The notes under the pieces are model-generated. The model had not been told where the DNA came from and did not search any database. It was given only the letters and a program-made list of their open reading frames with translations. DNA of 29,264 nt from a virus (Duplodnaviria; Caudoviricetes): IMG/VR virus record IMGVR_UViG_3300049261_000008, positions 1 through 29,264 of that record; one strand, given 5' to 3'. The number at the start of each line of letters is the position of its first letter. Position 1 is the first letter of the stretch. Below are positions 1-29,264 of this stretch, piece by piece. The translations under genes were made by a program, and so were the position numbers.

Positions 1-406
1 TCGAGATGGCATCTGTGCCGATCCCCGCCCCAGGGATTTGCACGCTCGGTAGATTACGCCCTTGCGCGCCCAATCGCTGTAACAGATTGCCGCCTGGCCC
101 GTTGCCGCCCGTTTGTGCCTGATTGAAGGCGCTGGCCGCGTCGCTAATCTCGTCCTTGCTTGCCCCCAGTTCTAAGAGTTTTTTATTCAAACTGGCGGCG
201 GCGGTTTCAGCGTCCCGCGTCTTTTTGGCAAGCGTGCCCATCTCCGTGCCCAATTGACGCAGTTGATCGGTCCGCGAGAGTTTGGCAAGCTCTTGCTGGA
301 CGCTTGTCGTGGTCGTGGCAAGTTTTTTAATCTCAGCAGCGGCTTCGGCTTCTCCCGCTGTTTTGATGCTAAGGGTCAATTGGGCGGTGCGTTTACTATC
401 TGCCAT
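1..406 (-). CDS. Probable tape measure protein, 5' part (runs off the window)
   Basis: Not in the ORF track because it has no stop in the window. ATG at 406 preceded by AGAGG; open to base 1; MADSKRTAQLTLSIKTAGEAEAAAEIKKLATT... is Ala/Lys/Gln-rich and helical-looking; lies just after the frameshifted tail chaperone, the usual tape measure position. Confidence 0.75.
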   Translation of the reverse strand, partial: MADSKRTAQLTLSIKTAGEAEAAAEIKKLATTTTSVQQELAKLSRTDQLRQLGTEMGTLAKKTRDAETAAASLNKKLLELGASKDEISDAASAFNQAQTGGNGPGGNLLQRLGAQGRNLPSVQIPGAGIGTDAIS

Positions 407-414
407 CGTTGCCT

Positions 415-543
415 CTAGTGGATCGCGGTCAGTGTGGCGTACAGATGGGCGTCAAACGTGGCAATCGACGATTGGAACAAGATTAACCCTATCACGAGGG
501 CCAGCAGCAGACATAGGATGATCCATGGATAGAGGCGGCGCAT
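415..543 (-). CDS. 42-aa small membrane protein
   Basis: Hand translation MRRLYPWIILCLLLALVIGLILFQSSIATFDAHLYATLTAIH*; basic N-terminus plus one hydrophobic helix; fills the gap between the chaperone extension (stop 546) and the tape measure start (406). Confidence 0.6.
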   Translation of the reverse strand: MRRLYPWIILCLLLALVIGLILFQSSIATFDAHLYATLTAIH

Positions 544-545
544 GG

Positions 546-884
546 TTAATCCCCCATATAATTCAGCCACTCTTGCGGGTTATTCGGCGCGATTGGGGCG
601 CTGAAAATATTCTTCTGCGCTCTCAGATAATACAAACCGAGTGTTTGCCAGTCCTTCATCAGCGAATCGGATTGATCGTTATACCCGCCCGGTTCGGGAT
701 AAATATGATGCAGCTTACGCTCAAACCACGTTTGAATGACATAACCGATGTCGTTCGCAAATCGAGAGGGATCATCCATCAGCCCTTCGTCATCATCCGT
801 CTCGCCTTTCTCAGCCCTGACAACCGCCCTCATGAAGTCTTCTACGTCGGCAATGTCGGCGGCGTGCTCAACGTCGTTTTTTTT
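546..884 (-). CDS. Tail assembly chaperone -1 frameshift extension (gpT-like part of a gpGT-like fusion)
   Basis: The -1 frame is open from the A8 run (877-884) through KKNDVEHAADIADVEDF into ORF 546..833 (MRAVVRAEK...). The fused product would be about 222 aa. Confidence 0.75.
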   Translation of the reverse strand, partial: KKNDVEHAADIADVEDFMRAVVRAEKGETDDDEGLMDDPSRFANDIGYVIQTWFERKLHHIYPEPGGYNDQSDSLMKDWQTLGLYYLRAQKNIFSAPIAPNNPQEWLNYMGD

Positions 885-1213
885 GGCGGGAGGGTCGCGA
901 CATACGCCCGATTAAAGAGCGCGTACAATTCCTCATCTTCCTCAAGAAACACGTCAAACGCCGCTTTAATCTGATCCTCTGTCATATTCGAGTGACACCA
1001 CCATGTGACGTTTTCAGGCGGCGTCACGGTGCTGCGGGACATGGTTTCCGCGTAGGTATCGACATTGGCATATTCATCACTCGGCATTTCCGTTTCATAG
1101 CCGAGCGCAGAGATCAATTTGCGCCGAAGACGTGTAGACTCCATCCCCGTGCGTACCGTTCCGCGCTGATACGTCACGTTTAACCCCTGATATTCAAACG
1201 TATACGGGTCCAT
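842..1213 (-). CDS. Tail assembly chaperone (gpG-like)
   Basis: 123 aa, between major tail gene and tape measure; ends ...LPPKKTT over a slippery A-run. Confidence 0.75.
   Translation of the reverse strand: MDPYTFEYQGLNVTYQRGTVRTGMESTRLRRKLISALGYETEMPSDEYANVDTYAETMSRSTVTPPENVTWWCHSNMTEDQIKAAFDVFLEEDEELYALFNRAYVATLPPKKTTLSTPPTLPT
877..884 (-). promoter_or_regulatory. Programmed -1 ribosomal frameshift site (CCA AAA AAA ACG; heptamer A AAA AAA)
   Basis: T8 on + at 877-884; X XXY YYZ heptamer in the correct phase; -1 frame joins the downstream ORF with no stop. Confidence 0.75.
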
Positions 1214-1221
1214 GATGATCC

Positions 1222-2052
1222 TTAGCCGCTGTAGCCATGAATAATAACGCCGCGCTGGTCGAGTGTGATGGCGGGCGTGATGTTGGCGATTTTTGTGGAC
1301 GGCGTGACCGTGTTCACAGTTCTCGCCACACGTTCAACAAAGGCCTTGGTGTTATTCGTGTTGACAGGGGTTTTATTGAGGACCCAATCGACCACCACGC
1401 CGTTACCTTTGAGCGCCGCCCCTGTCAGGGGATACGGGGAATTGAAGGGGAACGAGAAGGAGGACACATCGCCATTGACCGCCTCAGCAATCGTAACACC
1501 CCAGGGGTGATTGTACGCGGCTTGCGCGACGCCCTTATAGCGCTGGACGCCCGCAGTACGGCCCGTCAGCGTTTCACGGTTGAGGGGTTGGATCTGGACC
1601 ACAGGGAAGATAAAACCCGACCAGGCCGCCTGGCCGCTGATCCCCGGATTGCGTTTGATGGCCCGCGAATTGACAATCAGGCACACCGTCGGATAGACCG
1701 GATTCCCAGGATCGCCCAGACCGATATTGATGTCTCCCAATGCTTCTACAAGGGTTCCTTGCAAGAGCGCATCAAGCGACAAATCCCCCTGCCCAAAATT
1801 CATCAGAAATTCGCGGGGGTCAGCCGAAGCGAAAATGAAGTTGCCCAGATTGGTGTCATCCCCCGGCACGGGAACGGTTTCACCTTCAAGGATACCAGTG
1901 GGCATCTCCTGAATCCCCACGAAGGGATAAAAGGGGCGAATCTGCCCCGCTGTAAGCGCCGTTGTCTCGTTTCCAATCGCGATATTGTCGTTATCCAGAA
2001 ACGAGAGCCATGCTTGCTGAACGCCCGCGCCCAAACTCTGTGTAAATGCCAT
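1222..2052 (-). CDS. Major tail (tube) protein, putative
   Basis: 276 aa, starts MAF, Gly/Thr/Val-rich beta-type composition; between tail-terminator-like gene and chaperone. Confidence 0.65.
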   Translation of the reverse strand: MAFTQSLGAGVQQAWLSFLDNDNIAIGNETTALTAGQIRPFYPFVGIQEMPTGILEGETVPVPGDDTNLGNFIFASADPREFLMNFGQGDLSLDALLQGTLVEALGDINIGLGDPGNPVYPTVCLIVNSRAIKRNPGISGQAAWSGFIFPVVQIQPLNRETLTGRTAGVQRYKGVAQAAYNHPWGVTIAEAVNGDVSSFSFPFNSPYPLTGAALKGNGVVVDWVLNKTPVNTNNTKAFVERVARTVNTVTPSTKIANITPAITLDQRGVIIHGYSG

Positions 2053-2065
2053 GCGTCAAACTCCT

Positions 2066-2548
2066 CTAATATTGATCTTGTTCGATATACTCCACAAACA
2101 CACATCGCAGGGCGATTTCAACGCCCACCTGCGTCGCGTCAATCCCATCGTTTTTCTCTTGCACAAAACGCCCGTTGTTGATCACACGCACTTCTTGCAA
2201 GTTCGCCATGCGCACCGGATAGGCGTTTGACGTGAGCCACTGGCGCTGATTGAACGTTGTTTTCACAACAGGCATCCATTCATACAGTCTGCGTTCCGCC
2301 TCCCCCTTATAGCCCGACGTGAGATGCGCCACGACAAGACGCATAATGACCAATGGGGTATTCACGTCCTCATCCTGCGACCCATCGTCAGTGATGGGCA
2401 CATCGGCAATCCGATTCGTGAAATACGGAAAACTCTCCGATGTTTTATAAAAATACGGCCATGCATCCGCTGCGATGTTAATCGACAGCATCGCCTCTTT
2501 CTGAATGGCGACGACGCGATCCAGCAGCTCATTCAAATAGGATACCAT
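2066..2548 (-). CDS. Tail terminator / tail completion protein, putative
   Basis: 160 aa, position immediately before the major tail gene; size typical; no diagnostic motif. Confidence 0.5.
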   Translation of the reverse strand: MVSYLNELLDRVVAIQKEAMLSINIAADAWPYFYKTSESFPYFTNRIADVPITDDGSQDEDVNTPLVIMRLVVAHLTSGYKGEAERRLYEWMPVVKTTFNQRQWLTSNAYPVRMANLQEVRVINNGRFVQEKNDGIDATQVGVEIALRCVFVEYIEQDQY

Positions 2549-2557
2549 AAAGCGCCT

Positions 2558-3424
2558 TTAGATATTGGCATATTGTGAGAGAAGCGCTTGCACTTCTTGC
2601 AGCATGTCCTGCGGGAATTGCACGGCTTGCCCCATATCCGTGATCGTAATCGTGTTATACGCGCCCTGTCTTGCGTACAAGAACGCCGATTGACGGGCGG
2701 TCACGCGCCGAATGCCCTCCTCCACAAGGAACACGCTCACAGGGCTATCGATGAGATGTGCGGCTGCCGTTGATCCATTCACCCCGCGCACGACCGTGAC
2801 CGTGTTGGTGATGGGATCGGTCTTTACGACGTCCATCCACTCCTCATCGATTTGCACGACATGCCCCGCGCTGATTCGTGGCGTCTCTGCATAGGGATTC
2901 TCTCCATCCACATTGCCCACTTTAAACGTCGTGGCCGTCGTGGTTGTCATCGCCACCGCCAAGGCATCGACCTCCAACCATGCATTCGCGTAATCGCTGT
3001 TGTAGCCCCATATCCCCGTGAGCGTGGCATTCTGCGGTCCCCAGGCATCGGTACAGGCGGCATAGGTATACCATGAACTATACGCGCTGCCCAACAATTG
3101 TAACTCCTGAAAGGGCGACGCGCCGACCGGGAAACTCTGAACGCCCGTGCCCACGGTGAGCGCCTGACTGTTGACCGTGATCCCTGTCAGGTCCATCATC
3201 GGCATACCGAGATCGAAGGTTCGAAGAACGCTGTTGACCCGGTAAGCGTCAATCGGCACATAACGCACGCCGCGCCAGGGTGTAAACAGGGACACGCGAG
3301 AGCGGAACGCCTGATCAATGCGCCGCGAAATCTGCCGCAGAAAACGCATCACTTTGGCGTCATCGGCGGCGCTTTCTGCATTCAATTCACTGCGCACATC
3401 GGCTAACGTGGCATACAAGCTCAT
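2558..3424 (-). CDS. Head-tail adaptor/connector with inserted beta-rich domain
   Basis: Start MSLYATLADVRSEL (YAT..D/E motif typical of gp6/gp15-like adaptors), SRRID, LTGIWGY; ATG at 3424 overlaps upstream stop (ATGA). Confidence 0.7.
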   Translation of the reverse strand: MSLYATLADVRSELNAESAADDAKVMRFLRQISRRIDQAFRSRVSLFTPWRGVRYVPIDAYRVNSVLRTFDLGMPMMDLTGITVNSQALTVGTGVQSFPVGASPFQELQLLGSAYSSWYTYAACTDAWGPQNATLTGIWGYNSDYANAWLEVDALAVAMTTTTATTFKVGNVDGENPYAETPRISAGHVVQIDEEWMDVVKTDPITNTVTVVRGVNGSTAAAHLIDSPVSVFLVEEGIRRVTARQSAFLYARQGAYNTITITDMGQAVQFPQDMLQEVQALLSQYANI

Positions 3425-3642
3425 ATGTCCACCCATTGTTTAGTTTTACTATCGTAATTGGAAACTATAGTGTCTGTCTCAAGATCCACAATTTCACCGC
3501 CATCAGGGGGCGTTTCGTCCCACGCGCCTGTTAGGATGTTTGTAGCTTTTGCTTCCTCGATGGTTGCAAATATCCCTTTGTTATCCCCCCAACCCCCTTG
3601 GGGATAGTAACGAGGGTATGAAAACACAGCAAATCGTTTCAT
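3421..3642 (-). CDS. Small phage hypothetical protein (YYPxGGxxD motif)
   Basis: 73 aa; ATGA overlaps at both ends; AT-richer than flanks (21/60 G+C in 3421-3480 vs 34/60 in 3301-3360). Confidence 0.6.
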   Translation of the reverse strand: MKRFAVFSYPRYYPQGGWGDNKGIFATIEEAKATNILTGAWDETPPDGGEIVDLETDTIVSNYDSKTKQWVDI

Positions 3643-4163
3643 CGAAACCCCTTCCCTGAGCGTGTGGAACCCGTCTGCACGCTGCCAAATGACAGAATGT
3701 CATACCATGCGTTCGTCGCGAGATCGGTCGCGAGATCTTCAGCTTTCAACAGGGTATCCTCGTAATGATACCACTGGGGGAACATCGGCTGGCGATCTGG
3801 CCCGCTGCCCGCCACATACTCGGTAATCCCTGAGTCGTTTGAGACGGTCAATGTGGAACCAGCCCCATCTTTCACCGCCGCTGTCTTCCATGCTTTCTGG
3901 AACGCCCCCGTGCGTCGATAGGGCAAATTACCCTCCTTGCGCAATTTCGCCATCACATAGCGGCGCTGCTTCTGACTTTTCCAGACGAGAGGATAAGATG
4001 GCTTGGGGATACTCACATTCACCAGATTGCGCACGACGTAGTTCTCGACTTCCTTCTGAATTGTGCGCGTGACATAGATGTTCATCGTGGTCGGCGCGGC
4101 GGCAATCTCACGGGCCAGTTCGCTGAACACCTCTTTGTCATAGCTGAGCGTGTAGCTAACCAT
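3639..4163 (-). CDS. Neck protein, HK97 gp10-like (putative)
   Basis: 174 aa; WKSQKQRRYV and PYRRTGAFQKAW resemble the RTGxLxxS motif of gp10-like neck proteins; neck-region position. Confidence 0.55.
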   Translation of the reverse strand: MVSYTLSYDKEVFSELAREIAAAPTTMNIYVTRTIQKEVENYVVRNLVNVSIPKPSYPLVWKSQKQRRYVMAKLRKEGNLPYRRTGAFQKAWKTAAVKDGAGSTLTVSNDSGITEYVAGSGPDRQPMFPQWYHYEDTLLKAEDLATDLATNAWYDILSFGSVQTGSTRSGKGFR

Positions 4164-4416
4164 TCATAACCTCATCAAATATCCGCGACAGTGTTACTCT
4201 GTCATCTCCTACGCTTACGCCTGCGACTAGGAAGACAAATTCCGTTTGCGAGAGGCGGTGCAAACTAATCTGATACCCCCATGATGCGCCCACACTACGA
4301 TGATCGCCAATGTCCACGATATCAAAACGCGTCTTCCAAAGAATTGTAACAGTCTTGCGAAGCTCACTCTCAGGCGTATCAGCAAGAGACTCCCCAAAAA
4401 AGATAAAAGTACTCAT
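4156..4416 (-). CDS. Hypothetical protein
   Basis: Likely start MSTFIFF at 4416 (ATGA overlap with upstream stop); the longer track ORF overlaps the 4413..4688 gene. Confidence 0.5.
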   Translation of the reverse strand: MSTFIFFGESLADTPESELRKTVTILWKTRFDIVDIGDHRSVGASWGYQISLHRLSQTEFVFLVAGVSVGDDRVTLSRIFDEVMNG

Positions 4417-4688
4417 CCGTGATCCCCCCCAGTCCAACGATGTCCCATCATCCCCGCGCCCGCAATCGCCCCCACATACACAACCTCTCTGAGGGGCGTG
4501 TAGACGTACAACAGATACGCCGCAAGTCCTACCCACAGGATCAAGCACCACTGGCAAGTCAGTAGCCCGCCCATTGTCGTCACGGCCCGCAAGCGCGCAA
4601 AGAGATTGAACGGGCCCGCTGTCTTGATGAGGACATACGACACATACCACGCAAAGAGGGCGAGAATAAGCAGGTCAAGGATTGTCAT
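4413..4688 (-). CDS. Membrane protein, DUF1360-like
   Basis: Start MTILDLLI; several hydrophobic helices; GPFxxFxxLR and LLTCQWCLILW (CxWC) motifs characteristic of DUF1360. Confidence 0.65.
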   Translation of the reverse strand: MTILDLLILALFAWYVSYVLIKTAGPFNLFARLRAVTTMGGLLTCQWCLILWVGLAAYLLYVYTPLREVVYVGAIAGAGMMGHRWTGGDHG

Positions 4689-4863
4689 TGGTTTCCCGTG
4701 CAAACATAACAAAGCGCTGTCTTTCGCTTAAGTGACTGACGCTCACAACGCGCCATCCCTCTCGATTAGCAATAACGTTAAGCTCTTTGTCCTTATCATC
4801 CCACAGCAACGGATAAGGAACGCTATCTTTAAGGTATTGCATCAATGTTCTATATTCGGTCAT
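4675..4863 (-). CDS. Hypothetical protein
   Basis: 62 aa, coupled to the upstream glycosyltransferase by ATGA; EGWRVVSV motif seen in small DUF4177-like proteins. Confidence 0.5.
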   Translation of the reverse strand: MTEYRTLMQYLKDSVPYPLLWDDKDKELNVIANREGWRVVSVSHLSERQRFVMFARETNDNP

Positions 4864-6575
4864 ATCAACACCCTCGGCAGTATCTCGGTGAACAACTCTT
4901 TCAATCGCGCCGCAAACGAATGGTGCGCTCTGACGTAATCATACGCGCATTTCACGATTTTGGCGCGTTTGGCTTCATGTTTGGGATTCATGTAGTAATC
5001 GATCAGCTTTTTGAGGTCGGTATAATCGTCCCACGCGACATAATGTTGACCCGCAATGAGCCCGGTGTAGTCTTCCAGGCGGTCAACTTTTTGATGCAGT
5101 AGCAGTGCCCCGCCCGCGTAAAGACTATCAAATACACGATTGGAAATGAACCCGGTATCCCGTGCATACTGATTGTCTCCCACTTCGATCTTTGCCGAGC
5201 GGCGTATCGCGTTCGACAATTCAAACTCATACGTTGAATTGCCCGCATTGTACTCCTCAAACTCTCCGACCCAACCCGATCCGACCAGTCCGACATGATA
5301 CGGGCTTGCCGTGAGCACGCGGGCCAGTTCGCGGCGCTTGTCGCTGTAGGCGCTGCCCATGAGGACAATCTCATAGGCGTTTTCAGGCGCGATGAAGAGG
5401 CGTTCGTCAACAGGCTCATAAGCACACTGCCAGTACGCCGCCGCGACGCCTTCACGCGCGTACACAGGCAGGGCCGCGCCATTGACGACCAACTGCACAT
5501 CGACATTGGCCTTCAACCACTCTATCGTTTCCGAGGTAATCAGGGCGTCTAAGTAAACGTCCCCATTCCAGTTCAGACACAGCATTTCAGGCTGATTGTC
5601 CCGCGCCGCTGCCAGGTCGATCAAATCGCGCTGGCATTGGGTGAAGAGAATATCCGGTTGCCACGCCTTCACGAGGGCGGGCAGGTCATAGGGCTCATTG
5701 ATGTAATCGACTTCCACCACCGCCCCGTAAGACGCCAGTCCCTCGCGCAAGCCGCGCTTCAATAGGGGATGATGCGGATACACCTTGCTTTCAAAGATAG
5801 GCAAATACAGCGTGCGCAGTCCCACGGGTTTAAGTGGATTGTCCACGCAGCAGTGATCTTTCATCTGAGGCGGGGACGTGAAGCGCTGATAATAGCCGCC
5901 GCCCTGCTGCAAAGTGCGCTTTTCATGCTCAATATTCTGCACGCGTAGAGAATCGTTTGCGACAATATCTTTCACGCGCACGCCTTCCACTGCATCGACA
6001 GAATAGCCGTATTCGAGGATACGCGCTGTGAGATAGTTATCGCCGCCGTAGGTATGCGATTTAAACAAGGGATCATACGCGCCCCACCAGCCGCACAAAT
6101 CGCCCAACCAGCGCCGATACAAGCCAACTTGCGCGTAAGGCACGCTGATCGTCTTGCCGTCGGGAGACAGCACGGTCATCGTCTGGACATGATAGCCCGC
6201 GTGCTTGCCAATCGCCCCGCGATCATCGGCAAAGGCCACTGCACCGCACGCGGGATGATCTTCCAGATAGGCGAGGGCCGCGAGAATTGAGTAGTCGACT
6301 ATTTGAATATCATCATTTGCAAGCAAACAATACGTGCCGCGTGCCGCATACGCCCCGTCCGAGAACGCCTTAATTGCGCCTAGCAATGATCCATGTTCAA
6401 TCAGTCTTACGTCGGGCTGAGACTTACACCATTCAATTGTTCCGTCTGTGCTACCCCCGTCTACAATGACAATCTCATAAGCGATGCCATGATGCAAATA
6501 GCGCCGCGCCGATTCGATCATCTGTTGCAACAGGGAGAGGCGGTTGTACGTGCCGCTAATGAGGCTAAGAAGCAT
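4860..6575 (-). CDS. Two-domain glycosyltransferase: N-terminal GT2 (GT-A) plus C-terminal CgeB/Glyco_trans_1_2-like (GT-B) domain
   Basis: Likely start MLLSLISGTYNR (6575); EIVIVDGGSTDGT, LLANDD (DxD-like), YGGD; C-terminal WNGD, SNRVFDSLYAGGALLL and HSFAARLKE typical of CgeB-family domains. Confidence 0.85.
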   Translation of the reverse strand: MLLSLISGTYNRLSLLQQMIESARRYLHHGIAYEIVIVDGGSTDGTIEWCKSQPDVRLIEHGSLLGAIKAFSDGAYAARGTYCLLANDDIQIVDYSILAALAYLEDHPACGAVAFADDRGAIGKHAGYHVQTMTVLSPDGKTISVPYAQVGLYRRWLGDLCGWWGAYDPLFKSHTYGGDNYLTARILEYGYSVDAVEGVRVKDIVANDSLRVQNIEHEKRTLQQGGGYYQRFTSPPQMKDHCCVDNPLKPVGLRTLYLPIFESKVYPHHPLLKRGLREGLASYGAVVEVDYINEPYDLPALVKAWQPDILFTQCQRDLIDLAAARDNQPEMLCLNWNGDVYLDALITSETIEWLKANVDVQLVVNGAALPVYAREGVAAAYWQCAYEPVDERLFIAPENAYEIVLMGSAYSDKRRELARVLTASPYHVGLVGSGWVGEFEEYNAGNSTYEFELSNAIRRSAKIEVGDNQYARDTGFISNRVFDSLYAGGALLLHQKVDRLEDYTGLIAGQHYVAWDDYTDLKKLIDYYMNPKHEAKRAKIVKCAYDYVRAHHSFAARLKELFTEILPRVLI

Positions 6576-6930
6576 TTTGTTTGCATTCTTTGATAAGCGC
6601 GTCATAATTGCGCCACTTTCCCTTGATAAAGTATTGCAATTCATCGGGTGCAACGCGGCGTTTGAAATGTTCGTCTTCTTCGAAGAATTGGACCGTGAGA
6701 ATATCCCGTATCTCAATTGGAATATCGCGCGTGCTAAATGAATCAAATCCTTCAAACCCGTATCGCATGATAACCCCTTCGTGTCTGTAATGCAGCACGA
6801 AGCGAAAATCGGAGTCGGGTTTGTAGCGTATGCGTGTTTTCAATGGAATCTTCTCAGAGAATTTATCCCAATTAAAATAGCCTCCGTAAACCTTTGTTTG
6901 GACGCATTCACCTCTGTTGTCAATCGCCAT
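6565..6930 (-). CDS. Hypothetical protein
   Basis: 121 aa, AT-richer, coupled (TAATG) to the upstream small ORF. Confidence 0.55.
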   Translation of the reverse strand: MAIDNRGECVQTKVYGGYFNWDKFSEKIPLKTRIRYKPDSDFRFVLHYRHEGVIMRYGFEGFDSFSTRDIPIEIRDILTVQFFEEDEHFKRRVAPDELQYFIKGKWRNYDALIKECKQNAS

Positions 6931-7142
6931 TATTCTTGTTCTCCCCTGATTTCGACAAGTCGCAACACAATCGCCCCTTCCTCAGCCGCCACCACCGCCC
7001 GCCATGTGCCATCGTCAGACAGCCTGAACTTTATTCCGCGTGTTTTGTAGCGCGCTTCGCAGTCCCGTTCACAGTCCTCTATCGATGGATAGTCATCGAC
7101 TTTGTAGATGGTATAGGGCGAGATGAATGTGAGGGCGTACAT
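6930..7142 (-). CDS. Hypothetical protein
   Basis: 70 aa, packed between neighbours, GAGGA upstream. Confidence 0.5.
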   Translation of the reverse strand: MYALTFISPYTIYKVDDYPSIEDCERDCEARYKTRGIKFRLSDDGTWRAVVAAEEGAIVLRLVEIRGEQE

Positions 7143-7144
7143 GG

Positions 7145-7432
7145 CTATTCTTCCTCAGAGCCTACCTCTTCCTCGTCCGATTTCTCATAGAACGAGAGGC
7201 TAAAGCTCTCTTTTTCGGAATGCGTGCTGAGAACAAGATTGTTCTCAATAGCGATTTCACGCGCCAACGTATTCAGACGGTTGATCTGATCGTCCGTCAT
7301 GATCCATTTGGATGTTGCAATGGGGGCAATGTTGAACACTGTGTATCCGTTGGTTGCGCCAGTATAGAACAACCCTTCATTAGAGCGAGGGCGATTAACG
7401 TCGAGAGGGGGCACGGTCATGATATACTCCAT
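7145..7432 (-). CDS. Hypothetical protein with acidic tail
   Basis: 95 aa, TAATG overlap with the upstream glycosyltransferase-like gene. Confidence 0.55.
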   Translation of the reverse strand: MEYIMTVPPLDVNRPRSNEGLFYTGATNGYTVFNIAPIATSKWIMTDDQINRLNTLAREIAIENNLVLSTHSEKESFSLSFYEKSDEEEVGSEEE

Positions 7433-8181
7433 TATTCGATTAAATCGAGCGATGCAAACGGATGATCTTTCAGGAACTCAGGCACGTCAACGCTCTCCCA
7501 ATTCCAGGCTGTCGAACCTACGGGATGCAAGTCCGTTGTGCGCAAGGGATTCATGAAGATATCATGGAACCAATCGCAGTCCTTACGCCATTCGTTTTTA
7601 TGGCCGTGCGTCTCCTGTTTGTACTTCACAATCTCAGATCTTTGGGCATAACCGAAATGATTGATTGTTCGATACTGTACGCAAGGGCCTTGATGGGGCG
7701 TGAATGTTTCCGCGCCACTCTTTGTATTAGGGTAAATCAAACGTACAGGGAACGCGGGATCATGCAAGATGACCTGCTTAAGACTCCTCCAGTAATGAAT
7801 CATCGGCATTCTGATATCGCGCCGATGCCACGTGCTTGTTTCCTCAATCGCCTCTCTCAGCAGTCCGGGCGGCCAAATTTCATCACTGTCTAACACAACA
7901 ATGACATCGGCGTCTGGCGCAAGCGCGAAGATGCTGTCGCGCTGCTGCCCTTCGTGCGTCCATGTGCTCTCAAACCAACGCAGTTTCTCCCCCGCCGCTT
8001 GATAGGCAATGTCATAGAGTTCATCGCGTGTGTCCGGGCAGGGCGTCGATGTGCGATGACCGTGTGAGCCGATAGGGGTGTATAACACGAAATATTCATC
8101 CACCTCATCAATGATGGAACGAATGGCGTGGCCCAAGTAATCTTTCCCGTACAGCAGAGCACTATATCCGATGATGTTCAT
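7432..8181 (-). CDS. GT2-like (GT-A fold) glycosyltransferase
   Basis: Start MNIIGY (ATGA overlap); AIRSIIDEVDE, EGQQRD, IVVLDSDEIW (DxD) and INHFGY motifs. Confidence 0.75.
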   Translation of the reverse strand: MNIIGYSALLYGKDYLGHAIRSIIDEVDEYFVLYTPIGSHGHRTSTPCPDTRDELYDIAYQAAGEKLRWFESTWTHEGQQRDSIFALAPDADVIVVLDSDEIWPPGLLREAIEETSTWHRRDIRMPMIHYWRSLKQVILHDPAFPVRLIYPNTKSGAETFTPHQGPCVQYRTINHFGYAQRSEIVKYKQETHGHKNEWRKDCDWFHDIFMNPLRTTDLHPVGSTAWNWESVDVPEFLKDHPFASLDLIE

Positions 8182-8633
8182 AGGCCTATTTGCGCCTCTA
8201 TCCATGATTGTGTTTCAGGGTGCAGTTTGCGCGCATGTGCTGTTTTTTCGTACCAGCCTTTTGTATCTGCGTTGCCGTATGCTAGTCCTGCGCCGCGCCA
8301 ATCAGCAAGCATTTCTCTCATATCGGCGTCAGGCATCTTGAGAATCTTTACCGCGCCACTGTCTTCCATCAAGACCCATGCTTGCCAATGATGCTTGCTA
8401 ACTTTCTGATGGCGATTCCATGTTGCATCGAACGCCTCAGTCTCGACATACTGCTTTGATCCATCAGCGGCATAAAACGCATGAGCATACGCACGGAACA
8501 TCTGAGGGCCAAACTTATCCCAATCGTGAATGATCAGACGCAGCATTGAGAGACCTAACTTGCGCCCCTCCTGATAGACAAACCGCTTGTGCCTGAGTAG
8601 AGCTTTTAAATAGGCTAGGTAACGTTTCATCAT
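8178..8633 (-). CDS. DUF5662-like HD-domain protein
   Basis: LRHKRFV, IIHDWDKF, HQKVSKHHWQ, EMLADWRGAG pattern. Confidence 0.7.
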   Translation of the reverse strand: MMKRYLAYLKALLRHKRFVYQEGRKLGLSMLRLIIHDWDKFGPQMFRAYAHAFYAADGSKQYVETEAFDATWNRHQKVSKHHWQAWVLMEDSGAVKILKMPDADMREMLADWRGAGLAYGNADTKGWYEKTAHARKLHPETQSWIEAQIGL

Positions 8634-9280
8634 GCCCCCTTACGCCAGATAGCAAACCCGCAGTCGGCAGGCTCGATCAACACATTCGTGGTCTTGTAGC
8701 CCGCCCGCGCGATGCCCTCTCTCACAGCAAATCCTGCCACCGCGTGCATGGCGTCATGCGAGATGATCACGCCCCCAGGATTGAGAAGTTTATCGGCGTG
8801 CGACCACACGAACGCGACTTGTTCAGCGTCGTGCATGGCGTCCTCGAAGATGAAATCATAGGTGTATTCGCGTTCAACGGCCATCGGAAGACACTCTTCA
8901 ATCGACACGGCGTGCATAGTCGCAAAGGGTTTGAGTTCTTTGGGGATCATGTCTCCAATGACAACATCCCCATAGGCGCGGTTATCGATGCATTCTATAA
9001 CGCCGCCGTCGTTATCCCTCAACGCCTGTAAGATATGCGTCGCGCTGGCCCCGTGCCATGTGCCGAGTTCCAGCACATTCGCGGGCTTCAACGCACGGAT
9101 GAAGGCGTACAGGAACTGCCCTTCCACGCGCCACAGTGAGCCTGTCGGGAATCCATCGTCATAGAGGGCATGATAGCCCCCATGCGGGTCTTGAAGCATA
9201 GCATCATACATCGTCTTAGCGTCTAAGTGGAACGTTTCTGCGATTTGCTTGAGTGCGACGGGGAGAGGGGTGGCGGTCAT
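8630..9280 (-). CDS. Class I SAM-dependent methyltransferase (Methyltransf_24-like)
   Basis: VLELGTWHGAS (motif I), FIFEDAMHD, LLNPGGVIISHD; start MTATP at 9280 overlaps upstream stop. Confidence 0.85.
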   Translation of the reverse strand: MTATPLPVALKQIAETFHLDAKTMYDAMLQDPHGGYHALYDDGFPTGSLWRVEGQFLYAFIRALKPANVLELGTWHGASATHILQALRDNDGGVIECIDNRAYGDVVIGDMIPKELKPFATMHAVSIEECLPMAVEREYTYDFIFEDAMHDAEQVAFVWSHADKLLNPGGVIISHDAMHAVAGFAVREGIARAGYKTTNVLIEPADCGFAIWRKGA

Positions 9281-9492
9281 GACCAACCATCCTTTTTACT
9301 GTTCTTGCCCATGATCAGATTTAGGGCGTGCCCATCAACTGAAGTCCAGCGCTCGACAATGACCCATCCATCGTCTAGCAGTTCATTGAGCAGCGTTTCG
9401 CACTTAACGGCATCGGCGTGCCAATCTTCAATTTGTCTGGCTGTCAACGGGAGAGGGCAATATCGCGCCCTCACACTAATAACCTTGATCAT
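9277..9492 (-). CDS. Hypothetical protein
   Basis: Likely start MIKVISV at 9492 with AGGGAGG RBS; LNELLDDGWVI motif. Confidence 0.55.
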   Translation of the reverse strand: MIKVISVRARYCPLPLTARQIEDWHADAVKCETLLNELLDDGWVIVERWTSVDGHALNLIMGKNSKKDGWS

Positions 9493-9502
9493 AATGCCCT
9501 CC

Positions 9503-10297
9503 CTATAGAGCACTTTCAATGTAAGACTTGAAAGAATTTGATACGCACAGTGTATCGTGCAATTCATCCGCTTTGTCCCTCAATATCTGGGGGTAGCGCT
9601 GTGTCATCAACGCCGTGTAATCCGCGATGACGCTAAAATCCGCATACAGCACGCACGTGTCAAAGATGCCCCTGTCGATGACTTGCTCACTGATGAGGGG
9701 CTTATGCCAGGCCGCCGCAATCGCAAAGCGCAGGGGGGCGACGGTTGCGACCCGTTCATGCTGATGGACATGCACGACGCTCTTACACGATTTGAGAACC
9801 GCATCGCGTTCCGGGTCCCACGCATTGGGCGCAATCGTCAGCCCGCGTTCGATCATCTTGCCAAAGGCCTCATTGCGGCGTCCCGTGCGATACGCGAGGG
9901 GCGCGACGTCATAGATTGTTGGGTCAGGTGCGGCGTCTCCCACAAGGCCGGGATGAGAACCGAGCGGGACATACTGCGCATGGATACGTTCGGCATACCA
10001 TTTGTCAGACGCCCACACACGCGAGACGCCGGGAGGAATTGTCAGGTCAGACTCGGACCATGCGTAATCGCTTTCTTTCAACCTCCATTCATAGTCAGCC
10101 AGGATGATTGTCGCCCTGCCTTGCCGCCAACCGTGATTGTTCTCCCCATTGAGAGGGGTGAAGATGTAGACGTTATCACTGTCTACATCGATCTCATCGC
10201 AGTAAATGACAGGATAGCCCGACAACCGCGCCAGATTAAAATAGTCGGTATACGAGTCATAGACTGTACGCGTCTGGACAAAATAGACATCACTCAT
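9503..10297 (-). CDS. Glycosyltransferase-like protein (GT-B type, divergent)
   Basis: 264 aa; RDAVLKSCKSVVHVH and PLRFAIAAAWHKPLISE resemble the C-terminal donor-binding half of GT-B enzymes; sits within the GT cluster. Confidence 0.55.
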   Translation of the reverse strand: MSDVYFVQTRTVYDSYTDYFNLARLSGYPVIYCDEIDVDSDNVYIFTPLNGENNHGWRQGRATIILADYEWRLKESDYAWSESDLTIPPGVSRVWASDKWYAERIHAQYVPLGSHPGLVGDAAPDPTIYDVAPLAYRTGRRNEAFGKMIERGLTIAPNAWDPERDAVLKSCKSVVHVHQHERVATVAPLRFAIAAAWHKPLISEQVIDRGIFDTCVLYADFSVIADYTALMTQRYPQILRDKADELHDTLCVSNSFKSYIESAL

Positions 10298-10530
10298 TCG
10301 AGGGCCCTCTGTATCGGCTCTTCATTGAGCTTTCGCATGAGACTGACTGCGCGGCGTTCGTTGTCTTTGCTATCAGAGCTATCAAATGCTTCAACAAACT
10401 CTCGTTTGATGTACTCTGGCTCGCCTTTAAGGATATCCCCATGCAGGCAAATATAAACGCTCCATGCCCCTACGTGGGGGCGATTGGCAATAGCGTGATG
10501 CTGCCATGCGCGAAGGCTTATCTCACTCAT
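10294..10530 (-). CDS. Hypothetical protein
   Basis: 78 aa, ATGA overlaps at both ends. Confidence 0.55.
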   Translation of the reverse strand: MSEISLRAWQHHAIANRPHVGAWSVYICLHGDILKGEPEYIKREFVEAFDSSDSKDNERRAVSLMRKLNEEPIQRALE

Positions 10531-11576
10531 GGCAGATCGTCCCCCTCAACCTTGGTCCATCCTTGCGCCTTTGCAATCGTCTCGCCCTTTTTGCGCGTGT
10601 TCGCGTGTGGTTTGTATTCGATGGGCGATTGTGGTTGTGGCGCGGGCATTCCCCCGCCAAAGATGGCGGCGGCGGCTAATTCCCAAGGCACGTCGGGGTT
10701 AGACTTGTACTCAGGCATCAGAACGACGCCGTTTGCGGCCTGCAAGGGGGCGTCGATGCGCTTCCACTGATGGGGCGCGGCGGCAATGTCCAGCGGCGAG
10801 ACGTACAGGAGCTTCGGATAGGATGTGCGCGGATAGAGGCGGCCCGTCGAGAGTCCCATCTTGCGCGCGTTGCCGTTCCAGAGGGCCTGGGCCAGCACGT
10901 CGCCGTCACTCGGCTCATTCTCAGGTGTCAAAGGGTGTTGTGTGGTATCGCCGCAGCAGCCCATCAGATTGTATCCTCCATAGCGATTGGTCATATACTG
11001 CAATGCTTTCAATTCGTCCCCGCTTTGACGGGCCGCGATCGACCGCTGCCCGCCCTCCCGATAATGCACAAGGGGGGCCACGATGTGCAGCCCACAGAGA
11101 CCGGACAGACGCAAGCGGACATAGAAATCAGCGTCTTCAGCCCCTTGCAAGACCTCATCAAACCCGCCAATTGCACGCACGGCATGTGTCGGAATAACAG
11201 CGGTCACCAGATGGAATGTCTTGTTGGTCCATGCGTCGCACGGTTCGGGGGCGGTATGAACCACGTTGTTGATGCCGAGCCAATCCGTATAGACATAACG
11301 CTGGTCGGTCTTTTGCGCGGCATACTGAGCCAGCACGCCCAATGTGACTTCGGCAAAGTGAGGGTCTAAGGTGTCGTCGGCGTCGAGGAACGTGCAGTAC
11401 TCCCCTGTTGCCTGTTCAAGGCCGCGATTCCGAGCCCAACCGCTTCCATTGCCCTCCATATCGTCAATCACGATGACTTCGCAATCGACTGTCTGGGCAT
11501 TCACACTGGCAACGGCTTGCGTGACAATCTGCGAATGATACGGACCGCATGGGATGATGATCGAGAGATGTGTCAT
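10527..11576 (-). CDS. GT2 glycosyltransferase with C-terminal extension
   Basis: Likely start MTHLSIIIP (11576); EVIVIDD, GWARNRGL, FLDADD, GGFDE, AEDADF are canonical GT2 motifs; about 145 extra residues from MGCCG onward. Confidence 0.9.
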   Translation of the reverse strand: MTHLSIIIPCGPYHSQIVTQAVASVNAQTVDCEVIVIDDMEGNGSGWARNRGLEQATGEYCTFLDADDTLDPHFAEVTLGVLAQYAAQKTDQRYVYTDWLGINNVVHTAPEPCDAWTNKTFHLVTAVIPTHAVRAIGGFDEVLQGAEDADFYVRLRLSGLCGLHIVAPLVHYREGGQRSIAARQSGDELKALQYMTNRYGGYNLMGCCGDTTQHPLTPENEPSDGDVLAQALWNGNARKMGLSTGRLYPRTSYPKLLYVSPLDIAAAPHQWKRIDAPLQAANGVVLMPEYKSNPDVPWELAAAAIFGGGMPAPQPQSPIEYKPHANTRKKGETIAKAQGWTKVEGDDLP

Positions 11577-11635
11577 GTTGTGCCTATCGAGGATAGACCG
11601 CCTGATTACGATCTGTGCTAAGGATAGCATGAAGT

Positions 11636-11658
11636 GGCGCTGCGATGCAAGCAGCGCC
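11636..11658. repeat. Intergenic hairpin GGCGCTGC-gatgcaa-GCAGCGCC containing a 14-mer shared with 20528-20541
   Basis: 8-bp perfect inverted repeat; CTGCGATGCAAGCA at 11640-11653. Confidence 0.6.
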
Positions 11659-11667
11659 CAGAAGGGG

Positions 11668-12408
11668 TTAGAAGAGACGACCTGCCCAATCTTGAGGCAG
11701 TTTATCGCTCTTGCTGGAATTGCATGATTTGTGGGCTAACACGATATTGCGAGGATCATGTCTACCGCCGATATTGATGGCTACGATGTGATCGATTGTC
11801 ACATCGTCCCCCATCGGCTTGGAGCACCACCAACACAAGCCCTTCTGAGAGCGTAATTGCAAATCCTTGTCAGCCTTAAAGAAGCCATCACCCCCATTGC
11901 CTTTGATTTGAGCGCGGCGCATATGCTTATGATTCGCCATTTTCTCAGGATTGGCTTTAGCCCACAAGCAAGCACGACGTCTGATTTTAGGGGCGTTGAT
12001 TTCATAGTACGCTATGGCGTAATCATGGCGACGCTTGACATTCTTTTCACGCCAGCGCTTTTGATAGGCTTGAATATGCTCTTTACATCTCTCGTAACTG
12101 CGTTTCTTTTGGGCGGCGACTTTCTCAGGATTGTTCTGTCGCCATTCACGTTTTTGTTGCGCGATCTTTTCAGCGTTTTCAGCGCGATAGGCCTTGACTT
12201 CATCGAGTCGCCCCGCGTGATATTCACGATGCCATTCTTTTGTGCGCTCTGTGTTGGCGTAGTGCCATGCAAGGGCTTTAGCCTTAGCGCACTCTTTGCA
12301 AGAGTAGCTTAAGCCTTCTTTGGCTTTCTTGTCTTTGTACCAGAACTCAGGGGTGAGGGGGTATGAAACGGAGCACTTTTTGCAAGTGCGTTGTGGTATA
12401 CTATCCAT
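11668..12408 (-). CDS. HNH endonuclease
   Basis: N-terminal CKKC...CKEC, basic helical repeats, C-terminal CWWC...TIDHIV...GGRHDPRNIVLAHKSCNSSK. Confidence 0.9.
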   Translation of the reverse strand: MDSIPQRTCKKCSVSYPLTPEFWYKDKKAKEGLSYSCKECAKAKALAWHYANTERTKEWHREYHAGRLDEVKAYRAENAEKIAQQKREWRQNNPEKVAAQKKRSYERCKEHIQAYQKRWREKNVKRRHDYAIAYYEINAPKIRRRACLWAKANPEKMANHKHMRRAQIKGNGGDGFFKADKDLQLRSQKGLCWWCSKPMGDDVTIDHIVAINIGGRHDPRNIVLAHKSCNSSKSDKLPQDWAGRLF

Positions 12409-12467
12409 GTCGACTTACTCCAATCCAGTAATCGATAGATCAGCCGCGCCCTGATAGCGTGTTGATC

Positions 12468-12502
12468 AAAAAGCAGGGATGACACATTGTCATCCCTGCT
12501 TT
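12468..12502 (-). terminator. Intrinsic terminator-like hairpin after the major capsid gene
   Basis: 15-bp perfect inverted repeat AAAGCAGGGATGACA-cat-TGTCATCCCTGCTTT (12470-12502) ending in T5 on the minus strand. Confidence 0.6.
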
Positions 12503-12504
12503 GT

Positions 12505-12513
12505 ATTATAGCA
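12505..12513 (-). promoter_or_regulatory. Extended -10 promoter candidate (TGCTATAAT) upstream of the HNH gene
   Basis: Perfect TGnTATAAT on the minus strand in an intergenic region. Confidence 0.5.
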
Positions 12514-12545
12514 CAGATTGGGCGGTTTAGGCTATTTCTAGCCTA

Positions 12546-13985
12546 TTAAGACCGATATGTAACTCCCCCATTGCGGTGAAGGTAGGTAACCGCAGGGTCT
12601 GCGACTCTGGTCTGCGCGCCGTAGCTGAATGAAATATCATCCCAACGAACGGCCAGGAATGGCGTTTCGATAAAGGCGCGTAATTTCATGCTGAATTCGA
12701 GTTCGATACACCCGCCCGCCTCACGCTTGTTCATCATGTACATGCCGTTGTTCATGAATTCGGCGCTTGGATACACGATGCCAGCGAACTCGCGGGCGTA
12801 CGTGTTCCCCATGTCATGGTATTCGACATTGATCAGAGGGCGTCCGTTCCATGAAATCGGCAGCAGATAGGCATCAGCCCGCAGCACGTTCGGCGCGGCT
12901 GATCCGAGGCGCGGCATAGAAATGCCGTCCGAGAAGATGACGGGCACGGGCACACCGTCAATCAAGAGATACTGCCCGTTCTGCATTTCAAGGCGCAGGC
13001 GATTGGTTTCATCCCCTGTGATCTGAATCGGCTGGCCCGCATTGCTTGACTGGCAGCGATACGTCAGATATTGGCAGGACCACACTTCTGTGAGCGCGCG
13101 GAAGAACTCAGCACGCAGGACAAACGCGAACTGCACCCCGTCCAGGCCCACCTGTCGCGCGGTGTCATTCACGGCGTAGTACTGATCCGCAAACGATTGC
13201 ACGATATTCGACCCGCTGACCGTGGCCCCCACATCGGCGTTCCAGGTGATGACAATCGAGTCGGCAGCAGGGCACGCGACGCCTGTAATGCTGTCGGTGT
13301 ATCCGGTCTTGACGAGGGTATCAAGGCCCGCAAAGTCTTTCCACCAACCCGTAATGGATGTGTTTGTCCCGGCCACCCCGTTCCACAGTTCTGTTTCAAA
13401 CGACCGGGCGATCTGATTGCCCAGGGTGTAGAGTTCGTATTGAAGCTGTGAGCGCGTGTCGGTCAATTGCCACATGCGGTCTGGGATGAAAGGGTTATCA
13501 CGCGGCGGGCTGTTGAGAATTTCGCCAGGAATATCGGCGCGATTGCGGAGTTGGCCGACTTCCTGCAAGGGCACGATACGCGTGTTCATCTTGAAATTGC
13601 CAAAGGCGTACACCTGTTGGCACGATTTCAGCACGCCTGGCAGCGCACCGGGGGCGCACCAATCGGTTTGCGCATTCGCAACCCCCGCTGTTTGCCCGGT
13701 CATGATCGAGACGATTTCATTGCCAAATTCGGACTTACGCGGGCGCAGGATAGACGACATCGAACGCGGGCGCATGAGAGCGCTGAAACGATCAGGCCGC
13801 ACGCCGGGGCTGCTGAAAATGCCGTACTGATTGGCATTCGTGAACGACTGGCCCTGAAAGGTGCCGCTTGCGGTCGGCGTGCTGCTGGACGGGTCATTCT
13901 TCTGCCCGATATTCAGAAGGCCCGATTTACTCATCTCACTGATTTGTTTCTCAGTGAACTCAATGCCATTGACCAGAATGCCCAT
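12546..13985 (-). CDS. Major capsid protein
   Basis: 479 aa following protease/scaffold; ELWNG...FAGLDTLV pattern of HK97-fold capsids; strong RBS (AGGGAG); followed by a terminator-like hairpin. Confidence 0.75.
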   Translation of the reverse strand: MGILVNGIEFTEKQISEMSKSGLLNIGQKNDPSSSTPTASGTFQGQSFTNANQYGIFSSPGVRPDRFSALMRPRSMSSILRPRKSEFGNEIVSIMTGQTAGVANAQTDWCAPGALPGVLKSCQQVYAFGNFKMNTRIVPLQEVGQLRNRADIPGEILNSPPRDNPFIPDRMWQLTDTRSQLQYELYTLGNQIARSFETELWNGVAGTNTSITGWWKDFAGLDTLVKTGYTDSITGVACPAADSIVITWNADVGATVSGSNIVQSFADQYYAVNDTARQVGLDGVQFAFVLRAEFFRALTEVWSCQYLTYRCQSSNAGQPIQITGDETNRLRLEMQNGQYLLIDGVPVPVIFSDGISMPRLGSAAPNVLRADAYLLPISWNGRPLINVEYHDMGNTYAREFAGIVYPSAEFMNNGMYMMNKREAGGCIELEFSMKLRAFIETPFLAVRWDDISFSYGAQTRVADPAVTYLHRNGGVTYRS

Positions 13986-15202
13986 TAGCGGTTTTCTCCC
14001 TGTGTCGGCAATTTCTTCATTTTGCCCCAGAACGGATCGATGGTGGTTTCGCCCTCTTCTTTGGCGATCTCAGCGGCCTTGACGACCTCCGCAATCGCCT
14101 CGTAATTCGTGCCCTTTTGCTGCTGGGCGCTGCGGGGGGTCAGCTTCTCCCGCGCCTCCAGCATGGCAACACGCTGTTCAAGTGTCTGCTCATACGCCTT
14201 TGCCTTCGTGCGTTCGTCTTCCAGCGCCTTGACGGACTTCACAAGTGCCATTTCAGCCTCCATCGACCCCTGTTGAGAACCCACGAGTTCCATCACAAGG
14301 CTGTAGATGGAATTGAGCGTGCTCACCCACTTGCCCATATCGGCGGGGGCCTCTTTCTTCTCCCCGTCCATCTCATCCACAGCGTCCGCTTCCAGCCCTT
14401 CGGCCTCATCCATCAGGGCGGCGGGCTTGGCTTTATAAACCAGCCCATTCAATTCACTTAATAGCTTGGCGCGTTCTGCGGCTGTGCCGTGAAGTTTCGC
14501 GGCCACCTCAGTTGCCGCGCCGGACGTGATCTTTGCAAACACTTGATCCAAGTGTTTATCGCTTTGTGCTGACATCGATGTAATTACTCCTGCATACGTC
14601 ATGGCGTTAGCGGCTAAAGCGCGGTCAGGAAGATAGGTGCTCTCCTGCTTAAAAATGTGCAGATAATCCCCGTCTGCGGTGCGGTCTTCCTCGCGATAGC
14701 CGAATCGATGAGAGGCCCCGGCGTTATCCCCGTTTTCTTCGGCAAAGTCAAACAGCACTTTGGAAATAGGGTCATTGGGGATTTCTTCAATGATTTCGAT
14801 GAGAAACGGCTTGATGTAGCTGGTGGATATAATCTTCCCCATGACGACATCATCATCATGCCACCACAAATAAGGATTGTCGTTGTGGTACACATCTTCG
14901 GCGGGAAAACAGGACGCCACATATTCTTCCAGCGCCTTTGATGTGATGGTTTCGTTCTCACGGTCCATGTAGGCGTTTGATGTGATGGAAAAGATATGCC
15001 GCAATCCCGTGTTATCGGCGGGAAACGTCTTCACCCCCAGAACATGATCATCCCTGAACATCCCCTTGAACTTCTGTATCAAGGTCTTATCCATGCGCGG
15101 CGTTGCGATGAACGATTTGACCGCATGGGGATGATCGCGTATCGGCGGCGTCTCATTCTCAGGCGTGTTGGCGATGGCGTCTACTTCGATGAAATCAGTC
15201 AT
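13985..15202 (-). CDS. Prohead protease / scaffold protein, putative
   Basis: Likely start MTDF (15202); SNAYMDRENETIT, LWWH, GASHRF resemble HK97-type protease motifs (DRxxE, H, GxS); coiled-coil C-terminal half; between portal and capsid. Confidence 0.65.
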   Translation of the reverse strand: MTDFIEVDAIANTPENETPPIRDHPHAVKSFIATPRMDKTLIQKFKGMFRDDHVLGVKTFPADNTGLRHIFSITSNAYMDRENETITSKALEEYVASCFPAEDVYHNDNPYLWWHDDDVVMGKIISTSYIKPFLIEIIEEIPNDPISKVLFDFAEENGDNAGASHRFGYREEDRTADGDYLHIFKQESTYLPDRALAANAMTYAGVITSMSAQSDKHLDQVFAKITSGAATEVAAKLHGTAAERAKLLSELNGLVYKAKPAALMDEAEGLEADAVDEMDGEKKEAPADMGKWVSTLNSIYSLVMELVGSQQGSMEAEMALVKSVKALEDERTKAKAYEQTLEQRVAMLEAREKLTPRSAQQQKGTNYEAIAEVVKAAEIAKEEGETTIDPFWGKMKKLPTQGENR

Positions 15203-15437
15203 GTGAATCCTCCGCAAGAATGACATCGATATAGTATTCTTGCCCCTCTTTGAAGTCTGCCACGACGTGAGACAAAACCGTCATCATGAGGTTGCCAGAC
15301 GGGGTGTATTTCCAATATTTCGCATTCTCGTGATTCGGATCGTCCGAATACACGGCCATGAGGTTAATTGACGTGTGCTCAGGATCACCACCTTGCGGAG
15401 TGACACTGTTCACTTTGAATTTAGCGCGAATGTTCAT
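15195..15437 (-). CDS. Conserved small phage hypothetical protein
   Basis: RAKFxV...ENxxYWKYTPSG...GQEYYID pattern recurrent in phage genomes; AAGGA RBS. Confidence 0.65.
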   Translation of the reverse strand: MNIRAKFKVNSVTPQGGDPEHTSINLMAVYSDDPNHENAKYWKYTPSGNLMMTVLSHVVADFKEGQEYYIDVILAEDSHD

Positions 15438-15473
15438 AAGAATCCTTTAGATCATGATCCAATATATCACAGG

Positions 15474-17519
15474 TTAGAAAGTGCCGCGTGCCGTTTCAGT
15501 CGTGCGAACAAGCTGGCACTTACAGTTAAACCCTTTGCATTTCAATTTACTCGCCCGTGGCAAGAGCCCGCGCGCCTTCCAATTGCGAATGCGATGTACC
15601 TGCCCATTGAGGCGCAAGCAATCGTCACAATGTTCCGTCAGCCCGTAGCGCCATTCATACATCGCGTTCTTGTTTGCGTTCGTCATGCCGCCATCGAGGA
15701 ACGCCTGCAAGCTCTTGCCCCACATGTTCGCCCGACTATACAGATTGCTCTGTGTGATCGTCTTCTTCACAAGCGCGTCCTGCCCCAGATTGGGCACATA
15801 CTGACTTTGATCGACAAAGATACGCATGTAATCGGCGTTGTCTTCGGGGTCTAATGTCTCGACGTACACCCCGCCCTGCGCCAGTCCATCGCGATAGGCC
15901 TGATAGCCGTAATTCTTGAGGAAGCTGCGCATGGTGATGTTAAAGGCGCGCGTGTCGAGATACGGGTTCGGCGTGATGGCAGACTTGAGAAGATCGGTCA
16001 CGTCCTGAATAAAGCCGCTTTCCGTCACGTCATAGGACTTCTTGACGCTCTTGACCTCCTCATCCACATTCAGGCGCACATCAGGGCCCTGGGGCGTGAC
16101 AGGGGGCGTGACAGGGGCCGCGCCCGCCGTATTGTCCTGAGCAATCACGGGCTGATCGATCACGTCGCCACCGCGCACGGAGTCTTGCAGGGCATCGCTC
16201 ACGGCTTCAATTTCGTTGGACATCATGGTCCGCGCTTCCTGCCCACTGATTGCCCCCGCCCCCACAAGGGCCACCGCCACGGCGGACCACGCCTGGGCTT
16301 TTTGCGCGTCCTCTAAACTCTCCTGACTATCGCGCGTCTTAAACTCAAACGTGTATTCATCCGGGAGGCAGTCGTTCAACTTGCGTTCCAACTGTTGAAG
16401 CAGATAGCCGAGCGTCTTGCCGCGTGACTTCTGCGACAGAACTGCCGATTGTCCTTGCGATCCAATATTGCCGCTGCCTGACAATTGCATGAGTTCCATG
16501 CGATCGATGCCCATCGCGAGGGCCAGCGCGTCAACATCAATATCCGTGTAGACGCGAAAATCAAACTTCTCAGGCGCGCTGGAGAAGTCATAGCTTTCAA
16601 TCTTAGGCATGTGGCTTACGTCGGCGGCGAAATAGAACTGGCGCTGTCCATACGTGGCCCGTCCATCCATCGCTTGCTGATTGCGATACTTCGCTTGCTC
16701 CTTTTCCCAGTCGGCCTTCATGATCCCGCCCACCGCCGTAAAGCCTGGGGGCGGCACATCATCGAGGCGCGTGTTGATATAGCGCGTCTCCCACACCTGC
16801 CGCATCGCAATCGACACGGCCCGACTGAGGGCGCTGTCGCCATACCCTGGGCGGCGCTGATCCCCATCGTCCATATCCAATAGACGGATCACGCGGGCAT
16901 GGTTCAGCACGTGCAAGCCGCCCCAACGGTCATAATAGACCGCCGGATAACGCGGATCGCCCGTGGGGTAGGTGTACAGGGGGTCGATATGCGCCAAGCC
17001 CGTCATCGGGCCGTTGGGCGCATCAAACGCCTCCCCCGCCGCGATCACTTCGATATAGCCGCCCGCGTCATAGCGCAGGAAATCAACCACGGTCTGCGCA
17101 ATGAATGTGCCCCAGCCCTGCCCAAAATTGGCTTGACGCAGAACCTCCTGATAATAGTTCACCCCGTCATCGCGCTTCAAACGCCAGCCCTGCTGAGACG
17201 CCATCCGCCCAAACACGGGATTGGGACGCGTCTCGTTCTCAAGCGCTTTGATCTCCCAAGGAAGGGAGGCGATATTCTTGGCGAGTCCCGTCATCGCGCC
17301 GCGAACCATCCACATTTCATCCATGAAATACAACTCTTTGAGCGCCAGTTCACGTGAGCGTGTGCCACGGGGCGGCAGAAACGAGGTACGCAGGGCGGGC
17401 TCACTGAATCCCGATTGGATACCATCGCGCGTCACGGAGGGCGGGATCTGAATCGATTCGCGAATGGCCCGTGAGATTTGATCGTCGGGCGATGGGGCAA
17501 CAGGGATCATATTAGTCAT
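15474..17519 (-). CDS. Portal protein fused to a MuF-like head morphogenesis domain
   Basis: Follows large terminase; IASLPWEI portal-like N-terminus; Pro/Thr linker; C-terminal YEWRYG.TEHCDDCLRLNG...CKGFNCKC typical of MuF/SPP1 gp7 family. Confidence 0.75.
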   Translation of the reverse strand: MTNMIPVAPSPDDQISRAIRESIQIPPSVTRDGIQSGFSEPALRTSFLPPRGTRSRELALKELYFMDEMWMVRGAMTGLAKNIASLPWEIKALENETRPNPVFGRMASQQGWRLKRDDGVNYYQEVLRQANFGQGWGTFIAQTVVDFLRYDAGGYIEVIAAGEAFDAPNGPMTGLAHIDPLYTYPTGDPRYPAVYYDRWGGLHVLNHARVIRLLDMDDGDQRRPGYGDSALSRAVSIAMRQVWETRYINTRLDDVPPPGFTAVGGIMKADWEKEQAKYRNQQAMDGRATYGQRQFYFAADVSHMPKIESYDFSSAPEKFDFRVYTDIDVDALALAMGIDRMELMQLSGSGNIGSQGQSAVLSQKSRGKTLGYLLQQLERKLNDCLPDEYTFEFKTRDSQESLEDAQKAQAWSAVAVALVGAGAISGQEARTMMSNEIEAVSDALQDSVRGGDVIDQPVIAQDNTAGAAPVTPPVTPQGPDVRLNVDEEVKSVKKSYDVTESGFIQDVTDLLKSAITPNPYLDTRAFNITMRSFLKNYGYQAYRDGLAQGGVYVETLDPEDNADYMRIFVDQSQYVPNLGQDALVKKTITQSNLYSRANMWGKSLQAFLDGGMTNANKNAMYEWRYGLTEHCDDCLRLNGQVHRIRNWKARGLLPRASKLKCKGFNCKCQLVRTTETARGTF
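16091..16116. repeat. 12-bp tandem duplication GGGGCGTGACAG in the portal-MuF linker
   Basis: Two adjacent copies encoding PVTP-PVTP. Confidence 0.6.
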
Positions 17520-18765
17520 AGCGTAATTTCCATGCCATATACCTCAGAGAATCCGCATGATGGTCATTGAGCTTCGCGGGGCGGCGTTCTCCGTTGATCC
17601 CCGTGGCACTCTCGGCATACTCATAACTCTGAAAATCATTGATCAATTCCGTACAGCGCGGGTGAACCTTCAACAGACGCACGCCGTTGCCATCGCAGAT
17701 GAGACGCCGAACGTTTTTGATGCCCTCTGTCACCACATGCGTCGCCCCCATCGTCTGAATGCCCTGGGCCCAGATACGCCCTTTCAATTGGGCGGCGCTG
17801 CTGTCCACATACGCAATGTCAGGCAGTGGATAGCCTAACTCTATCACATGTTTAATCGAGATCTCTTCAACTTCAAGTGTGGCGCTGTATTCGGCAAAGA
17901 TATTCAATCCCCCTTGGGGGGTGAATTGGCCCAACAGGAACACGCGGGGATGATACGAATCCGTCCCGCGCCCCTTCCCCAGGGCGTAGCCATCGTCAAC
18001 GCCCCAGGCAATCGGCCACGCAGGGTTATAGTCGGCCTCTTCAGATACATTGCCATCAGGCTCCAGACTAAAGTTATCGTAGATCGCCCCTTCTGACTGC
18101 ACCCATCGATTCAAGACGAGACGTTGATACTGTGTCCCTGTGAGCGTTGCAAGCGTCTGAAAATAACTCTCTGGTAAATACGGGTTGTCTTTGGCGACGG
18201 AGTAATACACGTGCGCTTCCCCACCAATGATCAACCGTTGGTTGATCCAGTGGCCGGGGGCGTCGGGATTGGTCGTCAGAATGATTTGCCGCCATGACGC
18301 CGCTGTGTGCCGCAAACGCGCTGCGAGTTCATTGAAATCTTCCTCATCAAGCGCGGTCGCCTCCTCAATCCAGATGACATCAACGCCGCCTTCCCCGCCA
18401 ATCGAGCGCACACTCTCGCGCTGATCATCGTCCTGCATCCCGCCTGTATACAGCACCGAACCATTGGGATAGGTGAAGGTATTGTCGCTCTTGTTCCATG
18501 TAATGCCGCTGCGCATACCCCCCATAACCTTCCACATGGTCGGCACACACGAACGATTTGCGCTCTTGAGCGTCTTACGCACCATGAGACCGACCGCGCC
18601 GGGATACTTGAGCAAATAGGCGTGCAGCTTTTCAGCCGCCAATCGTGATTTGCCGCCGCCGCTCCCGCCTGAGAGAAGGATCACAAGCGACTTATCATGC
18701 CAGGGGGCGATGTGCCATGTGAGAGGGGCAAAGGGGGCGAGTCTATTCGGCGGCGTCCCAATCAT
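17512..18765 (-). CDS. terL: Terminase large subunit (PBSX-like)
   Basis: Walker A GGSGGGKS, Walker B IWIEEA, TTNP coupling motif, nuclease GVDDG and DHHADSLRY. Confidence 0.93.
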   Translation of the reverse strand: MIGTPPNRLAPFAPLTWHIAPWHDKSLVILLSGGSGGGKSRLAAEKLHAYLLKYPGAVGLMVRKTLKSANRSCVPTMWKVMGGMRSGITWNKSDNTFTYPNGSVLYTGGMQDDDQRESVRSIGGEGGVDVIWIEEATALDEEDFNELAARLRHTAASWRQIILTTNPDAPGHWINQRLIIGGEAHVYYSVAKDNPYLPESYFQTLATLTGTQYQRLVLNRWVQSEGAIYDNFSLEPDGNVSEEADYNPAWPIAWGVDDGYALGKGRGTDSYHPRVFLLGQFTPQGGLNIFAEYSATLEVEEISIKHVIELGYPLPDIAYVDSSAAQLKGRIWAQGIQTMGATHVVTEGIKNVRRLICDGNGVRLLKVHPRCTELINDFQSYEYAESATGINGERRPAKLNDHHADSLRYMAWKLRYD

Positions 18766-19168
18766 CAGGGCTGATTCCTTTGTACGCTTTCAAGGCGACT
18801 TCACCACTGTGTACATGTTCCTGCTTGACGCTCATATCCAATCCGAGCAGCTTCGCCCGCCGCTCACTGATGCGGATCGCCCGATCAATCGCGCCCAGAT
18901 GCCCATTGTTCACCTGGGGTTGCAAGACAAGCGTCATACGGTCTAAGCGTTCCACTTCCAGCGCCCGCAGTTGTTCAGCGTTATCGACGTTCTCTTTAAT
19001 CGCCTCGGCCAGCATCGTCTTGATGTCGCCGTGAATAGTCGCAGGGGACGTTTCAAGACGTGACGCAATCTCACGAATCGACAGGCCGGAACGCCGAAGT
19101 TGAAGCGCTTTTTCCTGTCGTTCGGTGATATTGATCGTCTTGGATTCTGATTTCTTGCCGTGTGCCAT
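18743..19168 (-). CDS. terS: Terminase small subunit (HTH)
   Basis: ALQLRRSGLSIREIASRL HTH, ERRAKLLGLD motif; directly upstream of terL. Confidence 0.8.
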   Translation of the reverse strand: MAHGKKSESKTINITERQEKALQLRRSGLSIREIASRLETSPATIHGDIKTMLAEAIKENVDNAEQLRALEVERLDRMTLVLQPQVNNGHLGAIDRAIRISERRAKLLGLDMSVKQEHVHSGEVALKAYKGISPDDWDAAE

Positions 19169-19179
19169 TGTTCAAGTCT

Positions 19180-20454
19180 CTACAAGTTTAGAGGGGATTC
19201 GAGATGGGCCGTTTGCCCTGTGAACGTTTCCCATCGCTGAATGATCACGGCTGCATACTCAGGACTGATCTCGAATCCATAGCAGATACGATCTGTTTGT
19301 TCAGCAGCAATAAGGGTTGTGCCTGAACCGAGAAAGGGATCGAGAATGATAGCGTCTTTCTCTGAACTGTTATTGATTGCGCGGACAACAAGATCGACAG
19401 GCTTCATCGTGGGGTGTAAGTCATTAGAGAGAGTGCGGGTGATTTCCCACACATCCTCCTCGTGATAGCGCTCTCCGTAGAATGCACCCCCAGATTGACC
19501 GTAAACAATAGGTTCATAGCGTAGTTTGTAATCCTTATTAGAGATAGTGCTTTCATTCTTGACCCATGCAATAATTGACCGCCACTCTAATTGGCAAGAG
19601 CGCATAGCCGAGAGAAGTAAATCAATATCAAGTTGAGAGAAACAAATATACCACGCCTCGATGCCCGTCCGCATACACACTAAAAGAAATTTCTCGCAGA
19701 AGTTTTTGAGGTCTTTTCCTGAAAGCGTGTCATTTTCAATCGCGCTATATGTAGTGTTTAAAGTCTTGTGTCCATTGACTTTTACACCATCAATAGTTGT
19801 GTGGCTTAAGAGTTGCCCTTTAAATGCGATGCCATAAGGGGGATCAGTGAACATCATAGAGGCTCTCTTGCCCTGCATCAATCCCTCTATCACGCCCCTA
19901 TCGGTACTATCCCCTATCGCAAGACGATGTTTGCCCAACTGCCAGATTTGCCCTGACGCCGTTCCATAGTGCGCCGCAAGCTCCTGCCCGCGATCCATCT
20001 GCGGTCCTGCGTCCTCTAGCGGCGCATCCCCCATAAAGTCAATCCCGTTCTGTGCCGCCAGATCATCAAGAACGGCTTGCAGCGCGTCATTCTCCGTCTC
20101 AATCCCCTGTAACAGCGCGTCGAGGCTGTCCTTGTCGTACACCGCCATTTGCGTGATCCAATCGAAGGACGCCAGGGCTAACGCCTCTTCCTCGTCCGAC
20201 AAATCCACTTCGATGTAAGGGACGGGCGTATCGTCGCCCTGGCTCAAAGCCTGCATGACGCGCTCATGGCCGTCGATGAGATACTGACTGCGGGCTGATA
20301 CGATAACAGGGGCGATCCATCCCAATGTATCAAGACTGCCCTTCACCGCCTCGCGCTGGTCCATCGGATGACGCCGCGGGTTTTGAGGATTCGCGATAAA
20401 TTGATCAGCGGGCAATGTGCCGTATTTGGTGATGCGATTCTGCCATTGCGCCAT
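19180..20454 (-). CDS. ParB/Srx-like domain fused to an N6-adenine/N4-cytosine DNA methyltransferase
   Basis: N-terminal NPQNPRRH, LIDGHER; FTDPPY, HPTMKP, LDPFLGSGTT (beta-class motif order). Confidence 0.9.
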   Translation of the reverse strand: MAQWQNRITKYGTLPADQFIANPQNPRRHPMDQREAVKGSLDTLGWIAPVIVSARSQYLIDGHERVMQALSQGDDTPVPYIEVDLSDEEEALALASFDWITQMAVYDKDSLDALLQGIETENDALQAVLDDLAAQNGIDFMGDAPLEDAGPQMDRGQELAAHYGTASGQIWQLGKHRLAIGDSTDRGVIEGLMQGKRASMMFTDPPYGIAFKGQLLSHTTIDGVKVNGHKTLNTTYSAIENDTLSGKDLKNFCEKFLLVCMRTGIEAWYICFSQLDIDLLLSAMRSCQLEWRSIIAWVKNESTISNKDYKLRYEPIVYGQSGGAFYGERYHEEDVWEITRTLSNDLHPTMKPVDLVVRAINNSSEKDAIILDPFLGSGTTLIAAEQTDRICYGFEISPEYAAVIIQRWETFTGQTAHLESPLNL

Positions 20455-20491
20455 GGGTGCAGTCCTGATAGATGTGTGTCGTTTTGTTCAC

Positions 20492-20500
20492 ACTATATCA
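20492..20500 (-). promoter_or_regulatory. Extended -10 candidate (TGATATAGT) for the methyltransferase-terminase-head operon
   Basis: Intergenic, just past a terminator; TTGACT lies upstream but with a short 15-nt spacer. Confidence 0.4.
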
Positions 20501-20516
20501 CAAACGCGCAAGAGTC

Positions 20517-20547
20517 AAAAAAGCCCCCTGCGATGCAAGCAAGGGGC
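20517..20547 (-). terminator. Intrinsic terminator
   Basis: Minus strand GCCCCTTGC-ttgcatc-GCAGGGGGC followed by TTTTTT (one G-U pair). Confidence 0.75.
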
Positions 20548-20594
20548 CCGTTCGGTGATCTCAAGAAGGGGGTGTATGGGGATAGTATAGCGCC

Positions 20595-20891
20595 TTATGC
20601 TCCGCCGCGCCATTCCTTCAGCCACGCATCAATCAAATCATCCCCCATCTGATCCACTCGGCGGCGCGGGCTGAGGGGCGACAGGGTGTAGAGCACGGGC
20701 GGCGGCGTGTGTATGTCGCGCTCAATCCCAAGAGACAGCAGGTCTATCGGATCAACGTCAAAGAGCACTTGCGGTGGCGGTTTGCACGGCGTCGCCTCAA
20801 TCTTCGCCACCTCGTCATGGCCCCAGAACAGCGCGCCGCAGGTCTGGCAGCGGCGCAATCCGCTCGGCATACTTTCAAGATCGTGTGTCAT
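20595..20891 (-). CDS. Hypothetical protein with CxxC
   Basis: Likely start MTHDLE at 20891 (ATGA overlap, GAGG RBS); RCQTCG. Confidence 0.55.
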   Translation of the reverse strand: MTHDLESMPSGLRRCQTCGALFWGHDEVAKIEATPCKPPPQVLFDVDPIDLLSLGIERDIHTPPPVLYTLSPLSPRRRVDQMGDDLIDAWLKEWRGGA

Positions 20892-21208
20892 GCCAACACC
20901 TCGTACAATTTTTGCGCCCATGACGGGCGCTCTGGAAACGCGGCGACCTTCTCGCGCAGGCCGCTCGGCGTCCAGACGCCAATGATCCATTGACCGCCCT
21001 CCCCCGCGAGATGTGTAAAACGAATCGTCTCACCAATCAATTCGCCGCGCAGTGTGAGCGATGCCCCCTCGACATTGACAAGCGTCATCACCAGGCCATC
21101 GGGGATGAGCGATTGAGGCAGAAGCGGCACGCCGTACAATGTGCGCGGCGTGTGGACAGGCGTCCAGGTGTACAGCTTGCGATTGTGCGTATGGGTGATT
21201 GTGGTCAT
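20888..21208 (-). CDS. Hypothetical protein
   Basis: Likely start MTTITH at 21208 with AGGAGA RBS. Confidence 0.6.
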   Translation of the reverse strand: MTTITHTHNRKLYTWTPVHTPRTLYGVPLLPQSLIPDGLVMTLVNVEGASLTLRGELIGETIRFTHLAGEGGQWIIGVWTPSGLREKVAAFPERPSWAQKLYEVLA

Positions 21209-21251
21209 CGTGTGTCTCCTAATAGTCTCCACGTGTGGAATATTCATCGGG

Positions 21252-21710
21252 TTAATCTTCGTCATCGTCATAGCGTTTAGATTGCCCCAGGAAGTCAGCC
21301 GCACTCTCGTGGAGATGTGAGCTTGCCTTTTGAAAATGCTCCTCATTCCAAGAGGGCTGAGAGCGCAAAGAGGTGAGGTCAAGTGTTGAGAGCATCGTGA
21401 TGTGGTCAAGAATCATCGCAAGCGATTCTTGCAGCTTAGCAGTCAATCGCGCTGTGGTAATCACAGGAGGGCGATATCCTTTGTTCCATTTAGCGCGATA
21501 CAAAAGCATCGCTTCAACCAGAAATTCGCGATCAGACATGTTTTCTTTGTCGCGTAAATGTTCCACAAATTCAATCACATCTCCCTCCCTTGCGCCCTGT
21601 GTTGGATCATCAGGGCGCAAGCTATTGAGACGCGTTTGAATGAGGGCGTGTTTGCCTTTAGGTTTGTTGCTAGGCTTGCGCGTGCGTTTCTTTTTGATCG
21701 GATCGAACAT
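21252..21710 (-). CDS. Putative ParR/StbB-like DNA-binding adaptor
   Basis: Start MFDPIKKK at 21710 overlapping the ParM-like stop (TAATG); basic N-terminus, acidic C-terminus; function inferred from position only. Confidence 0.45.
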   Translation of the reverse strand: MFDPIKKKRTRKPSNKPKGKHALIQTRLNSLRPDDPTQGAREGDVIEFVEHLRDKENMSDREFLVEAMLLYRAKWNKGYRPPVITTARLTAKLQESLAMILDHITMLSTLDLTSLRSQPSWNEEHFQKASSHLHESAADFLGQSKRYDDDED

Positions 21711-22828
21711 TAGTGTTTTCCTGCCATCTGAGCCCGACGCGTCAACCAAATTTTGAAGGCTTCGGCTCCCCCGCGTACTGTTGCCAGATGGATATTTTGT
21801 GCGAAGTCTGCCATATGCGTATAGCGATGCTGGAAAATGCCATCTTTGGGATTCGCGAGGAAGTCAAATAGCAATCCGCCGCCGCCGCCGCTCACCACAA
21901 TATGATTGAAGTTGCGACCCCCTGCCATACTGTCATGATAGACAAGCTGCAACTCATCAAGAAGACGGGCGACGGAATTAAGAACGGCCTGTTCAACCGC
22001 GAACACTTCATTTGCAAGAGTGATTGAGCGAGTACGCAAGCCCTCCTGGAGCATGTTATCAGGGATTGAGCGAAACCCTTTGAATTCGTTAGGGTATAAG
22101 CTTTTGAGTTCCACTTTGAACGTATCGATCACGTTCTGAATTCCAAGATCGAATACCGCTGCGCTTTCATAGAGAGGCTCAAGTCGCATGTTATCCCCCA
22201 CCATGACAGGGGTGAGACTTGAAATCTTGCCACCGCAATCAGCGACAAGAAGACGCTGCCCTGGGGCAATGCTATGAGGGTTATACTCTTGCCCTGGAAG
22301 AGACATAAAGCGTAGCAAGCCGCCCGCGGGCTCGTCAAACGGACTGATTTCGCGCACAACAAATGTGATTTCTTTGCCCTCAACATTCTTGAGGACGTGC
22401 TTCCCACCGATCAAATCCAACATCTGATCAACATAGGGGATGGCGTCAGGAGGATGAGCAATCGCAACAGTGAGATTGTTATGTCCTTCAGGCCAACGAC
22501 GCAGCATCATCGCGCTAATCACAACGTCCCAATACCCCGCGACGTACTTCCCTGCGCCCGTGACGCGTTTCACCGTGCCGGATTGAAGCGCCATATCTCC
22601 CACGACATAGGGGAGACCGTTCTTCTCAAACACAATGCTGTTGCGCGTCGTCTGTGGTTGATATTTGGCCCGATGAACCATTGCGGCGTAGGACGCAGGG
22701 GATAACTGCTGCAAGGCATGGGTAATCACATTCTCTTTACCAATGCCGCCGATGACCATATCTTTTAACAGAGAGTTACCTGCGTCGACAACCCAGAATG
22801 CTTCTGGGTCACGGGTTTTTGTTGCCAT
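21710..22828 (-). CDS. parM: ParM/StbA-family actin-like ATPase
   Basis: Phosphate-1 VVDAGNSLLK, connect-1 FDEPAGG, phosphate-2 VADCGGK, adenosine VSGGGG; AAGGAG RBS before ATG at 22828. Confidence 0.85.
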   Translation of the reverse strand: MATKTRDPEAFWVVDAGNSLLKDMVIGGIGKENVITHALQQLSPASYAAMVHRAKYQPQTTRNSIVFEKNGLPYVVGDMALQSGTVKRVTGAGKYVAGYWDVVISAMMLRRWPEGHNNLTVAIAHPPDAIPYVDQMLDLIGGKHVLKNVEGKEITFVVREISPFDEPAGGLLRFMSLPGQEYNPHSIAPGQRLLVADCGGKISSLTPVMVGDNMRLEPLYESAAVFDLGIQNVIDTFKVELKSLYPNEFKGFRSIPDNMLQEGLRTRSITLANEVFAVEQAVLNSVARLLDELQLVYHDSMAGGRNFNHIVVSGGGGGLLFDFLANPKDGIFQHRYTHMADFAQNIHLATVRGGAEAFKIWLTRRAQMAGKH

Positions 22829-22848
22829 TCTCAACTCCTTGATAAGTC

Positions 22849-22884
22849 TGTAACTAGCGTATTCAATCGTGTAACCAGTGTAAC
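22849..22884. repeat. Three TGTAAC direct repeats upstream of parM (parC/operator candidate)
   Basis: Copies start at 22849, 22870 and 22879 in an AT-rich intergenic region. Confidence 0.4.
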
Positions 22885-22924
22885 AGATTTCTCTAAAGAG
22901 TGCTAATCACAGTTTTCAAACAAC

Positions 22925-22951
22925 AAAAAGGGACGCATCATCGCGCCCCTT
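22925..22951 (-). terminator. Intrinsic terminator
   Basis: Minus strand AGGGGCGC-gatgat-GCGTCCCT followed by T-tract, just after the 22961 stop. Confidence 0.65.
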
Positions 22952-22960
22952 CTCCCCCAC

Positions 22961-23272
22961 TTACAGCCCGTGCTTGCGCATCACGGTGTGATATTTTGCC
23001 GCCCGTCGCTTCTCGCGGCCCTCCGGTGTGCTGCGATGGCGAGACTGACACAGACGCGTACAGTAGAGCCGATAGCCCTTTAGCGACGGGGTAAAGAGCG
23101 TGTGACAGTTCTTACACTCTCTTTGGGTCACCACGACATGCACACGAGAAGCGCGGCGGGAGGCATTCAGCGCACGCCGCTGGCAACCTTTTGAGCAGTA
23201 TTTGTACAGCGGCCCCTGATGGGTTACGCCGCACGTCTGGCAGACAGAAGGATTTTTGCGCGCTGCCATCAT
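22961..23272 (-). CDS. Zinc-finger protein (two CxxC...YCxxxC units)
   Basis: CQTC...YCSKGC and CKNC...YCTRLC; very basic. Confidence 0.65.
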   Translation of the reverse strand: MMAARKNPSVCQTCGVTHQGPLYKYCSKGCQRRALNASRRASRVHVVVTQRECKNCHTLFTPSLKGYRLYCTRLCQSRHRSTPEGREKRRAAKYHTVMRKHGL

Positions 23273-23529
23273 ACGCCCTCTTTCATCATGGCACGGGCTA
23301 CATTCAATTGCGCAATGAGTTCATTGACTTGATGCGGTGTATCCAGCGAAAATAATGTATGAATAAAAACGCGTCCGTCGTCATGAACAAAAACGTCTAC
23401 GCGCCGTGATGGGGATATAAGCTCTGTAGACGCCGCGCAACGCTCTTGTTCAATGATAACTGCCATCGTCCCCGGCGTATCCTCATGCATCGCTTTGGCC
23501 GCGAGTTCGCGGTATTCGCTCTCCGTCAT
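23269..23529 (-). CDS. Hypothetical protein
   Basis: 86 aa, GGGAGA RBS, ATGA overlaps. Confidence 0.6.
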   Translation of the reverse strand: MTESEYRELAAKAMHEDTPGTMAVIIEQERCAASTELISPSRRVDVFVHDDGRVFIHTLFSLDTPHQVNELIAQLNVARAMMKEGV

Positions 23530-23789
23530 TTCGTGTCTCCCTCAAAATCTTCTAATTGATCTTTGATGGCTTTGCATACTCTCTCAAAAGCGCGATCAAA
23601 CGTCTTATCAATCGCCCGCCAGAATGTCCCCGCGCCGCCAGCCAATCGATGAGATGATTCGGAGTATCTGAGAACCAACTCGACAATCGTATATGCATCG
23701 CCCTTGGGGATATTCAGGAGAGACGTGCGTATGAAGAACGTCTCCTCTGAAATGACCACGCACGATGCATGGCGCTCTTTCTCGGTCAT
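23526..23789 (-). CDS. Hypothetical protein
   Basis: 87 aa, bounded by two copies of the junction repeat. Confidence 0.6.
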   Translation of the reverse strand: MTEKERHASCVVISEETFFIRTSLLNIPKGDAYTIVELVLRYSESSHRLAGGAGTFWRAIDKTFDRAFERVCKAIKDQLEDFEGDTK

Positions 23790-24193
23790 TTCGTGTCTCC
23801 CTTTGCTTTACGTCTGATGAGATTGGCCTCAGTTCCGCTCACGCGCCCTGATACGCTGCTGTGTTTATTGGGGCGTACCCATGCGACATCGTAATCACTA
23901 TCGGCGGTCATTGCGGCGTCTTTACCTGTGTCTTTTGTGAAGCCGTTCTTCGCAGCGAATCCCACATTGCAACGAGGGATCGCATACATGTGATAGACCG
24001 TGACACGGCACAATGGATTGAGGAGAGGGATGTATTTCTTCAAGAGGCGCTGCCCCATCTCGTCAGCCCCGCGCGCATCGCCCACAACGAAATTATCTCC
24101 GTTGACAAGGGCGCTGAGAATGTAAGGCATGTAATGTAAATCGAACTCCTCTTGTGTCAGATCGAGATGCCCACTGATCATGCATGTTGTCAT
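23786..24193 (-). CDS. SLOG-superfamily (YspA/DprA-like) protein, putative
   Basis: MISGH, FVVGDARGADEMG, KDAAMT...D, SGTEANL fit the SLOG pattern GxAxGAD...RNxxM...GT. Confidence 0.6.
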   Translation of the reverse strand: MTTCMISGHLDLTQEEFDLHYMPYILSALVNGDNFVVGDARGADEMGQRLLKKYIPLLNPLCRVTVYHMYAIPRCNVGFAAKNGFTKDTGKDAAMTADSDYDVAWVRPNKHSSVSGRVSGTEANLIRRKAKGDTK

Positions 24194-24705
24194 TTCGTCT
24201 CTCCCTTCGCGATCTTGTCTTTACGCATCACAGTCTTGCTCGGCTCGTGCCAGATGTAGTGTTCTTCGGTGCGGTCCTCTAAGCGCTTCAATCCGTTGCG
24301 CATAGCCTGATTCATCATGGACCAGTCCAGTCCGATGAACGCCGCCATGCCGCCCAATGTCACAAGGCAGTCAAAGAGTTCACCCGCTGCGTCCTTCCGC
24401 TGTTCTTCGAGGGGCGGAAAGGCATAATCAACTGAGATATTGGCGGCGTCATTGGCAAGCCTGAACAAGATGCGGCGGAACTCTGTCTTAAATTCATCAA
24501 TCTCTTCGTTGACCTTTTCAACAGAGCCTTCTTCTGTCAGCCGCCCGCCGAAGCGCGTTACGTACACATGGCTGATTGTCATGACACGTTCAAACAGATT
24601 GGCGGCGTTTGTGAGCGCGGTCAGCTCGTCACTTTTGCGGGCGATAATCGCTTCATAGGCGAGGACTTGCTTTTCAAGTTCGATGATGCGTTCTGTGTCG
24701 GTCAT
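24190..24705 (-). CDS. MazG-like nucleotide pyrophosphohydrolase, putative
   Basis: KVNEEIDEF...AAGELFDCLV fits the EExxE...ExxD all-alpha NTP-PPase signature; N-terminal coiled coil. Confidence 0.6.
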   Translation of the reverse strand: MTDTERIIELEKQVLAYEAIIARKSDELTALTNAANLFERVMTISHVYVTRFGGRLTEEGSVEKVNEEIDEFKTEFRRILFRLANDAANISVDYAFPPLEEQRKDAAGELFDCLVTLGGMAAFIGLDWSMMNQAMRNGLKRLEDRTEEHYIWHEPSKTVMRKDKIAKGETK

Positions 24706-25043
24706 TCCGGCCTCCCAATCGTGACAACGGTCATTGACGCTCCGCGCTGAAGATTGATTGTCGCTTTGACCGTCACGCGGGTTTGAATTGTCTGAGCGCA
24801 GTCCTGCGCAATCTGCTGAATCATGCCCTCCATATCTCGAATATCGCCCCTGCCGCCTTTATAGCTCAAGATGTAATGCTGCAAGCTATCGACCTCCAGA
24901 AAGAGGGTGCGGGGATGATACGAAATAATGATGAGACTGCCCTCTTGCGGATTGCCGCTGATGGGGCACATGCCAGAGAACGGGATTGTATGGCGTGAAT
25001 GTGTCGTGATATACGGGCGTGTGTTTGGTTGCGTGAGAAGCAT
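24702..25043 (-). CDS. QueF-like T-fold protein
   Basis: Start MLLTQPN at 25043 (TAATG overlap with the TGT-like stop); GMCPISGNPQ, IIISYHP, LEVDSLQHYILSY, DMEGMIQQI follow the QueF/QueF-L layout. Confidence 0.7.
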   Translation of the reverse strand: MLLTQPNTRPYITTHSRHTIPFSGMCPISGNPQEGSLIIISYHPRTLFLEVDSLQHYILSYKGGRGDIRDMEGMIQQIAQDCAQTIQTRVTVKATINLQRGASMTVVTIGRPE

Positions 25044-25960
25044 TAGAATAAGACCCCTTGCTTGCGTGGGAGTGAATACGGATGATAATGCGGTGTCGTC
25101 TTGAAACGATCTAACCAAGCGCGGGTAAGCTGCGTATGACGCGCCCGTTCAAATCCCAACTGATCAATTGCCGGCTTCATGTAGGTGTTATCGCGCCATT
25201 CGCCATAGCCCCATTGCCCAAAGATCGGATGTGTGGTCGGTCCTACGCTATCAGTGCTTACCTTGATCCCCCATTGCTGGCACTCCCATAACAGCACGCC
25301 TAAAGCCTTCGGATAAATTACCCCCCAGATGTGAATGTGCTTAATCCCTTCTTTGCCGAGAAAGGGCACAACCAAGGCCACTGTTTCACGGAACACGGGC
25401 ATCATCACGGCGGGCATCTTGCCGATAATGCACCACCCACCGAAGCCGAAGTAATCCCCCGCTTGCATAAAGGGCATGAGACGTTTGGCGCATCTGAGAT
25501 ACTGAGGCGCGTCAACGCCCTGCGCTGAGACGACCAGAGAGTAATGGAAATCGCGATGCTCATTGAGAAATTGCGCAGCCGCGACGGTCGTATCAACAGC
25601 AGATTCAGCATCCAACACCGACCAGCGGCGTTTAAAGCGATTGCCGTTATCCCAAACCTCGTCTATGAGAAGGTCATAGGTTGCCCGATGGGTGATTTGT
25701 TCCCAATAACCATAACGATGTGCGTGATTCTCTTGCCGCTTCAGAGCCTCAGAAAAGGTCAACCGCTCATTCCAATTGTCACTAAAGGCCCCGCTATCTT
25801 GAATGATTTTGACATCAGGCGCAAACCCTCCGACGCGATTCATGGTGCGCTTCTTGCGTCCGTAAACAGGGGCTATGCAGGCGTGTGAGCCTGGGGCAAC
25901 TGGGGCGCGGTTCCATGTCGTCTCGCCCCCTAATCCCGCATACAAACGCACGTCACTCAT
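25043..25960 (-). CDS. tRNA-guanine transglycosylase-like protein (DpdA-like DNA transglycosylase)
   Basis: Start MSDVRL at 25960; IIQDSGAFS, TYDLL, SAQG, FGFGG, HIHIWGV, STDS match TGT/DpdA barrel motifs; adjacent QueF-like gene. Confidence 0.75.
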   Translation of the reverse strand: MSDVRLYAGLGGETTWNRAPVAPGSHACIAPVYGRKKRTMNRVGGFAPDVKIIQDSGAFSDNWNERLTFSEALKRQENHAHRYGYWEQITHRATYDLLIDEVWDNGNRFKRRWSVLDAESAVDTTVAAAQFLNEHRDFHYSLVVSAQGVDAPQYLRCAKRLMPFMQAGDYFGFGGWCIIGKMPAVMMPVFRETVALVVPFLGKEGIKHIHIWGVIYPKALGVLLWECQQWGIKVSTDSVGPTTHPIFGQWGYGEWRDNTYMKPAIDQLGFERARHTQLTRAWLDRFKTTPHYHPYSLPRKQGVLF

Positions 25961-26145
25961 TGGCGCCCCTTGTATGGCTTGCGCCAATTCTGAAATGTGC
26001 TTCGCCATACGACGTAATCGACATGCGCAATCTGCCATCCACTTTTACGCGTCGTGCGTGTGGCCTTTAAGTGTCCCTGCGCGCATTCATATTGGATCAT
26101 ACGCACGGTGTATCCGGTCATGTGAGCGATCTCTTGCGCGGTCAT
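25957..26145 (-). CDS. Small HTH (excisionase/MerR-like) DNA-binding protein
   Basis: MTAQEIAHMTGYTVRMIQYECAQGHLKA...WQI pattern. Confidence 0.7.
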   Translation of the reverse strand: MTAQEIAHMTGYTVRMIQYECAQGHLKATRTTRKSGWQIAHVDYVVWRSTFQNWRKPYKGRQ

Positions 26146-26381
26146 CTGGCTAACGTTCTCCCGTGTATACGCGCCCGGTGATGGGCGCTCGTCTCAGCAC
26201 ATTCAAGGCATAACTGGCCGCTGCATTCAATCCGATTGTTCTCCTCATAGCCCACGATGAAATTATGCTCATAGATCACACGCGGATCGTACCCACACGC
26301 TACGCATAAGTCAGGCGTAAAGGGCTTGCTAGTCCCTAAATCGAGATAATAATCAGGCGCTGGCACGGGATTGCGGGTCAT
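26142..26381 (-). CDS. Hypothetical Cys-containing protein
   Basis: Likely start MTRNPV at 26381 with GGAGG RBS and ATGA overlap; CVAC...CLEC. Confidence 0.55.
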   Translation of the reverse strand: MTRNPVPAPDYYLDLGTSKPFTPDLCVACGYDPRVIYEHNFIVGYEENNRIECSGQLCLECAETSAHHRARIHGRTLAR

Positions 26382-28180
26382 ATCAATTCCTCCTGTGTCA
26401 GTCTCAAGAGAGCGATGCCTATCGAACACTCGCGGCGGGTGGCAGCATCCAGGCGGGTGTCTTTGGCATCTCTCAGCAGTCGCTCCACGCGCACGCCAAA
26501 GACCGCGCTGATAAACTCCTCATAGTCCATCGCCCCCGGCCCGCCCAGGATCAGGGACCGAGCCTCCGTCTCGCGCAAGCGCTGATAGATCTCGGCATTG
26601 TTCCCGCCCTCAAAGTAAGCATCTAACGCGGCGTATAAGGGGCGGTCATTATCGAGCACCATGCGCGTGATTTGCCCCATAATCATGTGCGTCTCCTTGC
26701 GCGTGAAATCGTTGATGGACAGGGGCGCAAGCGCATAGGCCAGCGTGTCAGTCGTCACCGTATCGAGGGCGGCATTGGCCCTCTCAAACCAGTAGGCGTC
26801 ATCATTGACGATCAGGCTGTGAATGATCCATTCTTCGAGACATGGCAGCGTCTCAATTTTCGTCACGTGTGGGTTTTTGGGGAGAAGATGAATTTGCGGC
26901 GTGAGCCAGTGTTGCAGCGCTGAAGGGGCGATGCCTGTACGCGAGGCCAGTGTTTCAATATTCGCGATTTGCACAAAGGGATTATCGGATTTGAGCACAG
27001 GGAGAAGCGCCCGTGCCATGTTTGACAGTTGCGCCGGGGAAGGACGATCCCCCAGTGATGACAATTCTTGATCGATCAGCACATCCACCACCGGGCGGCC
27101 GGCGTCTACCGCTGGTTGCCATAATTCAGGCTTCTCTCTGAATGTGTCATCGGGATCTTTGCCGTGTGGGGCAAACATGGCATACAGGGATACACCCTTA
27201 TTGGCGGCATTCGCGGCGTGCTTTTCGACCAGACGACGCAGGGCGGTGCGGCCCGCGTCGTCTTTATCCAGACAGAACACGAGGCGCTCAATCCCCGGTT
27301 GGCACAGGAGGGCAAGCTGCTCGTCTGTCAGGCTTGTGCCCATCTGAGAGACGACGTTGTAAATGCCGCGATTAAGGGCGCTCACGGGGTCTAAGCTACC
27401 TTCTACCACGACAAGGCTAGAAAACGTCTCTATGGCCTTTGTGGATTGATTGGAAGGCGCTCTATGGATAACAGTCGATTTGTTGAATATCTCATTGGTC
27501 GCATTGTGGAGATACTTCGGCGTCTGATCCTTCTCCATTGCACGGCCCGTAAATGCCACGATGCGACCCTTTGTATCGCGTACAGGGATCATGATGCGAT
27601 TGCGGAATGTGTCATAGGGCTTATCGTCTTTGCCCTGCTTGACCATGCCCGCCGCCAGCATGTCATAATCGCTGTATCCGCAGGATCTCAGATGCACACA
27701 AAGGCGAGTCCATTCGTAGGGGGCGTATCCTATGCGGGCCGCTTCAATGGTTTCGAGAGTTAAGCCGCGCTGCCCACAGAGATAATCTAAGGCGGCATCG
27801 TTGTCATACAGGCGGGCGCTATAGAATTGCGCGGCGTGTTCCATTAAGGCGTACAGGTGCTCGCGCTTGTCCTGTTTAGCTCTGTGCTCAAAGGAGAGAG
27901 GTTCAAGCGTTACCCCGGCATAACGCGCCAGTTCGATCAATGCCTCTTGCTTGCTCCACCCGTGATAGGCCATTGCGAAGTCAAACACGTCACCCCCTAC
28001 CCCGCATTTACCACGGCATGTCCAGTGATCGCCCTTCACTTGAAATGAGGGCGTCTTGTCGATATGCCCCGGAAGCGGACAGCAGCATTGCATGAGAGAT
28101 CCGGCGCGTTGGAGATGCGCGTATTGACTGACGTAATCCGCAAGGTCGATAACAAATTTCACCGTGTCAAAGTCGCTCAT
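26378..28180 (-). CDS. dnaG: DNA primase
   Basis: CHC2 zinc finger (CPLPGH.DKTPSF...CRGKC), FRNRIMIP, FTGR, PKYL, TOPRIM VVEGSLD and LDKDDAG. Confidence 0.95.
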   Translation of the reverse strand: MSDFDTVKFVIDLADYVSQYAHLQRAGSLMQCCCPLPGHIDKTPSFQVKGDHWTCRGKCGVGGDVFDFAMAYHGWSKQEALIELARYAGVTLEPLSFEHRAKQDKREHLYALMEHAAQFYSARLYDNDAALDYLCGQRGLTLETIEAARIGYAPYEWTRLCVHLRSCGYSDYDMLAAGMVKQGKDDKPYDTFRNRIMIPVRDTKGRIVAFTGRAMEKDQTPKYLHNATNEIFNKSTVIHRAPSNQSTKAIETFSSLVVVEGSLDPVSALNRGIYNVVSQMGTSLTDEQLALLCQPGIERLVFCLDKDDAGRTALRRLVEKHAANAANKGVSLYAMFAPHGKDPDDTFREKPELWQPAVDAGRPVVDVLIDQELSSLGDRPSPAQLSNMARALLPVLKSDNPFVQIANIETLASRTGIAPSALQHWLTPQIHLLPKNPHVTKIETLPCLEEWIIHSLIVNDDAYWFERANAALDTVTTDTLAYALAPLSINDFTRKETHMIMGQITRMVLDNDRPLYAALDAYFEGGNNAEIYQRLRETEARSLILGGPGAMDYEEFISAVFGVRVERLLRDAKDTRLDAATRRECSIGIALLRLTQEELI

Positions 28181-28182
28181 CG

Positions 28183-29264
28183 TTACGCCTCCTGATTGAC
28201 GAATTTTGTCAGTGATGGAATCTGATTCAGTTTGACAGTGGTTTTTTCGCCCTCGCGATTTTTCAGGAAGATAAGCTCTGTTTCCTGTACGGCCAACCCT
28301 TCCTGTGATTCTTCGGTATAGAGCGCGATCACAATATCAGGGACTTTGCCCATTGAATCGCTCTCGGCTAAGTGTTCCAGGCGGGGACGGTCAACCCCCT
28401 GGCGATTCAGTTGCGCCGCGCTCACCACAGGAACGTTATGTGCCTTTGCCAGACCTCTCAAGACTGTGACCGCCTGGCTCACCATGTCCTTCGGTTTGAT
28501 GGCAGGATGCGCCGGGGCGATGGCGTCGGTGCTGAGTTGATCGAAAAGAATTAAATCCGCACCATGTATCGCCATGTGTTGGTTAACTTTCCCGACGACC
28601 TGCGCCATCGTGGGGATGCCATCGAAAGTGAGATAGAAGAAACGTTCAGCGGCTTCGTGTTCAGCAATCCGATCCATGCATTCCATAAGATAATCGACTT
28701 CGGTTTTTGTAAGCTGTCCCATCTTGATCCGCTTGGAAGAAATACCCGATTCAATCGCCGCCATGCGCAGGGTCATGCTAAGAGGCGTCATTTCAAGCGG
28801 GATGGACAGGACCGTCTCATTGTTGCGCAGGGCGTTAAGCGCCAGACAATTCAGGAAGGCTGACTTCCCTGTGCCGGGGCGACCTGTCACAATCACAAGT
28901 TCCTGACGCTGCCACCCAAACGTCACATCATCAAGCGCCGTAAAGCCTGATAGTACGCCCCAGATGAGCGCATCCCCGGCCATGTGCGATTTATGCGCCG
29001 CCATTGTACGCCGCGCCAGATCGCGCATCGAATCCCGTAGGCTGACTTTGCCATGCCCATCGAGCGCTGAAACCTGTGAGGCGAGGGCGGTTGTTACCTG
29101 CAACATCTTATCCATCATTTGAGGCAGCGAGAGGCTATCATCTTCTGTGATCGTCGCAAGATCCTGTGCACCGCGCTGCGCTTTGCGTTTGACCGAGGCC
29201 TTACGGATGAGCGCCGCGCTTCCCATCACATCCCCTGTATGCGAGGTCATGAGATCTTGCAGCG
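28183..29264 (-). CDS. dnaB: DnaB-like replicative helicase (5' end probably outside the window)
   Basis: Walker A GRPGTGKS, LEM, AQLNR, RPRLEHLAES, KNREG; frame stays open from the track start (29250) to the window edge. Confidence 0.92.
   Translation of the reverse strand, partial: LQDLMTSHTGDVMGSAALIRKASVKRKAQRGAQDLATITEDDSLSLPQMMDKMLQVTTALASQVSALDGHGKVSLRDSMRDLARRTMAAHKSHMAGDALIWGVLSGFTALDDVTFGWQRQELVIVTGRPGTGKSAFLNCLALNALRNNETVLSIPLEMTPLSMTLRMAAIESGISSKRIKMGQLTKTEVDYLMECMDRIAEHEAAERFFYLTFDGIPTMAQVVGKVNQHMAIHGADLILFDQLSTDAIAPAHPAIKPKDMVSQAVTVLRGLAKAHNVPVVSAAQLNRQGVDRPRLEHLAESDSMGKVPDIVIALYTEESQEGLAVQETELIFLKNREGEKTTVKLNQIPSLTKFVNQEA

Follow-up and report, generated by a model that had tools for sequence, protein, structure and literature searches.

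Gene content of the locus

The window, i.e. the whole analysed stretch of 29,264 nucleotides, is part of the IMG/VR record IMGVR_UViG_3300049261_000008, which is about 55% complete. A sequence-only reading had described a glycosylation and methylation cluster between the capsid and neck genes. The ORFs named there were all recovered at their coordinates on the minus strand. The locus contains the following features:

12546..13985, minus strand: major capsid protein, HK97 fold, 479 aa (AF2 model, pLDDT 83)
11668..12408, minus strand: HNH endonuclease, an insertion that separates the capsid gene from GT2 (Pfam HNH, E 1e-9)
10527..11576, minus strand: GT2 + Cys-domain fusion, 349 aa, core gene (Pfam GT2, E 2.5e-12, scored on ORF 10527-11630)
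10965..11576, minus strand: GT-A (GT2) catalytic domain (Pfam and family comparison)
10975..10979, minus strand: internal Shine-Dalgarno sequence GGAGG (sequence context, -9.3 kcal/mol)
10527..10964, minus strand: predicted nested in-frame product, 145 aa, ATG at 10964 (conserved start and Shine-Dalgarno)
10749..10910, minus strand: small beta domain resembling L9-N/GINS-B (nested-product residues 19-72), a candidate for capsid binding (model pLDDT 85)
9503..10297, minus strand: likely GT-B-type, CgeB-related glycosyltransferase, accessory (family profiles; 8/15 loci)
8630..9286, minus strand: Methyltransf_24/O-methyltransferase-like SAM enzyme, accessory (Pfam E 2.5e-16; 10/15 loci)
7432..8181, minus strand: probable GT2-like enzyme carrying DxDE and HxGY, accessory (6/15 loci)
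4860..6575, minus strand: two-domain GT2 + Glyco_trans_1_2 (CgeB-like) enzyme, core (15/15 loci)
4413..4712, minus strand: DUF1360 small membrane protein (Pfam E 2.2e-6; hydrophobic stretch; synteny)
2558..4163, minus strand: putative neck and head-tail adaptor genes, cassette boundary (synteny only)

The proposed placement between capsid and neck stood for the capsid, identified by its fold, whereas the assignment of the neck genes relies solely on their position and synteny. The layout had to be amended, as the HNH gene separates capsid from GT2 and eight further ORFs, short or unrelated, are interspersed. Seven of these have no homolog in the relatives' loci examined and one has three. In the closest relative (L001) the HNH gene is missing at the equivalent spot and GT2 begins 58 nt past the capsid gene. 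Overlapping stops and starts were confirmed: from GT2 to DUF1360, 11 of 12 junctions overlap and the remaining one is a 2-nt gap. Synteny among relatives keeps DUF1360 at the cassette end or adjoining the Cys-domain gene. Scans for promoters (14 vs 10.5 by chance) and terminators (10 vs 11.8) gave results at chance level.

The product of the 479-aa gene upstream of the cassette has no sequence match in Pfam, PHROG or PDB, and its family has none among 50,697 GenBank phage records. By its structure model, which matches the capsid of cyanophage A-1(L) (VIA-align Z 20.2, rmsd 3.4, 306 aligned), it is an HK97-fold capsid protein.

Enzymes of the cassette

Three of the five glycosyltransferase (GT) domains counted in the sequence-only reading score above the Pfam cut-offs; the evidence for the other two is weaker. 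In the GT2 fusion, a DADD motif is conserved. On the ORF 4860-6755, Pfam detects GT2 (E 6.8e-18) and a Glyco_trans_1_2/CgeB-like domain (E 7.6e-11); the start of this gene was set to 6575, because the alignment with homologs begins only at residue 61 in the longer ORF. The product of 9503-10297 alone has no Pfam or PHROG match and its family has no PDB sequence match. Four of 24 family members match Glyco_trans_1_2 (best E 8.5e-4) and the family profile matches the CgeB-like domain (62%, E 7.6e-5), which points to a likely GT-B-type, CgeB-related glycosyltransferase. The product of 7432-8181 reaches only E 0.04 against Pfam GT2, 4/14 members of its family match GT2 (best E 1.4e-5), and DxDE is invariant in the family. 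GmaR is an enzyme that glycosylates flagellin. In the PDB, the 7432-8181 family comes closest to a GmaR-type GT2 (22ao, E 0.011), with which it shares DxDE and HxGY, although the match is weak, covers about 110 residues and extends to no further domains. The family profile thus suggests a likely GT2-like, weakly GmaR-like enzyme. The Methyltransf_24-like SAM enzyme noticed earlier was verified by Pfam; its true start is likely the ATG at 9280.

A conserved start codon within the first GT2 gene

The full-length GT2 fusion has a weak predicted ribosome-binding site (-2.4 kcal/mol). The internal start has a predicted Shine-Dalgarno energy of -9.3 kcal/mol, compared to -8.2 for the capsid gene. 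From it, a product would be made consisting of M-G-C-C-G, a small beta domain, a Pro/Gln-rich linker and a basic tail. Neither this nested start nor the Cys-rich domain had been noticed in the earlier reading, and the nested product is missed by gene callers.

The internal start position is occupied by ATG, GTG or TTG in 48/48 relatives. Where the column holds Val or Leu, the codon is GTG or TTG in 12/12 cases; 20 other aliphatic columns reach at most 22/38. The median Shine-Dalgarno energy at the internal start is -9.3 vs -2.9 in these relatives. In a second set, composed of GT-side loci, the internal start was picked in 23/24 (median -10.0 vs -3.0). The Shine-Dalgarno sequence is retained although the encoded residues differ among relatives. 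Thus, a start codon and a Shine-Dalgarno sequence inside the first GT2 gene are conserved at the nucleotide level, and this pattern indicates that the internal start is very probably used for translation. No stop codon intervenes between GT2 and the Cys domain in 48/48 loci, nor in distant clades with a different gene order. In the titles and abstract openings surveyed, there was no description of a GT that is joined to a post-capsid protein and keeps an internal start.

The Cys domain

The sequence of the Cys domain has no meaningful match in Pfam, PHROG or PDB and no usable one in Atlas; a locus search with the short protein P0215 had no match. All structure matches of the beta domain are weak: a GINS-type chain (Z 4.7), YqbF (Z 3.0) and the gpFI C-domain (Z 2.9; rmsd 3.2, 47 aligned, Foldseek E 1.1), with the YqbF and gpFI scores lying under the tool's meaningful level and GINS/L9 chains scoring equal or higher. 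In a viral structure library, the best matches were small phage proteins (E 0.045). With gpFI and YqbF the domain has in common the place after the capsid gene, where lambda FI also lies, and, in distant members, a linker and a nucleic-acid-binding-type tail (HhH/HeH-like on the fusion in distant clades); by the weak structure matches, it may also share the small L9-N-like beta domain. It differs from them by the N-terminal Cys motif, by being nested in and fused to GTs, and by the absence of detectable sequence similarity.

In L025, a record without GT2, the Cys domain forms an unfused gene 2 nt past the capsid gene. The alignment group of this protein fits the domain profile with 96.6% (E 5.5e-10). 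The unfused form is counted as supported by one locus, since the L025 protein alone reaches only 10.7% and its homolog search returned solely a shorter, 100% identical copy. Among the best 150 domain matches, 36 begin at the domain N-terminus; as they could represent either separate genes or genes called on truncated contigs, they were not counted as unfused forms. A scan for GGAGG..ATG-G/A-C-C-G in the first 80 of 120 loci returned 11 fusions to GT2. It also returned many genes, unrelated or small and stand-alone, that follow portal/protease or tail genes; these were rejected as homologs, since they share the N-terminal motif only.

Conservation of the cassette

Conservation of the post-capsid position had been proposed as a check and was found: in 42/44 related loci, with capsid identities of 27-84%, a GT follows the capsid gene at a distance of no more than 5 kb. 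Both core genes, GT2 and GT2+CgeB-like, occur in all 15 loci spanning capsid to adaptor; in the same loci the methyltransferase (10/15), the GT-B-like (8/15) and the GT2-like gene (6/15) are accessory. Viewed from the GT side, 28/36 GT2+CgeB loci contain the capsid family and a further 5/36 have it on the same contig in another locus; 15/39 GT2-like loci have no nearby capsid gene of the family. Across pairs of loci, capsid identity rises with GT2 identity (Spearman 0.45, 1/999 permutations), which is consistent with co-inheritance and no proof of interaction.

GT17, sulfotransferase, FkbM, PIG-L and LpxD-like enzymes are typical of surface glycans. All of these occur in the same slot of relatives, together with epimerases, nucleotidyltransferases, acyltransferases and others. 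The Cys domain was found in 390 protein clusters (50% identity). In different phages it is joined in frame to GT-B-like, GT2-like, GT2+CgeB, FkbM or Methyltransf_24 domains, and G014 has two copies. In one distant clade the fusion is placed later within the cassette and not directly after the capsid gene.

Searches of GenBank phages with capsid and GT2 found no cultured relative; the first GT2 gave 20 weak matches (best about 30% identical), none from a mycobacteriophage. Of three contigs from genome collections, two sit in Chloroflexota bins and one in a Bathyarchaeia bin; all are short, phage-like and possibly mis-binned, which leaves these groups as tentative host candidates.

Comparison with known glycosylation systems

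Freeman et al. 2023, as cited in PMC12363180, PMC12619734 and PMC11600133, reportedly described virion glycosylation for the phages Corndog (cluster O mycobacteriophage; gp35-38) and Che8, the enzymes of Corndog reportedly modifying capsid and tail tube (PMC11600133). Within the literature surveyed, demonstrated virion glycosylation of tailed phages is confined to a few mycobacteriophages. The present phage has in common with this type the long tail and several GTs (three domains by Pfam, two by family profile) with an O-methyltransferase-like gene within the head-assembly operon of the virion structural genes. In Corndog, an O-methyltransferase and three GTs lie between portal and protease (PMC4351075), whereas the slot of the present phage follows the capsid gene. 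Further differences are the fusion of the core GT to a small post-capsid protein with a kept internal start, and the broad accessory set of the family (GT17, sulfo-, acyl- and nucleotidyltransferases, epimerases). The GTs of Corndog were undetected in virions, and the available text of PMC4351075 mentions no tether.

Target and sugar donors

The earlier argument that a late-region location speaks against DNA as the target is insufficient alone: according to Pyle et al. (bioRxiv 2023.12.21.572611), clusters of DNA-hypermodifying GTs at times lie near structural genes, too. The same source states that clusters adding sugars to 5hmC need a C5 methylase and a 5mYOX/TET enzyme. The multi-GT make-up is common to those clusters and the present cassette, but a C5 methylase was found in 0/7 records and a ThyA-family hydroxymethylase in 0/10, positive controls being detected for both (5 of the records searched are at least 90% complete). 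A TET dioxygenase match occurred in 0/10 records, with the positive control silent too. The virion is favoured over DNA because no methylase or hydroxymethylase to make the acceptor base was found in these records, which is a better argument than location, and the cassette glycans probably target virion proteins. Inspection by eye found no obvious dedicated Ser/Thr tag in the C-termini of capsid and tail tube.

Virion glycosylation thus remains the best reading, with its supporting arguments amended. The O-methylation proposed with it is only accessory, as no Methyltransf_24 match occurs in the closest relative, whose capsid is 84% identical. The use of host sugar donors may hold for the present, incomplete record; in the closest complete relative, 60/82 ORFs were scanned with Pfam and none matched a sugar-donor enzyme, while other relatives carry epimerases and nucleotidyltransferases.

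Proposed function and alternative explanations

Owing to the conserved post-capsid enzyme set and the conserved internal start, sugar-coating of the virion is likely and steering by the domain possible. It is fairly probable that the cassette builds a virion glycan while its first gene yields two proteins, the GT2 fusion in low amounts and a small head-module protein in high amounts. An ancestral gene standing alone behind the capsid gene, gpFI/YqbF-like and composed of M-x-C-C-G, beta domain, linker and often an HhH/HeH-like tail, would have acquired an N-terminal GT2 domain and retained its own start. The small nested product would continue a role in head assembly, and the fusion would bring GT2 to proheads, where it would probably start or lengthen the glycan chain. 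Elongation and capping would then fall to the core GT2+CgeB enzyme together with the variable GTs, methyl-, sulfo- and acyltransferases, and the resulting glycans would be phage-specific. That the domain tethers enzymes to capsids is quite possible, at slightly below even chance. The full chain, in which a gpFI-like domain, also made alone and repeatedly fused to GTs and methyltransferases, docks enzymes on proheads at a ratio set by two ribosome-binding sites and accessory genes give phage-specific methylated, sulfated or acylated glycans, is put forward tentatively. If true, it would parallel, on the phage side, the serotype loci of bacteria. A single 54-residue domain together with a single internal start codon would offer a handle on how soluble GTs select capsid proteins, and particle engineering could benefit from a portable tag that directs glyco-enzymes to capsids. 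The cassette belongs to the core of the head module and has long been inherited with it; no cultured member of this lineage was found among GenBank phages.

Somewhat unlikely is a glycosylated virion in which the fusion has no targeting role, GT2 having landed in frame or the small protein being the glycan acceptor. A need for the small protein alone would explain the conserved internal start, and the linkers are Pro/Ser/Thr-rich. In L095, moreover, the first Cys-domain copy stops soon past the domain and a second opens the next gene. Against this speak the missing stop codon between GT2 and domain in all 48 loci and the distant clades, and the repeated fusion to five other enzyme types, which suggests selection for physical linkage. 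Hypermodification of phage DNA at packaging, with the enzymes recruited by a gpFI-like domain bridging DNA and prohead, is improbable; DNA is disfavoured as target by the missing methylase and hydroxymethylase, by partner enzymes of the surface-glycan type and by DpdA occurring in 1/11 records vs a near-universal cassette. It would accord with the HhH/HeH-like tails, the near-structural GT clusters of Pyle et al., a weak match of the CgeB-like domain to T4 DNA beta-glucosyltransferase (E 0.013), a QueF-like gene adjoining a TGT/DpdA-like ORF in the window, and the bridging of capsid and terminase-DNA by gpFI (PMC13595911).

A change of the host envelope by the cassette, as receptor masking or lysogenic conversion, is least probable and would be surprising for co-oriented, overlapping genes inside a late operon, whose core GT forms one polypeptide with a post-capsid protein. 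Transmembrane stretches were sought in the cassette enzymes and none was found, so that they lack membrane anchors, and an integrase occurs in only 1/6 terminal-repeat genomes. In its favour, relatives have kept the membrane protein DUF1360 alongside the cassette, the N-domain of GT2+CgeB matches a GtrB-like PHROG (E 4.4e-5), and a ParM-like gene, present in the record by Pfam/PHROG, suggests a plasmid-prophage state.

Gene order and cassette enzymes

The record (29,264 nt, completeness ~55%) is one run of minus-strand genes in the order DnaB, primase, ParM-like, DNA N6/N4 methylase, terminase, portal, protease/scaffold, capsid, HNH, the cassette of glycosyltransferase (GT) and methyltransferase genes, neck, tail tube, chaperones and the start of the tape measure, where neck and tail genes were named by order and synteny. 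Within the cassette, 11 of the 12 gene junctions overlap, confirming the co-oriented, linked arrangement claimed in the sequence-only reading. The capsid and enzyme genes are:

12546-13985, minus strand: capsid gene, 479 aa; model pLDDT 83, HK97-fold alignment Z up to 20.2
10527-11576, minus strand: GT2; above Pfam cut-off
9503-10297, minus strand: GT-B-like; Glyco_trans_1_2 matched by 4/24 family members, profile match 62%
8630-9286, minus strand: Methyltransf_24; above Pfam cut-off, PDB relatives are O-methyltransferases
7432-8181, minus strand: GT2-like; DxDE invariant, Pfam GT2 matched by 4/14 family members
4860-6575, minus strand: GT2 + Glyco_trans_1_2 (GT2+CgeB); above Pfam cut-off

Family searches with the 479-aa capsid gene gave no match; its predicted product aligns with the HK97 capsid fold. 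The three genes above Pfam cut-offs had been named as such from the sequence and are upheld, whereas the two other proposed GTs, judged from family members and profiles, are likely a GT2 (7432-8181; best PDB match GmaR, E 0.011) and likely a CgeB-related GT-B (9503-10297). The small ORFs between the enzymes look like later insertions and have almost no homologs among related loci. A DUF5662 gene (8178-8633, minus strand; E 1.4e-32), also without a homolog there, is inserted in the cassette.

A ParM-like actin gene (21252-22834, minus strand) has a small gene downstream, and the pair suggests a plasmid-prophage partition system. A QueF-like T-fold gene (24702-25118, minus strand; Pfam E 4.9e-5, PHROG GTP cyclohydrolase) adjoins a 331-aa ORF (25043-26038, minus strand) with no match in Pfam, PHROG or to PF23859, in which we take motifs seen by eye to be TGT/DpdA-like. 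Together they possibly belong to a 7-deazaguanine type of DNA modification that is distinct from the GT cassette.

Conservation in relatives

The capsid alignment covered 46 of 461 homologs and brought in 85 loci. Where at least 2 kb lay downstream of the capsid gene (44 loci), a GT followed within 5 kb in 42, four near-duplicate pairs included, so that the proposed position of the GT genes after the capsid gene is conserved; only L025 and L029 depart from this, and L029 has just 2.1 kb downstream. GT2 with its small C-terminal Cys domain and GT2+CgeB were present in all 15 loci spanning capsid to adaptor, GT-B-like in 8 and GT2-like in 6, one of which (L045) is likely matched through its GT17 gene. 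The enzyme behind the postulated O-methylation is accessory: Methyltransf_24 occurs in 10 of these 15 loci and is absent from the closest complete relative. Other relatives carry GT17, FkbM methyltransferases, sulfotransferases, nucleotidyltransferases, epimerases/dehydratases, PIG-L deacetylase and LpxD-like acyltransferase. After its capsid gene, the distant relative L023 (12802-20092; capsid identity 29%) has a different glycan cassette that encodes epimerases, GT2s, GT4+GT2 and, in addition, a 367-aa protein lacking annotation.

Searched from the GT side, the window's capsid family was present in 28 of 36 GT2+CgeB loci; five of the other eight lie on contigs showing it in another locus, and three are left unassigned. 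The GT2-like family is found elsewhere too, since only 24 of its 39 loci hold this capsid family. Six GT2-like homologs (L140, L142, L145, L146, L169, L170) lie on viral contigs of 100-395 kb amid further genes for GTs and methyltransferases, and these neighbourhoods lack a capsid gene of the window's family. Capsid and GT identities were correlated over 35 loci (Spearman 0.45 and 0.33), which fits long co-inheritance but does not demonstrate contact.

A predicted internal start before the Cys domain

The GT2 protein runs past its catalytic domain into the Cys domain, which begins M-G/A-C-C-G. Its first codon, compared across 48 loci after five near-duplicates and a truncated gene had been removed from the 54 aligned, was ATG in 36, GTG in 10 and TTG in 2. 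Val/Leu in this column is encoded by GTG/TTG in 12/12 genes (mutual identity 35-73%), compared with at most 22/38 at 20 other aliphatic columns. SD energies refer to pairing with a standard anti-SD motif rather than the host's own; the median was -9.3 kcal/mol at the internal start and -2.9 at 1,139 other in-frame start-like codons, with the L016 start mis-picked. In a second set of 24 GT-side genes, 11 of which belong to a distant, differently ordered clade and some of which are close to the first set, 23 starts were picked (median -10.0 vs -3.0); the remaining one, missed through a script error, is ATG. The SD is retained though the encoded residues differ, hence it is no by-product of Gly-Gly. 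In the window, energies were -9.3 at the internal ATG 10964, -8.2 for capsid, -8.6 for tail tube and -2.4 at the full-length GT2 start. From the strong internal and weak full-length SD, we infer that the 145-aa nested product would be abundant and the GT2 fusion scarce.

The Cys domain, present in 390 clusters (50% identity), gave no meaningful family match. Its model (pLDDT 85) has an L9-N/GINS-B fold; all 38 matches listed were weak, including the lambda gpFI C-domain (Z 2.9) and YqbF (Z 3.0), and viral-library matches were small tailed-phage proteins (best E 0.045). The gpFI C-domain binds the capsid, and the lambda FI gene follows the capsid gene. In distant clades, the Cys domain is followed by a linker and then by a tail resembling HhH or HeH (named partly by eye). 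Locus L025 carries a stand-alone 177-aa gene of this layout, 2 nt after the capsid gene, in a record where no GT2 was found; the alignment group of this gene matches the main domain profile at 96.6%, L025 by itself weakly. According to PMC13595911, gpFI bridges capsid and terminase-DNA.

Stand-alone small M-G/A-C-C-G genes with a GGAGG site also follow structural genes of unrelated phages, either portal/protease-like (L196, L212, L238, L242) or tail (L198, L240, L241). They were rejected as Cys-domain relatives, having the N-terminal motif alone in common.

In other phages, the partners fused to the Cys domain are GT-B-like, GT2-like, GT2+CgeB, FkbM or Methyltransf_24 domains. Mainly on account of this repeated fusion, the Cys domain is a candidate tether for glycan enzymes, a role we propose tentatively. 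L095 (11432-15178, genome record G014) has two copies of the Cys domain, one closing GT2 and the other opening an FkbM-GT2-CgeB gene.

Probable target of glycosylation

The virion is the probable target of the glycan, judged by analogy. Glycosylation of DNA, to which a weak match to T4 BGT, the HhH tails and DNA-modifying GT clusters described near structural genes in bioRxiv 2023.12.21.572611 would point, appears unlikely: neither a C5 methylase (7 records) nor a ThyA-family enzyme (10 records) was found, while the controls gave signals. A TET search of 10 records returned 0/10 with its control silent as well, and DpdA was present in 1/11 records. Modification of the host surface is very unlikely, given enzymes without membrane anchors, coupling of the cassette into the late operon and an integrase in just 1/6 terminal-repeat genomes. 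No cassette enzyme has a hydrophobic stretch; one is present in the DUF1360 protein (4413-4712, minus strand). Such DUF1360 membrane proteins (also L172, L175, L182, L213) either adjoin the Cys-domain gene or close the cassette, distant clades included.

The closest precedent for a virion target is Corndog, which likewise has an O-methyltransferase and several GTs, namely three, in its head operon (PMC4351075); the reported sites of modification are its capsid and tail tube (PMC11600133, PMC12363180, PMC12619734). By analogy, the cassette would act in the manner of the virion glycosylation systems already described, from which the fusion to a predicted nested head-module domain sets it apart.
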